DNA from: Dendrobates tinctorius
Lineage: Eukaryota
Direction of reading: 5' to 3'
DNA length: 64,000 nucleotides
NCBI RefSeq assembly: GCF_039654945.1
Contig: NW_027361889.1
Span: 3,224,001 to 3,288,000, forward strand
Shown here: positions 1 through 64,000 of the stretch, piece after piece
How positions within the stretch are numbered: position 1 is the first letter of the stretch
Layout: each line of letters starts with the position of its first letter
Translations under genes and position numbers: made by a program
The notes under the pieces: model-generated
Database searches by the model: none
Told to the model about the DNA's origin: nothing
Seen by the model: only the letters and a program-made list of their open reading frames with translations

Positions 1-397
1 ATGCAGAGGACTGATCGGTATGAGACGCCTCCTTAAAGAGGAGTTCCCATAGTTAATAGAGTGGCGCTACTCTGCCATCTCCATCAGTCCCAGAAGCTTT
101 AAGGCCACTTTTACACATCAGTGTTTGACTACGATGCAAGTACCGGCCACGTGACTCCTGGCCAGAAAGCAACATCTGCATAGGCAGAAACGAGGCTGCG
201 GAGTTTGAGTCAAGAGACCTGTGTGCAGATCTGTACATCGTGATCCGTGCTCGGACCGTGAAATATGGATGGGTGAAACCGAGCGGGAGCAACCATGGCT
301 CAATTTAAATAAGGTACATAGGACCTCGGTTATCATGATTGCCAGGAGCCCCAGCACTTTGACACAACACCCCTTTAAGTAAGCATTACACCTTGAT

Positions 398-634
398 TAG
401 TAATGAGCAAACGTGCTGGGATAAGGTGTTATCTGAGCATGCTCGGGGGCTAACCGAGTGTCTGCGGCGTGCTCGAATACCATGTTCTAGTCTCCGCAGT
501 TGCATGTCTCGCGGTTATTAAGACAGCCACAAGACATGCAACCGCGGAGACTCGAACATTTTTTTCGAGCACACCAAAGATATTCGGTTAGCACCCAAGC
601 ATGCTTAGATAACACCTTTGTTTGCTCATCACTA
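398..634. mobile_element. hAT-like palindromic MITE
   Basis: Ends TAGTAATGAGC...GCTCATCACTA, internal self-complementarity, 8-bp flanks accttgat/atcttgat (7/8). Second copy at 50618-50867. Confidence 0.7.
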
Positions 635-1255
635 ATCTTGATCCTTCTTCTCACATCTGCAGTAAGGGGAACAGTTGGACACAGATGATTGGCAGCTCCC
701 GCCAGGATTAATGGGCTCAACTGATAATCATCTAATGTGTATGGGCATCAACAGACCGCTAGCGAGGGACTTGGCCCCACTTTCACATTAGTTTTCAGTC
801 TTCATTCTTCTATATGGAAAGTTTAGCAAACAAAATACAAGCAAAAAATAAAAGAAAGGAGAATAGATACCTTGACCCAAAAGGAAAGCAGTAGATGACA
901 GATTGGAGTGATAATTGCTGATTAAACACACGTTTTCTGCACAAGTGCCTAGTGCCAGAGGCAATAGAGGGGATGCAATAAAACAATGGAGCAATAAGTT
1001 GCTTAAATGGTTATTGTCAGCTGCTATCACTTTAATGTCAGGTGAGGGTCCGACTTCTGTGACCCCCCCCAAAAAACCTTGATAATAAAACTGCTGCAGC
1101 ATTAAACTGCTTTTCGTCTACAGCACAGGGGCTATGCAGAATACTTCTCATACAAGTGAAAAGAGTATGTACAACACAATTTTATAAAAAAAAAAAAAAA
1201 AAATTATAAATTAAAGTCAAGGACTAAAGAAAAACAAAATGGACTAAATACTCAC

Positions 1256-1465
1256 TCATCTCCATCGGGACACATTCCTGTGGTTTCATCGTATTTTGTA
1301 CAATAAACGTCCGGGCTGTAGTTAAACGTCCCGTCTCGTCTCCGGATGGGTCTGCGACGACGTTGGTTTAAGAAATGCCAGTGAAAGCAGGTGAAGGGTC
1401 TATGCTGGGTACATTTGTGCTGCAAAAACAGCGGGCACTGCTCGGTCCGAAATTCCTTAAGATAC
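1256..1465 (-). CDS. UNKL: UNKL exon 2 (unkempt-like CCCH zinc-finger RNA-binding protein); gene continues beyond left edge
   Basis: Bounded by AG and GTGAGT; translates YLKEFRTEQCPLFLQHKCTQHRPFTCFHWHFLNQRRRRPIRRRDGTFNYSPDVYCTKYDETTGMCPDGD, the Unkempt zinc-finger region; phase matches exon 1. Confidence 0.95.
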
Positions 1466-2249
1466 CTTTAAAAAGAAGAAATTAGGATTTACTAGACAGA
1501 TTTAAAGAGTCTCCAAAACTTGAAATGCAATCCATAATCCACAACAGAGAGAGGCGGTTCATAAAGGGGTATTACCTGAGTAGTAATAAGAGGAAGCGAG
1601 AATAGTCTGAAACCACTTTTCTTAGAACTCTACATGGTTCCATTCATCTGCTGTTCCTCCTGGAAACGTATAAATAAAATGGACACTATGCTATTCTTAT
1701 TGTTGCAGGGGCGTGTCCCTACAGAGTCTGAAACTGGCAGTGCTGATTGGACAGTTTCAGACTGTGCAGGGACACGCTACTCCCAACACATCATATATTT
1801 CCAGGAGGAATAACAGAGGATTTGCACAATGCAAAGTTATTAAACAAAAAATATGCTCTTGAATTGTCATTTATTAAAACGGAAACCCATCAGGGTCCTT
1901 CTTTCCAACAATTTGGGGAGAGGGCAGGAGTCAGCACCCCCATGAAGCCGTGCCTATGGCTGCAGCAGAGCACACAGACCGAAGAGGCTCCCGGGTAAGA
2001 ACAATATCTGGGCTTCTTTGCAGTTCAATAGCTCATCATAATGTACAATCCCACCTTCTTCAGAGGTGGTAGTGGCCCCCGTAGCTCATGGGCCCCTGCG
2101 CTGCTTGCATAGGTTGCCCCATTGGTGCGTCCGCCCCGGGATGGCTGGGCTTCTCTGCAGTACGGCACAAGCAATCACAGGTTCAAACCCTTCAGGGAAT
2201 CTGGTAATAACTTTTATACAAGAGTTAAAATCTCCACAACCTTCCTATT

Positions 2250-2520
2250 AGGCTATGTGCACACGCTGCGGAATGGAGTGCGGATTTGGCCGCGTGGATT
2301 TTGTAAAATCCACAGGGAAATAGACCTGCGGTTTTACCTGCGGATTGCTCTGCAGTTTTTCATCTCCACAATGGAGGGAGATGGCAAACCGCAGCGGAAT
2401 CCGCAGAAAGAACTGACATGTCAATTCTTTCTGCGGTTTCAAACCGTGGAAAAATCCGCACCGTCTACAGTGTTTTTTTATTCCCATAGGGAATAATGGT
2501 ACTGTACACCAACCCGCAGA
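2250..2520. mobile_element. Truncated Harbinger-like MITE (same family as 12754-13133)
   Basis: Colinear similarity to 12754-13133; right part replaced by the VNTR. Confidence 0.65.
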
Positions 2521-3770
2521 GGAGCCCCCCCCCGGGGCAGGGAGACACAGGAGCCCCCCCCCCCCCCGGGGCAGGGAGACACAGGAGCCCCCCCCCCCCC
2601 CGGGGCAGGGAGACACAGGAGCCCCCCCCCCCCCCGGGGCAGGGAGACACAGGAGCCCCCCCCCCCCCCGGGGCAGGGAGACACAGGAGCCCCCCCCCCC
2701 CCCGGGGCAGGGAGACACAGGAGCCCCCCCCCCCCCCGGGGCAGGGAGACACAGGAGCCCCCCCCCCCCCGGGGCAGGGAGACACAGGAGCCCCCCCCCC
2801 CCGGGGCAGGGAGACACAGGAGCCCCCCCCCCCGGGGCAGGGAGACACAGGAGCCCCCCCCCCCCGGGGCAGGGAGACACAGGAGCCCCCCCCCCCCGGG
2901 GCAGGGAGACACAGGAGCCCCCCCCCCCCGGGGCAGGGAGACACAGGAGCCCCCCCCCCCCCGGGGCAGGGAGACACAGGAGCCCCCCCCCCCCGGGGCA
3001 GGGAGACACAGGAGCCCCCCCCCCCCCGGGGCAGGGAGACACAGGAGCCCCCCCCCCCCGGGGCAGGGAGACACAGGAGCCCCCCCCCCCCGGGGCAGGG
3101 AGACACAGGAGCCGCCCCCCCCCCGGGGCAGGGAGACACAGGAGCCGCCCCCCCCCCCCCCCGGGGCAGGGAGACACAGGAGCCGCCCCCCCCCCCCGGG
3201 GCAGGGAGACACAGGAGCCGCCCCCCCCCCCGGGGCAGGGAGACACAGGAGCCGCCCCCCCCCCCCCCCCCCGGGGCAGGGGGACACAGGAGCCGCCCCC
3301 CCCCCCCGGGGCAGGGGGACACAGGAGCCGCCCCCCCCCCCCCCCCCGGGGCAGGGGGACACAGGAGCCGCCCCCCCCCCCCCCCCCCGGGGCAGGGGGA
3401 CACAGGAGCCGCCCCCCCCCCCCCCCCCGGGGCAGGGGGACACAGGAGCCGCCCCCCCCCCCCGGGGCAGGGAGACACAGGAGCCGCCCCCCCCCCCCCC
3501 CCCCGGGGCAGGGGGACACAGGAGCCGCCCCCCCCCCCCCCGGGGCAGGGGGACACAGGAGCCGCCCCCCCCCCGGGGCAGGGAGACACAGGAGATGCCC
3601 CCCCCGGGGCAGGGGGACACAGGAGCCGCCCCCCCCGGGGCAGGGGGACACAGGAGCCGCCCCCCCCCGGGGCAGGGGGACACAGGAGCCGCCCCCCCCC
3701 CCGGGGCAGGGAGACACAGGAGCCGCCCCCCCCCCCCGGGGCAGGGGGACAGAGGAGCCCCCCGGAGCAG
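2521..3770. repeat. GC-rich VNTR, GGGGCAGGGAGACACAGGAG(CCG)+poly-C, ~31-40 bp unit, roughly 35-40 copies, in UNKL intron 1
   Basis: Directly visible tandem array with variable-length C runs. Confidence 0.95.
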
Positions 3771-4148
3771 AGGGACGCGGCTGCACAGCGCTGACATTTT
3801 GCAGAAAGACAGGAGGGAAAGGGGGGCAGCCGTCCGGGAACGAGCAGGCGGCGCTCGCAGCGATATTCTCAGACGCGCCCCGCGCTCTAGTGGAGCGTAG
3901 CGCACAGGGAAGAGGCGAGTCCTTGCGCTACGCAACCAACGTAGCGGCTCTACAAACAAGCAGACCGGGGCACGCGAGCTACGAGAGTAATCGCGCCCGG
4001 AGCAGCGGAAAGCGGCCAGCGACGCTCCAGAGCCGCAGCCTAAAGCCGCACACAGACCAAAGTGCAGAAAACCAGCCCGCTCCTCACACAGCCACACAAT
4101 GCTGCCCCAATACCAGGAGCCGCCTCCATCCCCGCGCCCGCCACTTAC

Positions 4149-4213
4149 GTGTAGTGAGTCGGTTTCTCGGTCTGCGGGGAGCCGCTCAGCGCCGTTTTCG
4201 AAACCGACGGCAT
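4149..4213 (-). CDS. UNKL: UNKL exon 1 coding part
   Basis: ATG at 4213, MPSVSKTALSGSPQTEKPTHY(T), GTAAGT donor; N-terminus matches UNKL (MPSVSK...QTEKPTHY) rather than UNK. Confidence 0.93.
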
Positions 4214-4470
4214 TTTCAGTCAAAACAAACATGAGCGCATGCGCGGGAATCCGGGAGAGCCAGCTCTAAGCCACTCCCCCCCGTGAGTGACAGAACCCCG
4301 CCCCCGGCCACTGCCCTCTCTGAATGACAGAACTAGCAAGAACCCGCCCACTTTCTGGGTAATAGCTCCGCCCAACGCCTTTCCTTTGATGGGAGAGGGA
4401 ACTGTGAGCCACGCCCTCTCCAGTCTGGCCCCGCCCCTGTGTTGAGTTTTCCGCCGCGGCGCGCTGGCTG
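4214..4470 (-). promoter_or_regulatory. UNKL CpG-island promoter/5'UTR
   Basis: CpG-rich; NRF1 palindrome GCGCATGCGC 4235-4244; several GC boxes (CCCCGCCCC, CCGCCC). Confidence 0.7.
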
Positions 4471-4980
4471 CACAGTCAGGTGCACGGTCACTGGATCATT
4501 GTCACGTCCATTCTAGTCTGTCACAGTCTGCATCACGTCCACTCCAGTCTGTCACAGTCTGCAGATCTGTGGTGTACAGCTGTATGGGAGATTCCTTTCC
4601 ATAAGGTATAAATGCAGTTGCATTAGGACCTATTTGGAAAATCTCGGGTTTCGCCATATAAATTGCAGAAGTTATTCAGCTCTCTTAAGCTGATGAGGCT
4701 GTTGTACTTACTTTGAAAATCCAATTCAGAACGCCCGCATAATCCTTTACGAAAGTTTAAATTTCCTCCTCAGTGTCCCTCCTCCCTGCAGGGATCTCAC
4801 ACTGCTCAGTACAAGCTGCAGCTGTCAGTCGGGCTGGATGGGCAGAGGCTGAATACACTTGGACTCAGGAACTCTCACTATTTAGCTGGACTCATAAGAT
4901 GCCCGTCTTAAAGGGTTTTTTTCAGGCTTACAGGTTTACGCGCACGTTTTGCATTCTTTGAGGATTCACAAGTCTGCACT

Positions 4981-5602
4981 CACATAGAGTGACTGCAGAC
5001 TTGGATCACATAGAGTGACTGCAGACTTGGATCACATAGAGTGACTGCAGACTTGGATCACATAGAGTGACTGCAGACTTGGATCACATGGACTGACTGC
5101 AGACTTGGATCACATAGAGTGACTGCAGACTTGGATCACAGAGAGACTGCAGACTTGGATCACATAGAGTGACTGCAGACTTGGATCACATAGAGTGACT
5201 GCAGACTTGGATCACATGGACTGACTGCAGACTTGGATCACATAGAGTGACTGCAGACTTGGATCACATAGAGTGACTGCAGACTTGGATCACATAGAGT
5301 GACTGCAGACTTGGATCACATGGACTGACTGCAGACTTGGATCACATAGAGTGACTGCAGACTTGGATTACATAGAGTGACTGCAGACTTGGATTACATA
5401 GAGTGACTGCAGACTTGGATTACATAGAGAGACTGCAGAGGTATCACATAGAGTGACTGCAGCCATGGATCACATGGAGTGACTGCAGACTTGGATCACA
5501 TAGAGAGACTGCAGACGTATCACAGAGAGACTGCAGACTTCGATCACATAGAGAGACTGCAGCCATGGATCACATGGAGTGACTGCAGACTTGGATCACA
5601 TA
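4981..5602. repeat. 26-bp minisatellite (CACATAGAGTGACTGCAGACTTGGAT), left arm
   Basis: Visible tandem array interrupted by Tc1. Confidence 0.95.
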
Positions 5603-7171
<1,569 letters not shown>

Positions 7172-7652
7172 TAGAGTGACTGCAGTCTTGGATCACATGG
7201 CGTGACTGCAGACTTGGATCACATAGAATGACTGCAGACTTGGATCACATGGAGTGGCTGCAGACTTGGATCACATGGACTGACTGCAGACTTGGATCAC
7301 ATGGACTGACTGCAGACTTGGATCACATGGACTGACTGCAGACTTGGATCATATGGACTGACTGCAGACTTGGATCACATAGAGTGACTGCAGACTTGGA
7401 TCACATGGAGTGGCTGCAGACTTGGATCACATGGAGTGACTGCAGACTTTGATGACATGAAGTGACTGCAGACTTGGATCACATGGAGTGACTGCAGACT
7501 TGGATCACATGGAGTGACTGCAGACTTTGATGACATAAAGTGACTGCAGACTTTGATCACATGGAGTGACTGCAGACCTGGATCACATGGAGTGACTGCA
7601 GACCAGGATCACATAGAGTGACTGCAGACCTGGATCACATAGAGTGACTGCA
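7172..7652. repeat. 26-bp minisatellite, right arm
   Basis: Same unit resumes in register after the Tc1 TA. Confidence 0.95.
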
Positions 7653-8504
7653 GAACTGTGTGGATTAAACCTGTGTGAATGTGAATGCAAGTGTACAATA
7701 GAAGACAATAGTGAAATTTAAAACATGGCTTAAGAACAGTTTGTTTTATACACTTTTCTTTCTGCTTTTTTCTCACTTTTGGCGCATAATTTTTCAAGTA
7801 TTTTCCCATGGCTTTTTTATAGGTCTTGAAAAACACCTGAAAAAAAAAAAAAACAATATGAAATTCATGATTTAAAAAAATAAGTACGGAAAACGCGTCA
7901 ATGAAGAATCCATTTTTCCATTTCCTGTTAGCTTCACTCCACCCTTCGGCAAATCCACCCCAGGGTAGGGCAACACACGTGTGGTTTGAGGTGCAATTTT
8001 TTTTTTTTTTTTTTTTTTAACCAAAGCCAGAAGAGATCCAGCAGGAAGGAGAAATATAAGGGTATGTGCACACTGAGTCTGTTTGTTGAGTTTTTGGCAC
8101 AAAAACTAGCGTGAAACTCCCATGTTTTGAGTTTTCGATAAGGATTTGGAGAATTTCCGCTCATTTTCCGCTCCAAAATCTCCATGTGCACATAGCATAA
8201 ATCTGTGACCAGGAAGAAGGATTTATATATTTACACCACTTTTTCCCATGTTTGGCATAAAAAAGCATGCCACATTTTTTTTGCAGATTTTAACCAAAAT
8301 CCAACAGAAATAAATAATCCACATGCGGGACATACAGATTCAGATAGTTGTCGGCTGAACGACTAGCCAACAACTATCTGTCCCAACTCCTGCTTACACA
8401 GGAACTCTCAGAGGGAGACAGCAGATGCCAGACTTCGGTGGTAGAGGATTATTGCTGCGGGTGCTGAAATTTAGCAGGTTGGATCCTTCTCACCACAGAC
8501 ATAT

Positions 8505-8775
8505 TCTCATTTGCACAAGGAAAGACTAGAAGCAATGGGATGAAACTGAATGGGAGGAGACACAGATTAGATATTAGAAAAAACTTTTTGACAGGGTGAT
8601 CAATGAGTGGAACAGGCTGCCACGAGAGGTGGTGAGTTCTCCTTCAATGGATGTCTTCAAACAGAGGCTGGACAGACATCTGTCTGGGATGATTTAGTGA
8701 ATCCTGCATTGAGCAGGGGGTTGGACCAGATGGCCCAGGAGGTCCCTTCCAACTCTACGATTCTATGATTCTATG
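8505..8775 (+). mobile_element. CR1 LINE 3' fragment
   Basis: RVINEWNRLPREVV-type RT C-terminus; 3'UTR ending in TTCTATGA repeats. Confidence 0.8.
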
Positions 8776-9729
8776 ACATCATCTGTCGAGGGAAAATCGG
8801 AAGGCTCACATCTAATGGCTTTGTTCACACCTGTGTTGAAGGTTTCATTACAGATTGCTAAAAATACAAGAAATAAAGTAGGGCAACACTACGTCTTCCC
8901 ATGATATTACGGAAACCAAGAAGGAAACATGGCGGATCTCATTATAGTTAGTAGTGTCCGACGGGCGCCGTTGTGATGCATCTCTCCCTTTCTTGTACTC
9001 CATTTTTTCAGCTCCCATGATGGCACGCTTCTTAAATCAAAGGCAAATTGACTAGTGTGCGGTACGAGCATGCTGGTGGCACAGTTACTGACATTGGTTA
9101 TATTCACATGCCTGGGAATCCCCACCCCTATCCCTGACACATAGAGACGCCACTCCTCCATTACTGTAGTACGCCTCTCCGCCTCCATGTTGCCTCCAGC
9201 TCCTCTATTGTTACTTCCCCTTCCCCTTCTACTCTTACATTCCCACCCTTTTCTCTTCTCCACCTGCAATGACCCCAGCAGATCTCATTCTCACTTCTTG
9301 CCAGACATTACTCCCCCTCATTGTTAAATATCACCCCCATTCTTCACGAACAATGCGACAGCACAAAGATTTCTGTGCGTAGAGCTTTACGAAGAACACT
9401 TCTCTGACTATGGGATGCACAAATGACAGGAGAAAATAATGTTTTTTTGAGGAGACCTTCAGAACTATCTATGTTCTATACTGCCAGGCCATAAATCGTG
9501 CCTGCAAAAGTGAGAACACATTGTACATGAAGTGGAGACGGCATAAAACCCAAAATTGGTCTTTCTGTAGATTTCGGCTCTTTTTCTATTCCTTTAACAT
9601 ATTTGCACTATAATACATACTATTAACACCCCAGACCATGGTAAAATATAGAGTGATCTAGGTACAAAATTACTGATAAAGTCCACACATTAATATCCTA
9701 GAGAGGGTCCCACTCCTGTCCCCCTCCCA

Positions 9730-11085
9730 GAGCTATAACGAGGCAACACCCCCGACACCCCCTAACCAACGAACCATAATGGGGCAACACTCTCATCCCC
9801 TTCTGCTAGCCATAATGGAGAAAATCTCCCAGACCTCTCTATCAGCCGTAACGGAGCAACACTCTCGGCCCCCCTCTATGATCCATAATGGGGCAACACT
9901 CCTGGACGCGTCTACGAGCCATAACAGAGCAATACTCCAGGCCCCCTCCATGAACCATAATGGTTCAACACTCCTGGACCCCTCTACGAGCCATAACCAG
10001 GCAACACTCCCGTCTCTTTTTAAAAGCCAAAATGGAGCAACACTCCCGGCCACCTCTACGAACCATAATGGAGCAACACTCCCGGCCCCCTCTATGAGCT
10101 ATAATAGGACACCACTCCCGGACCCCTTTTACCAGCCATAAGAGGGCAACACTCCCGGCTCCCTCTATGAGCAAAAACAGGGCAACACTCTCGACCCCCT
10201 CTGCAAGCCATAACAGAACTATACTCCCGGCCCCCCCCTCTACGAGCCTTAATGGGAAAACTCTCCTGGCCCCCTCTATGATCCATAATGGAGCAACACT
10301 TCCAGCCCTGTCTATGAGTCATAACGGAGCAATACTCCCGGCCCCCTCTACGAATCATAATGGGGCAACACTCACAGCCCCCTGTACCAGCCATAATGAG
10401 ACAACAATCCCACCCCCCTCTACCAGCCATAACGGGGCTACACTCCCGACCCCCTCTATGAGCCAAAACAGTGCAACACTCTCGGCCCCCTCTACAAGCC
10501 ATGACGGAGCAAATTTCCCTGCCCCCTCTATGAGCCATAACAGGGCAACACTCCAGGCCTCCCTCTACGAGCCATAATGGGTCAACAATCCCAGCCCCCT
10601 CTATGAGCCATAACAGGGCAACACTCCAGGCCTCCCTCTACGAGCCATAATGGGTCAACAATCCCGGCCTCCTCTATGAGCCATAACAGGGCAACACTCC
10701 AGGCCTCCCTCTACGAGCCATAATGGGTCAACAATCCCGGCCCCCTCTATGAGCCATAACAGGACAACACTCCAGGCCTCCCTCTACGAGCCATAATGGG
10801 TCAACAATCCCGGCCCCCTCTATGAGCCATAACAGGACAACACTCCAGGCCTCCCTCTACGAGCCATAATGGGTCAACAATCCCGGCCTCCTCTATGAGC
10901 CATAACAGGACAACACTCCAGGCCTCCCTCTACGAGCCATAATGGGTCAACAATCCCGGCCCCCTCTATGAGCCATAACAGGACAACACTCCAGGCCTCC
11001 CTCTACGAGCCATAATGGGTCAACAATCCCGGCCTCCTCTATGAGCCATAACAGGGCAACACTCCAGGCACTCTCTACGAGCCGT
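9730..11085. repeat. 36-bp minisatellite grading into a 73-bp dimeric repeat
   Basis: Unit AGCCATAATGGAGCAACACTCCCGGCCCCCTCTATG; alternating 37+36 units from ~10545. Confidence 0.9.
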
Positions 11086-12692
11086 AAAGGTCAATAATAT
11101 GTTCGAACAGACTTTTACCGTCTGTTTTTCAAAGATATGCTGTCTGGCCTGGACTTCCCCCAACAACTTAAATCTAAAAGCTCCCATATAATTTAGATAA
11201 CTATCGGCCATACGATGGTTTGTCCCGGGGCGGACCTACCGCCCGTGCAGCTGTCCAATCTTTCATCCAGCAGCTATCTCGTCAGATCCTCCCATACACG
11301 GGAGCTCTCGCTCTTGCGTTCCCTCTGAGAGAGCCACAACCAGACATGTCTGAGGGCCACTTATCTCAGGGAGAACAAAGTGATCATCACTCTGAAATCA
11401 GACATGCCAGAGATTTATTTACCCTTTGACAATCATCTATCAGTGACCCCCATACAAATTGGGCTGTCAGATGGAATCCATCAGTATCCACAGATGTATG
11501 GGGCATTAAGAGGGGTGGTCTCTGACTGGTAATCCCCCTTAACAAAGGGATTATTTATTTATAACACAAATGGCATATCAAGTGGTTTTACCATAAATGT
11601 TTGACCGTGGGGTCAGTGGCCTAATTTAAAGCTCATGGGCCCCAATGCAAAAGCTCTAACAGGGCCCACAATTATTGCAAGTCTTTAACAGTATTGGTCC
11701 TTTTATGTAGGCCAAAGGGACGTTTTGGGCCCCCTTAGGTTCCAGGGCCTGGGTGTGACCTCAACCCCTGCACGTATTATAGTTACACCCCTGCATGGGG
11801 TCCTGGCTCATGAAATCTCCACTAACACCACAAAAGGAACCTGTCAGGACATTTTTACATATGGAATTAATGGTATAGGTGCAAGTTCCCCAATACAAAT
11901 GCTATCTTTTTTTTTCTGCAGAGATCTGATATTGCCAGCATGAAAAATCTAGCATAAAATTTATATGTAAATCTCTCTGGAAGTGCACTAGGGGCGCGAC
12001 AATGCACTTGACCTGCTTATTCCATGTGCATTGACACGCCCCCAGTGCACATACAGCCTGATTTGCATATGGCTCTTACATTAGATTTCTCATGACATTG
12101 AATCTCTGAAAATAAAAGGAATTATTGTGGGTTAGGTAGCAAATTCTGATGACCACTTCCAGTAGAATTATTAACTTTTTCACGAAGAAAATGTTATTAA
12201 AAGTAAAAAAAAAAAAAAAGTGGTGTACTTAAGGGATATGACTTAACAGGGAGTGCAATTTCAAAGTTAGATACAGAATCAATTTTTTTTTTTTGACCAT
12301 ACAGGGGGAAAAATAGAGATATTCATCCCTGACATCCTAAATTTTAAAAGTAGAAGCTGAGGATAGTTATGGAAACTAATAAAGCGTAACTATAATCGGG
12401 TTGGTTTGGTTTCAATAAAGGTGTCCAGCATACCCTAATGGAACATAAACAGACCCCCATTGTACATAAAGGGATACGTCTGATGGTTTTTGCGTCCTTC
12501 GTACAACAAGGACAGCTTGCACAAAAATGAGGGTGGTTCGGGTGACGTATTCCGGTTCTGGTGACATATTTATATAGTGATGGTTCTCAATTTCATATTA
12601 GTATCCAAGTAAGGTAGCTTAAGGCAAAAACAAAATATTTGCACCCTTTAATTAAAACATTTTAGTAGCTTTATGATCAACAGTAAATTCTA

Positions 12693-13855
12693 AATAATAA
12701 TAATAATAATCTTTATATAGCGCCAACATATTTTGCAGCGCTTTACAGTTTAAGGGTACGTGCACACGCTGCGGACTGGGGTGCGGATTTGGCAGCGCGG
12801 ATTTTGTAAAATCCGAAGGTAAATCTGCAGGTCAAAAGACCTGCGGTTTTACCTGCGGATTGCTCTGCGGTTTTGCCCTGCGGTTTTTCATCTCCACAAT
12901 GGAGGAGATGGCAAACCGCAGCGGAATCCGCAGAAAGAATTGACATGTCAATTCTTTCTGTGGTTTTGAAACTGCTGGAAAACCGCGCGTAAAAATCTGC
13001 ACCGTCTGCACTGCGGTTTTTAATATCCATAGGATATTATGGTACTGTACACCGCAGCTAAAACTGCTGCGGATCCGCAACGGCCAAATCCGCTGCGGAT
13101 CCGCAGCAGAATCCGCAGCGTGTGCACACACCCTAACAGTTTAAAAACACAAGTCATAAGTAACAATGTTAACAATACAATAATTAAAGCAAAATAAGAC
13201 AAAATAAGCCGCCCCTGCTAGTGAGAGCTTACAATCTACAATGAGGTGGGGGAGATACAGAGTACAGGTGTGTATTTACAATGATGTATTTAAATTGATG
13301 GTCCAGCCATCTTGAGGGAGTGAGGGATAGATGGAGATAGTGAATGGGCTACTCACACACACACTTAAAATGACTTTGATTAGTGAACGTGATAGGCCGC
13401 TCTGAACAGATGGGTTTTGAGGGAACGCCTAAAACTGCGCAAATTGTGGGCAGTCCTAATATCTTGGGGTAGAGCATTCTAGAGGATTGGCGCAGCACGG
13501 GAGAAGTCTTGGAGTCGGGAGTGGGAGGTGCGGATTAGTGCAGAGGTTAGTCGAAAGTCGTTTGCAGAGCGGAGCGGTCGGTTAGGCCGATAGACAGAAA
13601 TGAGGGAGGAGATGTAGGGGGGTGACGCACTGTGGAGAGCTTTGTGGGTGAGAACAAGTACTTTGAATTTGATCCTATAATGGATGGTCAGCCAGCGTAA
13701 CGATTGGCGAATAGCGGACGCGTCTGAATACCGATTAGCCAGAAGGATGATCCTGGCTGCTACATTATGTTTCGTCTGGAGTGGGGAAAGTCGAGTAACG
13801 TGGAGGCCAAAAAATAGAGCGTTGCAGTAGTCCAGGCGGGAGTGGATAAGAAATG
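12693..13855 (-). mobile_element. L2 LINE 3' portion
   Basis: Minus strand encodes IKFKVLVLTHKALH...PILWNALP...LKTHLF; ends in (ATT)n tail. Confidence 0.8.
12754..13133. mobile_element. PIF/Harbinger-like MITE in L2 tail
   Basis: TIR GGGTACGTGCACAC/GTGTGCACACACCC; TAA duplication. Confidence 0.8.
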
Positions 13856-15107
13856 CAATCTTTATCTAACTGTAGTCTGGACAATGCAAAGGAAGAACTT
13901 TCCCAATTCTGAGTGCCCAAGTTCGTCCTTTGCATTGGGCTGGGGTTCGGACCCTCCTTGAGCACCTATGCCACATTCTTTAGGATTTTTTTTATAGTCC
14001 TGCAGAATCTCCTAGTTACAATATACATAAAAGAGCGGCGAGACACATAGATATCCAGAACATGTGAAATAAAAACTCCATTGTTGCGTAACTTATCTCG
14101 TTAGTGGGGATGGGGGGGACATTAACTATGAATGGATGATAATTAGATTCCACCTTACACAAATTTTCAGCCATTCCAAGACATGTCTATTGATGCCTTA
14201 TCTCCAGGAGAACAGAGCAATCACATTCCGAATATTGGACATACCACATCGGTCAGTTTGTGGCGCTCCCCGTGCACGTTAGCGTGTCATTTGAATCCGT
14301 TGATAATGCCAACATTAGTCTAATGTGTCTGAAGGTCTTAAGCTGATTGTCCCTGTCTTTTTCTCTTCGAATATTGAACCAAAAAAAGTCATGTTTGGGT
14401 TCCAAAGATCCTGCTTAAACCCCTGATGCTTAAAGGGGTCGTCCAGTGTTCTTCACAGTAATGGACATGTGACTGCCACAGCCACTTTATAATTATTTTT
14501 ACAAATGTGGAGGAAACAGACATTTAATCCACATTGCTAATATAATGTTATATCACTGATGGACACAGACAGAAAAGGGCCCCTGTGCAAGAACAATATA
14601 AGGGCCCTTTACAGCAAGAGCTCCTAAAAATGCAAAACTGCATCTGCTTTGGAGGCAGAATTGGGTCCCTTTACCTCTCGGGCCCCTGTGCGGCCGCGCA
14701 TATTGCAGCAATGCTATGTCCCCCCTGATTTTAATACCAGAGCGGAGATGTGACCTCATTTGTAAAGTGCCACCCCCATTGCTGAGTACAATCTAAAGAT
14801 GTGTTGGGCCATTAGCTATCTCTCGCTTATCCCCTATACACATGAGCCTCCATCTCTGCTGGGCGCTCACATACTTTCAAGAAAACTGCTGGCAGCCTCC
14901 TCTCTTATCTCTCAAAAAAGTAAAAGAGTTGGGCGTTTAATTCAAACCACCCAATTCTTATCTTCCCAATATCATCTGTCAGGGTAAAGTCTGGAGGCCC
15001 CATAAGCACTAGAGCATTGGCTAATCTGGGTGATATCAGCAGCATATGGATCAATTCAGTGTTTTTGGGGGCCTTAAAGTGAATTTGTCACCAGTATTTG
15101 CTGCTTA

Positions 15108-15302
15108 GGCCGGAGTCACACTACAGCGAGATACGGCCGAGTCTCGCAGGTTAAAACCAAGCTCTGGCACCGGCACTCCGGAGCGGAGCGTGCAGCTCCA
15201 TGTATTGCTGTGCGGCTGCACGCTCCGCTCCGGAGTGCCAGCACCAGAGCTTGGTTTTAACCTGCGAGACTCGGCCGTATCTCGCTGTGTGTGATCCCGG
15301 CC
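15108..15302. mobile_element. Palindromic Harbinger-like MITE
   Basis: Near-perfect 195-bp hairpin, TIR GGCCGG..TCACAC, TTA on both sides. Confidence 0.8.
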
Positions 15303-15611
15303 TTAATCTGAGAGCAGCATAACGTAGAGGAAACATCCCTGATATCAGTGATGTGTTACTTACCAGGCTACTTAGTGTATTTTTTTTTTATAACATCACT
15401 GTTTTATCAGCAGGAGATTATCATTGGAGCACCTCTTGGCCTGCTGCCAGGTAGTCTAACCACACCTCCACCACTGATTGCCAGCTCTTTGCCTATGCAA
15501 AGTATACACAGAAAGCTGCCAATCAGTGTTGTGGGCGGGGTTATGCAGTGCTCAACATTCAGAGAACTGCTAAGTCTGATTTTATCAAAACTTCAACAAG
15601 CAGCCCAGTAA

Positions 15612-16410
15612 TTAACATAGTAGAATAGTTATTAAGGTTGAAAGGAGACTTTAAGTCCATCTAGTTCAACCCATGTCCTATCCTAACTTGCCCTAACATA
15701 TTGATCCAGAGGAAGGCAAAAAAAACCCATGTGGCAAACAGTAAGCTTCACATTGGGGATAAAAAATTCCTTCCCAACTCCACATACGGCAATCAGACTA
15801 GCTCCCTGGATCAACGCAATATTAAGGAAACTAGTGTATATACCCTGTAATATACTTTTCAAGAAAGGCATCCAGTCCCTTCTTAAATTTTAGTAGGGAA
15901 TCACTCATTACAACATCATATGGCAGAGAGTTCCATAGTCTCACTGCTCTTACAGTAAAGAATCCGCGTCTGTGAGTATGCTTAAACCTTCTTTCCTCCA
16001 GACGTAGAGGATGCCCCCTTGTCCCCGTCACAGGTCTAAGAGTAAAAAGATCATTAGAAAGGTCTTTGTATTGTCCCCGCATATATTTATACATTGTAAT
16101 AAGATCACCCCTAAGCCTTCGAATCTCCAAACTAAATAACCCCAAGTGTAATAACCTGTCTTGGTATTGCAGACCCCCCAGTTCCCTAAGAACCTTGGTC
16201 GCTCTTCTCTGCACCCGCTCCTGTTCAGCTATGTCTTTCTTATACACCGGAGACCAGAACTGTACGCAGTATTCTAAGTGTGGTCGCACTAGTGACTTGT
16301 ATATAGGTAAAATTATGTTCTCCTCATGAGCATCTATGCCTCTTTTAATGCATCCCATTATTTTATTTGCCTTTGCAGCAGCTGCCTGACACTGGCCACT
16401 AAATGTGAGT
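15612..16410 (-). mobile_element. CR1 LINE 3' portion
   Basis: ORF 15831-16358: [35 protein letters not shown]. Confidence 0.9.
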
Positions 16411-16466
16411 TTGACACATCACTGGAATCAGGGTCTTTGCTCCTACATCATGCTGCTCTCAGATGG

Positions 16467-16846
16467 GTACAAAACCTACAAAAGACAAAATGAAAAATAC
16501 CCTGTTATAATTAAATAAGTAAAAAGCAAAAGTGCATTTAAATCATACAGAGTTCTTAGTAATACTGTATTTGATCCCCTGACTGGTGTCCGGTGGTTGG
16601 GACCCGGTCCTTGTCTGCCCTTATTCACACAGACGTCAACTTTGACACATGATAAGGTTATTAATACTAGACAGTGTAGGACCGCCCCGACCACAGAGTC
16701 ACATTGTCGATGGTGGGACGGCTTTTATGCTATGTTTGATCAAATACAGTATTACCAAGAACTCTGTATGATTCAAATGCACTTTTGCTTTTTACTTATT
16801 TAATTATAGCAGGTTTTTTTTCATTTTGTCTTTTGTAGGTTTTGTA
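16467..16846. mobile_element. Foldback/MITE with ~110-bp AT-rich inverted arms
   Basis: 16467-16577 is the reverse complement of ~16738-16846. Confidence 0.6.
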
Positions 16847-18543
16847 TGCTTTTTGGCCATGTGAACATGCAAATTTATATGCTGCATGTGTACCAACTCA
16901 AACCAAGCTCAATGTTTTTTTTTTTTTTTGCTCTCAGATGGGGTAGCCAAAACAGGTGACAGGATGGTGCACCATTCCACAACATAGAGGTATGTGACAA
17001 GATGTATCAGCAGCCTATTAATGGTATTTTTACATTTTTGGGGGGATCAGGGTCAGTCCCGTCAGTTGGTTGCATAGGAATCAATAAGTTATCCCTTACC
17101 CTATGGTCAAGAGAGAGCTTACAGTCTTAGGGCAACCCCTATAATAGCTGCATGAGTATGCAATGTGTATATGGACGACATCAATCATTGTGTGTGAAGG
17201 CTGCTACTGTATCTCTAAAGCCACGTTCAGTATTTTACATTGGTATTTATAAGCAAAAACCAGGAGAGGAACAATCAGAGGAAGAGTGTGATAGAAACTC
17301 GTCACCACTTCTGTATTTATCACCCACTCCTGGTTTTGGCTTACAGATACTGATGTAGAATACTGACCAAATACTGACCGTGTGACATGGTCTTTGGCTC
17401 TGAATCTACGCCAGGGCTATAGTACCAGGAGCTTTTCTTACTTTGTTTCTTTTTCTTTCCTTCGTTGCATCTCACTGCCCGCAGGGATCCGGCGTTGATT
17501 GTTTTCCCCCTTCTGTGTGATGTTTCAGATCCGTAATGTATAACCCTCCAGTCTTCCCCCATGTGAATGAACGCCGGCCCTGGTGTAAGCGGTGTGCTTT
17601 AACCCTTGTAATTAATTCATCAGGAGCACAGAACTGAAGTAAAGTACGCTTTATTGCATCGCTCTCAGAATGGTGGAACCGCGCCAGCAGCAATAAAGAT
17701 ACTTGGCAAATAGCGGTCTTTCTACGTCAGCGGGATTTACTACTAAACTAGAAATTCCCTTCAAAGCATCACATAGTATATCTGTGCTGAAAATGACAGC
17801 AAATGCTAAGCCGTACTCAGAAATTAATGTGCCCCTCTAAATCCAATCTTCCACTTTATCTGACACTGGACATAGGTGTACGAACCATTCCTGCAGGAGA
17901 AATCCTAATACAGCGCTCCGGCGGTCCCATAGGGAATGAATGGAATCAAGGCTGGGAATGGTTCCCCACAAATCTAAACGTGTACTTCTTCCAGCCGGAC
18001 AACCCCTTTAAGCAAGTATCCTATATAGACTAAGACTGATTTCCTACAAGGTCTGTTTGCATCCTATAAAACTATAGGATTATATCTGTTTTGCATATGC
18101 CCAATTCTGACATTGTAGGATCACATGGAGTTGAAGTCTAAAGCCCCCCATACACAATAGACCACTTTCTGCCGCACCTGCAGATATCGATGGATTTGTC
18201 CGACACTTTAATGCACATGGGGTTGCTGGGCATCTGATTATTGGGGGAGATGATGATCGGACATGTCCGATTTTGGACTGATGATCTCCCGGAGATAAGC
18301 CGCCAACAGAGATGTCTGGTGGTGGCCTTCTCATACGGAACACAGGAGCGCTCGGCTGAACAATCGCTCCTCTGTATTGGAGAGACGACCAAAATGGCTG
18401 TTCACCGAATGATAAGCAGAAGTATAGTTCGGCCGACAGCTGCACTAATTCTGCTGATTGTGATGACACGTTGTTTTAATTTTTGGCAGGTTCCGTTTTG
18501 CCTTGGAAACCTTATGTCCATACAAATAACTATATAAATCCAT

Positions 18544-20745
18544 ACATTGTGCGCACGAATTTTAAGCAATTTGTATTTTTGATGAATAATTAATGATTAA
18601 ACAACTCCAGTGCTGTCAGTCAGTCCAAAAGCTTAATAAACCTGAATATTTAAGAAAGTAAAAGTAAGGTTTTGTCTTTCTTAGTAGAATCTCTATATGT
18701 ACAGGATTATCAGGCAACTATCGGTGTGCAGAATTGTTATGCAACTAAAAGCAAATTTTCCATCTCAATTGTTATTCTCATCTGTTAAAGTGAGAAAAAG
18801 AACCAAACAACTCAAAATACACAAAGATTCATTTCTGACATTTCCTAAAAAATATCAGTGATCAATATACCCCCTTCTTATCAATTACAGGCATGAGCTC
18901 CATCTGTATATTAATCAGTGGTGGTCCAGTTTCTAGAAGCCTTCCTTACCTCGGCCGTGTCTCTAAGCACTGAAAATCTTGACTTCTGTGTCTTGCTCAG
19001 TGGTGGTCCGGTTTCTGCCTTCCTTACCTTGGCCGTGTCTCTAAGCACTGAGCCCCTTGTAACTTCTGTGTCTTGCTCAGTGGTGGTCCGGTTTCTGCCT
19101 TCCTTACCTCGGCCGTGTCTCTAAGCACTGAGCCCCTTGTAACTTCTGTGTCTTGCTCAGTGGTGGTCCGGTTTCTGCCTTCCTTACCTCGGCCGTGTCT
19201 CTAAGCACTGAAAATCTTGATTTCTGTGTCTTGCTCAGTGGTGGTCCAGTTTCTGCCTTCCTTACCTCGGCCGTGTCTCTAAGCACTGATCCCCTTGTAA
19301 CTTCTGTGTCTTGCTCAGTGGTGGTCCGGTTTCTGCCTTCCTTACCTCGGCCGTGTCTCTAAGCACTGAACATCTTGTACTTCTGTGCCTTGCTCAGTGG
19401 TGGTCCGGTTTCTTCCTTCCTTACCTCGGCCATGTCTCTAAGCACTGAAATTCTTGACTTCTGTGCCTTGCTCAGTGGTGGTCCGGTTTCTTCCTTCCTT
19501 ACCTCGGCCATGTCTCTGAGCACTGAACATCTTGTACTTCTGTGCCTTGCTCAATGGTGGTCCGGTTTCTTCCTTCCTTACCTCGGCCGTGTCTCTAAGC
19601 ACTGAACATCTTGTACTTCTGTGCCTTGCTCAGTGGTGGTCCGGTTTCTTCCTTCCTTACCTCGGCCGTGTCTCTGAGCACTGAGCCCCTTGTAACTTCT
19701 GTGTCTTGCTCAGTGGTGGTCCGGTTTCTACCTTCCTTACCTCGGCCGTGTCTCTAAGCACTGAACATCTTGTACTTCTGTGCCTTGCTCAGTGGTGGTC
19801 CGGTTTCTTCCTTCCTTACCTCGGCCGTGTCTCTGAGCACTGAGCCCCTTGTAACTTCTGTGTCTTGCTCAGTGGTGGTCGGGTTTCTGCCTTCCTTACC
19901 TCGGCCGTGTCTCTGAGCACTGAACATCTTGTACTTCTGTGTCTTGCTCAGTGGTGGTCCGGTTTCTACCTTCCTTACCTCAGCCGTGTCTCTAAGCACT
20001 GAGCACCTTGTACTTCTGTGTCTTGCTCAGTGGTGGTCTTGTTTCACCCTTCCTTACCTCAGCCGTGTCTCTGAGCAATGAACATCTTGTACTTCTGTGT
20101 CTTGCTCAGTGGTGGTCAGGTTTCTTCCTTCCTTACCTCAGCCATGTCTCTGAGCACTGAGCACCTTGCACTTCTGTGTCTTGCTCAGTGGTGGTCAGGT
20201 TTCTACCTTCCTTACTCGGCTGTGTCTCTGAGCACTGAGCACCCTGTTCTTCTGGGCTCCAGAGAGGTGGCAGTTCTGGACTATGATAGCACCGGAGGAT
20301 AATGGATTCCTGGTCACTCCACATTTGATCCTTTCTAACATCTTTTGTGTCTCTTTATCTAAACCTGTTTTTTGTGATCCTGTTGACTACTTGCAACAAA
20401 TCTTTTGATAGCTCTGTGATCACTCCCCAATATCTTAGCAATTTCCAGAGTGCTGCATCCTTCTGTAAGACTTTTCATAATTTATGACTTGTCTCCTTTT
20501 TGGCCCATTTTGCCTGAAGAAAACTAGCAGCCCAATAATTCTGCCCACCTTGATAAAGGGTGTTATTATTATTAGGAACCCACATAATGCCTGGATTTAT
20601 TGTGAGTGACAATATTTATGGAATAAAAGTTTTTTTAATATTTTAATTAAGAATCGGCTGGAAAATTGTCTATTTGTTATAATTAGGCCTCATCCCCCTC
20701 TTTACACAAATACACATCGTTATCACCTAATCTGCTTCATCCAAG
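18544..20745 (-). mobile_element. Decayed Tc1 remnant hosting an expanded minisatellite (boundaries approximate)
   Basis: IR/DR-like left end; minus strand near 20240-20340 resembles a Tc1 DNA-binding region (PLSS..IVQNC.L..PRRT.CSVLRD). Confidence 0.55.
18916..20250. repeat. 79-80-bp minisatellite, ~17 copies
   Basis: Visible array CAGTGGTGGTCCGGTTTCT...TGTGTCTTGCT. Confidence 0.92.
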
Positions 20746-23499
20746 GCTAAACATATGAAGCCATTTTTGCATAGAAATGAACAGGTCCATTCTTTTCAGT
20801 GCTTTGGAGCATTTGTTTTCTTGGTTTACAAAGGAAAAGTCACAGTGTGAACAGACCCTATTATATTGTATGTGAATGCCTATTTACAAAGGTGACAGAT
20901 CTTTTAGGCTATGTAAAGGATGTGATCAGTTGCTTGTTCTTTGGCTGACATGTTTAAATAAGATTAGGCCACTGCTGCATCCAGCTCCTTTGGTTCAAGA
21001 TCAGCAGAGAACAAATCAGGAAATCAGGGGACATTGGTTTCTTAACAACCAATTCAGCTTTACTAAACAGCCTGAGTTGAAATTGATCACAAAGCACAGT
21101 ATGTTTCCATGTTTTCTGAATATGCAGCCTGAGCTATCCCTTTGCCTACTGGCTCCTTGCGCCCCAGGATACCTTGTCCGGCTCCGCAGCACTCACAAGA
21201 CCCGTCCTGTCTCCCTTCGGCTTTTCTCGTCTGGTTTCCACTTGTTAGAAGGGAATAAGGCACACTTCCCAGTGTCTAGTTTCGGGCAGTAACCCCTGGA
21301 CGTTACAGGAATGTCTGTTGAAGACAGTCATCGATGTTCTCATACTGCCAGAACAGTGTGTACTTCTAGTGCTCTCCAGCACTCTGGCCTCGAACTCTTA
21401 CTAAAACTTTACCTATCTCTCAATCTAATCTAACCAGGAAGTGCTCCCCTTTTTATATAACCAACCCCCTCCCACGCTGGAATAGTCCCAAACATATTAA
21501 CTGTATCTAACCCTGTGCACTACTTCCTGCAACTAATATGCCCACCTCTATGTGTTTCTTTTCCTAATCTGAACTATAAACCCTATATGATACCTTATTT
21601 TCCTAAACCTACCTCTATTCTCTCCCTACACACCACACATTAATAACATTATAAATTAATTACCATACATTAGAAGAACCGCATGCATTAGTGCCTATAA
21701 GGTTCCATGCACTTTACATTTTACACTGCTAAGAAAATGCAATTAAACCACATATTTAAATATAATTGTTCTTGCAGACGTTGTTTTCAGGGGGGAGAGG
21801 TGTATGACGGTTCCCTGTCACACCCTTACAACATATAGGCTACATCCCGCAAAAAGATGAAAATAATGTGCAACAACAAAAATATGTAATTAAAAAAAGC
21901 ATCAGGTAATAGTTGATATCTTGGCCCAAATGCACAATCCCGCAATCTATGGGCCCTTAGTGTTGACTGAGGGCAAATTTTGTCTATCTGCACTCTTATG
22001 TAAGTACTTGGCAACTCATCTGATCGGATAGGCTGTAATAAGCTGGCAAGGTGCACTATATGTACCTGTGTGAATGGCGCCCTATACAAGCCTCATCTGT
22101 ATGCATTGATATACTAGGCGACCATTTCCCACGGGTGGTCGTGGTGTGAGTGGTCATTTATCAGTATTTTGCACCAGTGTGACCCCAGCCTTTATCACAA
22201 GCATTAGCATTCTGTAAATATGGCGGGTTTTTTTTTCTCTTTTTTTTTCCACAGACCCCTTGACCCGCATTGCCGGTTTTGATCCAACACTCAGATCAAA
22301 ATCGGACATGTCTTTGTTTTTTTTTTTTCGTGGACCACTCGGTTGAAGGAAAAAGTGTTGGTACCCCGTAAAATATCATAGGTACGAGTGCTGAAAACCA
22401 CAAATAGCACTTGTCCGAGAAAATCGGTTGTGTGCAGGATCCCTTTCACTGAGTGGCTCCTAACTGCTCATTTTAGGGGATTTTCAGTCTGAGGTTTTTG
22501 AGGGTTTTTTTTTTTTTAGCAGAAACTGATCAGAACTCTCCAAATCCTCCATCAAAGGAGAGCGGAAATTCAAAAATTTTGAGCCTGACTTTTTCAGGCT
22601 GGCATCCACTTGAAAAGGCGCCACGTAAAGGGGAACATAGTGCAAACCAATGGAAAAACCACACGGCTGTGCACACGTCTTAGGTCACTTCTACTTACCG
22701 CCTCAGGGTACGGAAGTGTTAAAAAAAATTGAGGTGTTTATTCTTTGGGTAGCTTCACTTTGGAAACAGTCCGCTCTTCTAGGGTGCAAGACCCCGGGAG
22801 CGAAGCCCCCATTGATCAGGCGAAAATATCTGTGCGCCCCAAACTCCGTCCAAGATGGAGGACATAAAAAAAACAACAGGTCGCTTATTTTGCTTCCTGG
22901 GAAGGTGATAAATGCTAAGGTTCCTTCCTTCCCCCGTCCTATCCGTACGGTGTCACAGCCCCCCGATGACTGGCCTTAGGTGGTCACACAGTGCACGCCG
23001 CACGTAACCGCATAAGGCTGGGTGATAGTCCTATATTTTATACATATATTTTTATTAACCCCTTCCTGTCATGCTTTGGCGTATATTCCCAGAAATTTGA
23101 GCGCCGCTTTTAGTCAGACACAGGATGGAATCTGGTGGTTGAATCAAATTTCGGACGATTCGCTCATGACTTATCTTTGACCCCTTTATCGCCCCTGACT
23201 ACCAGGTTTGTGACCGTAATGATGTGGGGAGGCAACACGGCAACAATTCGTGTGACCCCTATTTTTTTCGTTAAGGAGTCTTATGGGCGAACAGTGACAG
23301 AAAATGGCAGCCATTTGTCATCCTCAATGGATGGGTAATGTGTAAACCGGCTACAGAGAGGCCATACACGGTAAGAAGGGGTGGTATCCCCACATGTGCG
23401 GGGTATTATTGTTATGGCCGGACTTTCCTCACACGCCCGCCCCCTCATCTGTTACATTGTGCTCCTGTGAGACCGCGCACATAGCGCCGGAAGGGGGGT

Positions 23500-23650
23500 A
23501 TGTTTCCCCGCCTTTTCTAATCCACCAATCACCGTTCGCCTCTCTGGCCAACAGCCAATCACCATCCGCTCCCAGGGAAACAAAGGCGACGAATCGGCGG
23601 GGGTGACGTGGCGCAGACTATATAAAGCGGGTTGGCGGGCGCAGGCGGAC
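23500..23650 (+). promoter_or_regulatory. H3.3 promoter
   Basis: CCAAT at 23525 and 23555, CRE-like TGACGTGG at 23604, TATATAAA 23619-23626, at the start of a CpG island. Confidence 0.8.
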
Positions 23651-23704
23651 GTTGTTACTCCTCGCCTCGTCGGTTGTGTTGTTTGCGTGCTCCGGGATCG
23701 CTCG
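23650..23704 (+). other. H3.3 non-coding exon 1 (start approximate)
   Basis: About 30 nt downstream of TATA; CG|GTAAGT donor; vertebrate H3.3 genes have a 5'UTR exon. Confidence 0.7.
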
Positions 23705-25899
23705 GTAAGTGGCTCTTTACGGCCTCCTCTCTCCGCTCACCTGGTAACTCTTTGTGGCTGTTTGGTCGGCGGGGTGTGAGTTTTCTGGGCTTATCTTAGT
23801 GGTGGTGACGGCATTGTACCGATTCGGTATGTTACCGTTATTATCCGGTAAGCGCCATTTTTTTGACGGTTAGTGACGTCAGCAGTCGTTGTTGCAGTGA
23901 CGGGAGAACCTTGTAGTTGTCGGTTTTTCGGTGGAAAGGTCGGGCGGTAAGTTCACCCCTCCCCCACTAATTTCCCGGAGCTCGCCGGGCGCCATGTTGT
24001 GTCGTCGCTTGAGGGAGAAGAGACAGGACGTGAGGAGAAGCGGCCGTGTAATGGAGGCCGGGGTGAGCGGGGCCCCGCTGTGTGCCGCCCCCGCCGTGTG
24101 TGGCGGCGATCGCCCGGGCCCGGACCCGGCGGCGGTGGTGGCAGCTTCTCCTTCTCCTCCGCTCGGTAACGGCTCCCGCATTTTTCCTCCCTCCCTGGTG
24201 AGGACTGACAGCCCCACAATGAAGCCCTCCATGCCCGGCCGCTGTGCTGCTGGCGCCATTGCAGTAAATGGAGGCTCTTCTGTCCGCGGTGACGGAGTCC
24301 TGCTCTCTTCTCTCATTTCTGCAATTGTTGTTTGTGTGGATATTTTTTTGTGGTTGATAAAGATCACATAATGGCGGGTGTTTGAGGTGCAGTGCGCGCA
24401 GCGGCCGCCGGGGGCAGAGCAGAGCACTACTATGACTGCGACATGTGCTGCCACAGGCTGATCTCTGCGGAGGAAGGGGTTAATGAGCGGCAAAGGGGGG
24501 GGTCCAATTTAGATCTGGGTCAAGAGGGAAAGCTGTTTTTTTATTTTTTCCCTCTCCTTTAGGCTGTGGGCCCACGTAGCGTTTTAAAACGCTCACTAAA
24601 AACCGGACTCCTTCCCAGAAATCACGTTTTTTCCATGCAGTTTTTTCCGTGCGATTTCGCAGCGATTTCACCGTGACTTTCAGTTGCGATATTCAAGCAC
24701 TTTGAATTTGAAGCATCACTTGGAAAGTGATTGACAGGTTGGTCACACTCGTCAAACATAGTGTTTGACAAGTGTGACCAGGTATTTACTATTGAGGCTG
24801 CCTATGCGGCATCAGTAGTAAAAGATAGGATGTTAAAATGCTAAAAAAAAATAAAAAATCGGGGTATATTTACCTTCCGGCGTCCTGCGCTGCATTCCTG
24901 GGCCTCAGCGTTCCCAGTAATGCCTTGTGAGACCTGTGATGACGTAGTCTCGCGTTGCTATAGCGATCTTGCGAGACCGCGTCATCACAGGACCTTGCCC
25001 AAGGCATTACTGGGAACGCTGAGGCTGGGAATGCAGCGCGGGACACCAGAAGGTAAATATACCCCGATTTATTTTTAATTTTTTTTTTTTACAGCGGTAT
25101 GGTACGGAATACCATAGGAATGCATGGGGTGCGTTCTGTACACGATTTTTAAGCGTTTTCGTGCCGAAAATCGCAGCAAAAACGCTTAAAAATCGCTACA
25201 TGGGCACATAGCCTTAGTCATTATTTGTCATCTCCTCTGGGTCACATGATTTGGCATGTGGCTTATGGACAATTAAGATTTAACTTTAAGGTTAATATCC
25301 CCTTCCTGGTGATAACAATCATGTGCAACAGGTCCATCTGGCATAATGGGCTATTGCCACCTCTCCACTCAGGATAAGCCTGCATAGGACTGTGGGCAGC
25401 AATCAAGTTACCAATTACTCTTTGGATGCGGCATCCTTCTATGTAAGATTTAGGGTACCGTTACACCTAGCTATCGCTAGGTGGTCGCTAGTGAGCTGCC
25501 ACACAGGCAGATCTCACCAGCGACATAGCGGTCGCTACTTACCTGTCAGACGCGGCGATCCTGCATCCTCCCGCCTGGCTCCACGCGTCGCTCGTCGGCA
25601 CCGCAGGAAGTGACCAACGAGGAATGGTCCAGGAGCTTCTCGCGCAATCAGCGATAACCAGCGGGGGAGCCGGTTGGAGGGTAAGTATCAACGTCACAAA
25701 ATCGGGGGCTTTACTTGGTCATCACCGACCTCTTGCACCAAATTTTTCAATTTGGTGCATACTGTTTGATGTGGAATTGTGCAATTTTTTTTTTTACTTT
25801 TTGCAGTTTCCATGGCTTTTTGTAAAAAACAAACAAAAACTAACCTTGTATCAGATTGAAATCTTTACTACCAGGCAGGGACTTGGAGTGACTTTTTAA

Positions 25900-26991
25900 C
25901 CTTTGTCAGGCTGCATAATTTTACAACATTAACAGGCTGCAGAGGTACAATTGTACCTTCATATGTACCTCCATTGTGGGAAGACTTTCTCCTTTACTTG
26001 GTTTCAGAAACTAAATTTCATTCAGCTACAAATGTTATGCTGATATCTATTGGCCAGTGTTGTTACTGCTCACTTATGTTGCTGTTAATTAAGTTGATTC
26101 AAACTGGGAGTGGCTTCTACTTCTCTTCCTGCCTTCCTCCTCTCAGTAGTCATTTTGCTGTTCATCTCATTACTGTGAGCACAAAATGTTGGGAGAGTAC
26201 ACTGTGAAACGACAAACATTACGTTGGCCTCTGGCATTTTTCTACAATATGATTGACGTCACTGTTTGCATCCTACATCATCTACAGAGAACACAATCCA
26301 AGCTTCAGGACAAAGGATCAACGAAGAAAGTTCCTGTAAGATCTTGCAAATCAGCTGTGTATGCCTGCAATTGAAGATCATAGTACAAACCAAATGATGA
26401 GAAACCATTTTCTTCAAGGTGCAGTAGAAATGGTGCTTGGACGATGCATTCTGGTAGCATCGCAAGCAGCAACTGGCCCTCAAATACCTCATGGTAGTCG
26501 TGGACCCTCCCCTGTTGGTAGTTGCTATGTCTGCTGAGACCTGAGGTGAAGACAACATAAGACTAGAAAGTCTAGTGTGGTTTGTGTGAAATCCATTTGC
26601 GATGAACACTCGTTAGCAAAGACAACATGCATTACTTGTGAAGAAAATCAATAAAAAATTTCTTACATTTTCTTTTATAATTTAAATGAACAGTTTTTTT
26701 ACTTGTTTATAATATAGCTTCATTAAAAAAATATTCTTTTTTCCTTGCATTATCTTCATTCAAAATATGAGGGTACATTGTACCTATGCAGCTTGTTATG
26801 GATGCAAAAATATCTTGACCCCCCCCTTATCTCGGAAGGGGGTGGAGATATTTTATTGAAACTTGGCCAATATATTGTGGACCAAAACTGCAGAGATGTC
26901 ACAAAATTTCAGCCCTCTACAGCTTTTCGAAAAAGTTATTGCAACTTTAAAACTGAATAGGTACAATTGTACCTACTCAGCTGGATGAAGG
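25900..26991 (+). mobile_element. piggyBac internal-deletion derivative in H3.3 intron 1
   Basis: TTAA at both ends, CCTT/AAGG termini, subterminal palindrome AGGTACAATTGTACCT at both ends, remnant YTVKRQTLRWPLAFFYNMIDV and Cys-rich C-terminus. Confidence 0.8.
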
Positions 26992-27324
26992 TTAAAACTT
27001 TCTGTCTAAAACCTCTGGATAAAGAGAGTTGGGGTAAAATCAATACTTTAGTGTGGAGGGAACTTGAGTGGTGCTGGCTGTATAACATTTTTTTTTTTTT
27101 TTCTTTTACACCTAGTGCCTTTTAAAGGGAACCTGGTGACTGATACATCCTGCCTAATCCACAGACACAATGTACTGTCAGACAGGCTGCAGGATCTCTG
27201 CCATGTATGTTTCCATGCAAACATTTTCTTACTACATTTCAGAGAAAATGCTTGAAGTGGCTTGTCCAGGATAACCACTTCATAAGTTAAATGTTCAGCC
27301 CTGATAAAAAGCCTATACTCCCCT

Positions 27325-27936
27325 CAGGGCTGTGGAGTCGGAGTCTGAGTCGGTGCTCAGGCTGTGGAGTTGGAGTCGGTATAAAATGGACCGACTCCGA
27401 CTCCTAAAATACATAATAAATTGGGTACAGTAGTTCATTGCAGAATGTGCTGAATATTTTTTCATAGGAGTTTGGGAAAGTTATGAAATGTTCTATAAAT
27501 GGCTGTTCTATTCCTGATCTAAGGCTACATTCACGCACAGCGTTTTTCCTGTGTTTTTTGAGGATACGTTTTTCAGCTGCAAAAGCTGATCATCTTTTTA
27601 AAAAACTGCATCACCTGAAAGGTTTTTGAGCTCATAGATAATGTTACTCAATAGCAAAAGCAGATTAGAAATCTGCTCTATCTATCCATTTATCCATATC
27701 TGTCTATCCATATCGTATCTGTACCAAAGAATGAAAACTGGGTAGTACACCAATATATATTCTGTTCTAAATATCTTGATTATTGGATCATAAAAATGAT
27801 TAAATGTCTGAGGTTCACATTGTACTACAATAAATTTTTCACTTAAATATAAGCAATATGTGTGGGAGTTGGAGTCGGTGTAAGGGAAATTGAGGAGTCG
27901 GAGTCGCAGGTTTGGCTTACCGACTGCACAGCCCTG
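27325..27936. mobile_element. hAT MITE
   Basis: TIR CAGGGCTGTG/CACAGCCCTG; perfect 8-bp TSD ACTCCCCT. Confidence 0.85.
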
Positions 27937-29643
27937 ACTCCCCTCCTGTGCTGGCTTTGTTCCGGCAGTGTCATCACTTGCCATGCAGCAGAATGACACG
28001 TGACGCCGGGCTCCTAATAAGCACTGGTGTCACTAAACTCCATGTGAAGGGGAAGTCCAGGATGAGCTGGCTGCCTGGCTTCCCCCTTCATGTTCAGTTT
28101 GTGTGGACAGTGACTTGGTGTGAGCCCAGTGTCCAATTGGCGCTGGAGTCAGTCTCTTCTTCTGGACATATTAGTAATCAAGGGGAAGTGAGGACAACAA
28201 TACCTCCCACTTCCTCTTATTGCATATACATCCAAAGGTGGGGGAGGGACAGTGACACCAGTGCTGATTGAGCATCCGGCTCGTGTCATAACTACATAGG
28301 AGGTAAGTATGCAGCTACAGCATTTCTGCTAAAAACACATGGTTGAAATTGTGTACCCAGTATCTGTGTGCCTTTTCTTGCCTCCCTCTTAAAGTGGATT
28401 TTTACAATTAACAGATATGTTGATGCTGTATTATGGGTTTTGCTCTACTTATGTAGACTGCCCTGGAGAGGTCCTCAGATCTCTGACAGCTGATGTAAAC
28501 AGTGGTGTAACATCGCCCCTCCAGCACAAGGTTTAGTTGCTGTTATCAGGCAGCTGCTACTCAAAAAAATTGACACGAACTCAAATTCATTCTTCATCTA
28601 ACTTAAATGTGTTAAACTTTTTTTCTCTTTGGCTTTTCTCTTTTCTGGCTTACACCCAGTGGCTTCATTTTTCCTATGGACAGTGCCAGAGTTTTCTACT
28701 CCATGTATAGCTATTGAAACATGTGCTATATAATACCAGTGTGGCCACTGAACAGTTTATCAGGACTCTTCCAGAAGTGATCACTGATCTGATTACTTAT
28801 TCCAAGTATAGTCAAGCAGACATTGTAAAGAGTTTTTTGTTTGTCAATCCCTGCTCCTTAAAAGGAGCTCTTGACATTAAGCAGTTGGTGTCCCCCTGCT
28901 GCTCAGCTGCAAGATGTGGCAGTCTGTAGGATACCTCTAGATTTTCTGCAGTTACTAATTAAGGGTAAAGGTCTGTCCCTTAACACTTATCCTTAAAATG
29001 TCATATGTCACTATGCTCTGCTGTATTGTATATTCCCCATGTGACTTATCTCCAGTTTCTTGATGTCAAATGATCTTTGCAGCCATTCTACACTGCAGCT
29101 GAGGAGACACTATTGAACTCAACTATGAGGTTATGTGCACATGTTGCAGAATTTCTGCAGGAATTCTGTAATTCCATTTCGTGAGAGAACCGCACTTTAA
29201 TTCCTGCCTATTTCTCATGGAAAATCTAGCGATTTGCATAATCGTCTTGCAGAATGCTAGCGTTTTCCAAGCGCTGTAGCATCGCTTTGATAACTGACAG
29301 GTTGGTCACACTTGTCAAACATATTGTTTGACTAATGTGACCAACTTTTTACTATTGAGGCTGCCTTTGCAGCATCAGTAGTAAAAAGATCTAATGTTAT
29401 AAAAAAAGGATAAAAAGTGGGTTTTCTCTTTCTGACGTCACGCGCAGCGTTCCCGATCATTGCGATGCTCCTGGCAGCAGCATGGCAGGTCCTGTTCCCT
29501 GTGATGCATTGTGACAATTCCCTTTGATGGTCTTGTGAGACCACGACATCAAAGGTCATTGTTGCAATGCATCACTGGGAATGGGACCTGCCGGGAGCAT
29601 CGCTGAGGCCTGCTGATGCTGTGAGGGACATTGTAAGGTGAGT

Positions 29644-29676
<33 letters not shown>

Positions 29677-30733
29677 AGGGATATGGTACTCCAGAGCCTG
29701 GAGGAGAATCTCCTCTCCTCCACACCATGGGTACCATCTGCAGATGTTCTGCTTACTTTTTGCATGGTGGGCACAGACACATGCAGAACAATGCATTCCT
29801 ATGTGGATTTTCCCATGATTCTGCACAAAGAATGAGCATGCTGCATATTTTTCCGCAATGCAATTCCACTGCGGAAAAATGCACAGCATGGGATGCTTTA
29901 TTTGTGTTTTTGTGGCAAAATCATGCATTTAGGCTGTGTGCCCACGTTGCTTTTTTAAGCGTTTCTGCAGCGTTTGTGCCTGCTCAAACACTGCAGAAGC
30001 GCTTAGCTTAAAATTAATTTGCATGTGTTTTTGGCTTTGTGTAGGTGCATGCGTTTTTAAACGCTCAGGAATCGCTTAGCGGCTAAACGCAGCATGCTCA
30101 TTAATTTACACATTGAGCATCTTTAGCCTTCCCCAATATTCCCAGAAAACGCACGTCAAAAACACATGATTTTTGTGCAAAAAACACGCAGAAAAAAGAC
30201 ACGTGTTTTATGGGAAGGGGATCAGTTTCCTGAGCATTTAAAAACGCCAACGTGGGCACATAGCCTTAAAATCGCTGTGAAAACACAGCTTGTGTGAACA
30301 CAGCCTGAAGGATTAGACTTTAATATGATCTCACTAGAATAGTGATCCTATGTCCCTTCGTCCATACAACCAATCTGCTGTTGAGCATATGCACTGCATC
30401 ATCAACTCCAGACTCTTCTGAATGTAATTCCACACTTCTCCTGCAGGGGTCTCTTCAGGTCAGATTTGCAGCTGCCCACACTTTTCATTGTTGGAACCAG
30501 TTGTGTCCTTCAGCCTCTAAATCTACAATTACTGATACTTTAAGTTATCAGTAAATGTGTCTTTTAGATGGAAATCTGTTATAGTAGAGGACAACCACTT
30601 AATACTAGATAAAATATCACCAGCCTAAAATGCCTTCAACAGGACAAGGTTGACTGAAAATGCATAGCAATGAAAAAATGGTCACAAATTTCTTTTTTTT
30701 TTTTTTTTAATTTGCTTTAGATCACATTCCTAA

Positions 30734-30865
<132 letters not shown>

Positions 30866-31195
30866 TAATGGATAAAAATGTTACTTATAATCATTAATCG
30901 TTTGCTCTACTTTTTTACTCTACTTGTATAGCACCTGTCACCAGCACAAATGCTATATGGGGATAATCTGCAGGTTAATGGTGTTACTAACATGCTGAAT
31001 GCTGCAGGGAGAAAATAAACTTTATTCCCCCTGCAGTGTTCTGATTTCAGTCATAGGGCAGTGAGTACAGATTAGAGCTGTGGCTGTACCCCTGGCACTG
31101 ACACGCACTCTGCATTGGGGTTGGGGTCATGTGTGCAATTACATAAGAAAGGCATAAAATCAGTTTACATTTAAGACCTGAACTGTAACACATAA

Positions 31196-31414
<219 letters not shown>

Positions 31415-31487
31415 TAATGGTGTCTGTAATTATGACATTTCAGTAGTTTATTGCTACCTATTGACTTCTCAATACTTAATTTTTTAG

Positions 31488-31616
<129 letters not shown>

Positions 31617-31894
31617 TTTTGCTGGGCAATTTGTTTTTGATCTTAAATTTTCTTTTTTTTTACAAACTGTACATAAGTGTGATGTCTCTTTATTTTATAA
31701 AGGGTTTGTTAACTGTAGAGTAGTTGACAGTAAATGGGTAGTACACATTTTATATGACATTCCCTCAATCCTCAGGTTTTTCAGAAAAATTTGTATTTAC
31801 AGCTAGTCTTCTGTGACTTCCCCCTCTTCAGAGTTTGCATGCCTCAGCTCAATTCTCTCCATACTTTGGTATCTTTAAGTGTAACTCCATTGTA

Positions 31895-31900
31895 AATAAA
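31895..31900 (+). terminator. Probable H3.3 polyadenylation signal
   Basis: AATAAA ~280 nt after the stop with GT/T-rich downstream sequence; no histone stem-loop. Confidence 0.65.
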
Positions 31901-34503
31901 CTTTCCACTACCTCAATGGTCTTTGCTGTCTTTAGATTGACATGTGGGTCAGGCAAACCTCCATTATCATGTTTGTGTTTGGCCTGGTAATCAGGATCCA
32001 AGACTCTAGACTCCTTGTGTAGTGGCCATCATGGCAAGGTAGTTAAATTAGTTTACAACAGAGTACACTTTCTGTGGTCCAGGGCAGTCTTGTCTGTGTA
32101 AAGGCCACCACAGTAATACCTCTTTTAATGTGCTAATCAGTTGAATGGGTGTCCCTGGTCTACTCTGCACCTCCTGACACTAAAATTGTCTGCGCTAAGC
32201 CTTGTATCCTAACTGAATGACTTAAGAGATGGCCACGTCAATCAAGGCAGAAGGGACAGGTGCTGAGTTCAGGGCAGAATCTGTAGAAATTGGCATAAAC
32301 ATAAGTATTTTAAAAGGTGGTTAGTTATGCCAGGGAGTTGGGCAACTGTGGTCAGGTTACTGATCAAGATGCCTTAACTTATGGATTTGGCTTATAAAGA
32401 GGATCTGGGTGACTAGTTCCTCTTAAGGCTAGGTAATATCAGTGGTGCTTTCTCCTAATCAAGTTGTAATTGGCTCGGATGACTAATCTGATTTCTGTTG
32501 GAGGCGCTTTGTGTTTTCTATCAGAGGTTGGCCTTGCCTGGGATCAGGGATGGTAATACCATTTGGTGATGTAGAGGATTTGTGACAAATGGTCACTTTT
32601 AGGACAGTATCACATTGCAGTCTGGCCAGAGGCTCTCCTGACAGATGCATGCTGTAGGTATTGCTTCCAGTCCATGCAATGTGACTGGCATACAGCCATC
32701 TGCCTGCACCCTCAATGTGTGCAGACCTTTTATTTTTCTTGTAGCAGTTTAGGAGCATTGAGGGTAATACAGGGTCATTAGTGTTTACCCTTTGACTTCT
32801 TTATAGGCAAGTCAATGTAATGGTACAAAATTTCTAATAAATGCAAGTGGTAACACCTTAAGATCTAAGCTGTCTTCACTACTATAAAGAAACTTTTTGG
32901 CTGAAAATAAACCTTATCTAAAACCTGCCTAAGGGGAAAAGTGCAGCAGACATTTCTGCATCTTTCAAACAGGAAAAGTGCAGTGTAAAACCAGGATGGC
33001 ATTTTGTGCACATTTCTCCACTCATCAGTATGTGTGAAATCTGCAGCAAGACCAGTGAAAGAATTGACATGCTGCAGACTTGGATCTGCAGGGGGGAAAA
33101 AACAAGCAATGTGTGCATGAGACCTCAGGAATCTTTCACTTTGCTGGGACTAGGAAATCCTGGTTGTGACAACTGCAGAGGTGAACGGACCATGTAGCTT
33201 CACAACACTTTATGCCATGTCTATATACATGCTTGCCTAAACGGGTGATTGGTGCTTTGCCTCAAAACTTGTCTAGATCACAACACTGTAAAAAATCTGA
33301 GTATTCTTTGATAAGAACTCCAAACTAGTTGACAGCCAATGTACAGTGCAAATTTCTGACAAGTCTAACTAGGTGTGATCAGGTCTTGATCTGACTTTCT
33401 GCAGGAATAGTTCTTATACCCGTCCCCCCCACTTAAACTGTTCATACAGCCAAATCTGTTCTGTGCTACAGTGGGGGGCAGCACACTGACACGTGTCTGC
33501 AAATACAGAAAGCCAAACCATATCCCCAGGATGTTGAACTCAAACCATAAAGGACAAATTAAACAAGTTGTGGCTCATCCATGATCATTACTACAATTGG
33601 GTAAGCTTTACCCTATCAAAGCAAACCTATTCATATGGAAACAAAGGGGTTGTCACATAGTACATGCCCTTACAAAGTAACTTTCCTACTATTGAAGCCC
33701 TAGATGGCACTATCATTGCCCCAATAAAGGTGCCCCTATAGTGACTTCCTCAACATGAAGTTCAAACTTGCTGTACCCCCTCAACTTCACTGTCAAAGTA
33801 TGGTGGTGCCCCAACTATGGACCCCACCATGGTTCTCTGGACAGAGGAATAGGCTCCACCAGAAAAATGCCTCGTTTCACCATCTGCTCTGTGCAGTGAG
33901 TGCCCTAAAGCGCTTCACTGTCTGGGGTAGTTGGTGCAAAATGCTGATGCCACACCTGTTCCATCCAGAATGCAGATACAGGGCAGGGTCTTCTGGTTCT
34001 CTGCCACTCCCCACCCCCCAACCAGTCTTTTATGCTTCTTGCACAGGTCACTGAATTATCCAGTGATATGCCTCTCTAAAATTCTGCATCATAATTGAGG
34101 GTTTCCTGTGTGCAGGACTTCAATAAGATGGTGCTGGAAGAGGCACATGCTCAGATCAAGGGGTTCTTTTTGGCTCAGTCACTGAACTGGAATCTCAACC
34201 TGTGCATGTACCATCTCTGGTGCCAATTTTAAGTTCTGGACCCACACTTGAACTGTGTGTGCCACCCACCAAACAATGATTGTGGCGCAGAATTTTAATA
34301 ACTTCAGAACACTTCAATGTATCCCAGTGCCTCTAAGGGTTTTTGGCATGTTGTACTTTGTTAGTGGTAAATAGTTTCTGTCAGAATATTGGCATTTTGG
34401 GAAAATGACAATTTTTCCATTTTTATATCCTTAAAACAGTTGATCATGCTGTACAAAACATTTTCCATGAGTCTACTTTAGATCTGCACCACTTTTGAAA
34501 TGT

Positions 34504-34540
<37 letters not shown>

Positions 34541-34702
34541 TACAAGGAGTTTAACAGCAACCTTTATTTCTTCTTTGAAGAAATCTGCAAAACTTTCTTT
34601 AGGGACCTATTCAGATTTAAACTGACTTTGAGGGGCCTATATATTGGAAACTCCCCATAAGTTATAGTCAGAAACTTCTGTTTGTACGAACAGCAGGGGA
34701 AG

Positions 34703-36148
34703 TCCATCTAGTTCAACCCATATCCTAACTTGCCCTAACATGTTGATCCAGAGGAAGGCAAAAAAAAAAACCCATGTGGCAAACAGTAAGCTTCACATTG
34801 GGGAAAATCCTTCCTGACTCCACATATGGCAATCAGACTAGCTCCCTGTCCCTGTTCAACGCAATATTAAGGAAATTAGTGTATATACCCTGTAATATTA
34901 TACTTTTCAAGAAAGGCATCCAGTCCCTTAAATTTTAGTAGGGAATCATGCATTACAACATCATATGGCAGAGAGTTCCATAGTCTCACTGCTCTTACAG
35001 TAAAGAATCTGTATCTGTGAGTATGTTTAACCCTCTTTCCTCCAGACGTAGAGGATGCCCCCTTGTCCCCGTCACAGGTCTAAGAGTAAAAAGATCATTA
35101 GAAAGGTCTTTGTACTGTCCCCGCATATACATTGTAATAAGATGAACCCTAAAGGTACTGTCACACTTGGCGATGTGCCAGCGATATGACGCGGTCAGGA
35201 TTGCTGGTACATCGCTAAGTGGTCGCTAGTGAGCTGCCACACAGGCAGATCTCACCAGCGACATCGCTGGGGACTGGGATCGCTACTTACCTGTCACACC
35301 AGGCAATCCTGCGTCCTCCTGCCCGGCTCCACGCGTCGCTTGTCCTCACAGCAGGAAGCACCGCAGGAAGCTGACGACGAGAAACTGTCCTGAACGTTCT
35401 CGCGCGATAACCAGCGGGGGAGCCGGTCGTAGGTAAGTATCACACAGAGATATCTCTATAACGTCAGTAGTTATAGCGATATTGCTAGCGATATCTTAGT
35501 GTGACATACCCTTAAGCCTTCGATTTTCCAAACACCCCAAGTGTAATAACCTGTCTTGGTATTGCAGACCCCCTAGTTCCCTAATAACCTTGGTCGCACT
35601 TCTCTGCACCCGCTCCAGTTCAGGTATGTCTTTCTTATACACCGGAGACCAGAACTGTACACAATATTCTAAGTGTGGTCACACTAGTGACTTATATAGA
35701 GGTAAAATTATGTTCTCATGAGAATCTATGCCTCTTTTAATGCATCCCATTTTATTTGCCTTTGCAGCAGCTGCCTGACACTGGCCACTAAATGTGAGTT
35801 TGTCGTCCACCCAGGTCTTTTTCAGTGGCAGTTTTGCCCAGTGTTTTACAATTATCTTGTTTGTTCTACCCAAGTGCATGACCTTACATTTATCCCCATT
35901 AAAGCTCATTTGCCATTTATCAGCCCAAGCGTCTAATTTACATAAATCCTCCTGTAATATAAAACTGTCCTCTGTGCTGATTACCCTGCAGAGTTTAGTG
36001 TCATCTGCAACTATTGAAATTCTACTCTCTGTGCCCCCTACAAGGTCATTAATAAATATGTTAAAAAGCAGGCCCACTATTGACCCCTGTGGTACCCTAC
36101 TGCTAACTGTGACCCAGTCCGAATGTGCTCCATTAATAACCACCCTTT
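34703..36148 (-). mobile_element. CR1 LINE, 5'-truncated and decayed
   Basis: VPQGS, ADDTKL, WQMSFN..KCKVMHLG; 3' end closely similar to 15612-16410. Confidence 0.88.
35153..35512. mobile_element. Harbinger-like MITE inside CR1
   Basis: TAA duplication; the empty site is visible in the other CR1 copy (~16110). Relatives at ~25451-25700 and 38106-38454. Confidence 0.8.
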
Positions 36149-36178
36149 GAAGGAGCAATATTTGAAGTTGCCTGAAAT

Positions 36179-37445
36179 ACACTGCTAAAAAAAAAACTTA
36201 ACAATATAACGCCCAAGTAAATCAAACTGTCCACTTAGGAAGCAACACTGACAATCAATTTAACATGCTGTTGTGCAAATGGAATAGACAACAGATGGAA
36301 ATTATTGGCAATTATCAAGACACTCAAAGTGGTTCTGCAGGTGGGGACCACATCTCCATACCTATGCTTTCTGTTTTGGTCACTTTTGAATGTTGGTTGT
36401 GCTTTCACACTTGTGGTAGCATGAGACGGCCTCTACAACCCACACAAGTGGCTCAGGTAGTGCAGCTCATCCAGGATGGCACATCAATGCGAGCTGTGGC
36501 AAGAAGGTTTGCTGTGTCTGTCAGTGTAGTGTCCAGAGGCGCTACCAGGAGACGTGGAGGGGGCCGTAGGAGGGCAACAACCCAGCAGCAGGACCGCTAC
36601 CTCTGCCTTTGTGCAAGGAGGAGCACTGCCAGAGCCCTGCAAAATGACCGCCAGCAGGCCACAAATGTGCATGTGTCTGCACAAACTGTTAGAAACCGAC
36701 TCCATGAGGATGGTCTGCGTGCCCGACGTCCACAGATGGGGGTTGTGCTCACTACCCAACACCACTGGACGCTTGGCATTTGCCACAGGCGCCCTGTGGT
36801 CTTCACAGATGAAAGCAGGTTCACACTGAGCACGTGACAAAGTCTGGTGATGCCAGGGAGAGCGATCTGCCTGCAACATCATTCAGCCTTATCGGTTTGG
36901 CAGTGGGTGGCATTTCTTTGGAGGGCCGCACGGCTCTCCATGTGCTCGCCAGCTGTACCCTGACTGCCATTAGGTACCGAGATGAGATCCTCACACCCCT
37001 TGTGAGACCATATGCTGGTGCATTGGCCCTGGGTTCCTCCTAATGCAGGACAATGCCAGACCTCATGTGGCTGGAGTGTGTCAGCAGTTCCTGCAAGAGA
37101 AGCTATGGAGTGGCCCGCCCATTCCCCAGACCCAAATCCGATAGAGCACATCTGGGACATCATGTCTCGCCCCATCCACCAACGTCATGTTGCACCACAG
37201 ACTGTCCAGGAGTTGGTGGATGCTTTAGTCTAGGTCTGGGAGGATATCCCTCAGGAGACCATCCGCCGTCTCATCAAGAGCATGCCCAGGCGTTGTAGAG
37301 AGGTCATACAGGCACGTGGAGGTCACACACAATACTGAGCATCATTTTGACTTGTTTTAAGGATCTCACATTCCACTTTAATTTTGTGTGTGACTCCAAA
37401 TCCAGGCCTCCATTGGTTAATAAATTTGATTTCCATTGACGTTTT
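36179..37445 (+). mobile_element. Decayed Tc1 transposon (second family), right end missing
   Basis: [51 protein letters not shown] across broken frames. Confidence 0.85.
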
Positions 37446-38105
37446 TCATCGAACACAGCCGAATGTCATTAGAGTCAATGGGAGTAGAAATTACCAAATA
37501 TGTTCAGAACCGATCATCAAACATACATTCGGCACGAATAGGGAACCAATATCAAATTCAGACTTGGCGACCGAATGCAAACAAATTCGCTCAACTCATT
37601 ACTTGTTCCATAAAAATAACTGCTGGGCCCACTAAACAGAAAGCAAACTATTTGAAGAAAAAAAAAAAAAAGACCCTATCACAGAATTTGGTGTAATTCA
37701 TGGCAATTTAGTAATTGTAAGATGCGATCTCAAAACAAAGGCCTGATTATGATGGGCACATGCAGCAATGATATCAGGAATCACAACTACAGTGCTTCCT
37801 ACAAACCTGGCATCTTTTCTTGAGATACTTTTGGGTGGGAGTGGAAGGGAGCAAGTAAAATGGCACTTTGCATGTCTCTGAAGCTCCTCTGACTCGAAGG
37901 CCTCCACTCTTGTGCCATCGAATTTTCTTCTGGAACTGGAGGAAAGTGAGCCGAAGAAGCCAGTGGCAAAACGCGCATCGGGGTGTGGGGATGCCACTCT
38001 ACCATACACTTGAATGATTTTATTGACTTAAGGATTATATAAGCCGTCTCCCCTCACTTCTGGGCATCAGCCATTTGGCCGTGGAGACACTTACATCCAA
38101 ATTAA

Positions 38106-38454
38106 AGGCCCCGTCACACTAAGCGAGATCGGTGTAACGTCTCTGGTTTTGAGACGCAGCAGTGATATTGCTAACGATATCGCTATGTGTGATACCTCCG
38201 ACCGGCTCCCCCGCTGATTATAGCTGATCGCGCGAGAACGGCCTGGGTCGTTTCTCGTCGTCAGCTTCCTGTGGCGCCGACGAGCGAACGCAGGCGGGAG
38301 GACGTCTGGATCGCCTCATCTGACAGGTAAGTAGCGACCCCCAACCCCTGCAATGTCGCTGGTGAGAGCTGCCTGTGTGGCAACCACTTAGCGATGCACC
38401 AGCGATCCATATCGTTGTCGGGATCGCTGGTGCATCGCTAATGTGACAGTACCT
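38106..38454. mobile_element. Harbinger-like MITE
   Basis: TIR AGGCCCCGTCACAC/TGTGACAGTACCT; homologous to 35153-35512 in the opposite orientation. Confidence 0.7.
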
Positions 38455-40837
38455 TTATACTTCGGCAGCAATACACTTAGCTATTAGGAGTCTTACATAT
38501 ACTATACTTATACTGGACAATGGGACTATTCGCATTATACCATCCTAGGTCCACATCGTATCCTATCGTTTGTCTCCCTATTTAAATTATGCCATCTGAT
38601 TTCTCCCGCCGATATTGTACATCTTTTATGATGCATTTGCGGTCCTGACCCCTCCGGCTAAACATCACCTACTGGCTTTAACACCTTCACCCCCAAGGGT
38701 GGTTTGCACGTTCATGACCGGGCCAATTTTTACAATTCTGACCACTGTACCTTTATGAGGTCATAACTCTGGAACGCTTCCATGGATCCCGGTGATTCTG
38801 ACAGACATTGTTTTCTCGTGACATATTGTACTTCATGTTAGTGGTAAAATTTCTTTCAAATAACTTGCGTTTATTTGTGAGAAAAACGGAAATTTGGCGA
38901 AAATTTTGAAAATTTCGCAATTTTCCAACTTTGAATTTTTATGCCCTTAAATCACAGAGATATGGCACACAAAAAACTTGATAACTAACATTTCCCACAT
39001 GTTTACTTTACATCAGCACAATTTTGGAACCAAAATTTTTTTTTGTTAGGAAGTTATAAGGGTTAAAAGTTGACCAGCAATTTCTCATTTTTACAACACC
39101 ATTTTATTTTTAGGACCACATCACATTTGAAGCCAATTTGAGGGGTCTATATGATAGAAAATACCCAAAAGTGACACCATTCTAAAAACTGCACCCCTTA
39201 AAGTGCTCAAAACCACATTCAAGAAGCTTATTAACCCTTTAGGTGCGTCACAAATTTTTTTGAATATTTAAAAAAAAAATGAACATCTAACTTTTTTTCA
39301 TAAAAAAAATACTTCAGGTTCAATTTTTTTTATTTTACCAAGGGTAACAGGAGAAATTGGACTGCAAAAGTTATTGTGCAATTTGTCCTGAGTACGCAGA
39401 TACCTGATATGTGGGGGGGAACCACTGTTTCGGTGCATGGCAGAGCTCAGAATGGAAGGAGCGCCGTTTGACTTTTTCAATGCAAAATTGGCTGGAATTC
39501 AGATTGGACGCCATGTCACGTTTGGAGAGTCCCTGATGTACCTAAACAGTGGAAACCCCCTACAAGTGACCCCATTTTGGAAACTAGACCCCCCAAGGAA
39601 CTTATCTAGATATGTTGTGAGAACTTTGAACCCACAAGGGCTTTACAGAAGTTTATAACGTACAGCGGTACAATTAAAAAATCATATTTTTTCCACAAAA
39701 ATGATCTTTTCACCCTCAATTCTTATTTTTCCAAGGGTAACAGGACCGTAAAAGTTATTGTGCAATTTGTCCTGAGTATGCTGATACCCCACATGTGGGG
39801 GTAAACCACTGTTTGGGCGCATGGCAGAGCTTGGAAGGGAAGCAGCGCCATTTGATGTTTTTGGCTGGAATTGAGATCGGACACCATGTCGCGTTTGGAA
39901 AACCCCTGATGTACCAAAACAGTGGAAACCCCCCCACATATGACACCATTTTGGAAACTAGACCCTCTAAGGAACTTATCTAGATGTGTGGTGAGAACTT
40001 TGAACCCCCATGGGCTTCACAGAAGTTTATAACATAAAGCCATACAATTAAAAAATCATATTTTTTCCACAAAATTGATCTTTTCACCCTCAATTCTTAT
40101 TTTTCCAAGGGTAACAGGACCGTAAAAGTTATTGTGCAATTTGTCCTGAGTACGCTGATACCCCACATGTGGGGGTAAACCACTGTTTGGGCGCATGGCA
40201 GAGCTCGGAAGGGAAGCAGCGCCATTTGACGTTTTTGGCTGGAATTGAGATCGGACACCATGTCGCGTTTGGAAAACTCCTGATGTACCAAAACAGTGGA
40301 AACCCCCCACAAATGACACCATTTTGGAAACTAGACCCCCTAAGGAACTTATCTAGATGTGTGGTGAGCACTTTGACCCCCTCAGTGCTTCACAGAAGTT
40401 TATAATGCCCGGGCGTGAAAATAAAAAATTCGTATTTTTTCCACAAACATGATCTTTTAGTCACCATTTTTTTATTTTCCCAAGGGTACCAAGAGAAATT
40501 GGACCCCAAAAGTTGTTGTCCAATTTGTCCTGAGTATGCCGATACCCCATATGTGGGAGAAAAGTCTTAGTTACTCACCGGTTAACGGTATTTTTCGGAG
40601 TCCATGACAGCACCACCTGAGAGAGGGGATCCGCCCTTCAGGAACAGGAAACCTACAGATACAAAAGGGCGGCACCTCTCCCACGCATCAGTTGGATTAC
40701 AGAGCACAAGAGGACCACAATGGTTAATAGCAAAATTTATATACAGTGTTTTTTATACAACTATTCCTTACTAGTGTACATATAAGAGAAAGAAGTGCAT
40801 AATCAAATTTAACTACAAAAGGGGGGGGAATATACGG

Positions 40838-40923
40838 GTGCTGTCATGGACTCCGAAAAATACCGTTAACCGGTGAGTAACTAAGACTTTATTCGGTCGT
40901 CCATGACAGCACCACCTGAGAGA
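40838..40923 (-). other. DIRS internal complementary region (ICR)
   Basis: Juxtaposed reverse complements of both element termini joined at a shared TTT. Confidence 0.92.
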
Positions 40924-40945
40924 TTTACAGAGAGTAATAACTATT

Positions 40946-43486
40946 TTAGGGAGGGACTACAGCCTGCAGTACCCTTATACCAAAAGAGAGGTCTGTGGAA
41001 GCACCCAAGTCTAGCCTATAATGATTATAAAAGGTGCTCGGAGAGGACCAAGTAGCCGCCTTACATATCTGGTCAATGGAGACTTCTGATCTCTCGGCCC
41101 ACGAGGACGCCATGGCTCTGGTGGAATGCGCCCTCAGTTTTGCAGGTGCCGGTCTGCCCTTTGAGGTGTATGCAATTGAAAGAGCCTCTCTAATCCACCT
41201 AGCTAGTGTATTTTTTGACACTCTACAGCCTTTCCTGGGACCTTGATGGGAGATAAATAGGGCATTCTCCTTTTTCCAGGGGTCAGTAACCGCCAGATAT
41301 TCTTTAAGGCATTCTCTAACATCTAAGGTGTGTAATTTCTCTTCCTTCTCATTAGCTGGATTAGGGAGGAAGGATGGAAGGACTATTTCCTGTGTTCTAT
41401 GAAAGCTAGAAACTACCTTTGGTAAGTACGCCGGGTCAGGTCTGAGTATTACCCTATCGTCCTTAAACTGTAAATAAGGAGGACGCCTAGATCAGGGGTC
41501 CCCAACCGCCGGTCCGCGGCCCAGCACCGGGCCGCTGCAGTGCCCTTGCCGGTCCGCGGACACAAGGGGAGCCAGGGGCGGTCAGTGGCTTAGCGGGGGC
41601 TGGGGCGGCGCACAGCAATTCTTAGCGGCAGCCAGGCAGCGATCCAAGCAGCTCCGCTGCCTGCAAGAGGGAATAGCAGGAGCGGAGCTGCAAGGACCCG
41701 TCCAGCTTCCTGCCCGCCGCCCGCGCTTCCTGTCTCTGACACAGAGAGGAGAGCGCCGCTGCTGTGTGAGAGCAAGGACGCGCGGGCGATGCTGCGACAG
41801 GTGAGAGGTGGTGTGTGTATATATTATGTGTAATGTGTGTGTATGTATGTATGTCTGTCTGTGTGTGTACATGTGTGTGTGTATGTATAATGTGTGTGTG
41901 TGTATGTATAATGTGTGTCTGTGTGTGTGTGTACATGTATGTGTGTGTTTGTGTAGCCTGGCCCTGGAGGAGATGGGGACATGAGAAGGCCATGAGGGGA
42001 GTGATGGAGAGACGGCAGTGATGGGGTGAAGGCAATGATGGGGAGAAGGGAGTGATGGGGTGAAGGCAATGATGGGGAGAAGGCAGTGATGGGGTGAAGG
42101 CAATGATGGGGAGAAGGGAGTGATGGGGTGAAGGCAATGATGGGGAGAAGGGAGTGATGGGGTGAAGGCAATGATGGGGAGAAGGGAGTGATGGGGTGAA
42201 GGCAATGATGGGGAGAAGGGAGTGATGGGGTGAAGGCAATGATGGGGAGAAGGGAGTGATGGGGAGAAGGCAATGATGGGGAGAAGGGAGTGATGGGGAG
42301 AAGGGAGTGATGGGGTGAAGGCAATGATGGAGAGATGGCAGTGATGGGGTGAAGGCAACGATGGGGAGACAGCAGTGATGGGGTGAAGGCAATGATGGGG
42401 AGAAGGGAGTGATGGGGTGAAGGCAATGATGGGGAGAGGGGAGTGATGGGGTGAAGGCAGTGATGGGGTGAAGGCAATGATGGGGAGAAGGGAGTGATGG
42501 GGAGAAGGCAATGATGGGGAGAAGGGGGTGATGGAGCACTTATTCAAAACCTATGGTGAGTTGAGTCACATTATAAATGTTATTTAATTATAAGTATGCA
42601 CTGCTACACTACAACCGCGTCCATAGCCCCGCCCCTGCCACACCTCCATCCCCGCCCTGCCGGGCCACGGAAGAATGGTCTTGCTTGAAACCGGTCCCTG
42701 GTGCAAAAAAGGTTGGGGACCACTGGCCTAGATAATGCCTGGATGTCGCTTACTCTTCTAGCTGAAGTTAGAGCTACCAGGAAGGCTACCTTGAGGGACA
42801 GGTTTTTTATAGAGGCTGATGAGATGGGTTCGAATGGAGCTTCTGTCATGGCTGTGAGGACTAGGTTCAAGTCCCATGGCATGAATCTATCCTTCACCAC
42901 TGGCCTGGATCTACCTGCTGCCTTGATGAATCTACTGACCCAGTAATTACCCGCGATGTTGCAGTTAAAGAGGGCCCCCAAGGCTGAAGCTTGTACTTTG
43001 AGGGTACTAGTGGAGAGCCCCATTTCTAGACCTTTCTGAAGAAATTCTAAGATCTGATTTATAGGAGCCGAACCCCCAGCGACTACTCTAGAGTTCTTTA
43101 GGAATCTTTTCCAAATTCTGACATAGATCTTGGTAGTAGTGATCTTTCTACTTTTAAGTAGAGTGTCAACCAGGTCTGGGGAGAAACCTTTATCTTTCAG
43201 TAGTGTCCGTTCAAACTCCACGCCGTCAGATGTAGGCCAGCCACCTGAGGATGAAAGACTGGGCCCTGGGATAGGAGATCCGGGATCTCCGGCAGGACCC
43301 AAGGATCGGACACTGACATGGTCCTGAGGCATGAGAACCAAGCCCTCCTGGGCCAAAACGGAGCGATCACTGTAACTTTCGCTCTGTCTCTCCTGATTTT
43401 CCTCACCACTAGAGGTAATAGCGATAGGGGAGGGAAGGCATAGGATAGCCCGAAATCCCACTTTATCAGCAAGGAGTCTACCGCCA
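40946..43486 (-). pseudogene. DIRS tyrosine recombinase ORF interrupted by hAT MITE
   Basis: TSARRVSD, AHSTRA, AATW, HY catalytic motifs; removing 41493-42733 rejoins the frame (IQALSRRPPYLQF). Confidence 0.9.
41493..42725. mobile_element. hAT (Charlie-like) non-autonomous element with internal (TG)n and purine-rich minisatellite
   Basis: TIR CAGGGGTCCCCAACC/GGTTGGGGACCACTG; perfect 8-bp TSD GCCTAGAT. Confidence 0.92.
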
Positions 43487-45093
43487 GGGGGGTCTTCTCT
43501 GGGATTTAGTGAGCAAAACTGCCTTACTTTCCTGTTTTCCTTGGTGGCGAAGAGATCTATCTCTGGCAGTCCCCACTTCTGTACAATCAGGTCGAAGATA
43601 GAGTTTTTTAGGGACCATTCTCCTTGCCTTAAGAGATTGCGGCTCAGGAAATCTGCCGTGATGTTTTCTTTCCCCTTTATATGTAGAGCTGTTAATGATA
43701 GAAAATGCTGCTCTGCTAGCTGGAACAGCCGTTCTGCTACATTCATCAGGGATTTGGAACGGGTTCCGCCTTGGTGGTTGATATACGCTACGGTGACCAG
43801 ATTGTCGGAGAACACACGCACATGATGGCCCTGTAGATACACAAGCAGTTCTTTAGCCGCCAGCTCTACTGCTGTCAATTCTTTCAAGTTGGATGACATC
43901 TCTATCTGATGATGCTCCCATAGGCCCTGGACCAGAATTTCCCCCATATGAGCCCCCCAACCGGAAGGGCTAGCATCCGTGGTGATTATGCGGGATATGT
44001 CATATTCCCAGGGAACCCCTCTGGATAAATTATTTTCGTCTAGCCACCATTCTAGGGACTCCCTTGTGTTTCGGGACAAGGTTAGCTGGCCCTCTAAGTA
44101 ACCCCCAAGCATTTTTTGATGCCTTAAGACCTCGCCCTGTAGAGTTCTTGAATGAAACTGGGCCCACTGGACCGCCGGGATACAGGAGGAAAGTGAACCT
44201 AGAAGGGACATGGCTTTCCTGAGGGACATGGTCGGGTTATTGGAAGCGTTCAGGACCTGATAGTGCAGGCGAACCAGCTTCTCCGGGGGCAGACGGCATT
44301 CCTGTTTTACGGAATCTAGGATGAGGCCCAAGAATTGTTGGATTCTCATGGGCTGTAACCGAGATTTTTTAATGTTAAGCAGCCATCCTAACCGTTCTAG
44401 GGCAGACCTTGCCCTTTGTAGCTGTTGCAAACAATGGTTAGCCGTTTTCCCTACAATCAAGAAGTCATCTAAGTAGGGAATTACTAAAATGTCTGATTCA
44501 CGTAGATGGGCCATAACTTCCGCTACTACTTTAGTAAACACACGGGGAGCGACTGCCACCCCAAAGGGGAGGGCCGCATACTGGAAATGTTGAACTGACC
44601 CATCTAACTGCACTGCCACTCTGAGAAAACTCTGATGATCTGCATGAATGGGTATATGGTAGTAGGCATCTTTCAAATCTAACACCACCATGAAGCAGTT
44701 TTGAAACAGTAATTTTATTGTTGAATTAATTGTTTCCATCTTAAATGGGCGTGTGACCAGGAATTCATTGAGGGATTTAAGATTTATTATGGTCCTAAAG
44801 GAACTGTCTGGCTTGCGGACCAGGAACAAAGGGGAGTAGAAACCTTTCCCCCTTTCTTCCTCTGGAACTTTAGTTAGGACCTTTTTATGGCAAAGATCCC
44901 GAACTTCAGCTTCCAGGGCAGACTGTTCTGATGAGGATGACCTAAGAGGAGTGACCTTAAAACGATCTTGGGGAACCCGGGAGAATTCTAGTCGTAGGCC
45001 CGCAGCTACCACCCCCAGTATCCAGTTGCTATTAGAGATTAATGCCCAGGCCGGGTAGAAGGCAGCTAGTCTCCCCCCTACCGGAGCAACTAG
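43197..45093 (-). CDS. DIRS pol: RT, RNase H, adenine-methyltransferase-like domain; +1 indel at G6 43487-43492
   Basis: PVGGRL, DLKDAYYH, LPFG, YLDD, TDAS..GWG, DLFAT, YAFPP. Confidence 0.9.
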
Positions 45094-46662
45094 TCATTGG
45101 GGGCGGCTTTTTAGTGTCCCGTGCTGGACCTTCCTGGCGCCCCCCTCCTCCGAACATGAATCCAGTACCTCTCCTTCTTTTGTCGTCCCATCTGCCCTGA
45201 TCCCTGGACGGCCTCCTACGGAAATATCCTTTCCTGGTAAAGGGGCGTCTAAAAGAGGGGTTCGGCAGACTGGGGAACTTCTTTTTATCGTCCCCGGCCT
45301 TCTCTAAAAGTTCATCCAGGACGGGCCCAAACAGGTATTCGCCCTCACAAGGAATGGAACAGAGTCGAGATCTGGCCTGGATATCTCCTGGCCAGCATTT
45401 TAACCAGAGAGCCCTTCGAGCTGCGTTGGATAAACCTGCGGATCTAGCCGCCATTCTCGCAGAATCTGCTGACGCATCAGCCAGAAAAGCAGCAGCACTT
45501 TGGATAACTGGTAAAGCTTTTCGAATGTATGCTCTTGAGGTTCCATCCTTCAATTGGGAATCCAGCTGATCCAGCCAGACCATCAAGGATCTGGCCGTAC
45601 ATGTGGCCGCTACCGCTGGTCTCAAGGCACCCGCTGACATCTCCCATGTTCCTTTCAGAAAAGAATCCGCTTTTTTATCTAGCGGGTCTTTTAAGGAGGC
45701 CATGTCATCGAAAGGTATGGAGGACTTTTTGGAGGCTTTGGCCACTGCCGCGTCCAGCTTAGGGGCCTTGTCCCATTTGGTTACCACTGGGTCATCAAAC
45801 GGGTACCTTCGTTTGAAGGCAGGTGGCAAAGAACCTCTTTTTTCTGGCTTTTTCCATTCTCTATCTATTAGGTTCTGGACTTTATCATTCAACGGGAAGG
45901 ATCTGCGCTTTCTGGGATCTAGGCCTCCGAACATCACGTCCTGTGCCGAAAGTTCCGGTTTTGTGTCTGCTACCCCCATGGTGGACCTTACTGCTTTAAC
46001 TAACTTATCCATCTGGTCTAAAGGGAAAGCAGAAACGGCTCGAGTCTTCCTCTGAAGATGAAGTGGAGGCCGGGGAATCTGAGGAGATATCGATTCCAGG
46101 TGCGGCCGAGGACTCTGAACCCGAGAGGTTAACATCTCTTCCCTTAGAGGAGTCCTTTTTAGATAGGGCCTTCATTTCTGTCCTGATTATCTCCCTCAGG
46201 CTTGTGATGAAGTCTGGTGTTTCTTCCGCCACCTGTATGGACGGGGAAGAGTGTAAGGGCCTGTCAATCTACCCCTAGGGTACCGTCCCCATCCAACCCC
46301 TACCGCTTGTCGCACGCATGGCTGACACAACTTTTTAGGGTGGCCGTCTGGCAAAGGGCAATTACAGAGGGTACATTCCCTGTGCTTCTGCTTCCCCGTA
46401 GCTTTCCTTGCCTGCGAAAGAACGAAATAAAACACTGCATCAGGGTACATTCACGGAGATCTCTTACCCATGCAGACGAGGCAGGTACCGGGTCACGGAG
46501 GGAGGCAGGAGGGTCCTTTAGCCTGGAGGAACTTCTGTGGCTTTGTTCGCCCGTCCGTTTCTTCTTCTGCTGGCCACTCGCATGTAAATTCGCTGTGGCC
46601 TGTTTCTCTGGGCGCTCCTGCGCCTCGTCCTGCTGCTCTGTGGGGGCTTCTGTCGAATCCAT
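45094..46662 (-). CDS. DIRS ORF1/gag, predicted spliced (exons 46662-46468, 46411-46304, 46232 onward); indel near 46021
   Basis: Phase-0 GT-AG introns join three ORF pieces; CxxC..CxxC finger; PKLDAAV, RRALWL, LFGPVL typical of DIRS gag. Confidence 0.75.
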
Positions 46663-49600
46663 TGCTGGGCCTTCAGAAGCACCCCAGCAGCGTCACCTCC
46701 TGTGCTTTTAAAGCCTCCCACAGTGTCCGGGTTAGCAGGGCTCTGGCACGGCACCTCCCCCCCGGGTCCCCCTCCCCCCCCCCCGGGGCCGCGGGCCGCC
46801 CCAGACCGCCGAGCACCGGCGGCGCATCCCGGAAAGCCGGCCGGCACCCGACTTCCGGTTTCGGCGTTCCCGGCCCCGCCCCTTCCGCCGCGCGATCAAG
46901 ACCGCGGGAGCGCGCGGAAAGGAGCCGGCACGGCGCCCCCGGCTCCGGAATGCCCGCCGCCCCCACATGCGCCGACCTGCGCCCGCCGAACAGGCGCGAC
47001 CGCCAGCCCCCGGCGAGAGAGGGAGAGAGGAGCAAGCGGAGACCGGGTGAATGCAACAGGAGGGGTTCCAGGGGTCATACATACCTTGTGCCGGCCCTAT
47101 GGAGACGGCTGTCCACCGGACCCTCTGCTCCGCCTGCTCCAACCACTGTCGTGGTGACCTACCCGGCCCCACCGTGGCGCATCCAGGGACCCGAGCTTGA
47201 CCGAGGTAGGAGACCCCCCCGCTACCTGGGTCGGTCAGCCGGCCTGGGAATCCCTCGACGACTCCATGATGGACCATCTGTAGGAAGTCCCGTCCTATAG
47301 GAACAGGAAACCAACTGATGCGTGGGAGAGGTGCCGCCCTTTTGTATCTGTAGGTTTCCTGTTCCTGAAGGGCGGATCCCCTCTCTCAGGTGGTGCTGTC
47401 ATGGACGACCGAATAAACTACTGTATGGGCACACGTCGGGGCTCGGAAGGGAAGTAGTGACGTTTTGGAATGCAGACTTTGATGGAATTGTCTGCGGGTG
47501 TCATGTTGCCTTTGGAGAGCCCCTAATGTACCTAAACAGTGGAAACCCCCCACAAATGACACCATTTTGGAAACTAGACCCCCCAAGGAACTTATCTAGA
47601 TGTGTGGTGAGCACTTTGAACCCCCCAGTGCTTCACAGAAGTTTATAATGCCAGGGCATGAAAATAAAAAAATCGTATTTTTTCCAGAAACATGATCAAT
47701 TAGTCCCCAATTTTTTCATTTTCCCAAGGGTAACAGGAGAAATTGGACCCCCAAAAGTTGTTGTCCAATTTGGCCTGAGTACGCTGACACCCCATATGTG
47801 GGAGAAAACTACTGTATGGACACACGTCGGGGCTCGGAAGGGAAGCAGTGACGTTTTGGAATGCAGACTTTGATGGAATGGTCTGCGGGTGTCATGTGCG
47901 TTTGGAGAGCCCCTGATGTACCTAAACTATTGAAACTCCCCACAAGTGACCCCATTTTGGACACTAGACCCCCCACGGAACTTATCTAGATGTGTGGTGA
48001 GCACTTTGAACCCCCAAGTGCTTCACAGAAGTTTATAACACTCGGACGTGAAAATAAAAAAATCATTTTTTTCCACAAAAATGGTATTTTTGCCCCCAAT
48101 TTTTTATTTTCCTAAGGGTAACAGGAGAAATTGGACCCCAAAAATTGTTTTGCAATTTGTCCTGAGTAGGCTGATACCCTACATGTGGGGGTAAAACACT
48201 GTTTGGGCGCATGGCAGAGCTTGGAAGGGAAGGAGCACCATTTGACTTTTTCAACTCAGAATTGGCTGGAATTGAGATCAGACGACATGTTGCATTTGGA
48301 GAGCCCCTGATGTGCCCAAACAGTGGAAACCCCCCAATTATAACTCCAACCCTAACCCCAACACACCCCTAACCCTAATCTGAGCCCTAACCCTAATGGG
48401 AAAATGGAGATAAATACTTTTTTTTTAATTTTATTATTTTTCCCTAACTAAGGGGGTGATAACGGGGGCGTTTGATTTACTATTTATGGTGGTTTTTATG
48501 TTTGGCAGCTGTCGCACGCTAAAAGACGCATTTTATTGTAAAAATAGTTTTTGCATCACCACATATTGAGAGCTATAATTTTTCCGTATTTTGACCCACC
48601 GAGTCATGTGAGGTCTTATTTTTTGCGGGACGAGTTGACGTTTTTATTGGTACCATTTTCGGGCACGTGACATTTTTTGATCGCTTTTTATTCCTATTTT
48701 TGGGGCGCAGAATGAACAAAAACCAGCGTTTCATGAATTTCTTTTGTGGGGGTGCGTTTACACCGTTCCGCGTGCGGTAAAATTGATAAAGCGGTTTTAT
48801 TCTTCGGGTCAGTACGGTTACAGCGATACCTCATTTAGGTCGTTTTATGTTTTTGTCGGTTTTATGCAATGAAAACTATTTTATATAAAAAATAATTTTT
48901 GCATCGCTTTATTCTGCGAGCTATAACTTTTTTATTTTTTCGCTGATGATGCTGTATGGCGGCTCGTTTTTTGCGGGACAAGATGACGTTTTCAGCGGTA
49001 CCATGGATATTTATATGCGTCTTTTTGATCGCGCGTTATTACACTTTATGTTTGGCGGTATGATAATAAATCATTATTTTTTGCTTCGTTTTTTTATTTT
49101 TTAAGGGGTTCGCTAAAGGGGTTAACTAATGGGACAGTTTTATAGGGCGGATCATTACGGACACGGCGATACCTAATATGTGTACTTTTATTGTTTTTTT
49201 TTATTATTTCCAAAAAATGGATTTATTGGGGGAATATTTTTTTTTTTTTCTAATTTGGCGATTTTTTTTAAAATAATTTTAACACTTTTTTTTATTTTTT
49301 TTTTTACTTTATTAAATAGTCCCAGGTGGGACATCACTGTCCTGTGACAGATCGCTGATCTGTCACATCACAGACCACTGTGACAGATCAGCGATCTGAC
49401 ACAGGCACTGCAGAAGGCTTCCTCATGCCTGCGCTTTGCAGGCACTGAGGAAGCCAGCTTCCTCAGGCCCCCGTTGCCATCTTGGATTCGGGGGCCTGGA
49501 GGAAAGGAGCCCCCCGCAGCAGCGCTGCACATTGCGCTGCCGTGGGGGGCTCAGGGAAGCACGGAGGGAGCCCCCTCCCTGCCGATGCTTCCCTTTAACC

Positions 49601-50617
49601 TCCGGTACACCGCGATCATGTTTGATCGCGGTGTGCAAGGGGTTAACGTGTCGGGGGCGGTCCGTGACCGCCCCTGACACATTGTGCCGGGTGTCAGCTG
49701 TGATAATCAGCTGACACCCGGCCGCGATCAGCGGCGCTCACCACGTGGGCGCCGCTGATCGCGCCGACGTATTATCCCGTCCATGGGCATAGGGGCCCAG
49801 GGCACATGGACGGGATAGTACGTCGGATGGCAGAAAGGGGTTAAACCGGAGAAAGTCTTAACATTTTTTTGCATAACTATTAACTTCATACAGTAGGAAA
49901 AGGAAACCCGCAGCACTCACTATAAATGCAAAAAAAACCCTTTTCTTTTTAATAAAATAAGCTTTTTTTGCATTTACAGTGAGTGCTGCGGGTTTCCTTT
50001 TCCACACTGGCGCAGTGGTAATAGGCCTGGAGCGGGCTGGCTTCTCCCAACTCGGGCCGACGGCCAGTTCCCATGTCTGATGATGCTTCATTTGACGTTG
50101 GAGTCTCTTTTTTAAAGCTATATATTTGCACAACTATTAGTTTCAGCTGCTTTTACAGTACCAGCTCTCATGCACACTAGTTTTTTTTTGTCCTCAGTAT
50201 ATTGTGCTTTGCATGTTTTTTTTGGACAGAGCATGTCAATTCTTTCAGCGATTTTTTTCAACAATTTTTACCTACTGAATTGAATGGGGGGAAAAAAAAA
50301 CACGCCAATACCGCCAAGTGTGAACTCGCCCTAATAGAAACACGTCACCACTTCTGCATTAATCACCCACTTGATTTTGGCTTACAAATACTGAATGTGG
50401 CCATAAACTGGTGCACAATTCAAACAGCTATAGAACACCCCTGTTAATGGTGTAAATATGGGAGACCCCCACTGATCCCCTCAACAAGAGCCTCCTGGCT
50501 CTTCATCCACAAGCTTTGGGTATACAAATAATGCAATCACTTACAAACATATCTGAAAACTTGTATATAGATAATACATAACAGTCGATCGCTGCATGTG
50601 TTCTCTGGGGTCAGCAC

Positions 50618-50867
50618 TAGTGATGAGCGAACGTGCTGGGATAAGGTGTTATCTGAGCATGCTCAGGTGCTCACCGAGTGTCTTCGGCGTGCTCAAAAAA
50701 ATACGTTTGAATCCCCACAACTTAGTAAATCCCTGCATGTGTCGAACAGTCGCGAGACATGCAGCCGCGAGGACTCGAACAATATTTTTCGAGCACGCCG
50801 AAGACCCTCGGTTAGCACCCGAGCATGCTCGGATAACACCTTATCCCAGCACGTTTGCTGATCACTA
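50618..50867. mobile_element. hAT-like palindromic MITE
   Basis: TIR TAGTGATGAGC; homologous to 398-634. Confidence 0.75.
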
Positions 50868-51182
50868 GTCAAAACCAATTGTCGCCAACAAGTTTGTGCT
50901 GTAGAAAAGTTTCTTTCCTCTTATTATAAAGTAGGACGGAGAATATAGAAGATCCACAGGAAGCAAATTCCTTCAGTATACCTCCTGCCCGCAGGGACAT
51001 GGCAGTGACGCCCCGGAATTCCCATTCCGGAGGCGAGATCATTTTGAGGCATTCATACTGGAATAATCCTTGTAAACCAGTTTGAGCCTATACTCCGCCA
51101 GTCTGAGGGCAGCCATTAAAATCCACGATCAACAGACAGCCGGACATTATCACATCGCCAGGTCTCCAGTTTTTAGTAACTT

Positions 51183-51510
51183 TCACTCATTTTTATCCTT
51201 TTTTCCATTTCCATCAGTCTCTCCCAAAAGTTCAGAAATCGGTCTATAGATGATTTCATCGATCTCCGTTTCTTCCCTAAAGTACGCCCATAACAGCACC
51301 GCCGTGAGAAAGAAGCTGATCGGCAGCACCTTCCACAGCGGCCGCTGGTAGTCACTGCCAAACGACTGCGCCACAGTCCATCGCCGGTGGCTGCCTTTAC
51401 TCGTAGAAAACTTAATAGGCTTGTCATTGTCTTTCTCCTCTGTACAATCCGGACGGTTTTGTAGATGAAGCGTTCGAGTTTTATAAGTAACAAGCGACGG
51501 CTGCAGAACC
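51183..51510 (-). CDS. UQCC4: UQCC4 (C16orf91/CCSMST1) exon 2, complex III assembly factor
   Basis: PIKFSTSKGSHRRWTVAQSFGSD.QRPLWKVLPIS + TM segment + LWAYFREETEID family signature; adjacent to UNKL as in human. Confidence 0.88.
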
Positions 51511-52012
51511 CTGAAATACAGAAGAAGCAGTGTCATCCAAGGGCGTCCTAGCGAAGACGGCGCTGCACACTGAAGAGCTGGAGGGGATCGGCCATGAGAT
51601 GTCGGTGACATGACGATTCACACTCAGGAAGTGTGCACAGATCACACCTCAATAGATTCACCAAGAATGCGCTGATACACTAACAAACCTCCTGAATGGG
51701 CAGAACATGATCTGGTATGTAATAGAGACCATGAGTGCTCACTGACAGCAAGCAGAGATATGAAGGATTGGATTGTCATCATACAGGGATATAGAGATCT
51801 GTCAATAAAACCAGAAAAGGCCACGTTCATCCCCAAAAAATAGTATGTTACCCTGCTGGGAGGTATAGTCCCCCATCAGGTGGAGACTCCCCAGTGGTGA
51901 AATATAATAATGGTAGTGAAAAAAGTATTGGGGGGGAAACCGGTGTAGTACACGGCAGGCGAGGGTCTAATATGCCTTCTACAGTACTAGTCTTGCACCT
52001 CAGTATCTCCAT

Positions 52013-53385
<1,373 letters not shown>

Positions 53386-53464
53386 CGCCAGCCGCGTAGA
53401 CCCAGTGCCCCCACAGGGCTGGCAGTGACTCCTGGGGCCGCAGCACTGTCACCTCCTCAGTTAC

Positions 53465-53499
53465 CTGCGCACAGTCCTGGGGCACAGGCTCCGGTACAT
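53465..53499 (-). CDS. UQCC4: UQCC4 exon 1 coding part
   Basis: MYRSLCPRTVR(R), Arg-rich presequence-like; AG|GTAACT donor in phase with exon 2; total 363 nt = 120 aa. Confidence 0.8.
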
Positions 53500-53569
53500 G
53501 CTGCAGCTGCTGTTCCCACCCTGACGGCCAGAGAGCGCACAGCCCCGGCGGCCGCGCTACACAACACAC

Positions 53570-53830
53570 GTGCTCTGAAGGTCGCCGGAAGCGGAAGTGA
53601 CGCTAGCAGGGAACCACAAGCCACAGCACCCAGGCGCCATTTTACCTTTGGGCACAGTGATTGGCGCGAGGTGAAAGGGAGAACACGCTCACAGAGAGAC
53701 GCTTAATCACCTCATAAGAATTTACATTGAATTCTTCCCGCTATCACAGCGTGACTGAGCTGCTGCGGGCGCTGACGTTACCGGGCAGCTCTGGAGCGCC
53801 GTAAGTCGCCCTCTGGCGGTGACAACGTGA
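53570..53830 (-). promoter_or_regulatory. UQCC4 promoter
   Basis: Tandem ETS/GABP CCGGAAGCGGAAGT ~53585, YY1-type CGCCATTTT ~53635, CCAAT ~53660. Confidence 0.65.
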
Positions 53831-54288
53831 AAGAGTGAGTGACGTTATTCTATTGCCTGCAGAATCTGCATTGTCCACTAGAGGGAGACATTCCATGTTT
53901 AAATATATACTGTTACTTACATTTTTAATTACTGTGTGAACTGGACCCCATTTTATTACAGACCATGTGGTAATAATCTGTGCACTGAGGATAGATAGAT
54001 AGCTATACCCCAGTGCACCGAAGAATGCATGGGACGAGGTGCTGGTAGACTTATATTGAGAGCTTGTGACCATTACTGCTGACTTTCGGTCAGTCAGAGG
54101 CTTCGATGGCAAGATTGCAGCTCCAGGAAAAGTAGAAGATTGCGGATGCTAAGTATATTACTAGGGGCAAGGGGACTGCTTTGGTCCCTCTCTGCCATTT
54201 AGTGACAACAGCTCTGAAAGGGTGGAAATCATTCTTAACCGTCACTTTCTCTCTATGGCTGGGGTCACACGACCGTGTGTTCTCTTAT

Positions 54289-55324
54289 GGCCGGGGTCAC
54301 ACTGGCGAGGAATACGGACGAGTGAGAGGCGTTAAAAGCACGCATTACACACGGACAAATTATTCTCTATGGGCAGCTCTCAACAGCCGTATATTTCTCA
54401 TCCGTATTCTACAGTCCGTGCCACTCGCAGCATGCTGCGATTGTCAGCGTACTACGCCCGTAATACACCAATGCAAGTCTATGGGTGCGCAAAAAATACG
54501 CATTACACACGGACCACACATGTGACTTGCGAGAAATACGCACCCGGTGTCTTTTAGAAAAGCCGGCAATTCAGTGCGCTATACAGTAAACTCACACTGA
54601 CAGGTTTAATAAAGAAAGAAAGAATAGATATATACACATAGAATACATATATATATATATATATATATACATACATACATGTCATTGTGACAAACATATA
54701 TATCTATATATTTATATTTCACAGAGTTCTTCATAGCAGAACTAATTAAATTGCCGGCTTCTATCAAATCCTTCCCCAACCCGACATGAAATGACACATG
54801 GTTTACATTCAGTAAAGCATTTCATTTCATGTTTTTTAATATGTCCCTGACTAATAATTAGACGAGGGTTTGTGTGCAAAATTTGGGAGTTGTTGTTATT
54901 TTAAGGGGTTAATTCGTTGTTAAAAAAATGTGTGGGCTTCCCATTGCCCTATAGTGTTGGCGAGTGGGTTAATCTAACAAAGGGTTAATGTCACCATACG
55001 ATTGTAAGGTGACATTAACCCTTTGTTAGATTAACCCATTCGCCACCGCTCCAGGGCAATGGGAAGCCCACACATTTTTTTAACAACGAATTAACCCCTT
55101 AAAATAACAACTACAACTCCCAAATTTTGCACACAAACCCTCGTCTAATTATTAGTCAGGGACATATTAAAAAACATGAAATGAAATGCTTTACTGAATG
55201 TAAACCATGTGTCATTTCATGTCGGGTTGGGGAAGGATTTGATAGAAGCCGGCAATTTAATTAGTTCTGCTATGAAGAACTCTGTGAAATATAAATATAT
55301 ATATATATATGTGCCTCAATGACT

Positions 55325-55374
<50 letters not shown>

Positions 55375-55621
55375 TTCTATGTGTCTATATCTATTATTTA
55401 GTTTCTGTTAGAAACCCTGTCATAGGGCTCCATTATATGTCCATTTTGCAAGGCGGCGAGAAAATCTCGCCATACGGATGCCATAGGATGCTTACATGCG
55501 CAAAATACGCAACCACACCTTGCTTACGGATGACATGCGGATCACTATTTAGGGGTCATTCATCCGTATTACGCCTGTAAACTACGGACCGTATTTTGCG
55601 TCGGTCAGTGTGACCCCGGTC
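54289..55621. mobile_element. 1.3-kb palindromic Harbinger-like MITE nested in a related MITE
   Basis: TIR GGCCGGGGTCACACT/AGTGTGACCCCGGTC; ~300-bp near-perfect inner arms. Confidence 0.75.
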
Positions 55622-56619
55622 TTTCCGAGAGAATCGGGTTGATTATGCTAAGGAGACTGATCAAATTCTGATCCGAGTGTCAGCCTAGTGTGATCCAATA
55701 TGGATTTAGTGTGAAAGTAAATAGCTTTCTGACGCCGTGTGACATACGCACAGAGCGCCCCGCTGCCAGGAGGAAATTAACTTTATTCCTCCTGGCAGCC
55801 TCAGGCTTTCAGTCACCGCTCAGTGCGTAGTCGGCAGCAGCTGTATTCGCGTCTGTCGGTGCTGGGGCGTTGTTACAGCCATCACTCGCTATGCACTGAG
55901 CGGTGACTGAAGCAGCACACCCCTTTGACTGAAAGCCTGAGGAATAAAGTTAATTTCCTCCTGGCAGCGGGGCTCTTTGGCATGTTTACAATGCTATTAA
56001 CCTGCAGATTATAATCCCATCACAGCAGGTTATTAGCTTTTTTTTTTTTTACATGACATGTTCCCATCCAACTTTCTGCTTTCAGAAAAAAAACCCCATC
56101 AACCAGCTTCAGTTTCTTTATAAAACAAACCTGCTGGGCATCACTCACCCTTCCCAGGTCTTCAATGCTGCTCCCGCTGTTTTTATTGTCTGCAGGGTTG
56201 TGTTGACGTCCTGTTGACAGCACTGCAGCCAATCGGTGAGCTCAGCGGCTCGTGCCATTAACTCAGGCAGAGCCCTTAAGCGCAATTATTGGCTGCAGCG
56301 TGACTTCAGCGCTGCAGACGATAACAGGCACGGTTAGTGGTGGTGCAGACGCAGCGTTGGTCCCTGGGAGGATGCGCAAAGTGCATTTTTTTTTTTTTTT
56401 TATCAATTTCACCTGGTGATGAGCGGCAAATAAAAACCTGTGTACCCCTGGGTTAAAGCTTCTAAATCTAGTATTACTGTAAAATAAAACATCTGATGCA
56501 CTGATAGCAGTATCCTCCTTTTTTCTGTTTCTATACTGCATATGGTATCAGTGCAGCAGGACACTTGCTGCGGTGTCTGCAGCCATCAGAAGAAGTACCA
56601 GTAAATATTTACAGAATGC

Positions 56620-56788
56620 AGAGCCGTAACCTAGCAACCAGCGCCGCCGAACGTTCCAAGCCGCGCACGCGCATCTTCTCTCCAGAGATACTATCCTGGT
56701 TCTTGCGCGCCCCTAGCGGTCACTTCAGGGAATAGGCGGAGATCTGTATTGATCGCGGCGTGGAAGGAGGCGGAAGCGCGTGCTCACA
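56620..56788 (+). promoter_or_regulatory. Small CpG island/promoter and probable non-coding exon 1 of an unidentified gene
   Basis: X-box GTAACCTAGCAAC ~56626, NRF1-like GCGCACGCGCA, CGGAAG, donor CA|GTAAGG. Confidence 0.55.
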
Positions 56789-57668
56789 GTAAGGCAGCGT
56801 GGGTGACAACATGGGGATATTCATGTGTGCGATTATTTGTCCATCCTTCCAGTGATAGGTGATTTTGTATAATGGAGCAGTAGATTCCTCGGTTGTGTAT
56901 CTGTCCCTGGTCTTGGATTGTGTGATGTCCCATATATCAGCCAACTTCGGATGATCTGAGCATCTTTGCTGCTAGTAAACATAAGATTTCCAACCAGATC
57001 TCTGACCCCTGAGCTGATCATCTGCTACAATGTATCAGTGGAGGTTAACTGGGGTCAGTCGGAGTCCTGGTGGTTTCAGCCTTGATTCCTAAATATCCAG
57101 AGACATACTCGCCTTCCAGATCCAGCACGGCCCACTTTTGAGTCCCAGATTCAGTGTCGGAAGCAATAGGACTGCTGCAGCCTGTGATTGGTTGCAGCGG
57201 TGCTGTGACTTTTGAACCGCTTGTGCTCCAGCCATGTGGATGCTGGAAGGTGAATTTGCCGCCAGCTTTTGTTTTAAAACCCTCTGTGCCTAAAAAAAAA
57301 AAAAAGATATTTTAGTGTCAGTACCCCTCTAAGAACATGTGCATACGCTGCTGAACTGAGTGTGCATGTGTATAGGAGAGGTTTTGATAATCAAGCTTTA
57401 ATAATTTTGTCTAAAAGCAGGAAATATATCAATCACCCGTTCACAGCTGAGTTGTTTCTGATGGTATTTGTTTACTTCTCTGCCCTGACTATGTCACATG
57501 CATCCAGGGGGGCATTGCAGCCAGTGATTGCCTGCAGCGGTCACACGGATGTACACCTTTTTATATGCACTTTGCGTCTAAAAAAAAAATCTCGTATACC
57601 TCTGTATGAAAGTAGAGCGTTTTAGCCTTCATATAAGTAAGGTCTAATTTGCACTTTTATAACGCAGA

Positions 57669-57752
57669 ATGGCCAAAAACAAGAATAAATCGGAGAAAAA
57701 GAAGAAGCTGCCCGAGGAGGCGTCAGAAGCTCCTGTGACGAAAAAGAAGAAG
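57669..57752 (+). CDS. Probable first coding exon of an unidentified Lys-rich protein
   Basis: Acceptor ...CGCAG|A, ATGG with good Kozak context, MAKNKNKSEKKKKLPEEASEAPVTKKKK, AAG|GTCAGT donor. Confidence 0.55.
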
Positions 57753-57959
57753 GTCAGTCCTTTACTTTGTGATGGAGATTTGCAGAATCTGCAGCCAACA
57801 TTTTCTACATTTTGTTTGGCATTGTGTGAAAAATATTTAAAGGATTATTATTACCACAATGGCAATACATTTGTGTTGTACAAATAAAGCGTGTTAATAT
57901 AGAAAATATATATAAATATACAGAAGCGTACACAGACAGAAGATTAACCCTAGGCAAGA

Positions 57960-58520
57960 ACAAAATATGGGCCCTCTGCAATCCTATAAGTCTCCATAAT
58001 TGCACAATTCCATCTGCTTTGGAGGAAATGAGGAAGGAAACTTTAGGTCGGGGAGTTGGAGTAGCTCCAGTGGGGGCATTGTGGGATTCTGGACAGCAGA
58101 GAGGTGACCAGCCAAAAAATAGAGCAGCCGACAGCACATTCAGCAGAGAGGTGACGTCTGTGCCAGACAGGTGGATCTGAGTGTCATCAGCGTATAAGTG
58201 GCACTGGAAGCCATTTTGTCTTTATGGTTTGTCCCTGGACAAAGATATAGATGGAGAAGTACAGAGCCTTGGGGGACACCAACAGAGAGGGCAGGATAAG
58301 GTAGTAGTGTGGGAACAGGAGACGCTTTAATAATAATAGCGCTATATAAAAATAAAGATTAACATATTCCGCAGCGCTTTACATTTTGCACACATTATCA
58401 TCACTGTCCCCGATGAGGCTCACAATCTAAATTCCCTATCAGTATGTTTTTGGAATGTGGGAGGAAACCCACGCAAACACGGGGAGAACATACAAACTCC
58501 TTGCAGATGTCCTTGGTGGG
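57960..58520 (-). mobile_element. L2 RT fragment plus SINE-like remnant
   Basis: GVPQGSVL and YADDTQ on the minus strand; adjoining CACGGGGAGAACATACAAACTCC V-SINE-like motif. Confidence 0.6.
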
Positions 58521-59915
58521 ATGTTTGGTTAGTGAAGGATATGGAGATCATGGAGAGGGTAAGGTCTTTGAAAAGGTAGACTTTGCCCTCAAAACCCTGA
58601 AAACGTTGGATTACAACTGATTTCCATGCACCTAAGAAGCTGACGTTTAGAGACCTTCGCTTTCCTTTTGGAGTCCTTTTCTCACAAAAAAATGTCAGCT
58701 ATGCAATTTAATTAATCTCCCAGGCCATTGTCCATTGGAGAAGCGACCGCTGTTTACATGTGGTTCTTTAATTTCCGCCAGTCATTTATTGCTCCATCTA
58801 AGCCTCCAATTTAAGAACTTCTCAGCATTGACTTGACTTAATATAGAAACTGGTATCGATGCATAGTTTGTCCAAGCACAATTCTTTTAAAGGGGTTTAT
58901 CTGAGATTTTACATTGGTGGCCTCTGCTTTGATCAGCAGAATAAATGGGTATCAGGGCCTCCAGCAACACAACGCATCAGTGCAGAGCGCAGGTGAGGAT
59001 GTGGCGTGCTCTGCTGATCAGTCTGTTCCATGTGTTCATGTGAGCGACGTACCAGGCAATAACCCTTTAAAAGTATTGTCCAGCTCTCAGTGGTGTAACA
59101 TGGCATTCAAACTGAATGCATAATTAAATTGTTGCTCAAAATTTTGCATTCCCCACCATTACTACTGCTTTTTTTTTTTTTTTTTTGAGTGGTTCAGGGG
59201 CGAAGTGAGTTCCCAGCCAGCTTCTTTGAATGAGTAAAGCGAACCACAGCAGTTAAGATGACTTTGCCATGGAGGGGCGTGGCTATGTAGTGGGGGCGAA
59301 AGGACGCACTGAGAGAGCTCCTGGAATCCTGAAACTATCCGGTCAGTGGACCCTCACCACTGCGATCTCCCTGCCTGTCTCCGGACCACCCTGGATTCCG
59401 GGCACTCCTGGACCCCTGTGGGAGAGTGCTGCTGGGCTTTTGTGTGCTGGCGGCAGTAAAAGCTGGGGCGGCCGGCGGGGCCTGCACGAGGCGGCGGCCA
59501 TCTTTGGAAGCACGCGCTCTGCCTGTGAGAGACACGGTTCTGGTCCCCATTGCTGCAGCGCTGACGGACGGTGAGCACATATCCTGAAAGAACTGTGGAG
59601 GACAAGCGGTGAGTGCCCTAAGATTGGGACCCGCATTCCTCCTCTTCGCTAAGTCACCTAGCCTGCCGGTGCTATTACTTTAAGGGCCTGGTCCCTTCCT
59701 GGCTGCTATCCTTGTGGGGCGCTGTGATCTCCCCCCCGGGTTGTAAGGGCCCTTGTTTGCTGCTCGGAGCCGGCCATTGTCTCCCTACATGGCCCTACAG
59801 ATCTGCATCACCTTTGGGGCTCTGCTACCACAATATGATAGCCCTGCTACGCCTATAATAGAGGACTCCAGAGTGTACTGTTCTCAAAATCCGGCTCTGC
59901 CATATTGCTATTAAA

Positions 59916-60822
59916 ATGAGCCGCTCTAAGGGATCAGGAGCAGCTGAAAGACTGAAAGAGTATGCCAGAATAGATCATTCTGATGTTTCAAGACCCCTTA
60001 AAAATAACCCCTCACAGGCTCCGCGTAAAAGCCGCTCATCTGGAGGCGAGGAGGAGAGTGAGCAAGAGGAATTAACCCTTAAACAGGCGTCTGAACAACT
60101 GATGCAGGCCATCTCCTTAACCAGGACATCTCTGACTGGGAAGATAGAGAACATGTACACTGAGGTGGGGCGTCTCCGACAAGATATGCAAGCCATGAGG
60201 GGCCGCATTACGGAGGTGGAGACATGGGTATCCCAGGTAGAAAATACCATCACACCTATGGAAGCCAAATTAACAAAAGTGGCAGGCTCTAGGAATGCAT
60301 GGAGGCAAAAAGCAGATGACCTGGAGAATAGAATGCGTCAGAATAATATCCGAGTTATTGTGCTCCCGGAACGTTCGGAAGGTCAACACCCGGAGCAATT
60401 TCTGGAAGATTGGCTCAAAACTGCTCTGGGAGACGAATTCTCCCCAACATTTGCAGTGGAGTGGGCCCACAGAGTCCCCACTAGGCCTCTTCCTCCTGGA
60501 GCCCCACCTAGACCTTTTCTGGCACGTCTCAACTGCAGGGACAGGGATGTGGCTCTGCGTTTGGCACGGCAAAAAAAGCCCCATCAGGTTCAACAACGCC
60601 ACGATCTCGATTTTCCCAGACTTCTCCATGGAACTTCAGAAACAACGGGCACAGTTCATGGAGGTCAAAAAGAGTCTCCGGGAGAGGAATGTTATGTACT
60701 CGATGATTTATCCGGCCTGGCTTCGAGTGGTCCATGAGGGTTCCACCTTGTTTTTTACGGATCCAGTGGAGGCGACTGAGTGGCTACGGTCCCACAAAGG
60801 GTCTGCTGCAAAGGAATCCTAG
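59916..60822 (+). pseudogene. L1 ORF1 (frameshift ~60575)
   Basis: Coiled coil, LENRMRQNNIRV, AHRV, ISIFPDFS, YSMIYPA. Confidence 0.88.
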
Positions 60823-61123
60823 TGCATATATTGCTAGTCAGTACCTTTGCATTAATGGTCTGATTGGAGCTCTATCTGCAAGCGTCCAATTACCAACAAT
60901 ACCAGACACTGTGCTCAGTGATGGTATCCTCTTGTTTGCTTCATGACGGGAGTATAAGACTTTGCTCCCATATTGTTTGTTGTTTATTTACTTTGTTTTT
61001 TCTCTATAGTGGTTTTATATGTTTTTTAGGTAAGATTCGCAGCCAACGACAGTTTTCATCTTTAGGTGATGGCTCTAAATTTTGCCTGGGTAATGATATG
61101 CCCCATATTTAGCGGAGTAAAAC

Positions 61124-64000
61124 ATGAGGTCTGAGTTGATATGTATGACATGGAATGTGAGGGGTATAAAAACTCCCCAGAAAAAGATTTAGGTTTTCTC
61201 GCAGGTCAGACACTATCACCCTCACATTGTGGCCCTGGTGGAGACGCACTTGACCAGGGATACTGTTCGGTGCGTGCAGAAGCGTTGGGTACAATGGTCT
61301 GTTCACGCATTCCACACCACCTACTCGAGAGGGGTTTCACTGTTGCTGCATAGAGACGTTAGATGGGGAAACCAGGGAGACCCGAAGGGATACTGAAGGT
61401 CGCTTTGTTTTTGTGCATGCACTGATAAATGCCAGGGAATATGTAATCCTATGTGTCTATAACCCCCCTCCGGCTAGTATGTCCCTTCTTCAGAAGTCAA
61501 TGAGTTTGGCCCTGGATTATCCAGATGCGGATGTTATTTGTATGGGAGATTTCAATATGGTTATGAACATCTGCCTTGATAAATTGAAATTGGATGATCG
61601 AATGACTGAGGGGGCCTCTTCGCTGTCTACAACTTTGCTGTCACTGTTTATGGGGGAGGGTGGGTTGCTGGATCTGTGGAGGATGTGTCACCCTGAGTTA
61701 AGAGAATATACCTGTCACTTGTCCACTAAACGCTCTCTGTCGCACATAGATTACATATTTGGTTCCAGCGGTCTGGCGATGTGGGTGGATAACATAGAGC
61801 ATGGCAGTAGGGGGATCTCAGACCATAGGCCGGTCATCCTTAAACTTAAATATGGACAATTAAACAATGGGATAGTTTGGAAGTTGAATCCTTTCTGGTT
61901 GAAGTTAATAGTGTCCCCCGATAGAACGATCGATCAGTTGCATTGTTTCATCGCGTCTCATCCGGAACCTCATGACATTAATTTATTTTGGGATGCCCTT
62001 AAGGCATTCTTGAGGGGCTGCCTGTCCTCCACGATCTCTTATATTAAGCGGGTAACCTCAAGGGAGGATGAGGAAATCGAGCGACGATTGAAAGACTCAG
62101 AGGCTACATATATATCTAACCAAACTAGTGGCAATAGGTTTGAGTGGTTGGCTGCCCAGAGGTTATACGCCCAGCATATAGACACCAAATCTAAGCGTAA
62201 ACTATTCTTCACCCGTCAATGTTATTTTGGACTGGGAAGCCAGGCAAGTGAGTTTTTGGCCTATTTGGTGCGCCAACACGATACCTCCAATACAATACTG
62301 CAGATTCGTAAGGCGGATGGTTTACTGGTGTCTTCGACCGAGGAGATACTTGGTTGTTTTTACGACTACTACAGGTCATTATATGAATCTAAAAGTGACT
62401 TTGATAATTTGGGGTGCTTGGACTATTTGTCAGATGTGACATTCCCCACATTAGATCCTGAACAGCGAGCCCTTATGGACGCTGCGTTCACCGCCGAAGA
62501 GATAGAAAATGCTATAACGGACATGGCTTCTGAGAAGGCCCCTGGGCCGGATGGGTTCCCCATTGAATTGTATAGGAAATACCGGGATATACTGATACCA
62601 CTTCTGGTGAAGGTATTTCGTGGAATTTGGGAAGGGAAGTCTATGCCTGATTCTTTTTATGAGGCTAATATCATAGTGCTTAGGAAGGAAGGAAAGGACC
62701 CCCTTGTAATGTGGATCTTACCGTCCTATTTCATTTGTAGATGTGGACTATAACATTTTTACCAAGATTCTAGCTACCAGGCTGAACTCAATTATATTGA
62801 ACCTTGTACATCCTGATCAAACGGGTTTCATGCCTGGTAAGAGCACTTCCATTAACATCAGACGGGTCCAGTCAATAGTCCAATATAGCTCCCTAATACC
62901 CGACAACAAATGGGCGTTGGCATCGTTAAATGCCACCAAGGCTTTTGACTCTCTTGAGTGGCCTTTCCTCTCCGCATGCTTGCAAAGATATGGCTTTGGT
63001 GACAAATTTATAAAATGGATCAAAATATTATTTATGAAACCCAAAGCCCGTATCGTAGTAAATAATTCTATATCTGAGTCTTTTCCATTACATAGGGGGA
63101 GTCGTCAAGGGTGCCCTCTTTCCCCCGCCCTCTTCGCTCTTGCAATTAAGGCACTGGCGATACATATAATGTCTTCCCCTGGCATTAAGGAAATAGATGT
63201 AGCGGGTCGGGTGGACACTATAGGTCTATATGCTGATGATATGGTGATATTCATGGATGAAGCGGAAGAAACTTTGCCGCAAGTGATCGCCCTTATAGAT
63301 GGATTCAGCAAATATTCAGGCTTATATATAAATTGGGAGAAGTCGGCCTTGTTACCCCTTTCTCATGCCCCGATGCCGCAGCTAGAGGCTCTCTCCTCAC
63401 TATCTATTGTATCTAATTTTAAATATCTAGGTGTCTACATATCCCATGATAGTGCGTTTGATTCACAACTCAATATCCACCCACTGCTGGAACTAGTTAA
63501 AGTTAAATTTGCATCCTGGAGCAAACTTCCGTTGTCTGTAGCCGGACGCATTAACCTGATTTAAAATGATATTACTTCCCAGCTTAGCTACTCCCTTCAG
63601 CACAGTGCTGTGATGGTGCCCAAATCCTTCTTTGTGAATCTCAACTCCCAGATCACGTCTCTTATATGGGGGAAAACTAGGCCCAAACTTAAATTGGCCA
63701 CCTTACAAAGACCTAAAAAGGGAGGTGGAGCGGCGCTACCGGATGCTGGGTAGCTACATTCCCAACTCTGAAAGTCACCTGCTTCACGCTGCACACACTG
63801 ATTGCCCATTGGGTTTCCTTGAGTTAGAGAGGACTAATACGCCTCGTCTGCTGCCCTTGCTCTGATTGGCACGATTAGCATGGTGGCAAATTAAGAAAGT
63901 GACTGGGTTTAAAGATTTTATAGCTGAAATGCCCCTGTGGGATAATGATTATTTTCCGGAACTGCTAAACCACCCGTCCACCGATTTTTGGATTCAGCAT
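61124..64000 (+). pseudogene. L1 ORF2 (APE endonuclease + RT), several frameshifts/stops
   Basis: WNVRG, GDFN, IDYIF, SDH, KAPGPDG, QTGF, RQGCPLSP, YADD, FKYLG. Confidence 0.92.

What the first reader, a model, noticed from the sequence alone, without database searches (positions are those of the whole stretch)
45045..45105. Candidate gag-pol stop-codon readthrough: UGA-CUAG plus 3' stem-loop in a DIRS element
Seen: minus strand CAA TGA CTA G (TGA 45096-45094) is exactly in frame with pol (LVAPVGGRL...), which has no ATG until well inside RT. Nine nt after the stop, CCGGUAGGGG can pair with CCUUCUA(C)CCGG. Known: UGA-CUAG is a leaky stop context in vertebrate genes and alphaviruses, often aided by a 3' structure. 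Caveat: in this copy gag arrives one base out of frame; removing one C from the C5 run (45099-45103) makes gag end PPQ* at this TGA. A programmed +1 shift is an alternative. How vertebrate DIRS pol is expressed is not well established to my knowledge.
Basis: partly seen in the sequence, partly recalled or inferred. Interest (0 to 1): 0.78.

Follow-up and report, generated by a model that had tools for sequence, protein, structure and literature searches.

The report
Frog DIRS gag-pol readthrough stop
A dead copy of a frog DIRS retrotransposon preserves its family's gag-pol boundary: one in-frame UGA stop followed by CUAG, the strongest known vertebrate readthrough signal. Ribosomes most likely reach the polymerase by reading through this stop, but the proposed RNA hairpin is not supported.

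Summary
The sequence observation is correct. On the minus strand, TGA 45096-45094 followed by CTAG opens the pol frame. The first ATG of that frame is codon 119, inside the reverse transcriptase. A 5-C run lies just upstream, and the described hairpin can form.

Four related copies from two poison-frog genera (L001, L002, L013, L033) carry the same ten bases, CAA-TGA-CTA-G. In L001, L002 and L013 intact gag runs into it, and pol follows in the same frame for 544-796 codons. L033 is decayed but keeps the same local frame. Synonymous sites between these lineages are saturated, so the invariance points to selection.

Stop-codon readthrough producing Gag-Pol is therefore the best explanation for the family (confidence about 0.7). 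Nothing was tested at the level of translation.

In this copy gag reaches the site one base out of frame. The recombinase region is also disrupted, so the copy is defective.

The 3' stem-loop is not supported: there is no consensus fold, there are no compensatory changes, and it is no more stable than shuffled sequence.

Seven sister lineages keep a gag stop at the same place (UGA in six, UAA in L005) but place pol in the +1 frame. None of them has CTAG.

Other first-stage notes of this scan report the same motif on other DNA of this genome.

The parts
40561..47417 (-). DIRS1-like retrotransposon copy with its terminal repeats
   Evidence: Inverted terminal arms 40600-40698 / 47308-47406 are 99 nt long and 99% complementary. 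Internal complementary arms are 40561-40614 / 40837-40890 and 40888-40923 / 47382-47417. Gag, RT, RNase H and recombinase lie between them.
45032..46135 (-). gag ORF as it stands in this copy (367 aa, LAP2alpha-like); its last 21 codons lie past the family's stop
   Evidence: Pfam LAP2alpha E = 4.9e-16. It is 72% identical to D. tinctorius P0001 and 70% to R. imitator P0002. Relatives end ...Q where this copy reads ...KKPPP-M.
45099..45103 (-). Run of five C, where this copy's gag frame departs from the frame in which its relatives reach the TGA
   Evidence: An assembly error in the homopolymer cannot be excluded, because no reads could be laid.
45090..45099 (-). CAA-TGA-CTA-G: last gag codon, gag stop and readthrough context. 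This is the candidate recoding site.
   Evidence: The same ten bases sit at the gag-pol junction of L001, L002, L013 and L033 and nowhere else in the 34 fetched loci. Only 5 of 49 third codon positions downstream are invariant, and dS is saturated.
45046..45081 (-). Codons for the invariant pol N-terminal motif VGGRL..F...W, starting 12 nt after the stop
   Evidence: V5, G6, G7, R8, L9, F12 and W16 are invariant in 10 lineages. No ATG lies between the stop and this motif.
45051..45084 (-).
   Evidence: It forms in this copy. It is not conserved in register, shows no covariation, and gives p = 0.08 against synonymous recoding.
43489..45093 (-). pol: N-terminal region, reverse transcriptase, RNase H and downstream domain, in frame with the TGA
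   Evidence: A local tblastn gives 65% identity to L002 pol residues 1-535. Pfam RVT_1 E = 8e-19; the RT_RNaseH match (E = 5e-4) is below Pfam's threshold.
42760..43921 (-). Tyrosine-recombinase ORF remnants. The first part (43921-43493) is in the -1 frame; the rest (43482-42760) is in the pol frame.
   Evidence: One search shows a frame switch near 43490.
41811..42534 (.). TG microsatellite (41811-41954) and 34-nt minisatellite (42002-42534, 15.7 copies) interrupting the recombinase region

Best explanation
The site is the gag-pol boundary of one family of DIRS1-like (tyrosine-recombinase) retrotransposons of poison frogs. In this family gag and pol lie in a single reading frame, separated only by a UGA within the fixed sequence CAA-UGA-CUAG.

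Most ribosomes would terminate there and make Gag. A few per cent would insert an amino acid at the UGA and continue into pol. That gives a Gag-Pol fusion in the low ratio that retroelements need, with no frameshift, no pol start codon and no splicing. The signal is the stop and its immediate neighbours, meaning the codon before it and the four bases after it. The downstream hairpin is not needed.

The copy in this window is a dead relic. Its gag reaches the site one base out of frame, and its recombinase region is broken by a frame switch and by satellite repeats.

Shown here: the layout, the conservation of the motif, and the coding constraint downstream. Inferred: that readthrough occurs, and at what level.
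For: 1. **Layout.** In L001 (D. tinctorius), L002 and L013 (R. imitator), intact gag ends ...Q at CAA-TGA. Pol continues in frame 0 for 796, 544 and 631 codons, while the other two frames close within 100 codons. The decayed copy L033 has the same local layout.
2. **No other entry into pol.** The invariant motif VGGRL..F...W begins five codons after the stop. The first Met is codon 119.
3. **The downstream region is coding.** Between the four lineages, 57 of 98 first and second codon positions are invariant against 5 of 49 third positions. dN is 0.21-0.34 and dS is saturated.
4. **The 10-mer is invariant.** CAA-TGA-CTA-G is the only long invariant run in a variable linker (LVAP, LAIP, LAVQ, LADQ). 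CTA makes up only 16-27% of Leu codons and CAA 23-41% of Gln codons in these elements. The 10-mer occurs only at this junction in the 34 loci.
5. **Association with layout.** All 5 frame-0 copies have CTAG. None of the 7 sister lineages with pol in +1 has it.
6. **Literature.** UGA-CUAG gave 3.5-31% readthrough in HEK-293T cells. Twelve nucleotides 3' of the stop were enough, UGA was the best stop, a purine before the stop was preferred, and the motif in the four host genes is conserved through vertebrates (PMC4132726). Only the -1 codon and CUAG behave consistently across genes (bioRxiv 10.64898/2026.07.14.738498). That window matches the invariant block here.
Against: - There is no evidence at the level of translation or RNA.
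- The sample is small: five copies, about four lineages, from two genera plus the window's species. They may form one clade, so this may be a single origin. One clade is not rejected (p-AU 0.40), but the tree is unresolved.
- Readthrough efficiencies come from human cells, not frog cells.
- The window copy cannot use the site as it stands.
- I could not read the subscription papers on DIRS structure (Goodwin and Poulter 2001, 2004; Poulter and Goodwin 2005). Prior description there cannot be excluded.
Confidence: 0.7

Rival explanations
1. Readthrough as above, but with the 3' hairpin (G-rich Val-Gly-Gly codons pairing with the pyrimidine-rich Phe-x-Pro codons) as a required stimulator.
For: - The hairpin forms in the window and, in a different register, in L013.
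- The window's structure keeps 80.6% of cells paired across four lineages, against 35-61% when the partner is slid.
- Against synonymous recoding that keeps the protein, the window and L013 each give p = 0.08. Sister lineages L011 and L014 give 0.01 and 0.03. Mean z over 11 lineages is -0.83.
Against: - RNAalifold finds almost no consensus structure: -4.7 kcal/mol for 4 sequences and -0.1 for 11.
- No pair shows a compensatory change, and all 500 shuffles reach the observed scores.
- Dinucleotide-shuffle z ranges from -1.2 to +1.4. L001 and L002 fold weakly (p = 0.24 and 0.71).
- The pairing arises from invariant Gly-Gly and Phe codons.
- The structure was derived from one of the sequences tested, which biases the slide control.
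- In the mammalian UGA-CUAG cases 12 nt downstream suffice (PMC4132726).
Confidence: 0.15
2. Pol is made independently of gag: from a spliced or subgenomic RNA, by non-AUG initiation just after the stop, or by reinitiation. On this view the in-frame UGA is simply the end of gag.
For: - One annotated gene model (P0092, R. imitator) joins gag to pol by skipping about 99 nt around the stop, between GT and a pyrimidine-rich AG.
- L001, L002, L013 and L033 have GTG as the Val codon of VGGRL.
- RNA could not be examined.
Against: - That model's 'intron' would delete the invariant VGGRL..F motif, so it looks like a gene-finder artefact.
- No ATG occurs for 118 codons.
- The Val codon is GTA in the window and in L006, so a GUG start is not conserved.
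- The ATG that overlaps the stop (A-ATG-A) is in a frame that closes after 8-26 codons.
Confidence: 0.12
3. The shared CAA-TGA-CTAG is inherited from one ancestor and carries no function. Alternatively it is conserved for some other reason, such as RNA packaging or pairing of CUAG with the downstream xUGG.
For: - The five copies may be one clade.
- CUAG can pair with the bases around the invariant Trp codon in all four lineages (pairs 4-7 with 48-51).
Against: - Synonymous sites between lineages are saturated, and the neighbouring codons differ in every lineage.
- The fixed block coincides with the known readthrough core.
- Long intact frames downstream show recent activity.
Confidence: 0.08
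4. This copy, or its family, uses a programmed +1 ribosomal frameshift between gag and pol.
For: - In this copy pol is +1 relative to gag.
- Seven sister lineages in Bufo, Engystomops, Ranitomeya, Phyllobates and an unnamed Logan sample really do have pol in +1. The overlap is 191-338 nt, and 3 of the 7 have no ATG within it.
Against: - In this copy the pol frame is closed by the TGA. A shift would have to happen in the four codons between it and VGGRL, and no slippery or stalling feature is there.
- Its nearest relatives are all frame 0.
- The offset lies at a homopolymer, a typical site for mutation or assembly error.
Confidence: 0.03

Closest known systems
Vertebrate cellular UGA-CUAG readthrough genes (OPRL1, OPRK1, AQP4, MAPK10, MDH1; Loughran et al. 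2014, PMC4132726)
   Same: The core signal is identical: UGA followed directly by CUAG, with a purine before the stop. The motif is conserved over long times, with coding conservation downstream. No 3' structure is required.
   Different: Those genes add a short C-terminal extension to a host protein. Here the extension would be a polymerase of roughly 540-800 residues in a mobile element, so the site would set a Gag to Gag-Pol ratio.
Gammaretrovirus and epsilonretrovirus gag-pol readthrough (MoMLV UAG-G plus pseudoknot; Beier-Grimm type III)
   Same: The logic is the same: gag and pol in one frame, one leaky stop, and a minority Gag-Pol fusion.
   Different: The stop and context differ (UAG-GGA with an obligatory pseudoknot 8 nt downstream). 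No conserved structure was found here. The element has no protease or DDE integrase and uses a tyrosine recombinase.
Alphavirus nsP3/nsP4 opal readthrough (type II, UGA-CUA or UGA-CGG; table in PMC13517186)
   Same: UGA-CUA(G) lies ahead of the polymerase. VEEV even has CAA before the UGA. Sister DIRS lineages carry CAA-UGA-CGC, which is close to the UGA-CGG form.
   Different: These are RNA viruses with extended stem-loops of 68-177 nt starting +9 to +16. No such element is supported here.
DIRS1-like elements as described so far (Piednoel et al. 2011, PMC3266345; Xenopus families, PMC9210276)
   Same: LAP2alpha-like gag, RT/RNase H, tyrosine recombinase, inverted terminal repeats with internal complementary region, and overlapping ORFs.
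   Different: Those papers define ORFs by ORF finders (the Xenopus study from ATG only). They do not treat how pol is reached from gag. The in-frame UGA-CUAG layout is not mentioned in the papers I could read.

Membership tests
DIRS1-like retrotransposon | gag-like first ORF (LAP2alpha-related) | tested here: met
   Pfam PF11560 E = 4.9e-16. 61 homologues were found, mostly annotated from anuran genomes.
DIRS1-like retrotransposon | Reverse transcriptase and RNase H of the DIRS type | tested here: met
   RVT_1 E = 8e-19; the RT_RNaseH match (E = 5e-4) is below Pfam's threshold. 65% identity to L002 pol over 535 residues.
DIRS1-like retrotransposon | Tyrosine recombinase instead of DDE integrase | tested here: met
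   43921-42760 matches the L002 recombinase ORF. That ORF has a weak Phage_integrase hit. In this copy the recombinase is broken by a frame switch and by satellites.
DIRS1-like retrotransposon | Inverted terminal repeats plus internal complementary region | tested here: met
   Arms of 99 nt at 99% complementarity, with two internal arms complementary to the two ends.
DIRS1-like retrotransposon | Methyltransferase-like domain after RNase H | tested here: inconclusive
   No Pfam match at E <= 0.01. Only the DLFAT..N stretch was seen by eye.
Programmed stop-codon readthrough, UGA-CUAG (type II) class | UGA stop followed immediately by CUAG | tested here: met
Programmed stop-codon readthrough, UGA-CUAG (type II) class | Downstream ORF in frame 0 under protein-coding constraint, with no start of its own | tested here: met
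   Met in relatives L001, L002 and L013. In the window copy the pol side is met, but gag arrives out of frame.
Programmed stop-codon readthrough, UGA-CUAG (type II) class | Stop and context conserved across diverged lineages | tested here: met
   5 of 5 frame-0 copies carry it, with dS saturated. The sample is small and may be one clade.
Programmed stop-codon readthrough, UGA-CUAG (type II) class | Measured readthrough product | not testable with these tools
   Needs a reporter assay, ribosome profiling or detection of the protein.
Structure-stimulated readthrough (MLV or alphavirus type) | Conserved 3' stem-loop or pseudoknot about 8-16 nt after the stop | tested here: not met
   No consensus fold, no covariation, and not more stable than controls in L001 and L002. 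No Rfam match.

The most novel reading that the evidence does not exclude
The gag stop of anuran DIRS elements may be a conserved recoding hub that has been rewired.

- In the 'long-overlap' families the frame that continues past the gag UGA stays open for 596-963 codons in 5 of 7 lineages. In L003 it ends in the tyrosine recombinase.
- In those families RT sits in the +1 frame, often without an ATG. One leaky stop could therefore feed Gag, a Gag-recombinase fusion (by readthrough) and a Gag-RT fusion (by a +1 shift).
- In the poison-frog family, a one-base difference in the spacer between the stop and VGGRL (12 nt instead of 13) puts RT behind the stop. Only there has the context become the optimal CUAG.
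Probability: 0.3. Interest if true: 0.75.

Novelty: new member of a known kind. Interest (0 to 1): 0.55.

Why it matters
How vertebrate DIRS elements translate their polymerase is not addressed in the literature I could search. These elements make up a large share of frog and salamander genomes.

A retrotransposon family that carries the exact motif used by host genes and alphaviruses for efficient readthrough gives a directly testable answer. It also offers a natural comparison, because sister families keep the same stop position but wire pol in another frame.

The result has a practical side for annotation. Gene finders currently split these elements, or bridge the stop with false introns (for example P0092).

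Tried and rejected
No read pile-up, no homopolymer check and no splice evidence were obtained. They had been part of a translation and a Pfam scan earlier.
- **The look-up of sequencing runs**: 20 runs of one organism hold the stretch, all as contigs, with RNA status only guessed. I did not use this as expression evidence.
- **Short pol N-terminal protein search**: one weak hit.
- **Viral-contig scan**: nothing.
- **Metagenome scan**: 17 distant DIRS-like loci at 27-38% identity, with assorted layouts. One (L016) has an in-frame TGA followed by CCG. They are too remote to bear on this family.
- **Trees of pol** are star-like. They neither show nor reject a single origin of the frame-0 layout.
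- **L034** (Anomaloglossus) is a decayed copy with AAG-TGA-CTC and an 11-nt spacer. It is uninformative.
- **Annotated gag-RT fusion proteins** are gene-model bridges or mutated copies. They are not evidence for natural fusions.
- **Rfam**: no meaningful match.
- **Selenocysteine decoding of the UGA**: considered, not pursued.
Full report
**1. The observation**

- Reading the minus strand, the sequence is AAG CCG, then five C (45103-45099), AA, TGA (45096-45094) and CTAG (45093-45090).
- The TGA is in the frame of the long ORF that runs to 42604. That ORF carries RVT_1 (E = 8e-19) and a weaker RNase H match. Its first Met is codon 119, inside the RT domain.
- The gag ORF (46135-45032, 367 aa, LAP2alpha-like, E = 4.9e-16) lies in the neighbouring frame. 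As the copy stands, pol is +1 relative to gag, and gag overruns the TGA by 21 codons.
- The hairpin starting 9 nt after the stop forms with a 9-bp core. It is no more stable than dinucleotide shuffles (z = +0.29 and -0.44).

**2. The element**

- Inverted arms 40600-40698 / 47308-47406 are 99 nt long and 99% complementary. Two internal arms are complementary to the two ends. Together they delimit a DIRS1-like element at about 40561-47417.
- Against the intact relative L002, gag aligns to 46030-45170 and pol to 45093-43489 at 65% identity.
- The recombinase ORF aligns first in the -1 frame (43921-43493) and then in the pol frame (43482-42760). This means a frame switch near 43490.
- Further on, a 34-nt minisatellite (42002-42534) and a TG microsatellite interrupt the recombinase region.
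- The copy is therefore defective in at least three places.

**3. Relatives**

The gag search returned 61 proteins, mostly annotated from frog genomes. The best are Dendrobates tinctorius at 72% and Ranitomeya imitator at 70%. Nine of 13 aligned gag proteins end in Q, aligned with the window's ...KKPP.

I fetched the DNA of these and other copies and read the junctions. Two layouts appear.

*Frame-0 layout.*
- L001 (D. tinctorius), L002 and L013 (R. imitator) have intact gag ending CAA-TGA, then CTA-G.
- Pol follows in the same frame for 796, 544 and 631 codons. The other two frames close within 100 codons.
- L033, a decayed R. imitator copy, keeps the same local layout and the same ten bases.
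- The window's sequence from CAA onward is of this type.

*+1 layout.*
- L003 (Bufo), L004 (Engystomops), L005, L011 and L012 (R. imitator), L014 (R. variabilis), L015 (Phyllobates) and L006-L010 (five Logan contigs) have the gag stop at the homologous place. It is mostly CAA-TGA-C and never CTAG.
- Pol lies in +1, overlapping gag by 191-338 nt.
- The spacer from the stop to the Val codon of VGGRL is 12 nt in frame-0 copies and 13 nt in most +1 copies.

**4. Evidence that the frame-0 junction is a recoding site**

- The pol N-terminus is conserved from five codons after the stop. V, G, G, R, L, F and W are invariant in ten lineages, and there is no ATG for 118 codons.
- Between the four frame-0 lineages, 57 of 98 first and second codon positions after the stop are invariant, against 5 of 49 third positions.
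- NG86 dS is saturated, with dN 0.21-0.34. The stretch is therefore translated in this frame, and silent sites have turned over completely.
- Against that background, CAA-TGA-CTA-G is invariant while the flanking codons differ in every lineage. CTA is 16-27% of Leu codons and CAA 23-41% of Gln codons in these elements.
- The 10-mer occurs only at the junction in the 34 fetched loci.
- The fixed block (the -1 codon, the stop and the next four bases) is the window that deep mutagenesis found to act consistently across human readthrough genes (bioRxiv 10.64898/2026.07.14.738498).
- UGA-CUAG gave 3.5-31% readthrough in HEK-293T cells. Twelve nucleotides downstream sufficed, and the motif in the host genes is conserved through vertebrates (PMC4132726).

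**5. The hairpin**

- RNAalifold finds no shared structure: -4.7 kcal/mol for four sequences and -0.1 for eleven.
- The window's own structure keeps 80.6% of cells paired in four lineages. It shows no compensatory change, and every shuffle reaches the observed scores.
- Against recodings that keep the protein and the codon usage, p is 0.08 (window), 0.24 (L001), 0.71 (L002) and 0.08 (L013). Two +1 lineages do better: L011 at 0.01 and L014 at 0.03.
- The pairing comes from invariant Gly-Gly and Phe codons.
- I treat the hairpin as unsupported but not excluded.

**6. This copy**

Its gag frame departs from the family's within the last few codons before the TGA, at or next to the C run. A +1 shift cannot rescue it. 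The pol frame opens only at the TGA, four codons before VGGRL.

**7. Sister families (context, partly followed)**

- In L003 the frame that continues past the gag UGA is open for 963 codons. Its last 494 residues are the tyrosine recombinase, 44% identical to L002's.
- The same frame is open for 596-833 or more codons in L004, L011, L014 and L015.
- Three of seven +1 lineages have no ATG in the pol-frame overlap.
- The gag stop may thus gate more than one product there. This agrees with first-stage notes of this scan on other DNA of the same genome, which I saw after reaching the same reading.

**8. Literature and novelty**

- The DIRS papers I could read (PMC3266345, PMC9210276, PMC6681497, PMC3783388) describe ORF overlaps. 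They do not describe how pol is reached from gag.
- The review of animal-virus readthrough (PMC13517186) does not mention retrotransposons.
- The older subscription papers on DIRS could not be read.
- I rate the finding as a new member of a known kind: a known recoding signal in an element class where it has not, to my knowledge, been described.

**9. Limits**

- No experimental or read-level evidence was obtained.
- The sample is five copies from closely related hosts.
- The tree is unresolved.

Noticed in passing
L003:4117-7005 (also L004, L011, L012, L014, L015 after their gag stops): In DIRS copies with pol in +1, the frame that continues directly past the gag UGA stays open for 596-963 codons across the whole RT region. 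In L003 it ends in the tyrosine recombinase (44% identical to L002's over 494 residues). Readthrough there would give a Gag-recombinase fusion.
   Followed up: partly
L001-L015, junctions: The spacer between the gag stop and the Val codon of VGGRL is 12 nt in frame-0 copies. It is 13 nt in six +1 lineages, 7 nt in L003 and 11 nt in the decayed L034. The layouts therefore differ by single bases in a short linker.
   Followed up: partly
L011:4011-4085: A 17-bp hairpin lies just after the gag stop of a +1-layout copy. Its energy is -33 kcal/mol, z = -3.2 and p = 0.01 against protein-preserving recodings. It is a possible stimulator of recoding in that family.
   Followed up: no
P0092, P0005, P0063 and P0066-P0073 (annotated frog proteins): Public gene models fuse gag and RT by skipping about 99 nt around the stop, or by switching frame near a C run or near the IPCEG motif. 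These look like gene-finder bridges over the recoding site or mutated copies.
   Followed up: partly
window 43482-43493: The recombinase ORF changes frame here and continues in the pol frame, so in this copy pol and recombinase read as one frame. It is either a break or a lineage-specific fusion.
   Followed up: partly
window 42002-42534 and 41811-41954: A 34-nt minisatellite (15.7 copies, 93% matches) and a TG microsatellite lie inside the recombinase region of the element.
   Followed up: no
window 47415-48350: A tandem array of units about 390 bp long (three copies, 64-97% alike) directly abuts the element's 5' end.
   Followed up: no
L006-L010 (Logan contigs from five runs of one study): All five have identical gag and junction. 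Their +1 frame stays open for over 700 codons but stops aligning with RT after about 55 residues. This may be an expressed rearranged or non-autonomous derivative.
   Followed up: no
L016:187-189 (metagenome contig): A distant DIRS-like element (38% identity in pol) also has an in-frame TGA two codons before VGGRL, followed by CCG.
   Followed up: no
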